This document shows, one piece after another, positions 1-64,000 of a DNA stretch of 64,000 nt (the stretch's first letter is position 1; the number at the start of each line of letters is the position of its first letter). The DNA is taken from contig DATCHW010000016.1 of NCBI GenBank assembly GCA_036508135.1, positions 2,500 through 66,499 of the forward strand, written 5' to 3'. The position numbers were made by a program, and so were the translations under genes. This DNA comes from Ignavibacteria bacterium. Lineage in GTDB: Bacteria; Bacteroidota; Ignavibacteria; Tepidaquicellales; Tepidaquicellaceae. The notes beneath the pieces are model-generated. The model was not told the DNA's origin and ran no database searches. It was given only the letters and a program-made list of their open reading frames with translations.

Positions 1-52
1 TTTTTGAAGTTTAAATAATAAATTTCTCAAACTCCCGGAAAGGAATTTCCTC

Positions 53-529
53 ATGAAAAAAATTATAAAATTTAATCTTAACGGAAAACCGGTAACTCTC
101 GATGTGGATATTGAGCGTAAATTAATCTGGGTATTACGTGTTGACCTCGGATTGACAGGGACAAAATACGGCTGTGGTGAAAGTTATTGCGGAGCCTGCA
201 CAGTTATCGTAAATGATAACGCAGAAAGGTCTTGTCAAATGACTATTCAGGATGTGCAGGATAAAGATGTTATCACAATTGAGGGTCTTTCAAAAGGTGA
301 TGAACTTCATCCTTTACAAAAAGCTTTCATTGAACACGATGCACTACAATGCGGATATTGCACACCGGGAATGATAATGAATGCATACTCACTTCTAAAG
401 AAAAATCCAAAGCCATCAATACAAGAAATCAAAGCCGGTATGGAAGATAATCTGTGCCGTTGCGGAGCACATAAGCGTATAATTGACGCTATCCAATCAG
501 CAGCAATGGAAACGAAAGGAGTAAATTAA
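53..529 (+). CDS. (2Fe-2S)-binding small subunit of a molybdenum hydroxylase (aldehyde oxidase/xanthine dehydrogenase family, IorA-like)
   Basis: 158 aa. Cys clusters CGESYCGAC and CGYCTPG...CRCG are typical of the [2Fe-2S] subunit. Its stop lies 1 nt from the start of the large subunit. Confidence 0.85.
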   Translation: MKKIIKFNLNGKPVTLDVDIERKLIWVLRVDLGLTGTKYGCGESYCGACTVIVNDNAERSCQMTIQDVQDKDVITIEGLSKGDELHPLQKAFIEHDALQCGYCTPGMIMNAYSLLKKNPKPSIQEIKAGMEDNLCRCGAHKRIIDAIQSAAMETKGVN

Positions 530-530
530 T

Positions 531-2687
531 ATGGAAAAGAATGATAACATTTATGAAGAAATTACGGAAGAAAAAAAAGAATATAAAATAAGCAGGCGCT
601 CTTTTATAAAAATGACCGGCGGAGGGATTTTATTATACTTCACTTTAGGAAATTTATCTTTGTTTGACTGGGAAGAAAATGTACTGGCGCAGCAAATGCC
701 ATCTGACTTTAATGCATATCTGAAAATCGGTACAGATGGAAGGGTAACCCTCTTTACCGGTAAAATTGAAATGGGACAGGGTGTGGTAACATCACTCGGT
801 CAAATGCTTGCTGATGAACTTGATGTTGTACTCGAAAATGTTGATATGGTAATGGGAGATACAGATTTATGTCCGTGGGATATGGGGACTTTCGGTTCTA
901 TGTCTACCCCCGTATTTGGAACTGAACTCAGGAAAGCAGGCGCTCAGGCAAGAAGGGTACTACTGGAAATGGGAGCGGAAAATTTAAAAGTTCCTTTAGA
1001 AGATCTTGAAATTAACAATGGAGTCATTTTTAGCAGTAAAAATAAAAATTTAAAAATTTCATATTCTGAACTTGCAAAAGGAAATAAAATTGACAGGCAG
1101 CCAACAGGAGAAACGGAAATAAAAAAACCTTCTGAATTAAAAATAATAAATAAAAGTTATAAAAGAAGAGATGCAATTGAAAAAGTAACCGGAAAAGCTA
1201 AATACACCGCAGATATTCAATTATCCAGAATGCTTTACGCTAAAATACTTCGTCCACCGGCACATAACGTAAAACTCCTGGAAGCAGATATATCCGAAGC
1301 GTCGCAGGTGGAAGGTGTTCAGGTAATAAGAGAACCGGACTTAATTGCAGTCCTGCATAAGTATCCTGATGTTGCAGAATTTGCTCTTTCAAAGATAAGG
1401 GCAAAATATGATAATCCTGAAATAAAGGTAGATGATAAAACAATTTTTGAACATCTTCTTAAAGTTGCACCCGAAGGACAAACAGTTGTAAAAGATGGCG
1501 ATATTAATATCGGAGAGCGGGATTCAAAAATATTATTTGACGAAACTTATTATAATGATTATGTCGCTCACTCACCAATAGAGCCGCATACGGCTGTTGC
1601 AAGTATTGAAAATGATAAAGTTACAGTTTGGGCATCAACCCAAACGCCGTTCAGGGCTAAGGATGATGTTGCAAAGGCACTTGATTTTCAACCGGAAAAT
1701 GTTCGTATTATCACCCCGTTTGTAGGCGGTGGATTTGGCGGAAAATCCAGAAACCTGCAGGTTGTTGAAGCTGCCCGTCTTGCAAAGCTTTGTGGTAAAC
1801 CTATACAGGTGGCATGGACCCGGAAAGAAGAATTTTTTTATGATTCTTTCAGACCTGCTGCAATAATTAAAATACGTTCAGGTATATCAGATGAAGGTAA
1901 AATTAATTTATGGGATTATAATGTTTATTATGCCGGCGATAGAGGGTCAAAGCAATTTTATAACATTCCAAATCATCAAACCATTGCATACGGATCAGGC
2001 TGGACAGGTGTCCCCGGCTCACATCCTTTTGCAACAGGACCATGGCGTGCACCCGGAGCTAATTCCAACACATTTGCAAGGGAATCCCAGATAGACATTA
2101 TGGCATCAAAAGCAGGTATCGACCCGCTTGAATTCCGCTTACAAAACCTGACAGATAAAAGAATGATTCGGGTTCTAAAAACTGCTGCTGATGAATTCGG
2201 ATGGAAACCCATGAAAGCTCCGAGCGGCAGAGGTTACGGTATTTCCTGTGCAATAGAAGTGGGGACTTATGTTGCAAGCATTGCAGAAATTGAAGCAGAT
2301 AAATTAACGGGTAAGGTGAAAGCGAAGCGTGTAGTTTGTGCTCAGGATATGGGACTTGTAATTAATCCGGAAGGAGCAACTATGCAAATGGAAGGATGTA
2401 TTACGATGGGACTTGGTTATGCACTTAGTGAAGGCATTCATTTTAAAGGTGAAGAGGTTCTTGATCTTAATTTTGATACATATAACATCCCGCGATTTTC
2501 CTGGTTACCTGAAATTAAAACAATACTTATAGATAATAAAGAATCAGAAGCGTTAGGCGGTGGTGAGCCTCCAATTGTAAATATGGGTGCCTTAATTGCC
2601 AATGCAATATATGATGCAATAGGAATCAGAATGTTCCAGCTTCCGATGACTCCCGAAAGAATAAAGGAGGCTATTAAAAAAGATTAG
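531..2687 (+). CDS. Molybdopterin-binding large subunit of a molybdenum hydroxylase (IorB-like), Tat-exported
   Basis: 718 aa. Twin-arginine signal SRRSFIKMTGGG. Aldehyde oxidase/xanthine dehydrogenase-type motifs (GQGVVTSLGQM, FVGGGFGGK, GGGEPP). Translationally coupled to 53..529. Confidence 0.85.
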   Translation: MEKNDNIYEEITEEKKEYKISRRSFIKMTGGGILLYFTLGNLSLFDWEENVLAQQMPSDFNAYLKIGTDGRVTLFTGKIEMGQGVVTSLGQMLADELDVVLENVDMVMGDTDLCPWDMGTFGSMSTPVFGTELRKAGAQARRVLLEMGAENLKVPLEDLEINNGVIFSSKNKNLKISYSELAKGNKIDRQPTGETEIKKPSELKIINKSYKRRDAIEKVTGKAKYTADIQLSRMLYAKILRPPAHNVKLLEADISEASQVEGVQVIREPDLIAVLHKYPDVAEFALSKIRAKYDNPEIKVDDKTIFEHLLKVAPEGQTVVKDGDINIGERDSKILFDETYYNDYVAHSPIEPHTAVASIENDKVTVWASTQTPFRAKDDVAKALDFQPENVRIITPFVGGGFGGKSRNLQVVEAARLAKLCGKPIQVAWTRKEEFFYDSFRPAAIIKIRSGISDEGKINLWDYNVYYAGDRGSKQFYNIPNHQTIAYGSGWTGVPGSHPFATGPWRAPGANSNTFARESQIDIMASKAGIDPLEFRLQNLTDKRMIRVLKTAADEFGWKPMKAPSGRGYGISCAIEVGTYVASIAEIEADKLTGKVKAKRVVCAQDMGLVINPEGATMQMEGCITMGLGYALSEGIHFKGEEVLDLNFDTYNIPRFSWLPEIKTILIDNKESEALGGGEPPIVNMGALIANAIYDAIGIRMFQLPMTPERIKEAIKKD

Positions 2688-3030
2688 TAAACAAAATATT
2701 ATTTTGGAAAACAACATTACAAATCCGGAATAATTACTTAATAAAAGCAATAGAAACCAAATCTCAGGCACATTACCATTTGGGCAATGATTTAGAAAAA
2801 CAAGTAGTTGTGTCTAAGTTTTTCAACCCAACCGGTGCAGGAACGTAATGTAACAGCTATTCTAATCATAGCTGCTTCGGGTTATTTTGTATATAACGCG
2901 AGACTAATCACACTCTCTTTTCAAGTCCGGATATTTCTGAGATTGTCTTTTTTTTAGTAATATTAAGTTAATAGAGATTCTTCTTAAATTAGATTATTTT
3001 TACATATATTATTTAAAACTAAAATCTAGT

Positions 3031-4665
3031 ATGAAAAAATTTTTTTCACTTTTATTAGTTTATGTTTTTTGCAATTCTATTGTATTAGCATATACGGGAG
3101 AGATAATAAAATCGATTAACACACCCGGAAAATTTCCAACCGGAATTTGTTATGATGGAAAGAATTTGTGGGTCGCCGACAGAGAAACTGATAAAATTTA
3201 TTACATTAATCCTGATGATGGAAATATTATCAGAGAAATAGAATCTCCTGCTTATTGGCCTATGGGATTAGCCTGGGATGGACAGTATCTCTGGAATGCA
3301 GATTTCAGAGGATTAACAGACAATTCGGAAGAATATAACGGATTGATATTTAAAATTGACCCGCTGGATGGAACAATTTTAAAAACTCTACAATCTCCGA
3401 CAAAAAGCCCCATCGGACTAACATGGGACGGAAAGTATTTGTGGTGTGTTGATGATAAAGCAGATAAAGTAATACAGTTCAGTCCGGTTGACGGAACTAC
3501 TATAAAATCATTCCAATCACCGGCTGCAGATCCGACCGGAATATGTTTCGACGGAACATATTTATGGATTTCTGACAGGATTACAGATGAAATTTATATG
3601 GTCGACCCTAATTCAGGTATTGTGATTATTATCGCCGATGCACCTGGAAAATATGTTCACGGGCTTGCGGTAGATAATAATAAATTATGGGCAGTGGATT
3701 ATGAAGACGGCAAAATATATCAATTAAAAATTCGGGATAATGAAAAAATGTACCAAAAAAATGCTCAATATCACAAAGTAATGTTTCGACACAGCGTTAA
3801 ATGTTTCGGACCAGGAAAAATTAAAACGCTTGATGTAAATATAGCACTCGCAGAAAACAGGGATAACCAGACAATACTGGAAGACATTAAGTTCAACATT
3901 CCACCGACAGATATTTTGACAGATAAGTGGGGACAGAAAACAGCCTGGTTTAGTTTCAGAGATGTAAAACCGGGAGAAAGTAAGGATATTATCGTTGAAA
4001 CAATTTTCCAATCTTTCGAGGTAAGATATTTTATTTATCCTGAATTTGTTGGTTCATTAGAAAGTATTCCCGCAGACATAAAAGAAAGATATTTAGAGGA
4101 TGATGAAAAGTATCAGATTCACAATGAAATAATTCAAAAGGCATTAAAAGAGGCAGTAGGTGATGAAAAAAATCCTTACTGGATTATGAGGAAAATACAT
4201 CAGTACGTGATAGGTCATTTACATTATCTTATGGATGGGATGTGGGATACAGCACCTACTGTGTTAACTAATACACATGGTTCCTGTTCTGAATATTCTT
4301 TTGTATTCATTTCTCTATGCAAAGCTGCAGGACTCCCAACGAGGTATGTAGGATCGACCTGGATTAAGAAAGACGAAAAAAGTACGGATGAAGTTTACCA
4401 CAGATGGGTCGAAGTATATCTTCCAAATTACGGATGGATACCGACAGACCCTACACACGGAGACAGAGATTCCCCGCGAGATCAGGCATTTCCAATAGGT
4501 TATGTCAGCAACTCAGCTTTGATAACAACACAGTCAGGAGGAGGTTCAGAGTCACTGGAATGGACATATAACAGTAATATCAGCTATACAACTGAGCCCA
4601 AAACCAATTTGAACATAACTCATTTTGCAGATTGGGAACCTGTGGATAAGACAAAGTATAAATAA
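3031..4665 (+). CDS. Secreted beta-propeller repeat / transglutaminase-like domain protein
   Basis: 544 aa with a signal peptide. About six ~45-aa repeats (P.G...DG..LW..D...D.I). C-terminal transglutaminase core Cys/His/Asp (GSCSEYSF, HRWVEVYL, GWIPTDPT). Confidence 0.8.
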   Translation: MKKFFSLLLVYVFCNSIVLAYTGEIIKSINTPGKFPTGICYDGKNLWVADRETDKIYYINPDDGNIIREIESPAYWPMGLAWDGQYLWNADFRGLTDNSEEYNGLIFKIDPLDGTILKTLQSPTKSPIGLTWDGKYLWCVDDKADKVIQFSPVDGTTIKSFQSPAADPTGICFDGTYLWISDRITDEIYMVDPNSGIVIIIADAPGKYVHGLAVDNNKLWAVDYEDGKIYQLKIRDNEKMYQKNAQYHKVMFRHSVKCFGPGKIKTLDVNIALAENRDNQTILEDIKFNIPPTDILTDKWGQKTAWFSFRDVKPGESKDIIVETIFQSFEVRYFIYPEFVGSLESIPADIKERYLEDDEKYQIHNEIIQKALKEAVGDEKNPYWIMRKIHQYVIGHLHYLMDGMWDTAPTVLTNTHGSCSEYSFVFISLCKAAGLPTRYVGSTWIKKDEKSTDEVYHRWVEVYLPNYGWIPTDPTHGDRDSPRDQAFPIGYVSNSALITTQSGGGSESLEWTYNSNISYTTEPKTNLNITHFADWEPVDKTKYK

Positions 4666-4872
4666 AATTCGTACTGGAATTTAATTAACCAAGACCCTGA
4701 TCATTGCTGGGGAATCTTCCACATATTTGAAACCGAAGTTGGCAGTTTTTCGAAATCGGAGTTGGTGGATTTTCGAAGTAAGTTTGGATTAGATATTGAG
4801 AGAGATTTATACTTTGAGGAGGTGAACGCAAAAGAACTTTATGAAAGTTTATTTAATGTAAAAAAGGGCTAA
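4666..4872 (+). other. In-frame open extension after the stop of 3031..4665 (truncated C-terminus or gene remnant)
   Basis: 68 sense codons without Met continue in the same frame directly after the TAA at 4663-4665. The peptide is protein-like (..DPDHCWGIFHIFETEVGSFSKSELVDF..). The second stop sits inside the terminator hairpin. Confidence 0.3.
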
Positions 4873-4884
4873 CTACCCTTTTTT
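4860..4884 (+). terminator. Rho-independent terminator
   Basis: AAAAAGGG-ctaacta-CCCTTTTTT hairpin followed by a T-run. Confidence 0.6.
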
Positions 4885-5208
4885 GATATTTGTAGTTCCT
4901 AAGGTTACGAGGATTGTTCGGATTCTCACTACGTTTTCGCTACGTTATCACTCCGTTGGGATTCAGCAAAACTCGACCCCCGGTAGAGCAAGAATAGTTA
5001 TTCTTTTTATTATTTAGTATTCAAGATTGTTCTAAATCCTTTATTAAATTAATCATTTTTCACAACTTAAAACACATTAGCGAGGAAAATCAATAATTCA
5101 ATAAAAATGATTAAGAAGAATATATCATCAAAACAAGATTTGTTTTGATTTATTGAATTTTATTGATTTCCATAACCTAATTCTATTTAATAAACTGAAA
5201 AATTACTA

Positions 5209-7431
5209 ATGAAAAATTTCATTACTAATAGCTCCCAGAATAATCTTAAAAAGCGACTTACCGAACTCATCAAGAACTCAGATGAATTAAAATTCCTTGT
5301 TGGTTTCTTTTACTTTTCGGGAATAAGAGAGTTATATGATAGTCTTGTTAAAAATCCTGACACAATCGTAAAAGTTCTTGTCGGATTGAATGTGGATAAA
5401 TTAAACTATAATCTTATAGAATACGAAGAAAACGAAAATGAATTATCCGATGCTGAAAGAAGTTACAATTTTTTTGAATCCGTAAAGAAATCACTCAATA
5501 ATGAACAATTCGACACTAAGGAATTTTATAAACAGGTCCGTTATTTTCTTAAATTAATTAAAGATGGTAAATTAATAATCCGGAAAACATATGAACCAAA
5601 TCATGCCAAAATATATATATTCAAATTAAACGATTCACAAGTCGGAAGAAGAAACTTATTCATAACAGGAAGCAGTAACTTAACAAGAGCGGGATTAACA
5701 ACACAGGAGGAATTCAACGTTGAACTAAGCGATTACGGTTTTGAAGATACTGAAGAATATTTTGATTCTCTTTGGGAAAAAGCTGTTAAAATCACAGAGG
5801 ATGACACTACAAAGAAAAGATTGATTGAGGTAATAGAAAAAGAGACGTTAGTCAAAGATATAACTCCTTATGAAGCTTTTGTTTTGGTTCTAAAATGTTA
5901 TCTCGATTCTTTTGAACAAAAAGAGATTGGCGAATCGCTCATTAACACTTTAATAAAAAATGATTATAAACCCTACAGTTATCAATTAGACGCAGTAAAA
6001 CAAGGTCTTGCAATAATTGAAAAGAACAATGGTGTTATGATAGCCGATGTTGTTGGTCTCGGAAAAACCATTATCGCGTGTTCAATAGCAAAAGAATTAA
6101 GAAAACGCGGATTAGTTATTTGCCCTCCGGGGCTGATAGGTGATAAAAATAAAAATTCAGGATGGAAAAAATATTCGGAAGAATTTGGATTGCAGGATTG
6201 GGAAATTCGTTCTTCAGGTGACCTTGAAAATATCGCTGAAATAATGAAAAAACTAAAAGATATAGAGGTTGTAATTATAGACGAAGCTCACAGATTCAGA
6301 AATCAAGATACACAGGATTACGAATATTTAAAAAATTTATGCAGGGATAAAATCGTTATACTTCTAACGGCAACCCCTTTTAACAACAGACCGGGTGATA
6401 TACTTTCACTTCTTAAATTATTTATAACCCCGAAAAAGTCAAGCATTACACTTGAAGATAATCTGGTTGACAAATTTAAAATATTTAAAGGACTTTTTGA
6501 CCGTTTGGGATATATTAAAAAATATCATAGTTCAAAAGATGAAAGTAAAAGAGCAAAAGCTCAAAATTATTATAAAGGACTGTTTGAAGAGAATGTAATA
6601 GATTTAAAGAAAGTAAAACAACGCTCCCAATATTTAGCAAAACAAATCAGAGATGTGATAGAGCCTGTAACGATAAGAAGAAACAGGATTGACCTTCAAA
6701 ATAATCCATTCTACAAAGAAGAGGTAAAAGAATTATCAATCATAAAAGACCCGCAAGAATGGTATTTTGAACTGACGAAAGAACAATCAATATTTTATGA
6801 TAAAATCTTAACGCAGTATTTTGCAGACCCTGACGAAGGCGGGCTATTCAAAGGTGCGATATACAGACCATTTGATTATGAGCAGAAAATAGAAGACGAG
6901 AAAAAATTGAATGACAAGCAGAACTTTGAAAGACTGCAACAAAGAAACTTATTTGACTTTATGAGAAGGCTGCTGGTAAAAAGATTTGAAAGCTCTTTTG
7001 GGTCGTTCAAATGCAGTTTAGATAATTTTCATAACATTACAAAAATAGTCAAAGAATTTATTATTAACTCAAAAGGTAAGTTTATACTTGACAGGAAACT
7101 AATAAGGGATATTTATGAAGATAATATTGATGGTATTGAAAAAGCATTGCTTGAATATTCTGAAAAACTTACCGCAGGTGCCTATCCCAAAAACTACAAA
7201 ATATATGATGTAAATAAATTCGATAAAAAAGATGAGTTTCTTTCAGATATCGAATCGGATATAAATCTATTTGATAAAATATTAAAGGAATTAATTGAGT
7301 TAAAATTAGTAGATAACGATCCCAAAACGGATTGTTTGTTAAAAAATCTTGACAAAGTATTAAATGAAAAGCCCAAGAAGGACGAGCCCAAAAGAAAAGT
7401 CATAATATTTTCCGAATATACGATACAGTGA
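5209..7431 (+). CDS. PLD-family nuclease domain fused to SNF2/SF2 helicase, N-terminal part (gene interrupted by a frameshift)
   Basis: 740 aa. HKD motif (HAKIYIF...GSSNLTRAGL). Helicase motif I (VVGLGKT), II (VIIDEAHRFRN) and III (LLTATPFNN). The ORF stops between the two RecA lobes. Confidence 0.8.
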   Translation: MKNFITNSSQNNLKKRLTELIKNSDELKFLVGFFYFSGIRELYDSLVKNPDTIVKVLVGLNVDKLNYNLIEYEENENELSDAERSYNFFESVKKSLNNEQFDTKEFYKQVRYFLKLIKDGKLIIRKTYEPNHAKIYIFKLNDSQVGRRNLFITGSSNLTRAGLTTQEEFNVELSDYGFEDTEEYFDSLWEKAVKITEDDTTKKRLIEVIEKETLVKDITPYEAFVLVLKCYLDSFEQKEIGESLINTLIKNDYKPYSYQLDAVKQGLAIIEKNNGVMIADVVGLGKTIIACSIAKELRKRGLVICPPGLIGDKNKNSGWKKYSEEFGLQDWEIRSSGDLENIAEIMKKLKDIEVVIIDEAHRFRNQDTQDYEYLKNLCRDKIVILLTATPFNNRPGDILSLLKLFITPKKSSITLEDNLVDKFKIFKGLFDRLGYIKKYHSSKDESKRAKAQNYYKGLFEENVIDLKKVKQRSQYLAKQIRDVIEPVTIRRNRIDLQNNPFYKEEVKELSIIKDPQEWYFELTKEQSIFYDKILTQYFADPDEGGLFKGAIYRPFDYEQKIEDEKKLNDKQNFERLQQRNLFDFMRRLLVKRFESSFGSFKCSLDNFHNITKIVKEFIINSKGKFILDRKLIRDIYEDNIDGIEKALLEYSEKLTAGAYPKNYKIYDVNKFDKKDEFLSDIESDINLFDKILKELIELKLVDNDPKTDCLLKNLDKVLNEKPKKDEPKRKVIIFSEYTIQ

Positions 7432-8555
7432 AATATTTAGAACCGTACTTAAAAAAATATAAAGAAAGATTATTAATTATTACGGGTGATCTGTCTGCCA
7501 GTAAAATAATTTTAATAAATAAAAACTTCGACGCATCTTATAAAGATTCGGAAGATAACTGTGATATACTTTTATCTTCGGATAAGATTTCGGAAGGATT
7601 TAATCTGAACCGAGCAGGATTGGTCATAAATTATGATATCCCCCGGAATCCGGTGAGAGTAATACAAAGAGTAGGGCGTATCAACCGAATCAGTAAAAAG
7701 GTTTTTGATGACTTATTTATAGTAAATTTCTTTCCGACAGAAAAAGGTGCCGAACTTGTTAAATCGAGAGAGATAGCAAGCAATAAAATGTTTCTTATAC
7801 ATAACACTTTAGGAGAAGATTCTAAAATTTTTGACATATATGAAGAGCCTTCACCATCGGGATTATTTAACAAAATACAAACAAATCCCGACAAACTTGA
7901 AGAAGAAAGTTTTTATACAAAAGCTTTAAAGAAATATATCGAGATTAAAAACGAAAATCCTGACCCGGAAAGTGATTTAAGTAAATTCCCACCAAGAATT
8001 AAAGTTGCGAAGCAATATAATGAAAACGAATTGATTGTATTCCTGAGAAAAGGAAGAATGTATATAAACATTGCAAAAGTAAATGAAGACGGGAAAGAAG
8101 TTATAAACAGTTCCACCTTTGAAGAAGTATTCGAAAAAATAGAATGCTCAAAAGACGAAAAAGGAATTAAATTAAGCGACGAATTCTGGGAATTATATGA
8201 AAAGGTAAAAAATTATAAAGGAATAAGGAGTTTATCCGATGCCGAGAAAAGTCTTGAGATGAAATCTGTCATTGCGTTAAAATCAATAATCACAAGGCCG
8301 TGTGATGAGGTTCTTCATCGTTTATCTTTTTTAAGAACTTTGCTTGAAGATATAAACAGTTACGGAACTCTTTCAGATTTCACTCTGAGAAGGATATCTA
8401 ACCTCGATATATTCACAGGGAAAAATCTAAAACCATCCATAACAAAAATCGAAGGATTGAGAAAAGAGCTCGGTGATAGTTATTTAGACAGGGAAAAAGA
8501 AAAACATATCAATCTTGCAAAGGAAATAATAATAGCGATAGAAAATGTAAAATAA
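7428..8555 (+). CDS. SNF2/SF2 helicase C-terminal lobe (continuation of 5209..7431 in another frame)
   Basis: 375 aa. Motifs V-VI (SEGFNLNRAG, VIQRVGRINR). The GTG start overlaps the previous stop by 4 nt. This frame is already open upstream of the junction (..YDTVKYLEP). Confidence 0.75.
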   Translation: MKYLEPYLKKYKERLLIITGDLSASKIILINKNFDASYKDSEDNCDILLSSDKISEGFNLNRAGLVINYDIPRNPVRVIQRVGRINRISKKVFDDLFIVNFFPTEKGAELVKSREIASNKMFLIHNTLGEDSKIFDIYEEPSPSGLFNKIQTNPDKLEEESFYTKALKKYIEIKNENPDPESDLSKFPPRIKVAKQYNENELIVFLRKGRMYINIAKVNEDGKEVINSSTFEEVFEKIECSKDEKGIKLSDEFWELYEKVKNYKGIRSLSDAEKSLEMKSVIALKSIITRPCDEVLHRLSFLRTLLEDINSYGTLSDFTLRRISNLDIFTGKNLKPSITKIEGLRKELGDSYLDREKEKHINLAKEIIIAIENVK

Positions 8556-8567
8556 TTAATAAAGGAA

Positions 8568-9743
8568 ATGAAATTCAAAAATTTACTTGGAGTTATAAAA
8601 ACAACTCAAGATGCTTTTTTAAAAAAACACAATCAATATGTAAACGTACTTTTATCTGTCAGAAATTGGTTATTAGGTTATTTCATTTTTGAATTTGAAC
8701 AAAAGGGAGAAGACAGAGCAGAATACGGCGAAGAATTGTTAATCAAGCTTTCAAAAGCATTACAAAAGGAGAAATATAAAGGGTTTTCAGAAACACAATT
8801 AATTATGTTTCGAAAATTCTACTTGAAATTTCCTGATTTTAAAACGACGATATTTAATCAACTAAAAACATTACAAATTCCCCTGACACTGTCGGATAAA
8901 TCAATTTTTAAAATTCCTCCGACAGCGTCAGAGGAATTCCGTGACAAGAATGAGTCAAACATGCCGGATAGCGTTAAACACAACAATAACAATATATTAA
9001 CTGGCACTGAAGTGTCGCAAAACCAATTAAATAATTTAGAAATATTATATAAATTAACTTTTTCACATTTTGTCGAATTATTAAAACTTGATTCCGGGCA
9101 AAAAATAAAATTCTATATATCTCAAACAATAAGCCTTAACTGGACCGTGAGGCAATTAAGGCGCGAAATTGAAAGTATGTTATATGAAAGAATAGGTCTT
9201 TCGAAAAATAAAAAACAAATGATTACGAACCTGCCTTCAGGTTTATCAGAAAGCCCTTTAGAACTTGTCAAAAATCCTTATGTCTTGGAATTTTTAGGAA
9301 TTGAAGAAAAAGCTGAATATTCTGAAAACGATCTTGAAAAAGCTATAATTGACAATTTACAAAAATTCCTCTTAGAATTAGGATACGGATTTTGTTTTGA
9401 AGCGAGACAAAAGCGAATTTTAATTGAAAATATTCAGTATAAAATCGATCTTGTTTTTTATCATCGGATATTAAAGTGTCACGTATTAATTGACCTGAAA
9501 GTTGGCTCATTCTCGCATGCGGATGCCGGGCAGATGAATTTCTATTTAAATCATTATAAATCCTGCGAAATGCATAACGGAGATAATCCTCCTATCGGAA
9601 TAATATTATGCGCTTACAAAAATGAAACCTTAGTAAAATACGCAACAGGTTCTCTTGATAAAGAAATATTTGTATCAAAATATTTGATAAACTTGCCTAA
9701 AGAAGACGAACTGAAAAAGTTAATCGAAAAGGATTTACCCTAA
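8568..9743 (+). CDS. DUF1016/YhcG-like PD-(D/E)xK nuclease family protein
   Basis: 391 aa. C-terminal core ..IDLVFYHRILKCHVLIDLKVG.. (D...D-L-K) and GQMNFYLN are typical of YhcG-type PDDEXK proteins, which are often embedded in R-M loci. Confidence 0.65.
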   Translation: MKFKNLLGVIKTTQDAFLKKHNQYVNVLLSVRNWLLGYFIFEFEQKGEDRAEYGEELLIKLSKALQKEKYKGFSETQLIMFRKFYLKFPDFKTTIFNQLKTLQIPLTLSDKSIFKIPPTASEEFRDKNESNMPDSVKHNNNNILTGTEVSQNQLNNLEILYKLTFSHFVELLKLDSGQKIKFYISQTISLNWTVRQLRREIESMLYERIGLSKNKKQMITNLPSGLSESPLELVKNPYVLEFLGIEEKAEYSENDLEKAIIDNLQKFLLELGYGFCFEARQKRILIENIQYKIDLVFYHRILKCHVLIDLKVGSFSHADAGQMNFYLNHYKSCEMHNGDNPPIGIILCAYKNETLVKYATGSLDKEIFVSKYLINLPKEDELKKLIEKDLP

Positions 9744-9747
9744 ATTT

Positions 9748-12700
9748 ATGAGCAGTGAAAAATTAGATGATATTATAAAAGACTTTCAAATCGGAAAGTT
9801 TACGCAATTATTCCGTGAAAAAAACAGAGACTTTAAGCCGAGAGAAGAAAACCTCGAGAGATATAATGATGATTTATTTAAAGAAGGTTTGAAACTCGGA
9901 GAAATAATATTTTCAGATACGAACAAATTAATCGTCTGCGGGTTCAAAGTGAAACGGGAACTCTCCGAAAGAAGTTGTAAAAAACTTCAGTATGATAAAT
10001 CCAGAAAAATTTTAAAAGAAGAAAGATACGATTCCGGTATATTTATTTTTTATGATTCTGATGGGAACTTTCGATTCAGTTTAGTATATGCAATTTATCT
10101 TGGGAATAGAAGAGACTGGAACAATTTCAGAAGGTTCACCTATTATGTAAATAAAAAATTAACAAATAAAACATTTTTAAAACAGATAGGCAGTTGTGAT
10201 TTTAGCTCAAACGATAAAATAAAAGGATCTTTTTCTATTACAGCAGTCACAGACCTATTTTACAAAGAATTTTTTGATGAGCATTTCACTAAAATGGTTG
10301 ACTCGCTAATAGAAAAATTCGACCTTGAAGATGAGAAAGCACGAGATTTTGTATTACTTTTTTGTATCAGAATAATATTTATCGGTTTTATTCAAAAGCG
10401 TAAATGGATTGGTAAAGATGAACTTTTTATACTGAATTTTTTTAAAGAATACGAAATAAAATTTTACAGTACCGATAAATTTTACGAGAAGTGGTTAACA
10501 CCTTTGTTTTTCGAGGCATTAAATAATCCTCCCGGACGAAAAGTAGCTTATCAAAACAATGAATTTTCAAAGGAAACTGAGGAATCGCTTCAATTGGCAC
10601 CTTATCTAAATGGAGGTTTATTCAAAAAGAAAACCAGTTTTGATGATGAAAGTTATTACTTGCCCGATAAAGACATAAAAAACTTTTTTGAATTCTTATT
10701 CTCACATAGTTTCACGATTGAAGAAAATTCTTTTGAAGATGAAGACCTACAGTTAAACCCGGAATTTCTCGGAATTATTTTCGAAAGACTGGTAAATAAA
10801 GAAAACGGAGCAGTTTATACTCCCCGGACAGAAGTAGATTTTATGTGCCGTTTAAGTCTTGTAAAATGGCTTGAAAAAAACACTTCGAAGAGCATTCAGA
10901 AAAACAACTTATATGAACTGTTTTTTCGTGAAATCGGAGATGGTAAAGATACTGATGACATTCAAAAGGAGGGAAGTTTTTCAAAGAAAGAAATTGAAGA
11001 AATTATTTCACTTCTTGAAAATATTTCAATATGTGACCCTGCAGTCGGTTCCGGTGCCTTTCTTGTGGGTATGTTATTGATTTTGGATGAAATAATTTTG
11101 AATCTAAAACAAAGAATCGGAGCAAAATATGACGATTCTTTTGAAAGAAAGAAAAATATTATTGCAAATTCTCTTTATGGTGTTGAAGTTCAGGAATGGG
11201 CTGTTTGGATTTGTCAATTAAGGCTTTGGATATCATTATTTATAGATGCTCCGGAAGATATGAAGGATTCTCAAACTGCAATTTTACCAAGCCTCGATTT
11301 TAAAGTAAGACAGGGAGACTCATTAGTACAAAGAATCGGAAGTAAAATGTTCCCTGTTACCGGACATGCTCAATTAACAAAATCTATTAAAGATAAAGTT
11401 ACAAAACTAAAGAATATTAAAGTTGATTATTTCTTAAATAAATCAGACTTTGGAGAATTGATTGTCAAACAAAATGAAAATAAACTTTTTATTGAAATTA
11501 TAAATGAAGAAATTTACGAAATAAAAGATACCCTGAAGAAAAAGAAAGGTAAAGAAAAAGTAGAAAAAATTAATCTCTTTCATTCCGATATATCAGAACA
11601 AGAAGTAATAGAATATAATAAAGAAGAAATATCGGAACTTGAAAATTTGTTAAATGAATTAGAAACTCAAAAAAGTCTTATCACTGAAAATAAACCTTTA
11701 ATTTGGAATATTGAATTTGCAGAGATATTTGTAGAAAAAAATGGTTTTGATCTAATCATCGGAAATCCACCTTATGTTCGCCATGAAGATATTGAAGATC
11801 CGACCGGAAAGATTAAAGATAAAAAAGAATATAAGAGTTTACTCGAAGAAATGGTAAGGATTGATTATCCCGACTATTTCAGACCGAAAATTAAAATTAA
11901 TGCGAAATCGGATTTATATATTTACTTTTATCTCCGCTCATTAAAGTTATTAAATAAAAATGGATATCACTGCTTTATATGTTCAAATTCCTGGCTTGAT
12001 GTAGGATATGGAGCATGGTTTCAAAAATTTCTACTTGATAAAGCTCCAATTGATTTTATTATAGATAATCATTCTAAACGAAGTTTTGAATCTGCTGATA
12101 TCAATACAATAATCAGTTTTATAAATGCACCTCAAAAGCAAGTTACACAAAATCATTATATTAAATTTGTAGCATTTAAAAAACCCTTTGAAGAAACAAT
12201 CTTTACGGAATATTTACTAGATATTGATAATACAAAATCAATTAATAATGGTGAGAATTATAGAGTATATCCGATAACTAATAATGATTTATTATCTTCG
12301 GGAACTGAGTATGATTCAGATGAACAAGAGAAACTTAATATGGGGAAATTTATAGGTGACAAATGGGGTGGAAAATATTTAAGAGCACCATTTTTTATGC
12401 AAAAATATTTTAAATCAGAAAATTTAATAAAATTCAACGATCTAATAGATATTAAATATGGACTCAAGACAGGAAAAGTAAAATTTTTCTATATTAAGGA
12501 TGAAATAATAAAGGAATTTAATATTGAAAAAGAGTTCTATCATCCAATTATAACTACGTCGCAAGACTTAGATACTTTATTTGTTGAATCGAATGAGTTT
12601 TTGTTTAATTCAAATCTTTCAAAATTCAAATTAAAGGGAACAGGGGCATTAGAATATATAAAATATGGAGAGAATAACAATATGAGTATTGGATCATCGG

Positions 12701-13251
12701 TTGAGTCCCACAGACCCTATTGGTATTCTTTGAGTTTCGAAGTTGTTGATATATTATTTTTTAGGTTTTGGGATAAAAGATTCTGGTCACCAATAACAAA
12801 ATACAAAACAACTTGTTCTGATAATTTTTGTTATGGAAATTTCAAAACAAATGAATGGTCGGGTAAATTAATTGTAAACAGTACATTTTATTTTCTTCAA
12901 ATTGAATTATTCGGTAGAGATAATCAAGGACAAGGTGTTTTAACAACATATATGGAATTTGATTATCCCTTTATTAGAATGCCAATATTAAATAATGATG
13001 ATGAAAGATATAAAAGCATTTTATATAATTTAGATAAGAGAAAAATAAAAACGCTTTTTGAAGAATGCGGCATTAATCCCAAATCCGAAATTCCAATAGA
13101 AGAACAAGAGCCAAATCCATTACCTGATAGAGCAGAGCTTGATAAAATAGTATTCGATGCGTTAGAATTGACTGAAGAGGAGAGAAAAGAAGTCTATCGG
13201 GCAGTTTGCCGTCTTGTATGGAACAGAATCAGCAAAGCAAAAAGTGTATGA
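9748..13251 (+). CDS. Eco57I-type (gamma-class) N6-adenine DNA methyltransferase with a large specificity region
   Basis: 1167 aa. AVYTPRTEV, DPAVGSGAFLV (SAM motif I) and IIGNPPYVR (motif IV). The C-terminal ~480 aa contains YGLKTGKVKFFYI, which resembles TaqI-like target-recognition domains. Confidence 0.85.
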   Translation: MSSEKLDDIIKDFQIGKFTQLFREKNRDFKPREENLERYNDDLFKEGLKLGEIIFSDTNKLIVCGFKVKRELSERSCKKLQYDKSRKILKEERYDSGIFIFYDSDGNFRFSLVYAIYLGNRRDWNNFRRFTYYVNKKLTNKTFLKQIGSCDFSSNDKIKGSFSITAVTDLFYKEFFDEHFTKMVDSLIEKFDLEDEKARDFVLLFCIRIIFIGFIQKRKWIGKDELFILNFFKEYEIKFYSTDKFYEKWLTPLFFEALNNPPGRKVAYQNNEFSKETEESLQLAPYLNGGLFKKKTSFDDESYYLPDKDIKNFFEFLFSHSFTIEENSFEDEDLQLNPEFLGIIFERLVNKENGAVYTPRTEVDFMCRLSLVKWLEKNTSKSIQKNNLYELFFREIGDGKDTDDIQKEGSFSKKEIEEIISLLENISICDPAVGSGAFLVGMLLILDEIILNLKQRIGAKYDDSFERKKNIIANSLYGVEVQEWAVWICQLRLWISLFIDAPEDMKDSQTAILPSLDFKVRQGDSLVQRIGSKMFPVTGHAQLTKSIKDKVTKLKNIKVDYFLNKSDFGELIVKQNENKLFIEIINEEIYEIKDTLKKKKGKEKVEKINLFHSDISEQEVIEYNKEEISELENLLNELETQKSLITENKPLIWNIEFAEIFVEKNGFDLIIGNPPYVRHEDIEDPTGKIKDKKEYKSLLEEMVRIDYPDYFRPKIKINAKSDLYIYFYLRSLKLLNKNGYHCFICSNSWLDVGYGAWFQKFLLDKAPIDFIIDNHSKRSFESADINTIISFINAPQKQVTQNHYIKFVAFKKPFEETIFTEYLLDIDNTKSINNGENYRVYPITNNDLLSSGTEYDSDEQEKLNMGKFIGDKWGGKYLRAPFFMQKYFKSENLIKFNDLIDIKYGLKTGKVKFFYIKDEIIKEFNIEKEFYHPIITTSQDLDTLFVESNEFLFNSNLSKFKLKGTGALEYIKYGENNNMSIGSSVESHRPYWYSLSFEVVDILFFRFWDKRFWSPITKYKTTCSDNFCYGNFKTNEWSGKLIVNSTFYFLQIELFGRDNQGQGVLTTYMEFDYPFIRMPILNNDDERYKSILYNLDKRKIKTLFEECGINPKSEIPIEEQEPNPLPDRAELDKIVFDALELTEEERKEVYRAVCRLVWNRISKAKSV

Positions 13252-13332
13252 TTTTTATTAGAACAATAATAAATTTATTAAATAATTATTCAATCTTTAA
13301 TCAAACCAAAATATGAATCTTTGATTTTTGTG

Positions 13333-13500
13333 TTTCGAGGATATAAAGTAATGGTAGATATAGATCTTGCTGTTTTGTATGGAACTGAAACAAAAAAATT
13401 AAAGCATAAAATAAAACGAAACATAAAAAAGATTTCCATCGGATTTTATGTTTGAGTTAAATGCTAAAGAAAGAAGTGAACTGGTCACAAATTGGAACTT
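13333..13500 (+). pseudogene. ORF6N/KilA-N-type domain gene remnant (frameshifted and 3'-truncated)
   Basis: Two frames give FRGYKVMVDIDLAVLYGTETKKLKHKIKRNIK, then (shift in an A-run) KRFPSDFMFELNAKERSELVTNWN. This is the N-terminal signature of ORF6N-domain proteins. The rest of the gene is missing. Confidence 0.55.
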
Positions 13501-13904
13501 TTTCTTATTCTGTCCGGATTTTTCCAACAGAATAAAAAACGAGTGAAATATTTACTTAATTCCTATAATTTTGAGCGAACGAAATAAATGAAATAATCTT
13601 TCACGCACCGAATTGACAACCAATTGCTCTTATCCGAGTAGCTGCTTGGTCACAGTTGGGCTGTCGTGTCGGTGGCGGTAAAGCACTATCACCAATAATA
13701 GAATACAAAACTTATTCTTTTTCTTTTACGACCAAAATTTATTTATTAAAAAGAAGGTTGGTGTAATTCAGGCTATGGAGAAGTGGAGTATAGTCAGTAT
13801 AGTTAGGCGGAAATAGAGTATAGAGTTAAATCGCTATTTAGGAGCCGAAACTTCTAATTTGTAAGATGGGATCCACAGTTACAGAGGCTCCCTCTTCAGC
13901 CAAA

Positions 13905-13942
13905 CCTCTCAAAAATCAGACGACTGAGGGGCTTTTTGTTTT
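13905..13942 (+). terminator. Possible rho-independent terminator
   Basis: CCTCTCA-N13-TGAGGGG (one G:T pair) followed by CTTTTTGTTTT. Confidence 0.3.
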
Positions 13943-13962
13943 ATGTGAAATTATTCTTAACT

Positions 13963-16602
13963 CTACCAGCTTTTTGAAAACGTTGCCCTGAATATTATAT
14001 CATTATTATCACCTTCTGCGAATACTTTTTCCCTGAAAAAATTCTTTATAACACTAACCGATAAGTTCCCGATATTGTAAACAGGAATGGTTGAATTGAA
14101 AGATAAAACCGTATTCGTATTTAATCCTGAAGTTCTTTGATAGCTGATCGATAATGTATTATTCCATTTATCGAACAATGTGAGGCTGCTGCTTAAATCA
14201 TAAGAATATATATTTGCCGGGGCAAGTGAATCCGTCAGAACTGAGTTGATAGAAGTAATATTAACTCCTGCCGAGATACTAAATGGTGATTCAAATGAAA
14301 CGGTTTCATTTAGAAGAAAATTATATATAGTATAATCGCCCAACCTCTTTTGTGATTGGTTAGTCTGTCTTGATAATGAAGCCATAGTACCAAGAGTATA
14401 TTTATTTACAGGAATATTGATACCTGTGGTTAAAGAAAACGCGGAAGCGAAGTTATCGATTTTTAATGAATCAATTACTGCGTCATTTTTTTCCGAGTAC
14501 GGTGTGTAATTTACTATCAGATAAGGCAGTTTATCAAGGAACATACTTAAAGCAAAATCATATCTGTTTTTATCCATTGAAGTTTTTTCACTTCTCAGTC
14601 TTTCGGTTGATAATTTCAGGTTAATCTTCTTATCGGCAAAATATTGCTCTATTCCGATAGTGAATCCTTTTACTCCATTAGTAAAAGACGGCGCTCCCAG
14701 AGAAGAATATCCAAGCCCGATATATTTATATCCGCCTTTAAGTTTTGTATTTGATTCGGGAATATTGACAACTGATTCAATATTATACATTAAATCAAAA
14801 TGCGTTCCCATTTTAACGCTTAACAGATTTTTGGCAAAACCGGGAATGTCATCGCTTACTAAATCCGGCGCTCTTAGGTCGTCAGTAATAACCGAGCCTG
14901 AAAACTCTCCTTTTACCACAACCCTGTCTTTAAATAATCTCAGCTTTCCATCTGTACCTAGTATCACATTTTCCATAGGCGACATACTTGAAGTTACTTT
15001 CAGTGTATCATTCAAATCCAGCGAATTAATATTATCTTTTGCCTTCATAAATGTAATATGAAAATGAGAATTATCTTTCCCGCCAATTCCAATTTTTCCT
15101 GCAAAAAGTTGTCGCGCAAAGTTTACGGAATCAATTGCATCAAGATTTTTTATTCCTGAAACGGCTAAATATAATAAACCGGTTGTATATTCAAGGTCGA
15201 GACCTGTTACTTTTGTTCCGTTCAATATATATTTTGAATAACTCGGATATGTTTCGCCGATACCAAGCGTATTAAAACTTGAAAAAAACTTTAATAATCC
15301 GCTTACGCTATTCCCTGCCTTATCTTTTGCGTTATTTATTTCTTCCTGAGTTTTATCTTTTAATTTTTGTTCTATTTCGGTTTTCTTTTCTTCAATTTTT
15401 TGTGTTACAATTTCCTTAAGTTTTGCCGGGTCAAACAGCAAAGCAAAACTGTTGATGTTTTGCTTGAATTCCTGCTGCTGCGTATCGTAATAAAAATTAA
15501 ACGTGAAAGGCAGATCGTATATGGAAACTGTCGGGTCAAACTGAACGCTTAATAAATTTCTCGGAATTTGCGAACCGGTTTTTTGTCTGTCCGTAAATTT
15601 ACCCGATACATTATAGCTTCCCGAGAATTTAAAAGGAGATTTTCCTTGAATTTCACTGAAATCAATTAACGGCGGTGAGATTAAATTCAAATTCTTGGTT
15701 TCACTCAATCCACTAAAACCGCCGATGCCCGATTTTTGTTTTATAAGGTCGGGTAAATTAATGAATGTTTTCTTGTCCTCTTGAAATGTTTTTATGTTTT
15801 TTTCATTAATATCTTTGGACGATAGTGTTCTTCCGTTATACGAGAACTCCCTCACTTCACTTTCTGATAGCAGGCTTCCGTTCAGATATGTTTTCACTCT
15901 CCATGCATATCTCCTTCCGTTTTCCAATGGTAAAGCCGCAATAGGATATTGAAAAAGTCCTGTCATTATATTTTTCTTGAAGTATATATATGGATTAGCC
16001 GTCATCGCATAGTAAGCAGTCTGCCTTTCAAGTATTTCGACAATATTGATTTCGTATGTAACATTATTTCCCGGAGTGATAGGTGATGGCGGCATCCAGT
16101 TAAAAATTGGGAGCATCGTTTTTATTTCGTCCTTATCCTGGGGCGAAATTAATTCACCTTTCACTGTCTGTAATACTTCGAAATCATTACAATACTCTGA
16201 AAGTAAAGTATTGGTTCCTTTGGAATAAACATATATGCAGATATTATATCTTCCTGACGGAAGCGAGCCGGTGGTTTTGAAATTATCATCTACTTCAGTT
16301 GAATATTTTTTCAAATCAATCGGGGAAATAGAAGCTGCGTTTATTAATTTCGGTACTAAAGTAGTCTGCAGTGTGAAACTCGAAGAGGTTGCCTCGACAA
16401 GCATTGTATTGTTTTTTTTGACAATCGCTTTAAGGTAGATATCAATAGCACTGCCTGAATTTGTCAAGCTCACTTTCCAGAGGTCTGAGGCGTTGAACCG
16501 GAACGGCGGCGGCGGATGTAATATAGCCGTAACTTGGGAGTACGATATATTTGAAAAGAACAATAATGCAAACAGAGTTAAAACTATTTTATAGGTTTTC
16601 AT
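13963..16602 (-). CDS. Secreted protein: shared N-terminal module plus putative outer-membrane beta-barrel
   Basis: The long ORF is 13963..16629; the likely start is MKTYKIV.. (signal peptide). The N-terminus is a diverged copy of the module found in the two upstream genes (..LISPQDKDEI...FNW...TYEINIVE...FQYP...GRRYAWRVK). The C-terminal ~600 aa is strand-rich and ends ..ATFSKSW. Confidence 0.75.
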   Translation of the reverse strand: MKTYKIVLTLFALLFFSNISYSQVTAILHPPPPFRFNASDLWKVSLTNSGSAIDIYLKAIVKKNNTMLVEATSSSFTLQTTLVPKLINAASISPIDLKKYSTEVDDNFKTTGSLPSGRYNICIYVYSKGTNTLLSEYCNDFEVLQTVKGELISPQDKDEIKTMLPIFNWMPPSPITPGNNVTYEINIVEILERQTAYYAMTANPYIYFKKNIMTGLFQYPIAALPLENGRRYAWRVKTYLNGSLLSESEVREFSYNGRTLSSKDINEKNIKTFQEDKKTFINLPDLIKQKSGIGGFSGLSETKNLNLISPPLIDFSEIQGKSPFKFSGSYNVSGKFTDRQKTGSQIPRNLLSVQFDPTVSIYDLPFTFNFYYDTQQQEFKQNINSFALLFDPAKLKEIVTQKIEEKKTEIEQKLKDKTQEEINNAKDKAGNSVSGLLKFFSSFNTLGIGETYPSYSKYILNGTKVTGLDLEYTTGLLYLAVSGIKNLDAIDSVNFARQLFAGKIGIGGKDNSHFHITFMKAKDNINSLDLNDTLKVTSSMSPMENVILGTDGKLRLFKDRVVVKGEFSGSVITDDLRAPDLVSDDIPGFAKNLLSVKMGTHFDLMYNIESVVNIPESNTKLKGGYKYIGLGYSSLGAPSFTNGVKGFTIGIEQYFADKKINLKLSTERLRSEKTSMDKNRYDFALSMFLDKLPYLIVNYTPYSEKNDAVIDSLKIDNFASAFSLTTGINIPVNKYTLGTMASLSRQTNQSQKRLGDYTIYNFLLNETVSFESPFSISAGVNITSINSVLTDSLAPANIYSYDLSSSLTLFDKWNNTLSISYQRTSGLNTNTVLSFNSTIPVYNIGNLSVSVIKNFFREKVFAEGDNNDIIFRATFSKSW

Positions 16603-16640
16603 TTTTAAAATTTTAATTATTAATATCATTTATATTGTTT

Positions 16641-18014
16641 CTATTTTACCAAAACAGGCCAAACTACTTGAACTGTGTCTTTACAGATTACTCTCCCATC
16701 CTTATTAAGCCATTCATAAATTACTACAATCGGTTCTGATGAGGAATTTTCAAAAGTAATACTTCCTAAATCGGTTAAGCCAATAGGAATATCGCCTGAA
16801 TTGTTTGTCCACTTTATTCCTGATGAACCCGGAGGGAATTTAGATGGTGTTCGTTTCCAGCCATCCGGTACATCGGAGGCTGATATGATTTTAGTATTTG
16901 CAGTAATTGTAAAACTTACAGGTCTATTTGCAGGTAAACCGCTATAATTATTGGTGATGCTAATGTCATAGTCTTTAATATCTATAGAGATTCTCATTTT
17001 CTCGTCGCCTTTGTTGAGGGCTGTATCTCCCTCTCTTGTGCCGGGTGAGATTTTCATTTTCTCGTTGCCTTTGTTGAGGGCTGTATCTCCCTCTCTTGTG
17101 CCGGGTGAGATTTTTCTTTTCTCGTCGCCTTTATTGAGAGCTGTATCTCCCTCTCTTGTTCCGGGGGAGATTTTCCTTTTCTCGTCTCCTTTATTATTTT
17201 GCACAATATTAAATTTGAAATCCTTACATGTAATTTCCTGCGCGATTAAAAAATTTCCCCATCTGTCAAATATACTCATCGTGCTCTGTAAATCTCCGAT
17301 TTTAACCAGCCATACATATTTCTTTCCGGTTTCAAATTTCGGAGCAGACGCGGGATACTGGAAAAGTGTCGGCGAAATTCCTTCCTTTTCGAAGAATGCT
17401 TTATTTCTTTTAATTGCTTCATCGGGAGATTGACTCTCTTTTAATTCCACGATTCTTAACGTATATGTCTGGTTTGAGCCCGGTGCTTTCGTATGCATCC
17501 ACGTAAATACGGGATTATCAATTCTCAATTCCTCTTCATCTCTCGGAGAAATAAGCTGAGGTGCATCTCCGCCTGTTATTTTCTGGTCGAAGCAGTCTTC
17601 TCCTGCAACTGAGTTATTTGTATATCTGAGTTCACAGCATATTTTATAATCTCCCGGAGGCGCCCCCCCTGTATTCATAAAAGATTGTTTATACTTAGGG
17701 TCTTTTGCCAGATAACTCACGTCGGGTATTTTCGGTAAATCGGATACCTTGAAATTAGTTGTGCCTTTTTTAACCACGAATGTCATCGTCTGACCTGTAG
17801 CTATCAGCTCGCTGTTTTCGTTGTTTGTCATTGAGCCGTAAAGGTAAGCTGTGAAAGTTTCACCGGTGTTTATAATTGTTGCGTTCCATAAATCAGCCGC
17901 TCTCAATTGATTTAACGGAGCACGTTTCATTCTGAATGTAACCTGAGCAAATAATGAACCCGAAGTTGATACGAGAATAATTACTGCGATAAATAATTTA
18001 ATATATTTTTTCAT
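16641..18014 (-). CDS. Secreted protein, paralogue of the N-terminus of the 1686-aa giant, with a 20-aa tandem-repeat linker
   Basis: 457 aa with a signal peptide. The first ~250 aa are nearly identical to 18061..23121. Then (GDEKRKISPGTREGDTALNK) x3.5. The C-terminal domain resembles one module of the giant protein. Confidence 0.85.
   Translation of the reverse strand: MKKYIKLFIAVIILVSTSGSLFAQVTFRMKRAPLNQLRAADLWNATIINTGETFTAYLYGSMTNNENSELIATGQTMTFVVKKGTTNFKVSDLPKIPDVSYLAKDPKYKQSFMNTGGAPPGDYKICCELRYTNNSVAGEDCFDQKITGGDAPQLISPRDEEELRIDNPVFTWMHTKAPGSNQTYTLRIVELKESQSPDEAIKRNKAFFEKEGISPTLFQYPASAPKFETGKKYVWLVKIGDLQSTMSIFDRWGNFLIAQEITCKDFKFNIVQNNKGDEKRKISPGTREGDTALNKGDEKRKISPGTREGDTALNKGNEKMKISPGTREGDTALNKGDEKMRISIDIKDYDISITNNYSGLPANRPVSFTITANTKIISASDVPDGWKRTPSKFPPGSSGIKWTNNSGDIPIGLTDLGSITFENSSSEPIVVIYEWLNKDGRVICKDTVQVVWPVLVK
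16986..17195. repeat. 60-bp tandem repeat, ~3.5 copies, in-frame inside 16641..18014
   Basis: Consecutive 60-nt sequence lines 16981-17200 are in perfect register (..ctcgtcgcctttgttgagggctgtatctccctctcttgtgccgggtgaga..). Confidence 0.95.
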
Positions 18015-18060
18015 AATCTTAATTTTGTTTTTCTCTGTTTAGACTCATAGTTTCAAATAT

Positions 18061-21000
18061 TTAATTCCCGAATCTGAAATTATCAACAATAAGGTTACCG
18101 GTATTATGCGTGACTTCAATCTTATCTATAGCAGTCGGTAAATTTATTCCGAAATAGGGATTAGCGTCTCCCGGTTGCACATAAGTATATATGCAATTAC
18201 CGGAAGTAACTTTAATTGTATAATTCCCAACCATCGGATAATACAGACCCATATCAAATCCCGCTTTTTTATACATTCCGGAGGGGAATACAATTGTAAT
18301 GTATTGACCTGCAGAACTAACAATATATTGATTCCAATAAGACGTGCAATTGGAGAAAGTTAATCCGTTCCTTGTCCAACCTGAAAGAGGAACAGGACTA
18401 CCGGAACTTGAAATTGGACTGCCGTCATCATTAGTGGAAAAATCAATCAGTTGTGATGAAGTTAATGTATTCATGAACGATATCGCGTCATACAGACGGT
18501 GATTTGAAGACGAATCACATCCTGTAGGATTCGGCGGTTTAATTACATCGATGTATGATGTACAACTATCACAAACTTTTCCGTTACATGAAACTTTCAG
18601 ATTAATTGAATATGTCCCTAATTCATTTAATTGAAAATTGTTAATTACTTGTGTATTAAATGATGTTTGTGTGCCTGTTATTGGTGATGTAATTTTCCAA
18701 TCGTAAGAAGCTTTGCAATTCTCTTTACCAATACAATTGTATGTTTGACTGACAAAATCCAAAGATACTCCTTCGATAATACCGGGGTGTTTATTCCCGC
18801 AAGGCAGGAAGGTTTCAATCTCTTCAATTATATTTCCATTAAATCCGTGAATTGTAAATCCTTTTTTATCTTCACTCCATCCACCGCAATCGCAGTCAGG
18901 CTTTCCGACTGTACGGAAATTGAAACCGCATGAATCACAAATTCTATCGCCGCAGTAAGCATAAATTGTAAATCTGTATTTACTTTCCGGTGGTGCCGTA
19001 AATGTAACAGGCAATGTTGTGGTTGTACCGGAATTGATAATACTGCCTGAACCTAAATCAATTATATTCCACTTGTAATTAGTTATACATCCGGGTTTGC
19101 TGCAAAGATAAGAAGATGCATTATATGTAATGTTTGAACCAGCAGCCATCGGACCATAAATCATTTTTTCAAAACAACCTATCTTCATTTTATTTTCGAT
19201 TCCGGTCGGATCTTTATAACCTATATTACTGTGTGGACTCCATCTATCACCGCAACCGCAATCATTTTGGATAACATTAATTCTAACCCAACATGAATCA
19301 CATACTCTTCCGCCGCAATATGCTTTAAATGATAAAATATAAGAGCCGGGTGTATTAAACATATAATTAAATGGATTACCGGTTCCTGTAACATGAATCG
19401 GGATTACTCCTGAACCACCTGTTAAATCCCATGAATATTCAGCGATACAGTTTTCAGTATTACATATATATGCAGGGAAAGTTAAAGTTAATTGAGAGTT
19501 TAAATCAACCGGAAACTTTGCGTCGCATAATACTGGATGCTGTAATCTATCGTTAACCGATACTTGTATTTCATTGCTTTCCCATTTACCGCAATCGCAG
19601 TCCGGCTTTCCGATTGTACTGAAATTAAAACCGCATGAATCGCATACTTTATCGCCGCAGTAAGCATAAATTGTAAATCTATATTTACTTTCCGGCGGTG
19701 CAGTAAATGTAACAGGTAATGTTGTTGTCGTACCTGAGTTAACAATACTGCCTGAACCCAAATCAATTATATTCCACTTGTAATTAGCTATACAATCGGG
19801 TTTGTTGCAAACATAAGAATTTGCATTATAATTAATAACTGAACCAACAGCCATCGGACCATAAATCATTTTTTCAAAACATCCTATCTTTAATTGATTT
19901 TCTTTTCCGTCAGGATTTATGTATCCAATATTGCTGTGTGGACTCCATTTATCACCGCAATCACATGTATCATGGTATATTATTATAGAATCGCAATTCG
20001 GCAGTCTAAAGCATAACGTGTCATAGCATGTATCTGTTTTTACAGGAGTGTATAGGAACATTTCTGTGTATATGCAACAGGACCCGGTCTGACTGGTTGA
20101 GAACTGACCGCTAACCGATATTGTACTGTTTGCAGAAATACTTCCGGAGTTATTACCAAGGAATGTACCGCAGGAGTTTGACAAAACGTAATTACCGATT
20201 GTCGAAGTAAGATTGGTTAAACTAATTATATAACCGTATTTTTTAACACCCGTTGGATCCTTTATGCACCAGAGTGAATCGAGTTTAGTCTCCAAACAGC
20301 CTTGTCCGATGTTGCAATTCGGCATAGTTTTACAAATTTCAGTGCTATAGCAGCACCAGTCATAATATTGCTGACCGTCTATTAATCTGTGTTCATATAA
20401 TGAAATATTAAAACAGAATTGAGAACCGGGATTTACTCCGCTGATTATCAACGTCTGTTGAGGCGAAATCATATTCGGAGCAATTGTAACATTACTGAAA
20501 TTGGCAGGAGAAAATATTAACGATGAAGGCGATAAAGGATTAAACTGGAAGCCTGTAGTTGTATGGGAAGAATTATTTTTTATATGAAACGTATATTGAA
20601 ATGTTCCATTTGGAAGACATATCAAAGAATCATTTATTAATTGCACACAGAGTGTTGGCGGAGGCGGTGGGATACACCGGGTTATCAGAGTATCTACGCA
20701 TTTTACGGAATCTTTCCCCACCCATTCTACAAGAATATGTTGAGTTGTAGATGTATAATTTGTTAAACAGAAATTAGCAATGTTTGATAAATTTCCTGTT
20801 GGGATAAAATTATTCGGATAATTTGCCGGATTATTTATAAGATTAATTTTATTATCCGGATTAGTGTTTGTCGAATACCAATTGTCTGATATATTTGTGT
20901 TCCAGGTACTAAAAGCTACACCTGTTTCAAGTGTTGTTAAATTTATTTGTGTGAAATAATTTCCCGAATAATTATTATGTAAATTCAAACTGTAGCAACA

Positions 21001-23121
21001 GTTCAACGGATCTCCAGTAATATCTGCACTGACCTCATTACATACACAAGATGGAATTTTTACACAAAGAGTATCATAGCACCAGCAGCAGCCATCGGGA
21101 CTTGTGAATTTGAAAATAATGCAGACTGATGAGTCAGGCGTAGCTCCGCTTATTGTAAACGCAGGCTGATTCGTTGTTTGCCCGGGAGTTACAGACGTAG
21201 ATAATGTCAAAGGTGACGGAGAAACACTTATACCTGATGGTACAGTATTAACTACTTCTATTTTATTTATTGGGAAAGAAGAGTTATTAGTGAACGAATA
21301 ATGTAAATTATAATTATTACCGTTGCAAAGTAAAGTATCTTTACTAAATGTAACACAAGGTATATCGCAATTTAAAGTTATTGTATCAGAACAAACTATA
21401 CTATTATCATTTTTTATCCAGTTAACCACAACATGCTGCGGACTTGATAGTTTATTCATGCAAAAATTAAAGAATCCATTTTGCTGACCCGTAGGAATAC
21501 TGCCTGCCAATTTTTGTATCGTAAATTCCTGCGGAGTATTAACAGGGAAAAACCAGCCCGATGGACTTCCTAATTGGCAGCTGCCTGTAACAAATGTATT
21601 CGGTGATTGAGCTAAGAATTGTATTTTTGTAATATTTGCAGTATTAGATGGATGTGTAAGATTTAAACTCCAGCAGCAGTCTCCAATTGCACTGCGTACA
21701 GGGACAACTTTAAATGAGTCACAGATACTGCCGTGATCAGGCGGCGGTACGCAGTCTCCTGTATTCTTTATACATATATTATCATACCCGATTCTTTCAT
21801 TCTGATAGTTTTGTACATCAACCCTTAATCTCACTTTTGTAACATTGCTTAGGAGCGAATTCCAGTTAACCTCAGAACCCGGTGTCATTACCCAATGTCC
21901 ATCTGAATTGGAAGGCAAAGTGCCGTCTGAATTAAGATACTTGAGTGGAGCACAATAAGTATGCCAGCCATCACCAACTGAAATTATATTCCAGGTAACG
22001 AAAGTAGCAGCAAAACCACTTCCTTCAATTGCTATGTAGGGCTGCATAGTAAGCGGAGGACTTGAAAAAGAATCTGTCGTATAGTAATAATCATCTCCAT
22101 TATATATGTAATTAACATCAAAACATAATGAACCACAGCTATCAGTCATCAGATCTCCCCAGTTTCCGGTATAAGTACTATCAACATTGAAAAAATATGA
22201 TGAACCTGATTGATCTGTTGTTTCTATATATTGTCCGGGATGACCGCCCGTCGGTTTAATTGTCTTTAGCGCATTGTTCACTTGCCAGCCCCCGGGTGTT
22301 CCATCTTCAAAATCAGTGCAAAAAGGTGCCAGGGGAGACTTTTTAACAGGAAGTGTCTTTATACCCCACCTGTCAAATATACTTATATTGCTTTGCAAGT
22401 CACCGACCTTAACCATCCATGCATATTTCTTTCCTGCTTCAAATTTCGGAGCGGACGCAGGATATTGAAAAAGTGTCTGCGAAATTCCTTCCTTTTCAAA
22501 GAATACTGTATTTCTTTTCATTGCTTCATCGGGAGATTGATCTCCTCTTATTTCTACAATTTTTATAGTATATGTTTGATTTGAACCGGGAGCTTTTATA
22601 TGCATCCACGTAAATACAGGATTATCAATTCTTATTTCCTCTTCATCTCTCGGAGAAATTAGTTGAGGTGCATCTCCGCCTATAATTTTCTGGTCAAAGC
22701 AGTCTTCTCCTGCAACTGTATTATCCGTCCGGCGTAATTCGCAGCATATTTTATAATCTCCCGGAGGAGCTCCGCCCGTATTCATAAAAGATTGCTTATA
22801 CTTCGGGTCTTTCGCCAGATAACTCACATCGGGAATTTTCGGTAAATCTGATACTTTGAAATTAGTCGTGCCTTTTTTTACTTCGAAAGTCATTGTCTGA
22901 CCTGTAGCTATCAGCTCGCTGTTTTCGTTGTTTGTCAATGAACCGTAAAGGTAAGCCGTGAAAGTTTCTCCGGTATTTATAATAGTTGCGTTCCATAAAT
23001 CCGCTGATCTAAGCTGATTTAACGGAGCACGCTTCATTCTGAATGTAACCTGAGCAAATAATGAACCCGAAGTTGATACGAGAATTATTACTGCGATAAG
23101 ATATATAATAACTTTTTTCAT
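18061..23121 (-). CDS. Giant (1686 aa) secreted Cys-rich multidomain surface protein, unassigned family
   Basis: Signal peptide, then the shared ~250-aa N-module, then many ~110-130-aa Cys-framed modules (e.g. ..CCWSLNL.., ..CCYSLNL.., CDCG.KW..). No T9SS C-terminal domain. Confidence 0.9.
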   Translation of the reverse strand: MKKVIIYLIAVIILVSTSGSLFAQVTFRMKRAPLNQLRSADLWNATIINTGETFTAYLYGSLTNNENSELIATGQTMTFEVKKGTTNFKVSDLPKIPDVSYLAKDPKYKQSFMNTGGAPPGDYKICCELRRTDNTVAGEDCFDQKIIGGDAPQLISPRDEEEIRIDNPVFTWMHIKAPGSNQTYTIKIVEIRGDQSPDEAMKRNTVFFEKEGISQTLFQYPASAPKFEAGKKYAWMVKVGDLQSNISIFDRWGIKTLPVKKSPLAPFCTDFEDGTPGGWQVNNALKTIKPTGGHPGQYIETTDQSGSSYFFNVDSTYTGNWGDLMTDSCGSLCFDVNYIYNGDDYYYTTDSFSSPPLTMQPYIAIEGSGFAATFVTWNIISVGDGWHTYCAPLKYLNSDGTLPSNSDGHWVMTPGSEVNWNSLLSNVTKVRLRVDVQNYQNERIGYDNICIKNTGDCVPPPDHGSICDSFKVVPVRSAIGDCCWSLNLTHPSNTANITKIQFLAQSPNTFVTGSCQLGSPSGWFFPVNTPQEFTIQKLAGSIPTGQQNGFFNFCMNKLSSPQHVVVNWIKNDNSIVCSDTITLNCDIPCVTFSKDTLLCNGNNYNLHYSFTNNSSFPINKIEVVNTVPSGISVSPSPLTLSTSVTPGQTTNQPAFTISGATPDSSVCIIFKFTSPDGCCWCYDTLCVKIPSCVCNEVSADITGDPLNCCYSLNLHNNYSGNYFTQINLTTLETGVAFSTWNTNISDNWYSTNTNPDNKINLINNPANYPNNFIPTGNLSNIANFCLTNYTSTTQHILVEWVGKDSVKCVDTLITRCIPPPPPTLCVQLINDSLICLPNGTFQYTFHIKNNSSHTTTGFQFNPLSPSSLIFSPANFSNVTIAPNMISPQQTLIISGVNPGSQFCFNISLYEHRLIDGQQYYDWCCYSTEICKTMPNCNIGQGCLETKLDSLWCIKDPTGVKKYGYIISLTNLTSTIGNYVLSNSCGTFLGNNSGSISANSTISVSGQFSTSQTGSCCIYTEMFLYTPVKTDTCYDTLCFRLPNCDSIIIYHDTCDCGDKWSPHSNIGYINPDGKENQLKIGCFEKMIYGPMAVGSVINYNANSYVCNKPDCIANYKWNIIDLGSGSIVNSGTTTTLPVTFTAPPESKYRFTIYAYCGDKVCDSCGFNFSTIGKPDCDCGKWESNEIQVSVNDRLQHPVLCDAKFPVDLNSQLTLTFPAYICNTENCIAEYSWDLTGGSGVIPIHVTGTGNPFNYMFNTPGSYILSFKAYCGGRVCDSCWVRINVIQNDCGCGDRWSPHSNIGYKDPTGIENKMKIGCFEKMIYGPMAAGSNITYNASSYLCSKPGCITNYKWNIIDLGSGSIINSGTTTTLPVTFTAPPESKYRFTIYAYCGDRICDSCGFNFRTVGKPDCDCGGWSEDKKGFTIHGFNGNIIEEIETFLPCGNKHPGIIEGVSLDFVSQTYNCIGKENCKASYDWKITSPITGTQTSFNTQVINNFQLNELGTYSINLKVSCNGKVCDSCTSYIDVIKPPNPTGCDSSSNHRLYDAISFMNTLTSSQLIDFSTNDDGSPISSSGSPVPLSGWTRNGLTFSNCTSYWNQYIVSSAGQYITIVFPSGMYKKAGFDMGLYYPMVGNYTIKVTSGNCIYTYVQPGDANPYFGINLPTAIDKIEVTHNTGNLIVDNFRFGN
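18870..19968. repeat. Intragenic duplication: two ~390-bp copies 705 bp apart inside the giant gene
   Basis: 18870-19262 and 19578-19968 align base for base with few changes. They encode CGCGDRWSPHSNIGYKDP.. and CDCGDKWSPHSNIGYINP.. through ..YRFTIYAYCGD(R/K)(I/V)CDSCGFNF. Confidence 0.9.
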
Positions 23122-23136
23122 GTAAGTATTTTTTTA

Positions 23137-23544
23137 TTATTTTAATATTTCACAAACGAACGATAGTGTTTTAACCGGTTCTTTTTCATCATTTGATGTT
23201 ACCGTTATTGTTTTACTGTTTATGCCTTCCCGTCCTTGTGTATTAAAAGTAACTTTTATTTCACCAGATTCACCGGGTGCAAATTCTTTTTTATCTCTCA
23301 GGGTTGCTCCCGTGCATCCGCAAGACGGGTGAACGGATTCTATAATTAAGTTAGCTGTTCCTGTATTTTTGAATTGAAAAAGATGCTCAAGCGTTTCTCC
23401 CTGCTGTACTTTTCCGAAATCAAATTGCATTTCATTAAATGTTAAAATCGCTTCCTTTTCAGTAGGTGTCACTTTTGCGCTGATTTTTATTGCTGCAAAA
23501 CAGATAAAAGTAAGCAGCAGCATACTATAAATAATTTTTTTCAT
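23137..23544 (-). CDS. DUF1573 domain-containing secreted protein
   Basis: 135 aa with a signal peptide. The HPSCGCTGA motif and surrounding Ig-like pattern are typical of DUF1573. Confidence 0.8.
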   Translation of the reverse strand: MKKIIYSMLLLTFICFAAIKISAKVTPTEKEAILTFNEMQFDFGKVQQGETLEHLFQFKNTGTANLIIESVHPSCGCTGATLRDKKEFAPGESGEIKVTFNTQGREGINSKTITVTSNDEKEPVKTLSFVCEILK

Positions 23545-23596
23545 TTTAATTTTTTATTTTTATTTTGTAAAGTATATTTTTATTAGAATTGGATTT

Positions 23597-23842
23597 ACTC
23601 AACTATCTTCCCGTTTTTTATCCGAATTGAACTTTTATTTTTCAGATTTTCCAGAGACTTTCTTAACACTTCAAGTTTTTCCTTCGGAATATTAAGGTCG
23701 TTTTCAAGGTCGGCGATTGCTTTTCGACTGTATCGTATTCTTTTGTTTCTGAGCTGTCAGAATCTTTTTGTATTATTATTAGCGGAGCTGAATTATGGTT
23801 TTGTTTTTTTATAATTCCCTTTAATCTATTCCAAATATTCAT
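23597..23842 (-). pseudogene. Frameshifted copy of the 82-aa gene 27037..27285
   Basis: The N-terminus MNIWNRLKGIIKKQNHNSAPLIIIQKDS is identical. The C-terminal half (..AIADLENDLNIPKEKLEVLRKSLENLKNKSSIRIKNGKIVE*) is readable only in another frame after small indels. Confidence 0.7.
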
Positions 23843-23906
23843 TGTGTGCAAATTTATTTAACACAAATTAGGACAATATAAACGTCACGGCAAGTATGAA
23901 TCAATA

Positions 23907-23955
23907 AACGGTATGAATTATTAAGTTAACGGTAGTGATTTCTAAACTAACGGTA
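23907..23955 (-). promoter_or_regulatory. Three direct ACCGTT repeats with 21-bp phasing (candidate LytTR operator), copy B
   Basis: AACGGTA on the plus strand starts at 23907, 23928 and 23949. On the coding strand it reads TACCGTT(A/T)A. It lies upstream of the pseudogene/DUF1573 operon. Confidence 0.55.
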
Positions 23956-24035
23956 AAGGAGAATATGAAAATAATGATGATTATAGTATTATTTCTTTGG
24001 ATAGAGTGCTGGCTGACACCGGTCAAAGACGCAAT

Positions 24036-24074
24036 TCAATAAAATAAACCCCTTGTGATATTCTTCAAGGGGTT
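24036..24074 (-). terminator. Rho-independent terminator of the 27285-24107 operon
   Basis: On the minus strand: AACCCCTTG-N10-CAAGGGGTT followed by TATTTTATT. Confidence 0.7.
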
Positions 24075-24106
24075 TTCAAAGTTAAGATTATGAATAATAA
24101 TAATTT

Positions 24107-24799
24107 TTATTTCACCAACACAAGTTTTTTAGTTATTACAGATTTAATATCACCGTCGGTCATAAGTCTATAGAAATACGCGCCGCTTGAAATTCCCGAA
24201 GCATCAAATTGCACGGTATAATATCCTGCTGTTTTGAATTCTTTCACGAGAGTCCTGATTTCACGTCCGGACATATCAAAGATGGTTATTTTCACATTAG
24301 CATCTTTTGGTATATCAAAATCAATCTTTGTGACAGGATTAAACGGATTCGGATAATTCTGGCTCAAATTAAATTTAGCAGGAATTCCGATTTCTACGGT
24401 TCCGCTCAGATTATGAAATTCAAAGTTCCCGTTATTATCTATTTGTTTGAGTCTGTAAGAATACTTTCCTGTTTGAAGGTTTCTATCTTCAAACGAATAG
24501 ATTGACGGAGTATTGACCGTTCCTCTTCCCGGCAGAAAACCAACTTTCGCAAAATTACCCGTAAGAGTTTTTCTTTCGATATCAAAGCCGGAGTTATTTT
24601 GTTCCGATGCAGTCACCCAATTTAGTTTGATATTTTGACCGCTTACAATTGATGTAAAAGAAGCAAGTTCAACGGGAAGCGGCGAATCAATTATTTCCAC
24701 GGAGAAAGCACCTCCGCCATTACCGCCTGTATATTGGGCTGTTAGCACTACCGGCAATGCCAGCATTAGCAGCGCTAAGTATATTGTTATCTTTTTCAT
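24107..24799 (-). CDS. T9SS C-terminal-sorting-domain secreted protein
   Basis: Likely start MKKITIYLALL.. (signal peptide); the long ORF extends to 24883. C-terminus ..LSQNYPNPFNPVTKIDFDIP...YFYRL...LVLVK. Confidence 0.8.
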   Translation of the reverse strand: MKKITIYLALLMLALPVVLTAQYTGGNGGGAFSVEIIDSPLPVELASFTSIVSGQNIKLNWVTASEQNNSGFDIERKTLTGNFAKVGFLPGRGTVNTPSIYSFEDRNLQTGKYSYRLKQIDNNGNFEFHNLSGTVEIGIPAKFNLSQNYPNPFNPVTKIDFDIPKDANVKITIFDMSGREIRTLVKEFKTAGYYTVQFDASGISSGAYFYRLMTDGDIKSVITKKLVLVK

Positions 24800-24849
24800 A
24801 TTTTTATTTTGATTTTTAATTTTAAAATTGTTTTCATTGATAACCCCGG

Positions 24850-26868
24850 CTAAGGTGCTAAACGAACTCCACGACCGCCACAATTACTGCTGTTACTATT
24901 GTCGGCGTTTTCCGCAATGGTGCGGTCGGAAACCTGCAAGAGCGTAGTATTACTTTGGTTCCAAGCGCCGCCACGCCAACCTGTGCCTGCTGCTTGCGTA
25001 ACACCGGTTATTCCCAAATAAATCGTATTTGCCGTTGTGGTTGTGCCATTTCCATTTATCCCCGGCCAGTAATTTACGTTTGCATCACCATTCTTATTCA
25101 ATGTGCCATCTCCGTTTAATCCGGTAAAACTACGTCCCGCAACATCACCTACAGTTACAGAACGATCCCATAGATTGCCGGTCATCTCCATTATACCATA
25201 ATACGTGGCGCCTGATGTTACGCGGGTAGATGTACCTGTTGCAAATACCCCAACCCGCACAGGTCCATTAATACTACCGGCGGAAGGAATAGTTGCAACA
25301 TATGCAGCATTGCCACAGATTGCTATGCCGTTAACAACATTTGCTTGATCAGAATATAAGCGGTGTGTAGGCATAACAGACACCGTAAAATGTGTTGCAT
25401 CTGTAATTCCTGTAACAACTGTACCCAGAGCAAAGGCGGCAGCGGTTTCGGCGCCGGCAATACCAGTGACGCTTACGGGCATTCCGATTCCGAGCCCCGT
25501 TGTGCTGATAACTGTAATTATGTTTCCTCCGGTAGAAGTAGCACCCGCATCAGAAATATAATTCGAACTATTAAGGTAATTAGTAGCTATAACTTCGTTG
25601 AATGCGCCGCTGTTGCTTAATGTATATGGGCTGCCAGCAATACCAGTTGTGCCCCAGGCATATTCGTTGGCTACTGCTGATACAGGTCCCCGGCAGGATT
25701 TTTCAAATTCCAGCTCAGTCATCGGGCGCAAGCCGCTCCAATCGAAATACGCCGCCATATCTGACCAGCTTATATCGTTACATGCTACAGACGAGTCGGC
25801 GGTAACATAACTACCTACCGCGCTGCCTGAAATACCATACCGAAAGCCACTGCTGGTGAATTTCCGTAACGTCGCCTGAGTTTGTGTCAGACTATTCAAA
25901 AAATCCACATACTCTTGTTGGCTTATTTCGTATTTCATGCAATAAAATGCAGAGTAACCGGTGGGGAATCCCGCTGAGAGAGTAGCGGTCGTTGTTCCTG
26001 TTAAATCCAAGCTGCCTCTGGCGGATAAATTAGATGCACTCGAACTTGAACTATTACCCTGAATTGTTGGTGCCGTAGATGTGATTTGAAACGGTATAGT
26101 AACCCCTGATATGCTATTAGCTGCTGTAAAGCTGAAATTTTCTGTTCCTCCGCTACCCACATAAAAATTCCCTTGCGGAACATACACCATCTCAACTGCA
26201 TAAACCCGTATATCCAAAGAAGCACCGTCGGCTACTCCGTTTACTCCATATTCCCAGCGGAGTTGTGTGTTAGTAAATGTGTTTGTGCCGGTACCATCGG
26301 CATCCCTATAAATAAATGCACCGGTTCCATCGGTTGCCGGAGTTATGGTTCTGCCTGAGATTGGGGAAAGCCCAGTTGTGTTAATCTTAGCGTGTTCCCA
26401 GATTGCAGAGCCGGTAATAACATTCGCTGCACCGGATAAAGGAGTAGTTGGAGTTGCAGACACTGTAAAAGTTGTTGTATTTATAATTGCTGTAACAACT
26501 GTACCCGCAGCAAATGTACCTGTACCTCCCGATTTGCTTACTGGCATTCCAACTCTAAGCCCCGAAGTACTAGTAACAGTAATTGTAGTACCTGAAGAAG
26601 TAGCGCCCGCAGCTGAAGTATAATTTCCTCTAACCTTGTACTTCACAAACACCCATGCGGCATCATAGTTATTGGGAGCAGAAGAGGTACGCCAGGAGTT
26701 TTCCCAGGTGAGGTCGAACTGAACTAGCGTGAAATGACTGCCAGTGTTTTCACCTGTTAAACTAACACTTCCAGGAGTGACACTAATGTTATTTGAAAAA
26801 GCACTGTATGTCAACAGCATAAACATAAAGACAAATAAGATTTGCCTTTGCAGAGATTTAAAAGACAT
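24850..26868 (-). CDS. FGE-sulfatase/SUMF1 (GldJ/GldK-like) domain protein with two inserted Thr/Gly/Ala-rich repeats
   Basis: Likely start MSFKSLQRQILFVF.. (signal peptide); the long ORF extends to 26991. SUMF1-type motifs YCMKYEISQQEY, RPMTELEFEKSCRG, YYGIMEMTGNLWD, RGGAW. Visibly higher G+C than its neighbours. Confidence 0.75.
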   Translation of the reverse strand: MSFKSLQRQILFVFMFMLLTYSAFSNNISVTPGSVSLTGENTGSHFTLVQFDLTWENSWRTSSAPNNYDAAWVFVKYKVRGNYTSAAGATSSGTTITVTSTSGLRVGMPVSKSGGTGTFAAGTVVTAIINTTTFTVSATPTTPLSGAANVITGSAIWEHAKINTTGLSPISGRTITPATDGTGAFIYRDADGTGTNTFTNTQLRWEYGVNGVADGASLDIRVYAVEMVYVPQGNFYVGSGGTENFSFTAANSISGVTIPFQITSTAPTIQGNSSSSSASNLSARGSLDLTGTTTATLSAGFPTGYSAFYCMKYEISQQEYVDFLNSLTQTQATLRKFTSSGFRYGISGSAVGSYVTADSSVACNDISWSDMAAYFDWSGLRPMTELEFEKSCRGPVSAVANEYAWGTTGIAGSPYTLSNSGAFNEVIATNYLNSSNYISDAGATSTGGNIITVISTTGLGIGMPVSVTGIAGAETAAAFALGTVVTGITDATHFTVSVMPTHRLYSDQANVVNGIAICGNAAYVATIPSAGSINGPVRVGVFATGTSTRVTSGATYYGIMEMTGNLWDRSVTVGDVAGRSFTGLNGDGTLNKNGDANVNYWPGINGNGTTTTANTIYLGITGVTQAAGTGWRGGAWNQSNTTLLQVSDRTIAENADNSNSSNCGGRGVRLAP

Positions 26869-27036
26869 TACAAAGTCCCGTTGAAAAGAACAGGGATTTT
26901 GGGCTGAGTGCTCCGTAAAGGGTAAGAAGAAAGAAAGAACATTTAATAAGCTCTTCCGAATCTTTAACAGAACATTTTTGAAATTTTTCATTTGATTTAT
27001 TTTTATTTGACGAAATATATTTTATTAGAATTTGAT

Positions 27037-27285
27037 TTAATCAACTATCTCCCCATTCTTTATCCGTATTGAACTTTTATTCTTAAGACTGTTCAGAGAC
27101 TTTCTTAACTGTTCAAGTTTATCCTTAGGAATGTTAAGGTCGCCCTCAAGGTCTGCGATTGCTATTTCGATTGAGCTGTATTCTTTATTCTCAATGCTGT
27201 TAGAATCTTTTTGTATTATTATTAGCGGAGCTGAATTATGGTTTTGTTTTTTTATAATTCCCTTTAATCTATTCCAAATATTCAT
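27037..27285 (-). CDS. Small (82 aa) hypothetical protein, first gene downstream of the candidate LytTR operator
   Basis: Intact ORF with no signal peptide and a predicted helical, charged C-terminus. A frameshifted second copy lies at 23597..23842. Confidence 0.55.
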   Translation of the reverse strand: MNIWNRLKGIIKKQNHNSAPLIIIQKDSNSIENKEYSSIEIAIADLEGDLNIPKDKLEQLRKSLNSLKNKSSIRIKNGEIVD

Positions 27286-27347
27286 TGTGTAAATTTATTT
27301 GACACAAATTAGGACAATATAAACGCCGCGGCAAGTATGAATCAGTA

Positions 27348-27396
27348 AACGGTATGAATTATTAAGTTAACGGTAGTGATTTCCAAATTAACGGTA
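27348..27396 (-). promoter_or_regulatory. Three direct ACCGTT repeats with 21-bp phasing (candidate LytTR operator), copy A
   Basis: AACGGTA starts at 27348, 27369 and 27390. On the coding strand they are followed by TTG-N20-TAATTTG and then the ATG at 27285. Confidence 0.55.
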
Positions 27397-27696
27397 CCGG
27401 AACAAATGAAGATATTGGTAAGTAATGAACAATGAAGAGAAAAAACAAGCTATATTTAGATAATCAGTTCTCAAATTGATTGCAAACCGGCAAGAAAACT
27501 TTTAGAATATGAACTTTTAAAAGAAATAACACCGAGGGCATGAAGGAGAAATATTTTCAATATTCATCCGATGACAAAGAGCAGTCAGCGGATGATAAAA
27601 TTATTCTTTTCTTCTCTTTTTCTTCGGGAGCTTCGTGAAATTGTTTTTAATAATTATTTTTAGTTCTGGCTTTATCCGTTTAGATATTATAAAATA

Positions 27697-30663
27697 TCAA
27701 ATTAGCTCTTCGGAGATATTTTTGTATAGGGTATTTGGAAGTGTAATTATAACTTCAGTGCCGGTTGAATTTATAGTTCGTAAACTCAGGTCTTCTATAA
27801 TTACAGGCTGAGGCAGTTCCAGTTCCTGACTTAATAATTGAAGACGTTCTTCGATTATTTTTATTCCTTTAGAAATATGACCTTCTTTCTTGTTTTCACC
27901 GGATTTTTTCAACCCGATTCCATTATCTGTTATTTTAATTACAAGGCATCTGTGCAAATTTGATTCAATATTTACATCCTCAAACCTGAAAGATATTTTC
28001 ACAAACCCTTTTTTGCCTGAATTCATTATACCGTACCATACGGCATTTTCAACGAATGGCTGAAGTATCATATTCGGAATCATAACTGAATCGATATCAA
28101 CATCATCCCCGGCATTAATTTCATAGGAGAATTTATCCTGAAACCTTAACTTTTCTATTTCTAAATACAATGTCAGTCTGTTAATCTCTTCATCTAAAAG
28201 TATAAAACTATTACTCGCTATATCTAAGTTCTTTCTTATTAGCTTAGCCAGTATAAAAATATAATTATTCGCCTCTTCATTTCTGCCCTTGTTAACAAGA
28301 TACTGAACCGAGTTCAGGGAATTGAATATGAAATGCGGATTCATCATTGCGGATAATGCCTGATGTTCTAGTTCGAACATCTTCTTTGAGTTTTCTATCT
28401 TTTCCGCGCTTTTTTTCCTGTTAAGATTTATACTGTATTTAGCTATAAATAAAATAATACCAGCGAAACACAGAAATATCAACAACCGGAACAATATCGT
28501 TTCTATAAATTTCGGTTTAATAATAAATGAAATATTTGAAGGCTCGCTCCATTCACTGTCTCTCATTTTAGCCCTGAAAGAGACGTCGTATTTACCTTCT
28601 TTCAAAGATTTAAAATCAAGAAAATCATTCTCTGTGTTTATCCATTCATTATTTAATTTATACTGATACTTCAAATTTGAAGGAGATGAATAACTAAAAA
28701 CACTGTACAGAATATGAATATCATTGTTCCCGGGTTCAAATTCCAAATCATCAAATTTTGTATAAATTGAGTCGCCTGCTTTGACGTTATCAATTTTGAT
28801 GTTAAGAGACTGATGTTTATAACCGTCAAACATATCTATATCAAAAGAGCTGAAACCGCTGCTCGTGCCTATCCACATAACATTTTTTTCGTTTTCATAA
28901 TATAAAGTTAATACTTCATTAGATGGAAGACCTTGTGCCATATTTATTAATTTTACAGAATTATTCTCCAGTATGTAGAGGCCATTCATATTCCCTATCC
29001 AGATTCTGTCATATTTATCGACAGCAATCGAGGTTGATAAAGAGAGATCATAACCCGAAATGTTCTTAAAACTTGACACGCTGGAATCTTTAAGATTATA
29101 GCATGCTATTCCTTTTTCTCCTGCAAACCAGATTTTATTCCGGTTATCCTGAATGATTGATTTTACGGCTGAGTTTAAAATTTCGTTTTCGGGGAATAAT
29201 TTTTTCTCCCTGTTTTTAATTCTGCATAATCCAAGCGTTGTTCCTATCCATAAATTGTTTTCATAATCCTCAAAAATTTTGTTTACTCTGTTGTTTTTGC
29301 TTTCGTCTCCGATTACACTAAAATAAGGTCCTTCATTCATAGCGTTTGTAATTTTTTTATTCGTAAAGATCTGATTCTGCCAACCGCCCACTAAATAATT
29401 AGTATCCTTTGTCATGCAAAAGGAAGTTCCCTGGAATAAAACGAACTCTGAATTTTTGTAGAATCTTTTAATTACATCGTAATTGTGTAACGACGAACAC
29501 ACATATATTTTATCATTGACTAATTTCATTTCCCGAACGAAATCCGTGAAATTGATTTTTGCTCCGATTTCCAGCACGTTGTATTTTCCGTTTTCTAATA
29601 TATTTATTCCGTTCAGTGTTCCCAGAATCATCCTTCCATTTTTATCTTGTTCTATTGCCTGAACGGTATTGTTGCTCAGTCCGTCTTCCTCACTGTAATT
29701 ATTGATATAAAAATTATGCAAACAAAATACTCCTTTTCCAAATGTACTTACCCATATATTGCCTTCCATATCTTCACAGAAATCATTTACAACTGTTTTC
29801 TGCAATTTTAAATTACTGCCAATATCAAAAATCTTATCCGAACCCGCCGGAATAACATAAAAACCCCTGCTTAATATAGAGAACCAGATATTACCCCGGC
29901 TGTCGGTCATGATGGTAGTAATTTTATCATCTTCAAAACCGGTCTTGATAACTTTTACAACATTATAGTTTTTTATTTGGTAAATTTTACCGGTGGAACC
30001 TGCAAATATATTTCCGTCCTTGCTTTCAAATATGCAGAAAATTTCTGAATCCCTGAAACCTCCTATATTTATTTTTTTAAAATCTTTATTCTCAACTTTA
30101 TAAAAACCGTTCGATGTGGAAGCTAAGAATGTTCCGTCTGAAACTTTGTTTAATTTATTAAAAACGATTGGATTATTATTGGAGTCCGCGCCTAATACAT
30201 AATTTAAAACACCTTCAATTTTTCCGTTAGTAAACAAACACAATCCGCCGGATCCATATCCATACAATTTATTTTGTTCAAGAAATATATAATTAATACG
30301 AACTATTTTATCATCTGATTTTGTATAATTCGTTATATTGCCGTCTTTTAAGATATTAATGCCTTTTTCATAATTTGCGATATATATTTCTCCTTCGCTT
30401 CCTTCCAGAATTGCCGTTATCGTATTCGAATTCAGTCCCTCTTTTATACCATAGTTTTTAAATCTATGTCCGTCAAATCTGCTGATTCCGTTGGCTGTAG
30501 CACACCAGATATATCCTTTGCTGTCCTGGAATATGTCATATACTGTAGAAGATGCGAGACCGTCGCTTGAAGTATAATGGTAGTAAGGCGGAGTTTGAGA
30601 GAAAAGAAAACTATTCAGAGGAATAAATACAAAGATTAATAGTTTAAGTGCTAATTTCATCAT
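27697..30663 (-). CDS. Sensor histidine kinase: periplasmic two-component-regulator propeller/Y_Y_Y region plus LytS-type kinase core
   Basis: 988 aa. Signal peptide and repeated propeller blades (..G.IW..T..G...), one TM segment, His_kinase motif NPHFIFNSLNSVQ, ATPase N-box QPFVENAVWYG. Confidence 0.85.
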   Translation of the reverse strand: MMKLALKLLIFVFIPLNSFLFSQTPPYYHYTSSDGLASSTVYDIFQDSKGYIWCATANGISRFDGHRFKNYGIKEGLNSNTITAILEGSEGEIYIANYEKGINILKDGNITNYTKSDDKIVRINYIFLEQNKLYGYGSGGLCLFTNGKIEGVLNYVLGADSNNNPIVFNKLNKVSDGTFLASTSNGFYKVENKDFKKINIGGFRDSEIFCIFESKDGNIFAGSTGKIYQIKNYNVVKVIKTGFEDDKITTIMTDSRGNIWFSILSRGFYVIPAGSDKIFDIGSNLKLQKTVVNDFCEDMEGNIWVSTFGKGVFCLHNFYINNYSEEDGLSNNTVQAIEQDKNGRMILGTLNGINILENGKYNVLEIGAKINFTDFVREMKLVNDKIYVCSSLHNYDVIKRFYKNSEFVLFQGTSFCMTKDTNYLVGGWQNQIFTNKKITNAMNEGPYFSVIGDESKNNRVNKIFEDYENNLWIGTTLGLCRIKNREKKLFPENEILNSAVKSIIQDNRNKIWFAGEKGIACYNLKDSSVSSFKNISGYDLSLSTSIAVDKYDRIWIGNMNGLYILENNSVKLINMAQGLPSNEVLTLYYENEKNVMWIGTSSGFSSFDIDMFDGYKHQSLNIKIDNVKAGDSIYTKFDDLEFEPGNNDIHILYSVFSYSSPSNLKYQYKLNNEWINTENDFLDFKSLKEGKYDVSFRAKMRDSEWSEPSNISFIIKPKFIETILFRLLIFLCFAGIILFIAKYSINLNRKKSAEKIENSKKMFELEHQALSAMMNPHFIFNSLNSVQYLVNKGRNEEANNYIFILAKLIRKNLDIASNSFILLDEEINRLTLYLEIEKLRFQDKFSYEINAGDDVDIDSVMIPNMILQPFVENAVWYGIMNSGKKGFVKISFRFEDVNIESNLHRCLVIKITDNGIGLKKSGENKKEGHISKGIKIIEERLQLLSQELELPQPVIIEDLSLRTINSTGTEVIITLPNTLYKNISEELI

Positions 30664-31398
30664 TCATAAAGTATTGAGAATCTTCTTTGCTGTATTGATA
30701 AAATCTGCAATTCTTCTTCTCGAAATTTCTACTACACTGCCGTCCTTTAAAGTGATATGACCGCCGTCTATTTTTGAATATTCCTTCACGTAACGCAGGT
30801 TAATAATATGTGATTTATGAATTCTGTAAAAATCATACTTTGAAACGGTACCTTCAAATTCTTTTAATGTTTTTGATATTAATAATGTCTTTCCTTCTTT
30901 TAAATAAACTTTAGTATAACATCCGTCCGCCTCAAATCTGATAATATCATCAATATCAAATACTTCAAAACCATTTGTTAAAGGAAGTGCGATTTTTGAG
31001 GATTTATTAGACAGTGGGAATTTGTCATTTTCTTTTTTAAATGCCAGCAATTTTTTTACTGTCTGTTGAAGTTCTTTTATATTGACCGGCTTCAAAAGAT
31101 AATCTTCTACTCTTTCTTTAACCGCCCTGATTCCAAAATCAGAATGAGCGCTTACAAGTACAACCATAAAATTACGTTTACTGAAACACTCCAAAAAATC
31201 AAATCCGTCTAAAATAGGCATATTAATATCCAGAAATACAACATCCGGTTTATGTTTCAGAACAAGTTCTTTTGCTTCGATAGCCGATTCCGCGGTATCA
31301 ATAACTGTCAGTTCATTACAATAAGATTCAATAATTGTTTTCAGATTTTCTCTGCCGTGTAACTCATCATCAACTATTATCGAAGTTAATTTTTCCAT
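30664..31398 (-). CDS. LytTR-family response regulator
   Basis: 244 aa. Receiver domain (VVFLDINMPILDG). C-terminal LytTR domain (..IIRFEADGCYTKVYL...FYRIHKSHIINLRYV..). Abuts the kinase start. Confidence 0.9.
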   Translation of the reverse strand: MEKLTSIIVDDELHGRENLKTIIESYCNELTVIDTAESAIEAKELVLKHKPDVVFLDINMPILDGFDFLECFSKRNFMVVLVSAHSDFGIRAVKERVEDYLLKPVNIKELQQTVKKLLAFKKENDKFPLSNKSSKIALPLTNGFEVFDIDDIIRFEADGCYTKVYLKEGKTLLISKTLKEFEGTVSKYDFYRIHKSHIINLRYVKEYSKIDGGHITLKDGSVVEISRRRIADFINTAKKILNTL

Positions 31399-31768
31399 GT
31401 GCTATATTATTATTAAAATACACTCTAAAATTTTTACAAAAGAATGAAAGAACTAACTCTACATCTGCTATGCAATTGAAATTATTAATTTGTTGTAGAA
31501 TTTAATATGTTCTTAAGAGTTTCCGAAATAAGCAATTTGTTTTGGGGGAAACGTAGTTCTCTCCGTATATTTTAATTTAATTGAAAAATGGCGTAAATGC
31601 AAATGTATTGCTTCAAGGTAAAAAATCTAAATAATCTATAGAAAGAAAACACCTCAATATCATAAGAAACATCCGGAATGAACCCGGAAACATCAGCACG
31701 GATAAAGAAAGACATGAATGAGTTCTTCTTTATTTAACAGAATAAAAAAGTGGCTGTTAGATGAAGTA

Positions 31769-32395
31769 TTATATTTTCTTCAAAAGCAGTGTTAATATTC
31801 TCGGTAAACTTGTTCTGTTGTTGTCGTCAAAAAATTCGTTGATATCCATAATTTCAAGACCATGCATTTTTGCAGACTGTATGAAGTCCGAAATATTATG
31901 ATTGAAACAGGTTAAAATTTGTTCTCCTGCTTCGGTCTCAAACCGGGCTTTACTGCCTGAATATTGTTTAAAAGGATGCAGTTCGCCAATATAAACATGT
32001 CCGCCTGAAACCATTACCTTTGAAACTTCACTGAATATATTCTCAAGGTTCTCAATATGTTCAAGTACAAGACTGAAACTTACAAGTTCATACTTCCCAT
32101 TAATGAAAGTCCAATTTTTAGTAATATCGGCTTGTTGGAACCGAACTTTTTCAGAAGTTACTCTTTCTTTTGCTTTTGCAAGCATATCGGAAGAAAGGTC
32201 AACCGCAGTAATTTGTTTCGCTTTTGTTATAAACCACTCAGTGTTTTTTCCTGTACCGCAACCAATCTCCAGACAAGTGTCAAAACGAATGTCTGCTAAA
32301 GTTGTCTTCAAAGCCTGAGCCTCAAGGTCTCGTGTTTTGTTATTATCAGTATCGTACTGTTTCGACCAAATGTCGTAAGCTTGTCTTATATCCAT
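31769..32395 (-). CDS. Class I SAM-dependent methyltransferase
   Basis: 208 aa; motif I CLEIGCGTGKNT. Confidence 0.8.
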   Translation of the reverse strand: MDIRQAYDIWSKQYDTDNNKTRDLEAQALKTTLADIRFDTCLEIGCGTGKNTEWFITKAKQITAVDLSSDMLAKAKERVTSEKVRFQQADITKNWTFINGKYELVSFSLVLEHIENLENIFSEVSKVMVSGGHVYIGELHPFKQYSGSKARFETEAGEQILTCFNHNISDFIQSAKMHGLEIMDINEFFDDNNRTSLPRILTLLLKKI

Positions 32396-32487
32396 ATTTA
32401 ATGTTTCAGAGTACTTACACTTAACGGTTCGTGTAAACGAACTTATTTAAATAATTTATATTTTGATTGAATTTAAAAATAATTCAA

Positions 32488-33159
32488 TTAATCCTTAACA
32501 CAACGAACGGACAATCCATTTACCTTATAGTCGAAGTTTCGGTACACATCTAAACCGCGATTATTCAGCATACGATACCACGCCTCGTCGTAATCTACCT
32601 CCAGCGAAGACCAGAAGCAAGCGTACATACCAATATATACGAAGTTCCCATAGAGGCGAAAGCCTGCGGGAAGAACTGAAAATCCGATTTCGTTTGTTGC
32701 TCCTTTATTTGGACTTTCCCATAACTCGGTAGTTTTCAATTTGCCACCGGCAATATCCTTTCCACCCAGATAATCTGTTAATATTGTCCAATCATCGTCA
32801 GTAGATACGTGCCAGCCTTCAGGTGCAAGTCCGCGAGTATCAGTTACGGCATACCAATTATATAATTTGCCGTATGTTGTTCCATTTTCAGTTTTATTTT
32901 CGTAATAGCACCAGGTACCTGTTGTTAAGTTATTCCACTTATCTATGTCTTTTACTTGCGGAATAACATCGCCGTTACGATAGTGTTCAACATTCAGATT
33001 TTCTGCCATCCATACTTGAGTATCGATTGTTACTGTTTTGTATGTATTACCATCAATGTCGGTAACTTGTGAAAAGGATTTGTTTACACCAAAGGTAAAT
33101 ATCAGGGTAACCATTAAGATTGCTTGTAGAACTATGTTATTTTTCATATTATATTTCAT
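32488..33159 (-). CDS. FISUMP (Fibrobacter succinogenes major paralogous) domain protein
   Basis: 223 aa with a signal peptide. D.DGN.YKTV.I..Q.WMAENL, YGKLYNWYAV, PEGWHV..DDDW, GF..LPAG.R. Confidence 0.8.
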   Translation of the reverse strand: MKYNMKNNIVLQAILMVTLIFTFGVNKSFSQVTDIDGNTYKTVTIDTQVWMAENLNVEHYRNGDVIPQVKDIDKWNNLTTGTWCYYENKTENGTTYGKLYNWYAVTDTRGLAPEGWHVSTDDDWTILTDYLGGKDIAGGKLKTTELWESPNKGATNEIGFSVLPAGFRLYGNFVYIGMYACFWSSLEVDYDEAWYRMLNNRGLDVYRNFDYKVNGLSVRCVKD

Positions 33160-33377
33160 AATATTTTATAAAAAAAGTATTTTATTATTTTCACGTTATA
33201 ACAAGTAAAAGATGAATCCTTATCAACTGCCGCATAATTTCCTTTCAGATTACTTTTTATTAGTTCCCGTTTAATCCAAACCGGTCTTGGAAATAATTTC
33301 ACTTTTATTGAGACTCTCGATTGTTGAATAAATTAAGAAATAATATTTAACGTGTTAATTTTAAATATAAAACTATA

Positions 33378-33725
33378 TTATCTTACCTCATAACTTACAT
33401 CTGGTTTCCATTCGTCACCAAATTTTGTATATCTAACTGTTACATCTAAATTAACATCTTTTTCTTCTGTTTGCCCGGTAATATATTTTATAACATTTTT
33501 TGCTTTTACTTTGCACTGTACGACAGTTATTCCAGATACTTGTTCTCTGCCAACAATATTAATATCTTTTATAACCATATAATTTATTCCATCTTTTCTT
33601 TTATTGAAATAATTATTTATATCATCTTTAACAACATCGTCTTTGGGTCCTTTTGAACATCCAACAAGAACAATAATCGTTATTAAAAACAGAATAAATG
33701 AATTTACTTTTAAAATTAATTTCAT
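33378..33725 (-). CDS. Hypothetical lipoprotein
   Basis: 115 aa; lipobox LVGCS after a signal peptide. Confidence 0.6.
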   Translation of the reverse strand: MKLILKVNSFILFLITIIVLVGCSKGPKDDVVKDDINNYFNKRKDGINYMVIKDINIVGREQVSGITVVQCKVKAKNVIKYITGQTEEKDVNLDVTVRYTKFGDEWKPDVSYEVR

Positions 33726-33885
33726 AATGTATGGTTTTAATTATTAAAAAAATAATTTTGTAATTTTAAAACTAATGCAACAATGTATATTAAAACAAAG
33801 AGAAATTTTATTCAATTTTCTCGATATTCCGGATAATTCTTCTTGAGCCAATATTGGAAAGTGAAATATTCAACGATATTAATAT

Positions 33886-34371
33886 TTATTTCTCCTTCTC
33901 TGCAAATATATTCCAGTCTTCACAGGCAATGCCTTCGGCTTTAATGGTTTTGTTTTCTCCTTCGGGTTTGTATGTGCATTTTACGAATCTGAAGTTATTA
34001 ACACCGTTAACATCGGGGTTTAAATTAACGATTAAATCTAAAGTAAATTTTCCATCTTTAACATCAACGTTTTTGTAAACAGATGTGTCTTGCTCCCAAT
34101 TATCTTCAACTCCCATTGTTGCACCATATATGAGAACTATGTTCAAAACGTTACCCTGCGTTGTTATTTCAAAGGTTAATCCTGACTCATAAGTTTCTGA
34201 AGTAGCGTTATATCTCCCTTCGTATTTGGAAATATCCTGCTGTATATTTGTATTAAAGTTAGAGGAACTAACATACTTGCCGGCTCCAGCTACAAAATAT
34301 TCCTGAGAATAGGTTCTTCCGGATAATATAAATGCGGAGAGGACTAAAAAAAGTAAATGAGCTTTTTTCAT
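33886..34371 (-). CDS. Hypothetical secreted protein
   Basis: 161 aa with a signal peptide. Preceded by conserved promoter/hairpin element E1. Confidence 0.6.
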   Translation of the reverse strand: MKKAHLLFLVLSAFILSGRTYSQEYFVAGAGKYVSSSNFNTNIQQDISKYEGRYNATSETYESGLTFEITTQGNVLNIVLIYGATMGVEDNWEQDTSVYKNVDVKDGKFTLDLIVNLNPDVNGVNNFRFVKCTYKPEGENKTIKAEGIACEDWNIFAEKEK

Positions 34372-34410
34372 AATTATTGTTTTTTTAATTCAGTTAATTT
34401 AGAGCTATAA

Positions 34411-34486
34411 ACGCAATAATCCCAATGTAGAGTGGTAGATTATTTGATTAATGAAAATTAGTTAGTTTTTGAAATAAAACAAACGT
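34411..34486 (-). promoter_or_regulatory. Conserved promoter plus 5' hairpin element, copy E1
   Basis: Minus strand: TTTG-N19-TAATTTTC, then AATAATC-N16-GATTATT hairpin, ~45 nt before the ATG. Same architecture at 37251 and 55358. Confidence 0.5.
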
Positions 34487-34540
34487 AAAATAAGAAGATA
34501 TAGGGTTTGTAATTATAAGAACCAAGATATTTGATTTTTA

Positions 34541-34700
34541 ATCCGTTCAATCCAACCGATTGAAAAATGAGCAGTTTTCCACTCATATTGCATTAAACAA
34601 TTCCTCGGTATGATCCTGAATAATCTATTCAATCGTGACACGGAACAGAGCAGCGAATAAATGTATGATCCCTTTTATTAAAACATAATCGTACTCAAGG
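34541..34700 (-). pseudogene. Highly degraded copy of the PHA-granule-like gene 3' part with terminator and flank
   Basis: ..tccgttcaatcc..aaaaatgagcagttttccactcat..caattcctcgg..ttcaatcgtgac..atcccttttatt.. parallels 55495-55640. Confidence 0.35.
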
Positions 34701-34935
34701 GGCAGGTTGGTCTAAACTTTAAAACCGTTAAGAAAATCTAGTCACTTGAATAAAAGACTTTCAAGACTGCCCGATAGTCTATATATCAGCACCTTAAATT
34801 CCACAAATGGCTGTCAATTCAACGTAAAATCAACTACCTTCAATGTAGTCGAAATATCTATATGATATTATCTGCAGTAAGTATAATATTCCTATTTATT
34901 CGTCTTTATTAATTCATAAATATAATCGAGAAATA

Positions 34936-36192
34936 ATGCGTTTAAAAATTTCTAAAATATTAAAGATTAGCATAATCTTCCTCCTGTTTTCAGTTTTTTC
35001 CAATGCTCAGGTTAAAATAACTTCCTATAACCTTTTAAACTATCCCGGAACAGATACTACAACGCGTAATCCTTATTTCCGCACTGTAATAAATTCCATA
35101 AATCCCGATATCCTCGTTGTTCAGGAAATTACTTCACAAGATGCTATAAATGGTTTTTTAAACGGTATTATGAACAGTAATGGAAATTTTTATAGTGCCG
35201 GTACATTTATCAACGGTCCTGATACAGATAACGGAATATTTTTTAAAACCTCTTTGTTTTCTTTTATCAGCAATACTCCTATTAAAACAGCTTTAAGGGA
35301 TATAAATGAATTTAAGCTCGTTTGTCTTTCCAATCTCGATACTTTAAGAATTTATTCTGCTCATTTAAAAGCAAGTACGGGTACTTCAAATGAATTGTCA
35401 AGAGCCGCCGAAGTTGACAGCCTTAGAAAAGTCACCAATACTTTGCCGTTTAATTCATATTTTATAGTTTGTGGTGATTTTAATCTTTATCGTTCAGGTG
35501 AGCCCGCTTATCAAAAATTGCTTGAAATAACAACCGGTAATTATGGCAATTTTAACGACCCTTTAAATATGATAGGAACATGGAATAATTCTGCATATGC
35601 ATCTTATCATACTCAATCATCAAGAGTTCGTTCTTTTGGTGGTGGTGCTTCGGGTGGTCTCGATGATAGATTTGATTTTATTTTATACTCAAGCGCAATT
35701 AAAAATCCGGGTAGATTAACTTATGTTTTAAATTCTTTGACCGCTTATGGCAACGATGGTAATCATTATAATGATTCAATTAATAAATCTCCCAATACAG
35801 TTGTTTCGCAGTTTATTGCTAATGCAATTCATTATGCTTCTGATCATCTTCCGATTTACGCATTGTTCTCTTTTTCAACAATCAGTTCTATCAATTTAAT
35901 GAATTCAAATATTCCTTCGGAATTTAAGTTGTCTCAGAATTACCCGAACCCATATAACCCAACAACAAAAATTATTTTTGATTTGCCGAAGGATGCTAAA
36001 GTCACACTTGTTATTTACGACATTCTTGGCAGGCAAATGGCTAAACTTGCAAGCGGAGAGTACAAGAAAGCGGGAACATACATGGTTGAATTCAACGGTC
36101 AGAATTACGTAAGCGGAGTTTACTTTTACAAAATAGTCGCGGAAGGTGAAACAAAGTATACCGCAGTGAAAAAGATGATGCTTGTGAAATGA
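34936..36192 (+). CDS. Endonuclease/exonuclease/phosphatase (EEP) family protein with T9SS C-terminal sorting domain
   Basis: 418 aa with a signal peptide. ILVVQEI, GDFNL, SDHLPIYALF. C-terminus LSQNYPNPYNPTTKIIFDLP..YFYKI. Confidence 0.85.
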   Translation: MRLKISKILKISIIFLLFSVFSNAQVKITSYNLLNYPGTDTTTRNPYFRTVINSINPDILVVQEITSQDAINGFLNGIMNSNGNFYSAGTFINGPDTDNGIFFKTSLFSFISNTPIKTALRDINEFKLVCLSNLDTLRIYSAHLKASTGTSNELSRAAEVDSLRKVTNTLPFNSYFIVCGDFNLYRSGEPAYQKLLEITTGNYGNFNDPLNMIGTWNNSAYASYHTQSSRVRSFGGGASGGLDDRFDFILYSSAIKNPGRLTYVLNSLTAYGNDGNHYNDSINKSPNTVVSQFIANAIHYASDHLPIYALFSFSTISSINLMNSNIPSEFKLSQNYPNPYNPTTKIIFDLPKDAKVTLVIYDILGRQMAKLASGEYKKAGTYMVEFNGQNYVSGVYFYKIVAEGETKYTAVKKMMLVK

Positions 36193-36425
36193 AGGGATCC
36201 CATAATTAATTTTGCATTAAAGATAAATTCATTTAATTAATATTGTAAGTTTTTTGAGCCTGTAAATATTTTTGTGTTTTTGGTATCCGCATTTAAAAAT
36301 CGAACCTGCATCTTTCTTCAAAGATAATTAAAAATTGACTTAGAATAAGTCCCCAGTTTCTTATACTGTGATTCCATTTTTTTTCGACAAAAAAAGAAAC
36401 GAGTCTAAATCAGTTCATTTTGTGC

Positions 36426-36461
36426 CATTGTTGGTGTTTGAGCGCAGCGACACCAACAATG
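36426..36461. repeat. Perfect 12-bp inverted repeat with a 12-nt loop between convergent genes
   Basis: CATTGTTGGTGT-ttgagcgcagcg-ACACCAACAATG; no flanking T-run on either strand. Confidence 0.8.
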
Positions 36462-36611
36462 TGAGATTGAAATGCATTTGGCGATGATAAAATTTAATTA
36501 AATGTAAAACTATTGGTTATAAAAAAACATCATTTTAAATAATTTGATGCGATATTTGTATAATTTCCATAAAAAGAGAACCGGGGATAAAGTATTTTTA
36601 TGATTCATTTT

Positions 36612-37184
36612 CTAATCTGAATTTGCCAAATCTATCATTATTAAGTTACCGTTTTCAAATGTATAAATTCCTTCATATATAAGAATATATTCACTTTTGT
36701 CATCGATAATGCAATTTACATCCGTCGCATAATATTCCAAAGTGTTATCTGTTTCAACTGATGGTTCACCCAGAATTGATCGAACCTCATTTTTTTGCAT
36801 CCCAAGTTTAACTCCCTTTTTTGAAGTAATATCATCAGTAGATAAATTACACATACTTTTTTTAGTTATGCTCACTGCACTTTCTTTTGCAATTACTATC
36901 TGCTCAGCTCCTCCGTCCATATATCCGAAAATCAGGAACACTTTTTTATCAGGGTCGAAATATGCGTATCCTCTTCCGTGTCCGTAATTGCAATTTGATT
37001 CTATTTCCCCGTATTTATTAAATATATCTGTGAACGGAGTCCAGATGTTAATATTTTTCGTTCCGTAATCAATATAAGAACAGGTGTCTCTATTAATATT
37101 AGATACAACTTGATTTACATCATAGTTAAATCCTGTCAAATTAAGCCAAATGAGAATAATTAAAAGTGTTAAAGATATTTTCAT
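36612..37184 (-). CDS. Hypothetical secreted protein
   Basis: 190 aa with a signal peptide. Preceded by element E2. Confidence 0.6.
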   Translation of the reverse strand: MKISLTLLIILIWLNLTGFNYDVNQVVSNINRDTCSYIDYGTKNINIWTPFTDIFNKYGEIESNCNYGHGRGYAYFDPDKKVFLIFGYMDGGAEQIVIAKESAVSITKKSMCNLSTDDITSKKGVKLGMQKNEVRSILGEPSVETDNTLEYYATDVNCIIDDKSEYILIYEGIYTFENGNLIMIDLANSD

Positions 37185-37250
37185 AAAATTTTTTAAATTT
37201 TCTGTTTTGCAGCTCCTTAAATTTGAATTTAATATTTATACAAAAAAGAT

Positions 37251-37325
37251 CGTAATAATCCCGAGCTATTTTTGGGGATCATTAATTTAATGAAATTTAG
37301 TTACTTGAGGAAATAAAACAAATGA
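37251..37325 (-). promoter_or_regulatory. Conserved promoter plus 5' hairpin element, copy E2
   Basis: Minus strand: TTTG-N19-TAAATTTC, then TAATGATCCCC-N10-GGGATTATTA hairpin. Confidence 0.45.
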
Positions 37326-37475
37326 TATTATAAAAGGTGGTATAATAGTTTTAGGGCAGTAATGCTCTCGTTTTTTTCTGTGGGGAAGGGGTTTTTATTT
37401 TGTTCGTTTTAAAGGAAGGGAATAAAAAAGAAGGTCCCACATTAACTACAGCCATATTTTAAAAAAGCTGTGCTT

Positions 37476-38024
37476 TTATATTATAAACGGTATAAACATT
37501 TTACTTCGTTTCATATATTCACTGTATTTTTCACCAAAGAATTTAATACATTCTTTCTCATCAAATATTGCCGTAAGATAAAGAAATGCAGTTGATAGTA
37601 CTGTTATAAATAACAATAAATCTGTTGTATTCTTTAAAAATATACCCCAGGTTAAAAAAAGTAATGAAGAATAAAGCGGATGTCTTATATATTTAAAAAT
37701 CCCCTTATCTATCAACTCGGAAGTTTTTTCAAATTGATAAAGTGTCTTTTCATATCTATTCTTTACTTGTTTTCCTGTTTTTTTCATAAGAATCACACCA
37801 GTGATAACAAGATAAACTGAAAATATCAGAAAAACCCATGAAAATATCTGTTTAACACTAAAAGGATTATCAAACCAAAATTTACAGTTATTAATTAAAA
37901 GCCAAATAATGCACTCCTCACTAAAGAATCTATAAAAGCCATGACTTTTAATATTAAATAAAGTCCGCCATGAGATAATAATAAGGGGTAAGCTTAAAAT
38001 TCCAAAAACTATTAATTTTTCCAT
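37476..38024 (-). CDS. Isoprenylcysteine carboxyl methyltransferase (ICMT)/phospholipid methyltransferase-family membrane protein
   Basis: 182 aa, multi-TM; motif GIFKYIRHPLYSSLLFLTWG. Confidence 0.7.
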   Translation of the reverse strand: MEKLIVFGILSLPLIIISWRTLFNIKSHGFYRFFSEECIIWLLINNCKFWFDNPFSVKQIFSWVFLIFSVYLVITGVILMKKTGKQVKNRYEKTLYQFEKTSELIDKGIFKYIRHPLYSSLLFLTWGIFLKNTTDLLLFITVLSTAFLYLTAIFDEKECIKFFGEKYSEYMKRSKMFIPFII

Positions 38025-38536
38025 ATATTAACTAAAACAGGTTTTTCCTATTTACATTTTTATTTTACTTTTTTCAGCTCGCCGGAGTCGGAGTTTTCTT
38101 GCAACAAAGTTAGTAAAAATTCCTGAAGTTTTTTTTCTTATAAATACCGGTCGTACATGCTGGAAATAGTATTTCTTCCAGAGTAACTGCTTTTTTGTAC
38201 TTATCATCCATTGAGCCAGATCTGATTTCTTGAATTTGAGGAAAGTTAAACGTTTCAACATTTAATTATAATTCAAAAAAATAAAGAAATGTAAGTTAAG
38301 TTGAGTGACACTGAATTATACTTTTTCTGGGGAAGGCCGGAATCTTCGACCTGACGTTCACAGAAACATTGTCTATAGCCCAATTTGTGGCAGATACAAA
38401 ACTGTTATAGAAGTACGTCCGCCCCGCTATTGCAAATGTTCTGTTATGCTTTTGTGCTACTGTTGATACAAAAAAGTGTCATGTCAAGATAGCTACAAAA
38501 ATTTTGTGAAATCGGTTATACATTTGTACCTACTTC

Positions 38537-39925
38537 TTACTTATTATCAATTCTTTCTTCCAGTTGCTCAATCGTTTTTTTTGCATTTGCCAATCTGATT
38601 GCTTTATTTTTCTCAACCAATTTTGCCGTAGACCATTTTTCAACCTTGTTATGAAGCGGTATTAGAAATGCGGCAACACAAACTAAACCCAATAACATAA
38701 GCACAGGAGTATGATTCGTTACTCTTTCTAAAAAAGGATCCAGGAATAAATTAAAGAACTCAAATACAATCAGCAAAGCCATTACACCAAGAAATTCAAT
38801 CAGCTTTGTACTGGTGATAAAACTGCGGCTGAGCAATAAAAACAGAATGATGAAAATGATGATACCAAGGGTAATTAATGCATATTCAATATCAAGTTTT
38901 CGTTCTGCTTCATCTTTTTTTTCTATTTCAGCTATTTCACTTTCTCTTTTTGTTTCATTAAAAAGCAGATTTTGAATCTGCATTGTTCTATCCCTGCTAA
39001 ATAAACTATCTCTGGCTGCCAGAGAAATTTGAAGATACCGTAAAGCTTCTTTATCGTTTTTTCCTTCATATAGTTTAGACAGCAGTTTTCCTGACTCTAT
39101 AACATTTTCCAGAACACTGGCTTTTTGTGCACAAAGCATCGACAGTCCTGCATAAAAAATACTTGAATCCTTCGGTTCGGCGTCTTCATAGAGTTTGGCG
39201 ATATTAAGAAAAGTAAAAGACAATCCCAATGAATCATTATATGAAATTCCGTTTCTTATTGCTTCTCTGTAATAAGCCAATGCCAATTCTATATTACCCA
39301 TTTTAAATTGCACCTCGCCTAACCCGTTAAGTGTAAGATTAAGTTGATATTTATCTTTGACTAAATTATAATTTTCATAGCTGCGCTGATAATACATTAA
39401 TGCAGAATCCTGTTTGTTAAGCACCGCATATAAATCACCGAAACATCCATTCAACTCGGCTAACCAATAGTTATCATCCGGATGCATGGATTCAGATTTT
39501 CGATAATAGTTAATTGCATTTTTATAATCACCCTGTGATTTATAAATTAAGCCAATGCTATAATAAGAACGTGCCATGCTATTTTTATCGTTCATTCGTT
39601 CGAATATTTTTAATGCATCTAAATAATAATCAAGTGCTATGGGGTAATTGCTGATGCTCCAATACTGATTAGCTAGCTGGTGCAAGCAATCCGCTTCACC
39701 TTTTTCATATTTTATTTTACGTGCCAGTTCAAGGCCTTCCTGTGCTGTTTTTAAACCATGTTCAAAGGACTGGTCATAAAAACTTAATTTGACAAGCACC
39801 ATCACTTTTACAGTATCTTCTTTAGTAGCAGCCAACAATTTATTTAAACTGTCCACCTGCGGCGCCTGTGCCGATATTCTTACTACTGATGAGAAGAATA
39901 TTAAAAACAGAAATATTTTTTTCAT
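38537..39925 (-). CDS. Tetratricopeptide-repeat protein with C-terminal transmembrane segments
   Basis: 462 aa. Signal peptide, repeated TPR-like A..YY..A/L..Y patterns, then three hydrophobic helices and a coiled tail. Confidence 0.75.
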   Translation of the reverse strand: MKKIFLFLIFFSSVVRISAQAPQVDSLNKLLAATKEDTVKVMVLVKLSFYDQSFEHGLKTAQEGLELARKIKYEKGEADCLHQLANQYWSISNYPIALDYYLDALKIFERMNDKNSMARSYYSIGLIYKSQGDYKNAINYYRKSESMHPDDNYWLAELNGCFGDLYAVLNKQDSALMYYQRSYENYNLVKDKYQLNLTLNGLGEVQFKMGNIELALAYYREAIRNGISYNDSLGLSFTFLNIAKLYEDAEPKDSSIFYAGLSMLCAQKASVLENVIESGKLLSKLYEGKNDKEALRYLQISLAARDSLFSRDRTMQIQNLLFNETKRESEIAEIEKKDEAERKLDIEYALITLGIIIFIILFLLLSRSFITSTKLIEFLGVMALLIVFEFFNLFLDPFLERVTNHTPVLMLLGLVCVAAFLIPLHNKVEKWSTAKLVEKNKAIRLANAKKTIEQLEERIDNK

Positions 39926-40337
39926 ACTTAATTTTTAATTATAATTTCTTTCAAGTCTTAAGATTTGGTATTTCATTGCTGGTCAGTTTCAAATTAGCAA
40001 TATCGCCACAGCATGAAGCATAACATCTGTTATACTCTGCTAATATAACATTAATAGCATATAACTGCAATGTTGCTGTTGGATTTGCAGGGTTTTTGTT
40101 TTTATTGAGTAGCGTATTTTTACAAAAATTTATCGATGGGTGCATGTGATTTCCCAATTACAGCACCTATAAAAATTAAAACAACTACCGGTAATTTATA
40201 TTAAAAACGGTCAACTTAAGATATTAAATAAAAATAAATATAAAATTATAGGGTAAAGTAGTATGCTAGCTTATAGGCTATTTTTTCTCAATCCGTTCGG
40301 ATTTTTTCGACAAAATAAAAAATAAACCAAACACGGT

Positions 40338-40568
40338 TCATTTTTTCAGTAATTCTTCAGCGTGCATCCGAATTGTTTTTTCTATTGTTCTTTTAAAAGG
40401 TGCAGCCAGAAAGGGGATATCCCCTTTTATCAATACTTCTGACTCACTTATGGCTAAACTTCCGCTGACCTTGAAGCTTTTAATCTTAAATTTAAATTAT
40501 CCGGTGCTGCCCGACCAGGATTCTTCTAAATCACTGATTCGGTCTGAATGTTGGGCTTTTAAATCCGG
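40338..40568 (-). pseudogene. PHA-granule-like gene copy, 5'-truncated with an internal nonsense codon
   Basis: Aligns to 55535-55765. CAA is changed to TAA at 40497-40499. Homology ends at ..aaatccgg (40568). Confidence 0.75.
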
Positions 40569-40612
40569 GCGGTTATTGAAGCGTTTGTAATAAGTTACTA
40601 AAGCTAAAAGAA

Positions 40613-41332
40613 TTATTCTAAACCCTTAGTCCCAAATTTATTATCGTTAGTGAAATCCTTAATATCACGGCGTACCCTTAAGTATTTTTCCGGTGTGGAA
40701 ACGGGATAACCTAAACGACAGGAAAAAGCAATCTTTAAATTTTCAGGAATATGAAGAATGTTTTTTACTTCTTCCTCTACTGTGTCTGCACTAAGGGAAC
40801 TCAGGATATGAAAGTTGATGCCAAGAGAATTTGCCATGAGCCACATATTTTCCATTACACATCCTAAACTCAAAATGCCCAGGAAATCGCCTTCGGAAGC
40901 CGGGGCTCGTTTAGCCGGATCATACACAACAATCAGCATTAATGGACATAACGGGAAAGGTCTTTGTATTGATGAATCCGCTTCCTCATCATATTTATCC
41001 AGCCTGAAATCAGGGACTCTCCAGGATGGAGGGAACATCGCAGCCAATATTCCTGTTTTTTTTCTAAGCAGCTCCTCCTCTGAAAAAGATAACTGCTGAT
41101 AGTTTTCCCGGATAAAGGTTTCTGATATCGGGCGTTTTATTTTTGCAATGGACTGCAGGATTTTTTCATCATCCACAACAATGATTTCAAAATTCTGCAT
41201 ATTATGCGCTGAAGGAGCCCAGCGTCCTGCTTCCAGTATTTTTAATAAATCCTGTTTCTCTATAGGATGTTTAGTGTCAAATGGCATCCTGGAAGATTGC
41301 CTTGCCTGCATGAGTTTTAATAATTCATTCAT
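40613..41332 (-). CDS. Nitroreductase family protein
   Basis: 239 aa; RQSSRMPFD and WAPSAHNMQNFEIIVV motifs. Confidence 0.8.
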   Translation of the reverse strand: MNELLKLMQARQSSRMPFDTKHPIEKQDLLKILEAGRWAPSAHNMQNFEIIVVDDEKILQSIAKIKRPISETFIRENYQQLSFSEEELLRKKTGILAAMFPPSWRVPDFRLDKYDEEADSSIQRPFPLCPLMLIVVYDPAKRAPASEGDFLGILSLGCVMENMWLMANSLGINFHILSSLSADTVEEEVKNILHIPENLKIAFSCRLGYPVSTPEKYLRVRRDIKDFTNDNKFGTKGLE

Positions 41333-41368
41333 ATTACCTCCTGATTTAAAAAAATATTTATTATTTAT

Positions 41369-42379
41369 TTATTGACCTATTTTCAACACTGACCTGAAAT
41401 GCACTTTTGCGGTCATCATTTTTTCATAAGCCAATGCCGCTTGTTCCAAAGGAAATACTTCAACCATTGGAATAATCTTAGTCATGACACTGAAATTAAG
41501 AGCATCTTTTATATTTCCTGTTACAAATCCGCGTATAGAACGTTCACCTCCCAATAAAAGCATTGGAGGTATCTGCATCATATCTCCGGCACCTGTAACA
41601 ATAATTGCCTGCCCGTTACGACCAAGTCCCGGAATTAAATCAGAGATTGCTTTCCCGCTTGGTGCTGTACAAAGAATTACCCGCGCACCGCCTAATTTCA
41701 TTAATTGCTTTACTGCTTCGCCTGTATCAGTATCGATATATACATGAGCACCCAGTTTATAAGCGAGTTCTTCCTTATCCTTGCCGCGGGATAATACTAC
41801 TGTTTTAAATCCTAATTTAACGGCATATTGCACAGCAAGATGTCCCAATCCTCCGAGTCCGTGAATTGCTACGACATCTCCGCCCTGAGCACCACTATGT
41901 ATTAATGCTCCAAAAGTTGTTCTGCCGGCACACAATATAGGTGCTGCATCTATTGAGCTCAGCTCATCAGGAATATTTACCACTGCTTCCGGTCGTGCTA
42001 TCATATATTCAGCATAACCGCCATCCAGGTGAATGCCCGTAGTTAAGGACTTCTCGCAGGCACCGAAATCACCTTTACGGCATGCACTGCACTGATTACA
42101 ATGACCACCGTGCCAGCCAACACCGACTCTTTGTCCTGCTTTCCAGTTAGTAACCATCGGTCCTATTTTATCTACTATCCCCACCACTTCATGCCCCGGA
42201 ACGATTGGATATTTAATTCCGGGAAAATGTCCTTCTTTGGCTATAGCATCTCCATGGCATATCCCGCATGCTTCTACTTTTATTAAAACTTCGTTATTCC
42301 CGGGTTCGGGAATTTCTTTCTGAATTATCTCAAAGTCTGCACCCGGTGAACTTACCTGAACTGCTTTCATTAACTGCAT
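41369..42379 (-). CDS. Zinc-dependent NAD(P) alcohol dehydrogenase
   Basis: 336 aa. GICHGD, GHEVVGIV, structural-Zn Cys cluster CNQCSACRKG, GLGGLGH Rossmann motif. Confidence 0.9.
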   Translation of the reverse strand: MQLMKAVQVSSPGADFEIIQKEIPEPGNNEVLIKVEACGICHGDAIAKEGHFPGIKYPIVPGHEVVGIVDKIGPMVTNWKAGQRVGVGWHGGHCNQCSACRKGDFGACEKSLTTGIHLDGGYAEYMIARPEAVVNIPDELSSIDAAPILCAGRTTFGALIHSGAQGGDVVAIHGLGGLGHLAVQYAVKLGFKTVVLSRGKDKEELAYKLGAHVYIDTDTGEAVKQLMKLGGARVILCTAPSGKAISDLIPGLGRNGQAIIVTGAGDMMQIPPMLLLGGERSIRGFVTGNIKDALNFSVMTKIIPMVEVFPLEQAALAYEKMMTAKVHFRSVLKIGQ

Positions 42380-42562
42380 AAAATTATTTTAATAGAAATT
42401 TTGATTTAGAATGAATATATATAATATTTATTAAATTAAACAATTCTATAACTTGTCTTTTTCATTATTAAAACTTTTGAGGGGAAGCTCTCGCCTATGG
42501 GTTGGGGGGTTTATTTTGTTCGTTTAAAAGGAACGTTATAAAAAAATGAGCAGTCTCCCCAC

Positions 42563-42690
42563 TCATTTCTTCAAAAGTATCTCCGCCTTTTCCGGCAAAG
42601 GGATATCCCCTTTAATCAGTACATAGTTGTTTTCTACTAACAGGCTCCCGCTGACTTTGAAGCCTTTAATCTTGAATTTGAATTGTCCGG
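42563..42690 (-). pseudogene. PHA-granule-like gene, 3' half only (variant type, internal deletion)
   Basis: Encodes ..GQFKFKIKGFKVSGSLLVENNYVLIKGDIPLPEKAEILLKK* with its terminator hairpin. Homology stops at ATTGTCCGG (42682-42690). Confidence 0.7.
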
Positions 42691-42728
42691 CAATTAAATA
42701 TACACTTGTTAGCAGATGTTTAAATAAG

Positions 42729-43211
42729 CTATTCCGGTCTAGGATTTGAGCCGTTAAATAATCTCCATTTCCATTCGTTTCCTTTTTTAACCAGGATACC
42801 TGTAAATCGATATGGAGGTTTTCTTATTTTTCCTGCTTTAGTTTCTACTACCATTTTCCCATCAACAAATACCCAGGCAGTATTACCACTGTAATCAATA
42901 TCAATCCTGTCCATTTCCCAGGAAAAACTGGCATAATCAAAAAGTTGGGTTAGCCATTCTTTGATTTGATTTTTACCTTTAAATACTTCTCCGCTGTCCG
43001 AACCTACTAAGAGTATATTCTCAGAGTCATCAAATAGTGATATCGCTTGATCTACATTCGAATTCTTAGCAGCAGCATTCCACAGTTCCAATGCTTTAGT
43101 AATTTCGCCTTTGACATTATCGGTTAGAATTTGGGCAGTTAAAGAATTAGATACTACTAATAATAAGATGAATATTATTGTCCGAAGGAAAATGTTCTTT
43201 TTCATAATCAT
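42729..43211 (-). CDS. NTF2-like (SnoaL/DUF4440-type) secreted protein
   Basis: 160 aa. Signal peptide; size and pattern typical of NTF2-fold proteins. Confidence 0.55.
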   Translation of the reverse strand: MIMKKNIFLRTIIFILLLVVSNSLTAQILTDNVKGEITKALELWNAAAKNSNVDQAISLFDDSENILLVGSDSGEVFKGKNQIKEWLTQLFDYASFSWEMDRIDIDYSGNTAWVFVDGKMVVETKAGKIRKPPYRFTGILVKKGNEWKWRLFNGSNPRPE

Positions 43212-43236
43212 TTTTATTGTTTAATTATTTATTATC

Positions 43237-43365
43237 GCTAACGTTTTTTGGCTTGGCGAAGTGGGGAATTAAAAATACAAATGTTCAATTTAGTATAAAA
43301 GTACAATAGAATTCTAATGTCCAAATATAGTGCAAAAGCCCCCATTTTGCCAAACCAATGTTAGC
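43237..43365. repeat. 129-bp element bounded by long imperfect inverted repeats (MITE- or attC-like)
   Basis: GCTAAC-gtttttt-GGCTTGGCGAAGTGGGG ...72 nt... CCCCCATTTTGCCAAACC-aat-GTTAGC. 14 of 17 inner pairs are Watson-Crick; the outer boxes are perfect. Confidence 0.6.
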
Positions 43366-43427
43366 AGTAGGCGTTTTTGAGTTATTCATTTTTAATCTCG
43401 TTCCTCCGCCAACAATTTTATCATAAT

Positions 43428-43910
43428 CTAATCCTTAGGCTCCCGCAATTCAATTTTATTTCCTTCAAGGTCTAAAATATGAACAAACTTTCCATAATCA
43501 TATGTTTCAATTTTGTCCACGATAGTTACGTTTTTCTTTTTTAATTCTTCAACCAATACTTCTAAATTATCTACTCTATAGTTTATCATAAAGTCTTTTG
43601 TTGAAGGGTCAAAATATTTTGTATTATCCGGAAAAGGATTCCACACGGTAAGTCCCTTTTTTGTGCTGTCATCATTTTCTCGCCATTCAAAGTTTGTTCC
43701 ATATGGACTTGTGACAAACCCAAGGTGAGTTTTATACCATTCGTTAATTGCTTTTGGATCTTTGCATTTGAAAAAAATGCCGCCGATGCCTGTTACTTTT
43801 TTCATATTAATTGTGCTTTTATTTTGTTGAGATGTTATTATTGTTTTAAATGCGAAACCAAAGCAAAATGATGTCGCAATTATCAGGATTATTAAAGTCG
43901 CTTTTTTCAT
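43428..43910 (-). CDS. VOC (glyoxalase/bleomycin-resistance) family protein
   Basis: 160 aa. N-terminal hydrophobic segment, then GIGGIFFKCKDPKAINEWYKTHLGF and ..FVHILDLEGNKIEL. Confidence 0.75.
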   Translation of the reverse strand: MKKATLIILIIATSFCFGFAFKTIITSQQNKSTINMKKVTGIGGIFFKCKDPKAINEWYKTHLGFVTSPYGTNFEWRENDDSTKKGLTVWNPFPDNTKYFDPSTKDFMINYRVDNLEVLVEELKKKNVTIVDKIETYDYGKFVHILDLEGNKIELREPKD

Positions 43911-44109
43911 TGCTTATATAAAGTTATATTTTTTTTCGTTATCGAATACTTGTTACTCTGTTATTGTTGGTTGTCGTCACGCTTACCGCTAAAGTATATA
44001 TTTATAATAAAAAGAAACCTGTACATCTATAATTATTCAGATTTAATTCTATAAACAAATTTATTTTTTGAAAAATTCAAATGGAAAGAAATATTCCTTT
44101 ATCAAAAAA

Positions 44110-44142
44110 CGAATATCCTCCCTAACTGCTGGAGGATATTCG
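44110..44142. repeat. Perfect 12-bp-stem hairpin, member of a repeated hairpin family
   Basis: CGAATATCCTCC-ctaactgct-GGAGGATATTCG. The same stem occurs at 44666 and 47002. Confidence 0.85.
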
Positions 44143-44366
44143 CAATGTGATTAAATTTAAAATTAAAATTTAAAACCCTGATGGTTTTGAATATACGGTT
44201 TTGTCATAATTAACAACTACAGAAGTCTCAAAGGATGTTTGAAAATAGACTATTCCTATTATTCCCAATAAAATCAGAACTTTCCTATTTCTTTCATAAT
44301 AGAACTTTAAAATATTTGAAAATTATTATTACTCCTTCTAAACTAGTGCTTAGGAAGGAGGATAAA

Positions 44367-44567
44367 TCATTCATTATCTGTTTTATTTGTGTTTGACCAT
44401 TGGATAAAACGTGTAAATGAGACTCCAATCGACATCCCCAATGCAAGGATAAACCAGAAGCCGGCATCACTTGGTTTACATTCTATTCTGGAATTAAAAA
44501 CTATAAACAAACAGGTCGTTATTATAACCGGGAATAAAACAGCCAATAGACCTTTTCTCTTTTTCAT
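44367..44567 (-). CDS. Small two-TM membrane protein (hypothetical)
   Basis: 66 aa with two hydrophobic helices; no homology recognised. Confidence 0.35.
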   Translation of the reverse strand: MKKRKGLLAVLFPVIITTCLFIVFNSRIECKPSDAGFWFILALGMSIGVSFTRFIQWSNTNKTDNE

Positions 44568-44665
44568 GTTATTTAATTTATTTATTCAATTAATTAAAGT
44601 ATTCTATTTTCTATCGCTTTCCCAATATATTAATTGCAAATGAAAACTAATATTCCCTTTATAAT

Positions 44666-44783
44666 GCAAATATCCTCCCTTGATGGAGGATATTCGCTAG
44701 CGTATTATGAAAATCTTCCCCGCTCATTGTTCCCAATCAAGTGTTTTAAGACCGAACAGTCATGTTTGGAAAGGAGAGTGATA
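44666..44783 (-). terminator. Repeated ~110-nt double-hairpin element downstream of the T9SS gene
   Basis: AATATCCTCC-cttgat-GGAGGATATT plus the shared tail ..aaaatcttccccgctcattgttc... On the minus strand the hairpin is followed by a T-rich run. Confidence 0.55.
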
Positions 44784-46853
44784 TTATTTTATCAACAACA
44801 TTTTCTTCGTATCTGTAAACCCATCAGTGATTAGTTTGTAGAAATAAACTCCGCTTGAATAATGCGAACCGTCGAACGATGCTTCGTACGTACCGGGCTT
44901 CAGCGATTCGCTCACGAGTGTTTGCACCTCGCGACCCATTACGTCATAAACTTTCAACACCACATTGTCATTCCCGCGAAAGCGGGAATCCAGAGCAACA
45001 TCAAACTTTATCTTCGTCACCGGATTAAATGGGTTAGGATAGTTCTGTGACAGCGAAAATAAAGAAGGAATTGTTGTAGTTATTTGATTTACCGACGTAA
45101 TATCCGAAATCAATCTCCTGCTAATTCCATGATCATAATTTCCTGCATAAATATATCCGTCTGCTGTTATTAAAGCTGATATATTGATTCCTGTAAGTCC
45201 CTCATTTTTTACCACCCATGTATCACCATTGTTCGATGACATGTATATTCCATTACCTGTTGTTCCTGCAAATAAATAATTTCCTTCTGTTAAAATGCAC
45301 CAGGCACCTTTATCTGCTAATACCGCTGACCAGTTTGCACCTTCATTGCTTGAACGTAACACTCCCGGTACATTGTTGCAGGCAGCAAATAAATAATTAG
45401 AATTAGCAGTAATATCCATAACTGAATTTATATTCATAACTGAATCCCAACTGACTCCTTCATTAGTCGTAAAATACAGACCTGTCAGGAAATAATGATT
45501 ATCCCTGAACATTCCTGTGAATATTTTTGAGCCTCTTTGATAAAAACAATTAGGAACACAACCTGTACGGTTATATACACCATTCCAGCTAACTCCGTTA
45601 TTAGTAGATTTATATATTCCTGAATATGCGGCACCTGCGTATAAATTAGAATTAAAATTCTTTAGTGCATAAATCGTTATTCTGTTCAGAGATGATTTTG
45701 TCCAGTTTATTCCGTTATCGGATGAAATATAAACACCCCCTGTATCTGAAATATAATCATATATACCTGCATAGAGAGTTGTTCCAATAGATGTCATTGA
45801 TCGCGCACTCAGCCGTGGATTAAGTTTTGATTGTATCCAGTTTAATCCTCCGTCACCCGAATAATATATCCCATTGCTTACTCCTGCGAACAATCTTGTA
45901 TTAAGTTTATAAAAACAATATACATTAATGTCAGGCGGTAAATAGTGTGTCCAGCTTAATCCGTTATCAGATGATAAGTGAACACCTCCGTATTCTAATC
46001 CTAATATTAAAACATTATTCACTTTTGAAAGCGATATCACTTTTCCATTTGGAACTGTGTTTAATAAATTCCAGGTTGTACCATTGTCTGTTGATTTATA
46101 AAACTCATAAATTGAAGTACTTGCAATCGTACTCAAATAAATATCCGCGCCTATAACTGTTATATTATAAATTGGACGTCCCTGGAATGCTGAATTAACC
46201 CAGCTAATACCATTGTCGGAAGATTTATACAATCCGTTTAATGTTGTACCAGCAAATATTATTCCGTTAATTGTATTCATTGATGAGACAGAAACACTGT
46301 CAAGTCCTCTTACGCTCCAGTTAACTCCGTTGTTTGAGGAATATATCACTTTTCCCGGCGAATATTCTCCCGTTCCTATTCCCGCAAAAATATAATTATC
46401 CTTTACTGTAAGTGAAGTAACAAAGTTAGATCCTGCACCATAAACAGTTGACCAGTTATAACCATTATTTGTGGATTTCAGTATAGCTGTTCCATTAGAT
46501 GCAAATATATCAGAACCGAATGATATCATACTCGTGAAACTGTAGTATGAATTAGAGGTTTGAGTCCAGTTTATTCCTTCGTTGGTTGAAACAAATATAC
46601 CTCCAGACCCTGCTGTTATAAGGTAGGAATTTTTTTGAAGTATTACTGATAAATTAACGGTTAAAGAAGACTGCACCCATTTAATACCGTTATTCGTCGA
46701 ATAATAAAAACCTGTCTGATTTGCAGAATATACTTTCCCGTTTGCAGAATAAGTGTAATAGGAAACACTCGGTAATCCTGAACTTACGGATGCCCACTGC
46801 CCATTAGCATTCATTGCTACGAGCATTACTAAGATGAAAAATAACTTTTTCAT
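44784..46853 (-). CDS. BNR/Asp-box (Ycf48/sortilin-like) beta-propeller repeat protein with T9SS C-terminal sorting domain
   Basis: 689 aa with a signal peptide. More than 12 repeats of S.(N/D)(N/G)G..W. C-terminus LSQNYPNPFNPVTKIKFDV...YFYKL. Confidence 0.85.
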   Translation of the reverse strand: MKKLFFILVMLVAMNANGQWASVSSGLPSVSYYTYSANGKVYSANQTGFYYSTNNGIKWVQSSLTVNLSVILQKNSYLITAGSGGIFVSTNEGINWTQTSNSYYSFTSMISFGSDIFASNGTAILKSTNNGYNWSTVYGAGSNFVTSLTVKDNYIFAGIGTGEYSPGKVIYSSNNGVNWSVRGLDSVSVSSMNTINGIIFAGTTLNGLYKSSDNGISWVNSAFQGRPIYNITVIGADIYLSTIASTSIYEFYKSTDNGTTWNLLNTVPNGKVISLSKVNNVLILGLEYGGVHLSSDNGLSWTHYLPPDINVYCFYKLNTRLFAGVSNGIYYSGDGGLNWIQSKLNPRLSARSMTSIGTTLYAGIYDYISDTGGVYISSDNGINWTKSSLNRITIYALKNFNSNLYAGAAYSGIYKSTNNGVSWNGVYNRTGCVPNCFYQRGSKIFTGMFRDNHYFLTGLYFTTNEGVSWDSVMNINSVMDITANSNYLFAACNNVPGVLRSSNEGANWSAVLADKGAWCILTEGNYLFAGTTGNGIYMSSNNGDTWVVKNEGLTGINISALITADGYIYAGNYDHGISRRLISDITSVNQITTTIPSLFSLSQNYPNPFNPVTKIKFDVALDSRFRGNDNVVLKVYDVMGREVQTLVSESLKPGTYEASFDGSHYSSGVYFYKLITDGFTDTKKMLLIK
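44970..44989. repeat. GC-rich palindromic element embedded in-frame in the T9SS domain
   Basis: ATTCCCGC-gaaa-GCGGGAAT encodes ..SRFRGND.. on the coding strand and ..IPAKAGIQ.. on the opposite strand. Confidence 0.7.
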
Positions 46854-47001
46854 AATCTTTTATGTTTTAAATATTTTCCTGACTATTTATAACTGGTCAG
46901 GAGGTGAAAAAATATTTTAAACGGGAGTCCGCCGCGGTGGATTATCTCTCACCTAAATTTAAGAATTTTATTCGCTAATTGTCACGTATTTTATCTAAAA
47001 C

Positions 47002-47104
47002 GCAAATATCCTCCCTTTGTGGAGGATATTCGCATTGTTTTATAAAATCTTTCCCGCTCATCGTTCACAAAAGAAACCGTGAACGAGAGCAATAGAAGTA
47101 ATAA
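47002..47104 (-). terminator. Repeated double-hairpin element downstream of katG
   Basis: GCAAATATCCTCC-ctttgt-GGAGGATATTCGC plus TCGTTCAC-N10-GTGAACGA. Shares the ..aaaatctttcccgctcatcgttc.. tail with 44700-44740. Confidence 0.6.
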
Positions 47105-49294
<2,190 letters not shown>

Positions 49295-49372
49295 TTATAA
49301 AGTAATAAACTATTTATTTCCTGATAAGGTTTCATAACACTGGCAGGTGATAAGGAACTCTGAGAGGAAAAA

Positions 49373-49936
49373 TTATCTTATTATAGTGTTGTGTTCATCT
49401 GTTACTATTCTTTTTTCCCATTCCCTTCTAGTTTGTTCCATTGTTTTTCTAATAAGTTCATCCGTTAATCCTAATCTGTCTGCATATATTTTTGTGTAAT
49501 TAGTGAGCTTTTCATCTAACACTTTTGCCCGTTCACAGAATTCAATAAAATCTTTTATCATCCTTTTCTGTCCACTATCGGAATAAAATAATTCATTATT
49601 AAATCGAAAATAATCATGAGTAATGTAGTTTCTTAATTTTAAAACATTATTTAATTCAATGCTATCTTCATCCGATAAATTATAAAGAACACTTACTTCT
49701 TTTATTAATTTCCCAAAAGTTCGTTTACCTAAGTCATAAGTATCCCATAGTTCATTAATTTCTTTTGGAGATCTCAAGTTATCTTTTGATTGTCGGAAAA
49801 CTGCAATCATATTAATAGATTGTTGCTCTAAAACTTGTGCACAAAATACTGCCTGTCCAAAATGAGCATAGATTTCTTTAGCTTTATTGTTACTATCTAA
49901 AGTCTCGAATAATTCAATTTCTGTCTTATAGTCCAT
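49373..49936 (-). CDS. HEPN-like (Rx4H motif) hypothetical protein
   Basis: 187 aa, predicted all-helical. ..LKLRNYITHDYF.. fits the HEPN R-x4-H catalytic motif. Confidence 0.45.
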   Translation of the reverse strand: MDYKTEIELFETLDSNNKAKEIYAHFGQAVFCAQVLEQQSINMIAVFRQSKDNLRSPKEINELWDTYDLGKRTFGKLIKEVSVLYNLSDEDSIELNNVLKLRNYITHDYFRFNNELFYSDSGQKRMIKDFIEFCERAKVLDEKLTNYTKIYADRLGLTDELIRKTMEQTRREWEKRIVTDEHNTIIR

Positions 49937-50094
49937 GTTTGATTCTTAAATTCTCCTTCCCAAGGTCTACCTTGAGAGGACATTGCTACAATTAGTAATT
50001 CTAATTTGTATTTGATTTTTATTCTTCTCACCTTCCCAAGGAAAGATTGAGAAGACGAGAAGAAATCATTCTTGAGCACTTTGGGATTTTCTCT

Positions 50095-50157
50095 GGTTAC
50101 TATGCTCCAGCGTAGTAACCATTTAATTTCCCGTTACAACGCCGGAGCATTGTAACG
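50095..50157 (-). other. Pair of 26-nt hairpins with mutually complementary loops in the leader of the HEPN-like gene
   Basis: GGTTACTA-tgctccagcg-TAGTAACC (50095-50120) and CGTTACA-acgccggagcat-TGTAACG (50132-50157). One unit is the near-exact reverse complement of the other. Confidence 0.6.
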
Positions 50158-50194
50158 AGAAATATCTATCATCCGTAACCGGAAAAAAACTTTT

Positions 50195-50223
50195 CCCCTC
50201 CTTCAAGCGAATAACAGGAGGGG
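50195..50223 (-). terminator. Rho-independent terminator after the membrane-protein gene
   Basis: Minus strand: CCCCTCCT-N13-AGGAGGGG followed by aaaagTTTTTTT. Confidence 0.65.
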
Positions 50224-50248
50224 GAATACGATGACGCGACGAACGTTT

Positions 50249-50794
50249 TCAAAAAACTTTTACACCTTTACACAAAATAAATTGTAATATTGATATTATC
50301 AGAAGAATAATGTAAAAAAACATGAGAAATAATGAAAGTTTTATCATTTGTTTCGATACTGAAGGTTTCTTTAGTATAGATTTTCTAATCATTAAATCAA
50401 ATTTATTTGGCTCTTTAATAGAATCATCAATTTGAAGAAATGATTCAACATCCTTATTAATTGTATCATAATTTACAGAGAAGAAATTCATTCCACTACC
50501 TGAAGTAGAGTGTTTTTCAAATTCTGCAGTTTTCTTTTCCCATCTTGTTTGCCAAAACTTGCTACCCAAATTAACTTTATACCATAATCTTGATACAATA
50601 ATTCCAAACACTGATATAATTATTGAGAATATTATATTATTCTTCAAATTTAATAAAACACCAGTAGCAATAGCAGTACATAAAATTAAGAAATAATTAC
50701 TCCTTTGCCAGAACATTTTTATTTCAAAATTACGAGTTTCAATTGCTAAATTATAAAATTCTTTATTATTTATTGATTCATTTGTATAATCCAT
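50249..50794 (-). CDS. Three-TM membrane protein (hypothetical, possible effector)
   Basis: Likely start MDYTNES.. (181 aa); the long ORF extends to 50884. ..RNFEIKMFWQRSNYFLIL.. is followed by two TM helices, a soluble segment, and a C-terminal TM. Confidence 0.6.
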   Translation of the reverse strand: MDYTNESINNKEFYNLAIETRNFEIKMFWQRSNYFLILCTAIATGVLLNLKNNIIFSIIISVFGIIVSRLWYKVNLGSKFWQTRWEKKTAEFEKHSTSGSGMNFFSVNYDTINKDVESFLQIDDSIKEPNKFDLMIRKSILKKPSVSKQMIKLSLFLMFFYIILLIISILQFILCKGVKVF

Positions 50795-50937
50795 ATTTAA
50801 TATTTTAAATATAAAAAAAATATTTTCTCCTCTTTCCCAAAGTCCTCTTTGGGAATGAAAAGAAAGTTCTACTTTTAATTGCAAAAATAATTTAGATAAA
50901 CACTTTTCCTACAATTTACCAATTTTATTTTAAAAAA

Positions 50938-50972
50938 AGACTTCAAAACCTTTCGGGTTTGAAGTCTTTTTG
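50938..50972. terminator. Bidirectional rho-independent terminator
   Basis: AAAAAAAGACTTCAAAACC-tttc-GGGTTTGAAGTCTTTTT. Confidence 0.7.
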
Positions 50973-51215
50973 TTTATCGTTGGGGGAGGTTAATCCGAAC
51001 GAAATTAATTTCTTATTTAAAGAAAAAAAAGAAATTCTCTCATCCACAACAAACGCCTGTATCCAGGCTCGTGCGGTTTATCTTTGTAAACATGCTTCAG
51101 AAATTGTGCTCACCTCCTTCACCGCATCAGGAAACTCGCTCACCTTTTCCCGCTTCATCATCATCGGGTATGTAAACAGCATAACACTTCTGCTCTACTT
51201 CCGGAAGTATCAATA

Positions 51216-51590
51216 TTATCCCTTAAACTTATCCTCCACCTCCTTCACCGCATCAAGAAACTCGCTCATCTTCTCCATCGCCACACCTTTCCCGACATTC
51301 GAAACGCTCTTCACTTCCTGCTGACGTATTTTCCACAACGGATGGCTTTCTGTAGCGCGCTCTTCCTTATCCGCCACCCAGTAAAACAAATCACTCGGCA
51401 GGCACTTCAGAGCCACGCACAATTTCTCTATATGCCCGGGAGTTAGCCCAGCCATTTTCTCCGTCCCGAGTCTCGAAGCCACATTCCGCGAAAACCCTTT
51501 TCTCCTCAAAAAAGCATAAGGTTGAGTAATTCCTCTCAGCTTCATCAGATTTTTAATGTTATATTTCAGCATAAATCTCCTTTTCTGCAA
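51216..51590 (-). CDS. XRE-type helix-turn-helix DNA-binding protein
   Basis: The likely start is MLKYNIKNLMKLRGI.. at 51572. HTH ..LRRKGFSRNVASRL.. and ..IEKLCVALKCLPSDLFYW... Sits next to the 21-bp repeat array. Confidence 0.7.
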   Translation of the reverse strand: MQKRRFMLKYNIKNLMKLRGITQPYAFLRRKGFSRNVASRLGTEKMAGLTPGHIEKLCVALKCLPSDLFYWVADKEERATESHPLWKIRQQEVKSVSNVGKGVAMEKMSEFLDAVKEVEDKFKG

Positions 51591-51653
51591 ATATAATAAT
51601 TCATTTCCACTTAATTAACACATTTTTCGAAACATTATTTTACGCCGCCCCTT

Positions 51654-52072
51654 CTCAATTTTATACTTCCAAACTCAATTAAAATCCTTTTCCTCTCAAT
51701 TCAAACACTTATCGTGTCAATTTATACTCTTGCCAGGTCGATTTCCACCCTTGGACACTCAATTTATATGTCTAACTACTCAATTGATATGCATTGCCAC
51801 TCAATTAATATGCATTGCCACTTAATAAATATGTATAAACACTCTATTAATATGCATACCTACCCAATTGATATGCATAGACACTTAGTTTGTATGTCTA
51901 AACACTTAATAAATATGCATAAACACTCTATTAATATGCATACCTACTCAATTGATATGTATAGACACTTAATTTGTATGCTTAACCACTCAATTTGTAT
52001 TACCGGTGATTAGATTTCTTCATCTTCCAATCCAATTTCCACCCCCGCCAATTCAATTTCCACCCCCGCCTT
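51654..52072. repeat. Array of 20 contiguous 21-bp direct repeats (iteron/centromere-like)
   Basis: The CTCAATT-type core recurs at 51654, 51674, 51695, 51716 ... 52052, spaced exactly 21 bp after the first unit. The best units read CACTCAATTRATATGCATNNN. An 84-bp higher-order repeat spans 51819-51986. Confidence 0.95.
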
Positions 52073-52184
52073 TTCCCTAATAGTTGATTCAATCTGACCT
52101 CTAAAGGGCAGAGCCAGAAAGGGGATATCCCCTTTTATCAATACTTCTGACTCACTTGCGGCCAAACTTCCGCTGACTTTAAAG
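52066..52184 (-). pseudogene. PHA-granule-like gene fragment (both ends replaced)
   Basis: ORF 52010..52216 encodes ..FKVSGSLAASESEVLIKGDIPFLALPFRGQIESTIREKA, then runs into the repeat array. It shares its 5' breakpoint with the 54696..54860 copy. Confidence 0.7.
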
Positions 52185-52359
52185 CAGGATACAGAATACT
52201 CCTTGGGGAATTTCATCTAAACTACGAGCTTGTGGGTTACTTTTAATTTCATTCAAAAGCATATCCGCAAATTTCTTTGGAATTTATAACATTCAATTTT
52301 GTTCTTTCTTATGTTTTTAAAAAAATTAAATAATCCCACACGGTTTATTTTTGTTATTT

Positions 52360-52737
52360 TCACCAGACATAAGCGTCTCCTACTCTTCTAACTTCTGATG
52401 GTGCTCTGTTGTGAATTAACATTGCAGTACTTAATGCAACTAAATAGTTATAATACTTTTCAATTTGAGCTTCATTGAAATGATGAATACAATATCCGGT
52501 TAAATGAATCTTCAATCTTTCTTTATCAAACTCTTTTGCAATTCTACTAATTGCAATTGATTTTAAGAAGATAGCTCTTGCTGTGCCACAATCAATTTTG
52601 TTATTTAAAATACACAATAATTCTTTAGTTCCTGCATTAACGTCTTTTTCACCTTTTGGGAACATAGAATCAAACATTTTATCTAATCGTTCCTTTAATG
52701 GAATTTTTTTATGTCTAAGAAAACTTAAGAAGCCCAT
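52360..52737 (-). CDS. Hypothetical protein
   Basis: 125-aa ORF, no motif recognised. Confidence 0.45.
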   Translation of the reverse strand: MGFLSFLRHKKIPLKERLDKMFDSMFPKGEKDVNAGTKELLCILNNKIDCGTARAIFLKSIAISRIAKEFDKERLKIHLTGYCIHHFNEAQIEKYYNYLVALSTAMLIHNRAPSEVRRVGDAYVW

Positions 52738-52876
52738 AATTTGTACTTTATCATTTGCCTACTCTAAATCGGTTTTCGGCTTTCCCCGTTATTTTATTCC
52801 TCTCAACAGTTTGCTTATACGAACATTTTCAAAACACATACAATTTAAAAAATAATTAATAAGGTAAATTGTCATA

Positions 52877-54139
52877 TTAATCTTTCCAAAATGCATTCGA
52901 CATTAATTCTTGCTCTTCTTTTGAAATGTTATGTTTTTTTGCATAAGTATTCCAATTACTTACAACTTTTTTAATTATGTTAATAATTTCTTTTGCATTT
53001 TTAGAGTTAACCCTAAAAAATTCTGCGACTTCTAATGCTAATTGTAAATCAAGAGAATTATCATTATCAGAAATATTTAAATTTAAACCGGTTCCCATTG
53101 GATTTGGATTAACATCATAGGCAGGTGACAAAGTCCAACCAGCTTGAGTTAGAAAAAAACCGTGATTTCTTAGATGGTCATCTGTGTTTTTGACACAAAT
53201 ATTAAAGACAATTCTTCTCCATATCTCTTCAAGGTCAGTATTAGTATTACTTCCGTTTCTAATTAAGAATTCTGCTAATTCCAAATAACTAACACCATCT
53301 GCATGGTCTGTATATCCTAACATAGTCATTGCGGAAGCAAAATGTATTCTTTTTCCATTTTCTTCTCTATCAAATCTTTTTGTAAGATACGTATGATGAT
53401 TTACCGTAAACTTTTTAACCATTCCTTTTGCTACGTTTATTCCTGATTTGACTGCTAACTCATTTGTGATCATTTCCCATAAGCCTTTGTCAATATCATC
53501 TTTTGTACTTGGAAATTTAGCAATCCATAAATGTTTTTTTTCATCTATTACACTTGCTTTCGGTCTAGCACCCCCTAATGAAGAACCGGGAGCAATTAAT
53601 AAATTCAACCATTTCATATAATCTGGATCTTCACTTATATTTTCCTTTTCCAATTGTAAACTGGCAAACTCTAAATCTCTAATTTCAGCCCAAGGAGGAG
53701 TAGCCATTTTTTTGTTATCGTTTAAGAATGGTCCTTCATTATTTTCTTTAAATCTTAAAGCTCCCATTCTATGTCCGTCAAATACACCTAATAGATAATC
53801 AGTTTCTAACAGAGTTTTTTCGCTTCTCTTTTCTCGTTTTGCTAAAGCTGCTTCACGTCTTTTCATCAATACCCTTCCCCATCTATCAGGAGACGAATCT
53901 AAAAAAACTCCAAAATTCTCTTTTTCATCTCTCAAATATTGAGAGCCTCTATATAGCTGTAAATCCGGATCGAGTGTTTGAGCTATCCCTGATTTTAACC
54001 ATTTCTCGTCATATTCAAAAGAAAAAATTTCTTTACCTCTTGAAAGAACAACATTTAATATTCCCATCAGTTCTGGTCTTTCAAATTCTCTCCAATCAGC
54101 ATATACGTATAATTGTTTTTTACTTTCCTTATGTGCCAT
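52877..54139 (-). CDS. hipA: HipA-family serine/threonine kinase toxin
   Basis: 420 aa. N-terminal coupling domain (LYVYADW..GIL). Kinase motifs GGARPKASV and TDDHLRNHGF. Confidence 0.9.
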   Translation of the reverse strand: MAHKESKKQLYVYADWREFERPELMGILNVVLSRGKEIFSFEYDEKWLKSGIAQTLDPDLQLYRGSQYLRDEKENFGVFLDSSPDRWGRVLMKRREAALAKREKRSEKTLLETDYLLGVFDGHRMGALRFKENNEGPFLNDNKKMATPPWAEIRDLEFASLQLEKENISEDPDYMKWLNLLIAPGSSLGGARPKASVIDEKKHLWIAKFPSTKDDIDKGLWEMITNELAVKSGINVAKGMVKKFTVNHHTYLTKRFDREENGKRIHFASAMTMLGYTDHADGVSYLELAEFLIRNGSNTNTDLEEIWRRIVFNICVKNTDDHLRNHGFFLTQAGWTLSPAYDVNPNPMGTGLNLNISDNDNSLDLQLALEVAEFFRVNSKNAKEIINIIKKVVSNWNTYAKKHNISKEEQELMSNAFWKD

Positions 54140-54460
54140 TTATTTTGTTTTGATTTTAGGGGCTCTTTTCTTTTCTAATATTTTTGCGTCTTGAAGTTTT
54201 CGTCCAAGAATATCGTCTTTCGCAATATTTAATAGATCTTTTTCCAAACCCAATACAAAAATAACCTGTGCATATGCTCCCATTGAAACTCGAGGTGACC
54301 CTTTTTCAATTTGCCATAATGTAACTCTATTAACATCTGCTCTTTCTGCAACTTGAGTAGTGCTTAGTTTTCTTCGTAGTCTGGCAAGTTTTATATTTAT
54401 TCCCAAATCAGCCAAAATTTCTATGACTGAAGGGGATATTCCTGAATTTATTTCTTTCAT
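54140..54460 (-). CDS. XRE-family HTH antitoxin (HipB-like)
   Basis: 106 aa. ..LSTTQVAERADVNRVTLWQIEKG... Its stop abuts the hipA start. Confidence 0.8.
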   Translation of the reverse strand: MKEINSGISPSVIEILADLGINIKLARLRRKLSTTQVAERADVNRVTLWQIEKGSPRVSMGAYAQVIFVLGLEKDLLNIAKDDILGRKLQDAKILEKKRAPKIKTK

Positions 54461-54486
54461 AATGTTAATTTATATAAACAATAATA

Positions 54487-54510
54487 GTTGATTTGTTTAT
54501 TATAATCAAC
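54487..54510. promoter_or_regulatory. Candidate operator palindrome upstream of the HTH-hipA operon
   Basis: GTTGATT-N10-AATCAAC, 27 nt upstream of the HTH start codon. Confidence 0.3.
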
Positions 54511-54695
54511 ATTATAATTAATGCAATAAATATAAAAAAAATATATATTACTCCTTCTTTTATTAGTAAACAACCATTTTAAAATTATAATGTATAGTTT
54601 CAGAACTTAGTAGACCAATAAGGATGATTTAAAAAGAGATGAAATTCATTAAAATTAAACCAAGAAAAAAAGAGAAAAAATGAGCAGTCCCCCAC

Positions 54696-54860
54696 TCATT
54701 TCTTCAAAAGTATCTCCGCCTTTTCCCGAATTGTTGATTCAATGGTGCCGTTAAAAGGTGTAGCCAGCAAAGGGATATCCCCTTTTATCAATACGTAGTT
54801 GTTTTCTACTAATAGGCTCCAGCTGACTTTGAAACCTGATACAGCGAAATCGGCTTGCAT
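54696..54860 (-). pseudogene. PHA-granule-like gene, 5'-truncated variant copy
   Basis: Encodes ..SGFKVSWSLLVENNYVLIKGDIPLLATPFNGTIESTIREKAEILLKK* with a terminator hairpin aatgag-N10-ctcatt. Confidence 0.65.
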
Positions 54861-54990
54861 GAATTTATCATAATAATTTTCGAAGCATCGTGCGTCATTT
54901 ATTTGTATTATATTGGTATATTGAAATCAAATAAATCAAGAGAATTTATTTTCTAAAGTTTATGAGTTCATTTGAAAATTTTAACCATTT

Positions 54991-55323
54991 TCAAATTCCC
55001 ATGTTGGCCAGCATACTTGCAATTTTATTAACTTTATCAACTAACTTCGGATGTGATACTTCAAACTCTTTAACCGATGCATATAAACCGTCAATAGACA
55101 ATTTGAAAAGATTTGAATTTTTATGCTTTCGGGTCGCTTCGTGAGTGGAACGTTCCATAAAACCAACTATGCTTTCGGCATGCTCTGCTTTCGATTTAGC
55201 TAATTCTGAAATTTCTTTCTTAAGTTTCACAATTAAACTAAGAAGCTCAGATTTTTTTTCTTTGCTGAGAATATCATATGTGCGAATTTTCTCTTCGATA
55301 TTTTCAAGTGTATTCTTTTTCAT
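54991..55323 (-). CDS. DUF4404-like small helical protein
   Basis: 110 aa, coiled. The C-terminus ..HPKLVDKVNKIASMLANMGI is typical of DUF4404. Preceded by element E3. Confidence 0.5.
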   Translation of the reverse strand: MKKNTLENIEEKIRTYDILSKEKKSELLSLIVKLKKEISELAKSKAEHAESIVGFMERSTHEATRKHKNSNLFKLSIDGLYASVKEFEVSHPKLVDKVNKIASMLANMGI

Positions 55324-55357
55324 TTAATTTCTAATTTAAATTATTTACAAAATGAAT

Positions 55358-55432
55358 GTAATAATCCTTTGAGTGCGATCAGTGGATTATTTGTTTGGTG
55401 AAAATTACTAAGTTTGGAAATTAAAACAAATG
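55358..55432 (-). promoter_or_regulatory. Conserved promoter plus 5' hairpin element, copy E3
   Basis: Minus strand: TTTG-N19-TAATTTTC, then AATAATCC-N16-GGATTATT hairpin. Confidence 0.5.
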
Positions 55433-55534
55433 AATTATTCAAAGTTCAAAGTGTTGATTATATGTGAAATAGAATAAAAGTACAAATTTCTATTCTGTTC
55501 GGATTTATCAAAAAAATGAGCAATTTTGTAATGC

Positions 55535-55843
55535 TCATTTCTTCTGCAACAATTCCTCCGCCTTTTCCCTAATAGTTGATTCAATCTGACCTCTAAAGGG
55601 CAGAGCCAGAAAGGGAATATCCCCTTTTATCAATACTTCTGACTCACTTACGACCAAACTTCCGCTGACCTTGAAGCCTTTAATCTTGAATTTAAATTGT
55701 CCGGTGCTGCCCGACCAGGATTCTTCTAAATCACTGATTCGGTCTGAATGTTGGGCTTTTAAATCCGGAAGGAATTGTTGGATTCGGGTTAAAGCTTCTG
55801 TTTGAGTTAGTTCGTGTGGTACTTTTATTTCTAGTTTTGGCAT
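55535..55843 (-). CDS. Polyhydroxyalkanoic-acid-system (PHA_gran_rgn)-like small protein, the only intact copy
   Basis: 102 aa. MPKLEIKVPHELTQTEALTRIQQFL...W.G....F.F...G..V.G.L.V....V.I.G..PF...PF...IE..I fits the family pattern as I recall it. Confidence 0.6.
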   Translation of the reverse strand: MPKLEIKVPHELTQTEALTRIQQFLPDLKAQHSDRISDLEESWSGSTGQFKFKIKGFKVSGSLVVSESEVLIKGDIPFLALPFRGQIESTIREKAEELLQKK

Positions 55844-56460
55844 GATTTTATTTTATGATAGTTAGAGATAGTATTCTCTAATTTCAAAAACAATGTTAAA
55901 ATGATTATTAAATAACATACGCATTAAGTCATAAATAATTTAATCATGCGAGTAGCAGAACTATTGCAGTTACTTCATAATTAACGTAACCGTAGTACAA
56001 TTCTAATAAAGGTAACTTATTATGATAAAGGCATCAATACAAGACCGTAGTTCTATTGATAGTAATGCATCATAATATTGCAGGAAGGAAGGATCTTCAT
56101 GAATGATTCAACCAAAGAAACGAAAAAGTTATGTACAGTCTGTAAACAAACTATAAGACATAATTTGCTATTCAGAGATCTCAGAGGAAGCAATACCAGT
56201 AAGTAATAACAGTTAGTTTTAACCGTTAAGGAAGAAAGTAGATATTATTCAGGAAAGCCGTATAAGGAAAAACCGAGCGTACAATTTGATGAGGAGTCAA
56301 GAGAAACAGACTGCTACTACAGAAGTATAGCAACCTTGTCCCACTCTATAATATTATCGATAATCGGTATCAAGAAACGTATTAAAAAGAAAGCAGGTCT
56401 AAGCCTGCCTTCTTTATTAAAAAAATTCAGAGAAATAATTTACTATTAGTAAATTTGTCG

Positions 56461-57678
56461 TTATTTAATCAACGTCATTCTCTTTGTCTCGGTGTAATTT
56501 TCGGTTTCAAATCTATAAAAATATATTCCACTAGAATAATTACTTGCATTCCAAATAACTTCATAAACTCCCGGATTCATTTCTTCATTTATTAAGTACT
56601 CAAGCAACCTTCCGTTTATATCATAAATATTCAATTTGACATAACTTGATTTGGGAATCTCAAATTTTATGTTAGTCGATGGATTAAATGGATTGGGAAA
56701 GTTTTGATGTAGCATGAAATCTGAAGGAATTTTATTGTTACCGTTCGTTGTGAATGTCAAACCACCATCTGTAGTATTATAAATCTGTCCTACGTCTCCG
56801 ACAGCCCATCCAAGATTGAGATTGACAAAATATGCCGCACGAACCCAGCCGGTCAACGTACTAACTTGTACAATCCAATTACTACCACCATTCGTTGTTT
56901 TCATCACTATTCCGCCATCACCTGTGATGTAACCGGTTGTGTTGTCAATAAAATATGTGCAATATAAAGAACCTGTATATGGACTTGTCTGCGAAACCCA
57001 GCTGTTACCACCATCCGTTGTTTTCTTAATTAAGCCATTTGATCCAACACCATATCCCGTCGATTCACTCGGAAAATGTATGGAAAAAAACATAGTTGTT
57101 GTTCCGGTAACAACGGAATCCCAGTTTGTTCCTGCATTTGTTGTTTTCAGAATTTTTCCTCCTTGACCGCCTATCCAGCCCGTACTCGGATTGATAAAAA
57201 ATATGCTGTAAAGAAGTGTAGACCCGGCACCTGTTTGCGCTGTCCAGTTGTTTCCCGCATCCGTTGTTTTCATTATTTTCCCGCTGAGACCCACAAAATA
57301 TCCTATTGAATCACTCGTGAAATATATCGAATAATTGTTTGTTGAACCAAGGGTTTGTGTTGTCCAGTTTTCCCCCGCATTGGTCGTCTTTGAAAAATGA
57401 CCGGTTGCTCCTGCAATGTATCCGGTTGTCGGAGAAGTAAAGCATACACCATATAAATATTTTGTAGTAAAACTTATTTGAGTTGACCAGTTAACTCCTC
57501 CATTGGTTGTTTTAAGTATTGTCCCGCTTTGTCCGACTACCCAGCCGGTATTTTCATTTATAAATTTTACGGACCAGAGAATATTTGATGTTCCGCTTAA
57601 TTGTTGAGTCCATTGAGCATTTAAACCGGTTATAAATAAAAAAAGAGTAATAACGGATAATACGATTAGCTTTTTCAT
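56461..57678 (-). CDS. BNR/Ycf48-like beta-propeller protein with T9SS C-terminal sorting domain
   Basis: 405 aa with a signal peptide. Repeats ..KTT(N/D)(A/G)G.NW... C-terminus LHQNFPNPFNPSTNIKFEIP..YFYRF. Confidence 0.85.
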   Translation of the reverse strand: MKKLIVLSVITLFLFITGLNAQWTQQLSGTSNILWSVKFINENTGWVVGQSGTILKTTNGGVNWSTQISFTTKYLYGVCFTSPTTGYIAGATGHFSKTTNAGENWTTQTLGSTNNYSIYFTSDSIGYFVGLSGKIMKTTDAGNNWTAQTGAGSTLLYSIFFINPSTGWIGGQGGKILKTTNAGTNWDSVVTGTTTMFFSIHFPSESTGYGVGSNGLIKKTTDGGNSWVSQTSPYTGSLYCTYFIDNTTGYITGDGGIVMKTTNGGSNWIVQVSTLTGWVRAAYFVNLNLGWAVGDVGQIYNTTDGGLTFTTNGNNKIPSDFMLHQNFPNPFNPSTNIKFEIPKSSYVKLNIYDINGRLLEYLINEEMNPGVYEVIWNASNYSSGIYFYRFETENYTETKRMTLIK

Positions 57679-57874
57679 AATGTTATTTTTTTAAAAATGT
57701 TAAAAAACATAAAAGAAACGATTCAATTGTCTAAAATATAAATTGTTTATATTTTTGAGTTGTTGGAAATGTTTTACCTTTTCCTGTACAACATTACCGC
57801 TTTCCTTTTGTAAAATCAATTCTAAAAACAAATATTATTTCAAAAATCAACAGAGAAAATTTCTGATGAACGGC

Positions 57875-58020
57875 ATTGTCCGGTGCTTCCGGACCAGGAT
57901 TCTTCTAAATCACTGATTCGGTCTGAATGTTGGACTTTTAAATCCGGAAGGAATTGTTGGATTCGGGTTAAAGCTTCTGTTTGAATTAGTTTGTGTGGTA
58001 TTTTTATTTCGAGTTTTGGT
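57875..58020 (-). pseudogene. PHA-granule-like gene, 5' half only, start codon lost
   Basis: Encodes PKLEIKIPHKLIQTEALTRIQQFLPDLKVQHSDRISDLEESWSGSTGQ, then unrelated sequence. Homology begins at ATTGTCCGG (57875-57883). Confidence 0.7.
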
Positions 58021-58194
58021 TTATTGGTGATTTTGATTGCAATGGTTTTTCTGCATATGTTAGAGAATTGAAATATTCTGAGAACCGGAATGAATCTAGC
58101 AAATATTTATTAACAAAAATATTTAATAAAACACTCCAATCATTTTGTTGATTGGAGTGTAGTCAAAAATATCTGAAAATATATTATGTTGTTA

Positions 58195-59661
58195 TTACTG
58201 TTTGTTATTTTCCTTCTTATTATTTGAATTCGATTGTGTTGTATTGTCTTTTAGAACCGGATTAACTTTAGGTGCCGGATTAACTTTAGGTGCCGGATCA
58301 ACCTTAGGAGCCGGATTAACTTTAGGTGCCGGATTAACTTTAGGTGCCGGATTAACTTTAGGTGCCGGGTTAACCTTAGGAACAGTGTTAATATTCGAAT
58401 TTGTATTTCCGGACTTTATTATATTCTCGCTTTTATTACTTGTATTATTTGTGTTTCCGGTTTTAATACCCGTGTTATTTGTGTTCTCTGTTTTTATAAC
58501 CGTTTTTTTATCATTATTAGTATTGTTCAAATTTTCTTTTGTTTTTGTGTTTATAGTGGTATTAATTTTTGTATTTTTATCATTTGCAGAATTTTTATCA
58601 ACACCTTTATTAATAATTTCAGTTTTTGGTGCGGGTTCTTTAGTTATCTTTTTTTCTACTGTTTTAGTTACAACAGCATTTTTCTTTTTTGTATTTATAT
58701 TAATTTTCGGGTCAGTTTTAGTTACTGATTTTTTATCTACGACTTTTTCGATTGATTTCACATCGGGACCGGAATTAAAAAGTTTTTTACCTTCCTGTTT
58801 CAATCCTATAGTCTGATTTGAGTTAGTTAATATTCCTTTATTGTTTTTATATGGCATAACTGTTGAGACACTAACTTCTTTTGTGAAATCTTTTGTTTTG
58901 ACAAAAACCCAATGGTTCTCGTTAAAATGATGGTTGCCCCATGATGTAAAATTCCATTCTCTATGACGTATGCGTGGAGATATCGGATACCACCCTTCAT
59001 AATTTCTATGATGAGACCAGAAAACCCAGGCGGGAGCCCATCTTCGTCCCGGTGACCATACCCAGCCATAAACAGGAGAATACCACCATCTTCCGTAATG
59101 ATAAGTTGCCCAACCCCATCTGTAATTAGACTCCCAGCTCCAGCCCCTAAATGTCCAGGTCCAGCTTCCATTTGTATAAGGATTCCATCCTTCACCCGTA
59201 TAATGCGAGTTTGGTATCCAGATTGTATTAGTGTAAATATCCTCGTCCATAGCATCATTTTCACCGGAGGTAATATTTTCAGGGTCAACTTCATTTTCAT
59301 TTATTGATACAAATTCACCGTCAGAAGAAAGTGAATTCTGCAATGTCATAAGGCTGATTGTATCTTCGGTATTAGCTGTTTCATCAGAATAACTTGAATC
59401 TTCGGAGGGAATCGAAGCATCTGTTAAATACGAATCTTCGGAAGAATATGAATTAACAGGGATATATGAATTAGATGTAAAATCTGAGTTAACATCAGGA
59501 TTGTTTGCATTATAGATATTATCGTTCTGATTTGAATTTTCCGAAAGATTTTTTTTGCCGGTTACCAAGGAGCGGGTATTACTAACCGAATTTGTACTAT
59601 TATTGATTGCCGCAAATAAAACCGCAGCAAACAAGCTAATTAATATTACTATTGTTTTCAT
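58195..59661 (-). CDS. Secreted Trp-rich-core protein with a low-complexity Asn/Lys/Pro tail (DUF6600-like?)
   Basis: 488 aa with a signal peptide. Central ..WGWATYHYGRWWYSPVYGWVWSPGRRWAPAWVFW... C-terminal (PAPKVN)x7. Confidence 0.7.
   Translation of the reverse strand: MKTIVILISLFAAVLFAAINNSTNSVSNTRSLVTGKKNLSENSNQNDNIYNANNPDVNSDFTSNSYIPVNSYSSEDSYLTDASIPSEDSSYSDETANTEDTISLMTLQNSLSSDGEFVSINENEVDPENITSGENDAMDEDIYTNTIWIPNSHYTGEGWNPYTNGSWTWTFRGWSWESNYRWGWATYHYGRWWYSPVYGWVWSPGRRWAPAWVFWSHHRNYEGWYPISPRIRHREWNFTSWGNHHFNENHWVFVKTKDFTKEVSVSTVMPYKNNKGILTNSNQTIGLKQEGKKLFNSGPDVKSIEKVVDKKSVTKTDPKININTKKKNAVVTKTVEKKITKEPAPKTEIINKGVDKNSANDKNTKINTTINTKTKENLNNTNNDKKTVIKTENTNNTGIKTGNTNNTSNKSENIIKSGNTNSNINTVPKVNPAPKVNPAPKVNPAPKVNPAPKVDPAPKVNPAPKVNPVLKDNTTQSNSNNKKENNKQ
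58257..58382. repeat. 18-bp tandem repeat x7 (encodes PAPKVN repeats)
   Basis: CCGGATTAACTTTAGGTG units are contiguous from 58257. Confidence 0.95.
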
Positions 59662-59927
59662 TTTAGTACTCCTTTCGTGTTTTCTTTTTTATTTTCTTTA
59701 ACACAATTTAATTATTTTTTGTTCCCCCCCTCGGGGGTAAATTTTTCACTATCTTTCTTTAATAGTTAGACACGGAATATTTTAAAAACCTTCGGTTAAT
59801 TTTTGGAATCATAAATGAAACGGTGCCGGCTGAGTTAAATTTAGACACACCTTGTTTTCCATTCAATATGTTACTTTTTATTGCTAATTTTACACACATT
59901 GGTGTTAGTTAATCAAATTAATTCGAT

Positions 59928-61997
59928 ATGAAAATCTGTTTTTTAAAATTATTTTTTATAATTCTTATTATGTCTTTTTTTATGACCGGAAATAACGGGA
60001 ATGCGCAGGAAGAAATCAATTTTGATAAATTCAAAGGTGTGAAAACAGAAAACTTTGATTTATCTGTTTCTCCCGGGCAGAATTTTTATCAGTATGTAAA
60101 TGGTACCTGGCTCAGGAATAATCCAATTCCTGCTGAGTTTGGCAGATGGGGAAGTTTTATCATCCTCGCAGATGAAACGAATAAAGTTTTGAAATATATA
60201 CTCGAAGATGCTGCAAATAAAAGCGACGCTATAAAAGGCAGTTCTGTACAGAAGATTGGCGATATATATTATACTGCGATGGATTCAGCTACAATTGAAG
60301 CTCTCGGTTATAAACCGATAATTCCTTTTATGGAAAAAATTAATTCCATCGGAAGCACGGACGAATTTATCAAGGTGCTTGCTTACCTGCATACTTACCG
60401 GCTGGGACCGCTGTTCGGCTTTTCTACGGGTCAGGATAAAAAGAGCAGCAATGATGTGATTCCTCAGTTTTATCAGGGTGGACTCGGACTTCCGGACAGG
60501 GATTATTATACGAAAGATGATCCGAAATCAGTTGAAATTAGAGGTAAATATGTTGAACATATCGTCAATCTGTTCAAACTGGTCGGGGATGATGAGCAAA
60601 CTGCGAAAACAAAGGCAGATGTGGTAATGAAAATAGAAACACGTCTTGCAAATGCTTCAATGACAAAACTTCAGCAAAGAGATCCTGAAGCCACATATAA
60701 TAAATTTACCCCCGATGAATTGAAAAAGCATACTCCGGATTTTAACTGGGATATTTATTTTAATATAGCCGGATTAAATGACGCAGGAAAATTTAAAAAA
60801 GGAATAAATGTCGGGCAAAAAGATTTCTTTACAGAAGTGAATAAAATGATGAGCGATGTAAACCTTAATGACTGGAAAATTTATTTAAACTGGCATTTGA
60901 TAAACCGCACCGCAGATTTACTAAGTTCGGATTTCGTAAATGAAGATTTCGATTTCAACAGCCGCATAATGGGCGGAGTGAAAGAGCAGCAGCCGAGATG
61001 GAAAAGAATGCTTGGTATGGTGAACCGCTCTGCGGGCGAACTGCTCGGGAAAGTTTATGTTGAGAAGATGTTCAGCCCGAAGGCAAAAGAAAAAGCTTTA
61101 AAAATGGTGAATAATATTACCGCCGTACTTAAAGAACGAATTCAGAATCTTTCCTGGATGGATAACGCTACAAAAGATGCTGCGATAAATAAACTCAGCA
61201 AGTTCACGGTAAAAATCGGATATCCCGATAAATGGCGTGACTATTCCGGTCTTGAAATCAGCCGTGAATCTTTCTTCAACAATATGATAAAAGCATCTAA
61301 CTTTTCATTTAATTTCAATCTGAATAAAATCGGAAAACCCGTTGACAGGGATGAATGGGGAATGACACCCCAGACAATTAATGCATATTACAATCCTTCA
61401 AAAAATGAAATAGTGTTTCCTGCCGCGATACTTCAACCTCCGTTCTTTGATGCAGACGCAGATGACGCCTTGAATTACGGCGGTATTGGTGCGGTTATCG
61501 GTCACGAAATCACGCACGGCTTCGACGACCAGGGAAGAAAATATGACGGAGATGGGAATTTAAAAGACTGGTGGACAGAGCAGGACGGCAATAAATATAA
61601 GGAACTTGCAGATATGATAGCTGAACAGTACGATAATTTCACCGTCCTTGACAGCGTTCACGTAAACGGGAAATTCACTCTCGGGGAAAATATTGCAGAT
61701 CTCGGCGGACTTACACTTGCTTATTACGGACTGCAGAAAGCTTTAAAAGATAAAGATATGAATTTAATAGACGAATACTCACCTGTGCAAAGATTCTTCA
61801 TTTCCTGGGCACAAATCTGGAGAATAAATATTACCCCTGAACTGTCATTGAATTTTATTAATAATGATCCCCATTCACCAGGTGTACACAGGGTAAACGG
61901 ACCTCTCTCGAATATGAATGAATTCATTAATGCATTCAATATTAAAGAGGGCGATGATATGATAAGACCAAAAGATAAAAGAGTAGTTATCTGGTAA
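59928..61997 (+). CDS. M13-family (neprilysin/PepO-like) zinc metallopeptidase
   Basis: 689 aa with a signal peptide. HEITHGFD zinc motif, GENIADLGG, NAYY. Confidence 0.9.
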   Translation: MKICFLKLFFIILIMSFFMTGNNGNAQEEINFDKFKGVKTENFDLSVSPGQNFYQYVNGTWLRNNPIPAEFGRWGSFIILADETNKVLKYILEDAANKSDAIKGSSVQKIGDIYYTAMDSATIEALGYKPIIPFMEKINSIGSTDEFIKVLAYLHTYRLGPLFGFSTGQDKKSSNDVIPQFYQGGLGLPDRDYYTKDDPKSVEIRGKYVEHIVNLFKLVGDDEQTAKTKADVVMKIETRLANASMTKLQQRDPEATYNKFTPDELKKHTPDFNWDIYFNIAGLNDAGKFKKGINVGQKDFFTEVNKMMSDVNLNDWKIYLNWHLINRTADLLSSDFVNEDFDFNSRIMGGVKEQQPRWKRMLGMVNRSAGELLGKVYVEKMFSPKAKEKALKMVNNITAVLKERIQNLSWMDNATKDAAINKLSKFTVKIGYPDKWRDYSGLEISRESFFNNMIKASNFSFNFNLNKIGKPVDRDEWGMTPQTINAYYNPSKNEIVFPAAILQPPFFDADADDALNYGGIGAVIGHEITHGFDDQGRKYDGDGNLKDWWTEQDGNKYKELADMIAEQYDNFTVLDSVHVNGKFTLGENIADLGGLTLAYYGLQKALKDKDMNLIDEYSPVQRFFISWAQIWRINITPELSLNFINNDPHSPGVHRVNGPLSNMNEFINAFNIKEGDDMIRPKDKRVVIW

Positions 61998-62025
61998 AGA
62001 ATATTTTATGCGTTCCTAATATACG

Positions 62026-62058
62026 TTCCCAATCAGAGATTGGGAACAAGTTTTTTCT
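62026..62058 (+). terminator. Rho-independent terminator of the peptidase gene
   Basis: GTTCCCAAT-cagag-ATTGGGAAC followed by aagTTTTTTC. Confidence 0.7.
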
Positions 62059-62304
62059 TGTTTCGAAAGCCCACTTTCGAGACATACCCGTTCGATATAA
62101 ACGATACGAAGGTAGGCTTTCGTATCGAGGGGTAAATCTTTTCACACTTCCGTTTTCAATTTTTGATTTTTTAAATTTTATTTTTTAATCTTGTCTTAAC
62201 TTAATTTTACAAGTAAAAAGTCTTCGCTCCCTACAGTTTCATTTTTTGCTTTCTGTTTTTTATTTTTGATTTTTTAAATTTTATTTTTATAATCTTGTCT
62301 TAAC

Positions 62305-63024
62305 TTACTTTTTGCGGTCCATTGGCACTTCGATAAAGAGCACTTTGGAATTTTCTTCTGCCGAAATAATTATTTCGGAGGTTTCCCAGATACCTATTGC
62401 ATCTCTCCTTGACAATGTTTCATCCTCAACCGCAATTTTACCTTCAATCAAAAATATATAAACGCCGTTTCCTTCTTCTTGGATTTTATAAGTTGCACTA
62501 TTTGATTTATCGAGGTCGCAAAGTGAGAAATAAGCATCCTGGTTAATCCATAATTTATCTTTCCCCTTCTCGGGAGAAACAAATGTGTGTATTTTGTTTT
62601 TTCTTTTTCCCGGGTCGAGAGTTATCTGGTCATATCTTGGCGTTATATTTTGCTCTTTTGGAAACACCCACGTTTGTAACAGGTTAATAAGTTTTTTATC
62701 CGAGTGATTAAATTCGGAATGGTACACACCTGAACCGGCAGACATTATCTGAATATCGTTCACCCTGATTACTCCGCTGGTACCGGTGCTGTCTTTATGT
62801 TCCAGTTCACCTTCAAGCGGGATAGTAACAATTTCCATATTATCGTGAGGATGTTCCCCGAATCCTTCACCCGGTTCAACAATATCATCATTCAGCACTC
62901 TTAACAATCCGAAGTTCATTTTTTCGCGGTTAAAATATGCCGCGAAACTGAATGAATGGCGTGCTTTTAACCACCCGTGATCCGCATATCCCCTGTCTTC
63001 TGCTTTGTGAATTATCTTTTTCAT
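62305..63024 (-). CDS. Pirin family protein
   Basis: Likely start MKKIIHKAEDRG.. (the long ORF extends to 63060). Cupin His motif GEHPHDNMEIVTIPLEGELEHKDS. Confidence 0.85.
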   Translation of the reverse strand: MKKIIHKAEDRGYADHGWLKARHSFSFAAYFNREKMNFGLLRVLNDDIVEPGEGFGEHPHDNMEIVTIPLEGELEHKDSTGTSGVIRVNDIQIMSAGSGVYHSEFNHSDKKLINLLQTWVFPKEQNITPRYDQITLDPGKRKNKIHTFVSPEKGKDKLWINQDAYFSLCDLDKSNSATYKIQEEGNGVYIFLIEGKIAVEDETLSRRDAIGIWETSEIIISAEENSKVLFIEVPMDRKK

Positions 63025-63072
63025 TTTAATAGGATTTAATTTTAGAAAATTAAACCTCAACCCCTGATAAAA

Positions 63073-63681
63073 TTATTTTTCCCAGATTTTTATCAATTCT
63101 AAAAATTCTTTTTGTATGGTCTGCGTTTTATCTTCCGCGTACCACAGCATAGACCTCTTTGTTCTTTCCGCTTTTGGCACATCCGGATTTGCAACAAGCT
63201 CTTTAATCAGTTTCTGCACCGGAGCAGGTCTCGGTCCCCATTTGCCGAGCTCTTCCAGTGTTTCTGCATTAAAGCATACAAGTATCGGAATAGCTTTGCC
63301 GCCATTGGTCAGATAAGCATTCATAATATCCGGATATTCATCCCTCAGAATTATCTTGAGTTCTATGCTATTACTGTTTTCAGCTATCTTTGCTATGACA
63401 GGTACATTCATAGATACATCTCCGCACCAGGCTTCGGCAATAATCATCCAGATAAGTTTTCTTCCGGGATTTTTCAATTTTTTTAATAATTCATTGTTTA
63501 TCACCGTTGTCTTATCCAGCCGGTTCATTCTTTGAATATTCAGCTTTGTATAGCCAAGCATTTCCGGTGAATGGTTTGCGCCCGTTGTTTTTCCTTCTGC
63601 CAAAAGTTTATCAATCATTTTTCTGAATGATTGATAAGTATAAGCATTATCTAATATTTCTCTCGTTAAAGGATGTGACAT
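63073..63681 (-). CDS. Thioredoxin-fold family protein
   Basis: 202 aa. ..IIAEAWCGDV.. motif, in the size class of Bacteroidetes thioredoxin-like proteins. Confidence 0.65.
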   Translation of the reverse strand: MSHPLTREILDNAYTYQSFRKMIDKLLAEGKTTGANHSPEMLGYTKLNIQRMNRLDKTTVINNELLKKLKNPGRKLIWMIIAEAWCGDVSMNVPVIAKIAENSNSIELKIILRDEYPDIMNAYLTNGGKAIPILVCFNAETLEELGKWGPRPAPVQKLIKELVANPDVPKAERTKRSMLWYAEDKTQTIQKEFLELIKIWEK

Positions 63682-63747
63682 AGTTTATAATTTGGTTGTT
63701 GAAATATTCTGCAGGAGGTTTGAACTCCGGCAAAATTTTAAAATAAT

Positions 63748-64000
63748 CTATTTGGCAGTAATATTAAATTGAATATTAAAGTTGTCATTTATCATTTTAT
63801 CACCAAGATTATCGAAGAATTTTCCCGAACCATATTTAACTTCCCATAGTGTTCTGTCAATATCAAAATCTGCAGAAGCCGTAACCACACCGTTTTCAAC
63901 ATTTATAAATGCAGGGTAAGTTATTCCGTTAGTTTTACCTTTCATTGTTAGGTTTCCCTTTACCGAAAAGTTATAATTCGGTTTTGCCGGGTCGTTTAAC
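63748..64000 (-). CDS. YceI-like domain protein (5' end outside the window)
   Basis: The C-terminal ..DIDRTLWEVKYGSGKFFDNLGDKMINDNFNIQFNITAK matches the YceI fold pattern. The frame stays open to the window edge. Confidence 0.6.
   Translation of the reverse strand, partial: LNDPAKPNYNFSVKGNLTMKGKTNGITYPAFINVENGVVTASADFDIDRTLWEVKYGSGKFFDNLGDKMINDNFNIQFNITAK

Follow-up and report, generated by a model that had tools for sequence, protein, structure and literature searches.

The array locus and its surroundings

The window, that is, the whole 64,000-nt stretch of DNA analyzed here, is chromosomal DNA, and the organism it comes from has a type IX secretion system; several proteins encoded in the window carry Por_Secre_tail domains. 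When it was printed in a 21-nt register, 20 contiguous 21-bp units were found at 51651–52070. The small gene beside them, at 51216–51572 on the minus strand, encodes a putative array-binding protein of 118 aa with a Cro/C1-type HTH domain (HTH_26), which was annotated on the basis of Pfam, homologues, and an AF2 model. Read along the minus strand, the region comprises a full PHA_gran_rgn gene (55843–55535), a DUF4404 gene, a second PHA_gran_rgn fragment, hipB, hipA, a 125-aa ORF, a third PHA_gran_rgn fragment (52201–52067), the array, the HTH_26 gene (51572–51216), a 40-nt copy (51150–51111), an 8xMP membrane-protein gene, a HepT-like ORF, and katG. The match of the HepT-like ORF was weak and lay below the Pfam cut-off. 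According to Pfam, the rest of the scanned window genes were ordinary metabolic and regulatory genes.

The region is a mosaic island with att-like duplications. The PHA_gran_rgn fragment next to the array (52067–52201, minus strand) is a 3′ fragment of the gene covering residues 51–95 of 102. It was recognized by Pfam and as a member of repeat family D2, and forms one arm of a 123-nt direct repeat with 55555–55677, with 95% identity. Its last seven codons were replaced by the array, which abuts the point where the fragment stops matching the full gene. The preliminary description had suggested that the far end of the array overwrote the 3′ end of a small-gene fragment; the gene concerned is PHA_gran_rgn. 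The use of such a fragment as a general attachment site of the module was considered and rejected, since no PHA_gran_rgn fragments were found in the other module loci. A sub-threshold Rfam match, DUF805b at 52756–52789, was the only one near the array.

On the other side of the HTH gene, a 40-nt duplicate of its 3′ end (51111–51150, minus strand, repeat family D4, 93% identical) sits 66 nt downstream of the stop codon and, from its sequence, looks like a recombination scar.

Anatomy of the array

A core of the (C/T)C(A/G/T)ATT type was present at a constant offset in 20 of the 20 units of the register print from 51651. CTCAATT starts at 51654, 51674, and 51695, so that the first interval of the array is 20 bp, while the other 19 are exactly 21 bp, as had been described, and the first unit (51651) is 1 bp out of phase. 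Over 51651–52070, the self-match at lag 21 was 0.65, compared with 0.29 ± 0.023 (maximum 0.37) in 2000 mononucleotide shuffles, and it was 0.21–0.37 at all other lags between 15 and 29. Tandem Repeats Finder (TRF), which had been proposed as a check, recovered the 21-bp periodicity at the centre and at both edges. The central call, 51756–51995, had periods of 21 (11.4 copies, 72% matches), 63, and 84 (score 326), and the edges, 51674–51722 and 52027–52070, were called as separate 21-bp arrays.

Twelve central, well-conserved units (51756–52007, minus strand; TRF, register print, and self-match) have the plus-strand consensus CACTCAATTAATATGCATAAC with 28.6 bits, and read ...ATGCATATTAATTGAGTG in the orientation of the HTH gene. 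Their core, TTAATTGAG, is on the sense strand of the HTH gene, like TTAAATTGAG in homologous loci. These units contain the 84-bp higher-order repeat noticed earlier, 51819–51902 against 51903–51986, in which 77 of 84 positions match. The decay of the array toward its edges was also evident. The five promoter-proximal units (51651–51755, minus strand; register print and self-match) are degenerate and retain only the (C/T)CAATT / TCGATT core, and the promoter-adjacent unit is likewise degenerate in homologous loci. The three distal units (52008–52070, minus strand; TRF and register print) are degenerate as well, and the last two of them (52029–52070), which abut the truncated PHA_gran_rgn fragment, represent a sub-type, TCAATTTCCACCCCCGCC, also written AAT[CT]CAATTTCCACCCCCGCC, with 20 of 21 positions identical.

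An 18-mer consensus with up to three mismatches occurred nine times in the 64-kb window, every time within the array (expected 0.16). An assembly artefact, a concern raised in the preliminary description, was checked against a second assembly contig (L060, 98 kb), which showed 100% identity through the array.

With 72% matches, the window array is more degenerate than the other arrays (92–97%) and may be decaying. This lower conservation, the degenerate edges, and the 84-bp higher-order repeat, a recent duplication, would all suit a neutral or decaying satellite, in which one or two ancestral operators were expanded by replication slippage and the extra copies are functionless. However, the units combine a conserved core with a variable half, and the period does not slip once over 19 intervals.

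Two further explanations of a repeat of this kind were discarded. The units are contiguous and without spacers, unlike those of a CRISPR array. A coding repeat was rejected because the array ORFs lie on different strands at different loci and encode unrelated peptides, in line with the initial view that the 99-aa plus-strand ORF of the window is the repeat being translated.

The HTH gene and its promoter

The PF13443 match of the HTH gene (E = 3.8e-13) covers residues 11–74 of the 124-aa ORF translation, which correspond to residues 5–68 when counted from the ATG at 51572. This ATG, and not the TTG at 51590, is most likely the gene start, because all homologues begin with the conserved sequence MLKYN. 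The array is indeed upstream of the gene, as first described, but the long-ORF start at 51590 from which its distance had been counted should most likely be replaced by the ATG, and the nearest weak unit ends 79 nt away from it.

The protein consists of an N-terminal HTH (residues 1–65) and a C-terminal helical tail. In the AF2 model it is predicted to be all-helical and XRE-like, with a pLDDT of 70 (78–94 in the HTH part) and a C-terminal half of low confidence. The top Foldseek matches of the model were Stl, SinR, VanU, CylR2, and the C-proteins C.BclI and C.AhdI, which are generic XRE folds with E ≥ 0.01, and a profile search of the PDB with the protein returned nothing meaningful. A known defence component was rejected as an identification, since PADLOC and NCBIfam gave no match and the PHROG match was marginal only.

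The promoter and 5′ leader of the HTH gene were assigned to 51573–51650 (minus strand) by reading the sequence. Between the array and the ATG lie TATATTTG at 51595–51588 and an AAGGAG ribosome-binding site at 51582–51577. The Bacteroidetes −7 promoter consensus is TAnnTTTG, and we take TATATTTG to be the Bacteroidetes-type −7 element of the HTH gene. The leader is conserved in the closest homologous locus (L055), TAnnTTTG occurs at the same position in L002, L008, L010, L011, and L028, and L008, L010, and L028 also have a TTTG −33 motif between the array and the ATG. Since TATATTTG lies between the array and the ATG, the array would be upstream of the promoter and outside the transcript.

This arrangement bears on the question of whether the array acts as RNA, either as a tandem-repeat transcript, as a type III antitoxin of the ToxI kind, or as a guide-like repeat RNA in a defence island. 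Such a role would agree with the defence neighbourhood, with the array preceding a small gene and pointing the same way, as ToxI precedes toxN, and with the fold z-score of −3.4 for the array RNA. However, promoter motifs separate the array from the gene, no terminator was found after the array, no Rfam family matched it, and 21-nt units are too short for ToxI-like pseudoknots (34–40 nt). Moreover, the partner is an HTH protein and not a ToxN/AbiQ-type RNase, and the fold score is explained by the ATGCAT palindromes, one of which is included in the window unit, pairing between units. An RNA element is thus highly improbable and was rejected. The VIPR tandem-repeat RNA system, which comprises 5-nt GGY/NN repeats and a RAMP protein, is unrelated (10.64898/2026.04.26.720920).

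Array–gene pairing in homologous loci

A word-indexed protein search yielded only 12 close relatives, with 57–81% identity. Further loci were obtained from scans of GTDB genomes and JGI metagenomes (Ignavibacteria and Kapaibacteria MAGs), and distant homologues with 29–41% identity came from Cytophagales, Chitinophagaceae, an uncultured Bacteroidetes bin, and a MAG labelled Chryseobacterium. To assess periodicity, lags were compared over the 700 nt preceding each homologue gene.

All readable contigs of the 12 close relatives had a 21-bp array directly upstream of the gene, and homologues from 81% down to about 29% identity had their own 21- or 42-bp tandem array at this position. Among close homologues with upstream DNA, a 21-bp array was present in L001, L002-7, L008, L009, L010, L011, L016, L028, L055, L056-58, and L059, with a paralogue in L012 (P0012) as the sole exception. 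Distant homologues (29–31% identity) with 21- or 42-bp arrays were those of L026, L027, L045, and L048-52. Lag 21 or 42 was the top periodicity upstream of the array-bearing homologues and of no others, namely in all close homologues apart from L012 and, at 29–36% identity, in L026, L027, L045, and L048-53. It was never the top periodicity in a Cytophagales clade with 33–35% identity (L017-25, L030-44, L046), in which no array was found. Since this clade and paralogue P0012 have none, the protein can exist without the array. Judged from these comparisons, the pairing is a conserved family trait, and full-text searches of the literature found no description of an array–HTH_26 pairing.

The arrays also agree in their layout. 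In the close clade, the core is always on the sense strand of the HTH gene and in one orientation, and where the proximal array edge was resolved, it lay 63 nt before the ATG, a spacing that differs in the window. Arrays were identical across independent assemblies (L002/3/5/7; L056/57/58; the window and L060) and are therefore not artefacts. Many homologue contigs stop inside the array, and this explains why short-read assemblies break at module loci. The copy number was four units in L016, 11 in L011 (of the L016 unit), at least 15 in L028, and 20 in the window. The difference between the near-identical loci L011 and L016 is again what a neutral satellite might produce. In contrast, the arrays have been kept down to about 29% protein identity with a constant orientation and a period fixed at 21/42 bp, while their sequence has wholly turned over, so that functionless expansion is, in our view, an unlikely account.

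The unit sequences are locus-specific. The core CATAnnA(A/T)TTGAG is common to the window and L055, TTAAA(T/G)TGA is common to P0003/4/5/8, and CTTAAT(T/C)GG is common to P0009 and P0011, with a related CTCAATCCC in P0007. Unit similarity was correlated with HTH-domain similarity (Mantel r = 0.61, p = 0.0004); physical linkage and common descent could suffice to produce this correlation. The phased array had been assigned to the adjacent HTH gene from the window, and the comparison of pairing, orientation, and unit/protein similarity strongly supports this assignment. At every locus checked, the unit motif was confined to the arrays and never occurred near neighbouring genes; because of this confinement, the array protein was rejected as a regulator of cargo genes.

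Regarding the protein family, a profile search gave about 405 clusters at 50% identity for the full-length family (E ≤ 1e-10), and four of the 150 matches listed were two-domain HTH proteins. A tandem HTH-HTH fusion of 238 aa was found in L027 and tandem genes in L053. A second conserved partner gene was rejected, as the 227–312-aa ORFs near the HTH gene in L012, L026, and L048 have no BLASTP similarity. The presence of five paralogous modules in one MAG was also rejected. Since L015 and L009 are 97% identical over 3.3 kb and the HTH genes of L011 and L009 are 98% identical, the contigs of that MAG bin are, by sequence, mostly strain variants of one hotspot and not paralogues.

Tests for an iteron origin or a centromere

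Twenty 21-bp units conform to the tandem 17–22-bp direct repeats in helical phase that characterize iterons, and their length and contiguity resemble the iterons of R6K gamma, P1, and F. The R6K gamma origin, for instance, consists of seven 22-bp iterons. An iteron-type origin, whether of a plasmid, a phage, or an excisable island, is nevertheless a very improbable identity for the array. Pfam identified no Rep gene in the ORFs scanned from 24.8 to 63.7 kb, and the 118-aa XRE protein does not have an initiator fold. The DnaA box TTWTNCACA occurred eight times in 64 kb (expected 9.4) with no cluster, the one box near the array being at chance level and inside the HTH gene, and sequence inspection found no distinct AT-rich unwinding block flanking the array. 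No protein homologues were detected in 72,556 plasmids (PLSDB, tblastn), 50,697 phages (INPHARED, tblastn), or IMG/VR (scan), and one exact unit match in IMG/VR (L061) was a single chance site with no array. The homologous modules lie on MAG contigs that are chromosomal and reach 184 kb in length, beside housekeeping genes in several MAGs. A plasmid or phage origin was rejected on the empty database searches, and the iteron-origin reading is largely refuted.

A phased direct-repeat array adjoining the promoter of a gene for a small DNA-binding protein is also the arrangement of partition centromeres. By analogy with ParR/parC, omega, or StbA/stbS, DNA could be segregated or positioned by the HTH protein coating the array, and the module could be a remnant or a working part of an integrated mobile element. 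The mosaic island with its att-like duplications is consistent with such an origin, and StbA of R388 works without a partition NTPase of its own. However, no ParA, ParM, or TubZ NTPase genes were found by Pfam in the neighbouring ORFs of the window, and no Par NTPase was seen in the ORFs listed beside the module in L010, L016, L026, and L027, which were mostly read and not domain-scanned. The protein is of the HTH_26 and not of the RHH type, and the same plasmid, phage, and IMG/VR collections contained no homologues. Furthermore, the module holds a syntenic chromosomal position downstream of the Bax1-I gene in different lineages. We therefore regard a centromere-like or positioning site as distinctly unlikely.

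The initial statement that no Rep or partition ATPase gene is nearby was confirmed by these scans, while the iteron or partition-centromere function suggested with it was not. Because the defining components of iterons and centromeres were tested for and are absent, the likeness is an architectural analogy only.

A hotspot of defence genes

In the close clade, the gene adjoining the module is nearly always a known or candidate defence gene. The neighbours comprised Cas13b (E about 1e-176), a dGTPase with PDC-S32, a ThsA-like SIR2 with a MutH-like gene, a PDC-S35 TIR protein, PDC-S33 (RelA_SpoT) with a PstI-type R-M system, an NB-ARC STAND protein with a MutH-like enzyme and a methyltransferase, an EcoRV-type R-M system with a DUF4238 protein, and an N6_N4 methyltransferase. 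The window's own neighbours are 8xMP, the HepT-like ORF, and HipBA. L009/L015, L011, and L016 have a common left flank (Bax1-I 3′ end, array, HTH gene) that is 91–98% identical, as well as a conserved right-flank segment of about 190–350 bp aligned, which continues in L016 and L012 into a 247-aa gene and the array-less paralogue. Three different cargos lie between the shared flanks, and on this sequence evidence the locus is a cassette-exchange hotspot, which the module may either cause or simply flank as a conserved neighbour.

The protein-coated array might then be a chromosomal landmark that makes or marks a hotspot for defence-cassette exchange. By blocking replication forks or transcription, it could stimulate recombination; alternatively, a recombinase could use it as a scaffold. 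Either way, the array would still be bound by the HTH protein, with autoregulation not being its main role. Long arrays of tightly bound repressors block forks, as is known from lacO/tetO array studies. The nearly constant defence-gene neighbour and the three cargos between shared flanks point in this direction, as do the HTH-gene scars, which were found at 14833–15021 in L016 besides 51111–51150 in the window. On the other hand, the modules of L010 and L026 are located between housekeeping genes on long contigs and carry no cargo, the cargo can be on either strand, and a recombinase was seen in none of the cargos. Hotspots flanked by conserved genes also come from ordinary homologous recombination with no special element, and the contigs are short and the sample small. 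A landmark function thus appears doubtful.

We give a similarly low rating to the more far-reaching proposal that the array–HTH pair is an undescribed Ignavibacteriota/Bacteroidota element, whose long, phased repressor filament would mark or create a landing pad for anti-phage cassettes. This could operate via fork stalling and recombination, or the filament could be a timer or an insulator and so gate toxic defence genes that have just been acquired. If true, it would account for the exchange of Cas13b, dGTPase, SIR2, TIR, STAND, and R-M cargos directly beside the array.

Proposed function of the module

The reading that we prefer, with a probability of roughly 55%, is that the adjacent 118-aa HTH_26 protein has the array as its cognate operator, made up of multiple sites, and that the pair constitutes a self-contained chromosomal module. 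Starting from the observed anatomy of the array, the conservation of pairing and period, the fixed orientation, the unit/protein correlation, the confinement of the motif, and the chromosomal setting, we infer that the protein binds, that it does so cooperatively, in which direction it regulates, and whatever role it may have besides autoregulation. The array-adjacent protein has the Cro/C1-type HTH domain of an autorepressor, and the conserved array–gene pairing and the promoter position suggest that it binds operators beside its own promoter. The HTH protein probably autoregulates its own gene through the array.

In the proposed mechanism, each 21-bp unit, equivalent to two helical turns, would carry one asymmetric core of about 10 bp, which is TTAA(A/T)TTGAG-like in the window's clade. 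Because there is one such core per two-turn unit and all cores are in a single orientation, the protomers would be placed head-to-tail on a single DNA face. Contacts between the protomers, probably via the C-terminal helices, would produce a cooperative nucleoprotein filament of 4 to ~20 protomers, which would stop just upstream of the −33/−7 promoter of the protein's own gene. The weak promoter-proximal units would be filled at high protein concentration only, resulting in repression, and their late filling would provide negative autoregulation with a sharp set-point. Slippage or unequal exchange would homogenise the array and change its length. The HTH-HTH fusions and tandem genes fit protomers in head-to-tail contact, and also the super-period of 42 bp.

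The usual targets of XRE-type HTH proteins are palindromes, to which they bind as dimers. Palindromic operators for a symmetric dimer were not what the arrays offer, as their units are asymmetric direct repeats in a single orientation. This asymmetry counts against an operator, though the window unit has the ATGCAT palindrome.

The number of operators, 4–20, is far beyond the need of autoregulation and suggests an additional function. A further role of the array as a barrier, a recombination scaffold, a titration buffer, or a positioning site is possible but unsupported.

If the operator reading holds, the module would show that a long array in strict phase, occupied by the small XRE-type protein encoded beside it, also occurs naturally on chromosomes, an architecture that is otherwise known mainly from plasmid centromeres, iterons, and synthetic lacO/tetO arrays. 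The pairing marks a recognisable HTH_26 subfamily (~405 clusters) and offers a candidate DNA target for it, with each locus providing its own protein–site pair for specificity-code work. In Ignavibacteria, the module is a practical marker of a defence-gene hotspot that can be mined for new systems, and its recurrent position beside exchangeable defence genes raises the importance of the array–HTH pair.

Comparison with known systems

ParR/parC of R1, omega, and ParG resemble the array described here in that contiguous, phased direct repeats lie at the promoter of the binder's operon. In these systems, the protein forms a cooperative polymer along a single face of the DNA, and the array also serves as the operator for autoregulation. 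They consist of ribbon-helix-helix proteins, units of 7–11 bp (20 bp in pSK41), and a ParM/ParA NTPase, and are plasmid-borne, whereas the window module has an HTH_26 protein, a 21-bp unit, and no NTPase, and is chromosomal with no plasmid relatives found. StbA/stbS of the conjugative plasmid R388 comprises an HTH-domain protein that binds to about ten direct repeats located upstream of its own operon, with no dedicated partition NTPase. The window module is similar in its HTH protein, its upstream direct repeats, and the lack of a partition NTPase. StbA differs in having 9-bp repeats on an 11-bp period and in being plasmid-borne and linked to conjugation genes, and the only Pfam match of the window protein is HTH_26.

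Iteron origins (R6K gamma, P1 incC/incA, F, pPS10) also contain contiguous 19–22-bp direct repeats of about two helical turns, to which monomers of a single protein bind, and P1 incA illustrates that an iteron-like array can serve purely as a titration or control locus. However, iteron origins depend on an initiator of the winged-helix Rep type together with DnaA boxes and an AT-rich element for unwinding, and the window array has none of these. Type III toxin-antitoxin systems (ToxIN) likewise have tandem direct repeats directly upstream of a small gene and occur in phage-defence neighbourhoods, but their repeats are 34–40 nt long, transcribed, and followed by a terminator and an endoribonuclease gene, none of which holds at the window array.

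SinR, SaPI Stl, the R-M C-proteins, and phage 186 CI share the XRE/Cro-C1 fold with the window protein, and their genes lie beside their own operators, where the proteins form higher-order oligomers on multiple sites. While these known XRE autorepressors use two to a few, mostly palindromic operators, the module described here has 4 to ~20 asymmetric sites in a strict 21-bp register.

Cassette exchange beside the array and HTH gene

Comparison of the loci carrying close HTH_26 homologues indicated that the array and its HTH gene are nearly always bordered by variable defence genes. L009/L015, L011, and L016, together with L012, shared a left flank consisting of the Bax1-I 3′ end, the array, and the HTH gene, as well as a conserved right-flank segment of approximately 190–350 bp, which in L016 and L012 continued into a 247-aa gene and an HTH paralogue lacking an array. 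Three different defence cargos were found in these loci, namely TIR, STAND combined with R-M, and R-M of the EcoRV type. Shared flanks with differing cargos mark this site as a cassette-exchange hotspot of Ignavibacteria and Kapaibacteria.

A further locus, L028, carried a Cas13b gene (1049–4345; PADLOC E ~1e-176) directly downstream of the array–HTH module, whose array comprised 15 or more 21-bp units that were nearly perfect. The contig stops beyond Cas13b, before any CRISPR array could come into view.

In the window, the 3′ end of the HTH gene was duplicated at 51111–51150 (40 nt, 93% identical), 66 nt downstream of the stop codon of the gene. This duplicate looks like a recombination scar, and L016 contained a comparable HTH 3′ fragment (14833–15021) on the far side of the cargo. 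The HTH_26 domain occurred as a natural tandem duplication in a 238-aa two-domain fusion in L027 (9977–10693) and as two adjacent genes in L053 (~5690–6240), with 21- or 42-bp arrays upstream of both the fusion and the gene pair.

Other features of the window

A 726-aa ORF at 47105–49285 was read as katG, based on the similarity of its translation to catalase-peroxidases and a Pfam peroxidase match on the same ORF in L060, a contig from a second assembly. Since its G+C content was 45–47%, compared with 29–33% in its neighbours, a foreign origin or a strong compositional constraint is suggested. The DUF805b cis-regulatory RNA motif matched 52756–52789 on the minus strand, just upstream of the 125-aa ORF 52360..52737, but below the threshold, scoring 27.3 bits where the gathering score is 35.6 (E = 1.8e-4).

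The perfect DnaA box TTATCCACA occurred twice, at 4641 and 5391 (4641–5399 overall), on either side of intergenic DNA containing several short tandem repeats (4729–5436). The cumulative GC skew reached its maximum near 13–14 kb, where gene orientation changed from plus to minus. Two further clean tandem repeats within long ORFs, each with 92% matches, are presumably coding repeats: 3.4 copies of 60 bp at 16987–17192 inside ORF 16641..18014, and 6.9 copies of 18 bp at 58257–58380 inside the DUF6600 ORF 58195..59661.

Copies of the PHA_gran_rgn gene around the array

Seven copies or fragments of a small PHA_gran_rgn gene, all on the minus strand, were spread across 24 kb (34592–58019), with blocks of unrelated genes between successive copies. 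Besides the full gene at 55843–55538, copies or fragments lay at 58019–57870, 54881–54699, 52201–52067, 42757–42566, 40568–40341, and 34774–34592. One of the intervening blocks, with a PHA_gran_rgn fragment on either side, held a hipB–hipA toxin–antitoxin pair (52877–54460), in which hipA had a HipA_C match (E = 2.4e-48) and the hipB antitoxin was of the HTH_31 type. Among the copies, 52063–52185 and 55555–55677 formed a direct repeat of 123 nt with 95% identity. No recombinase was seen, but the series looks like att-like accretion, with a single gene as the recurrent target of insertion or recombination.
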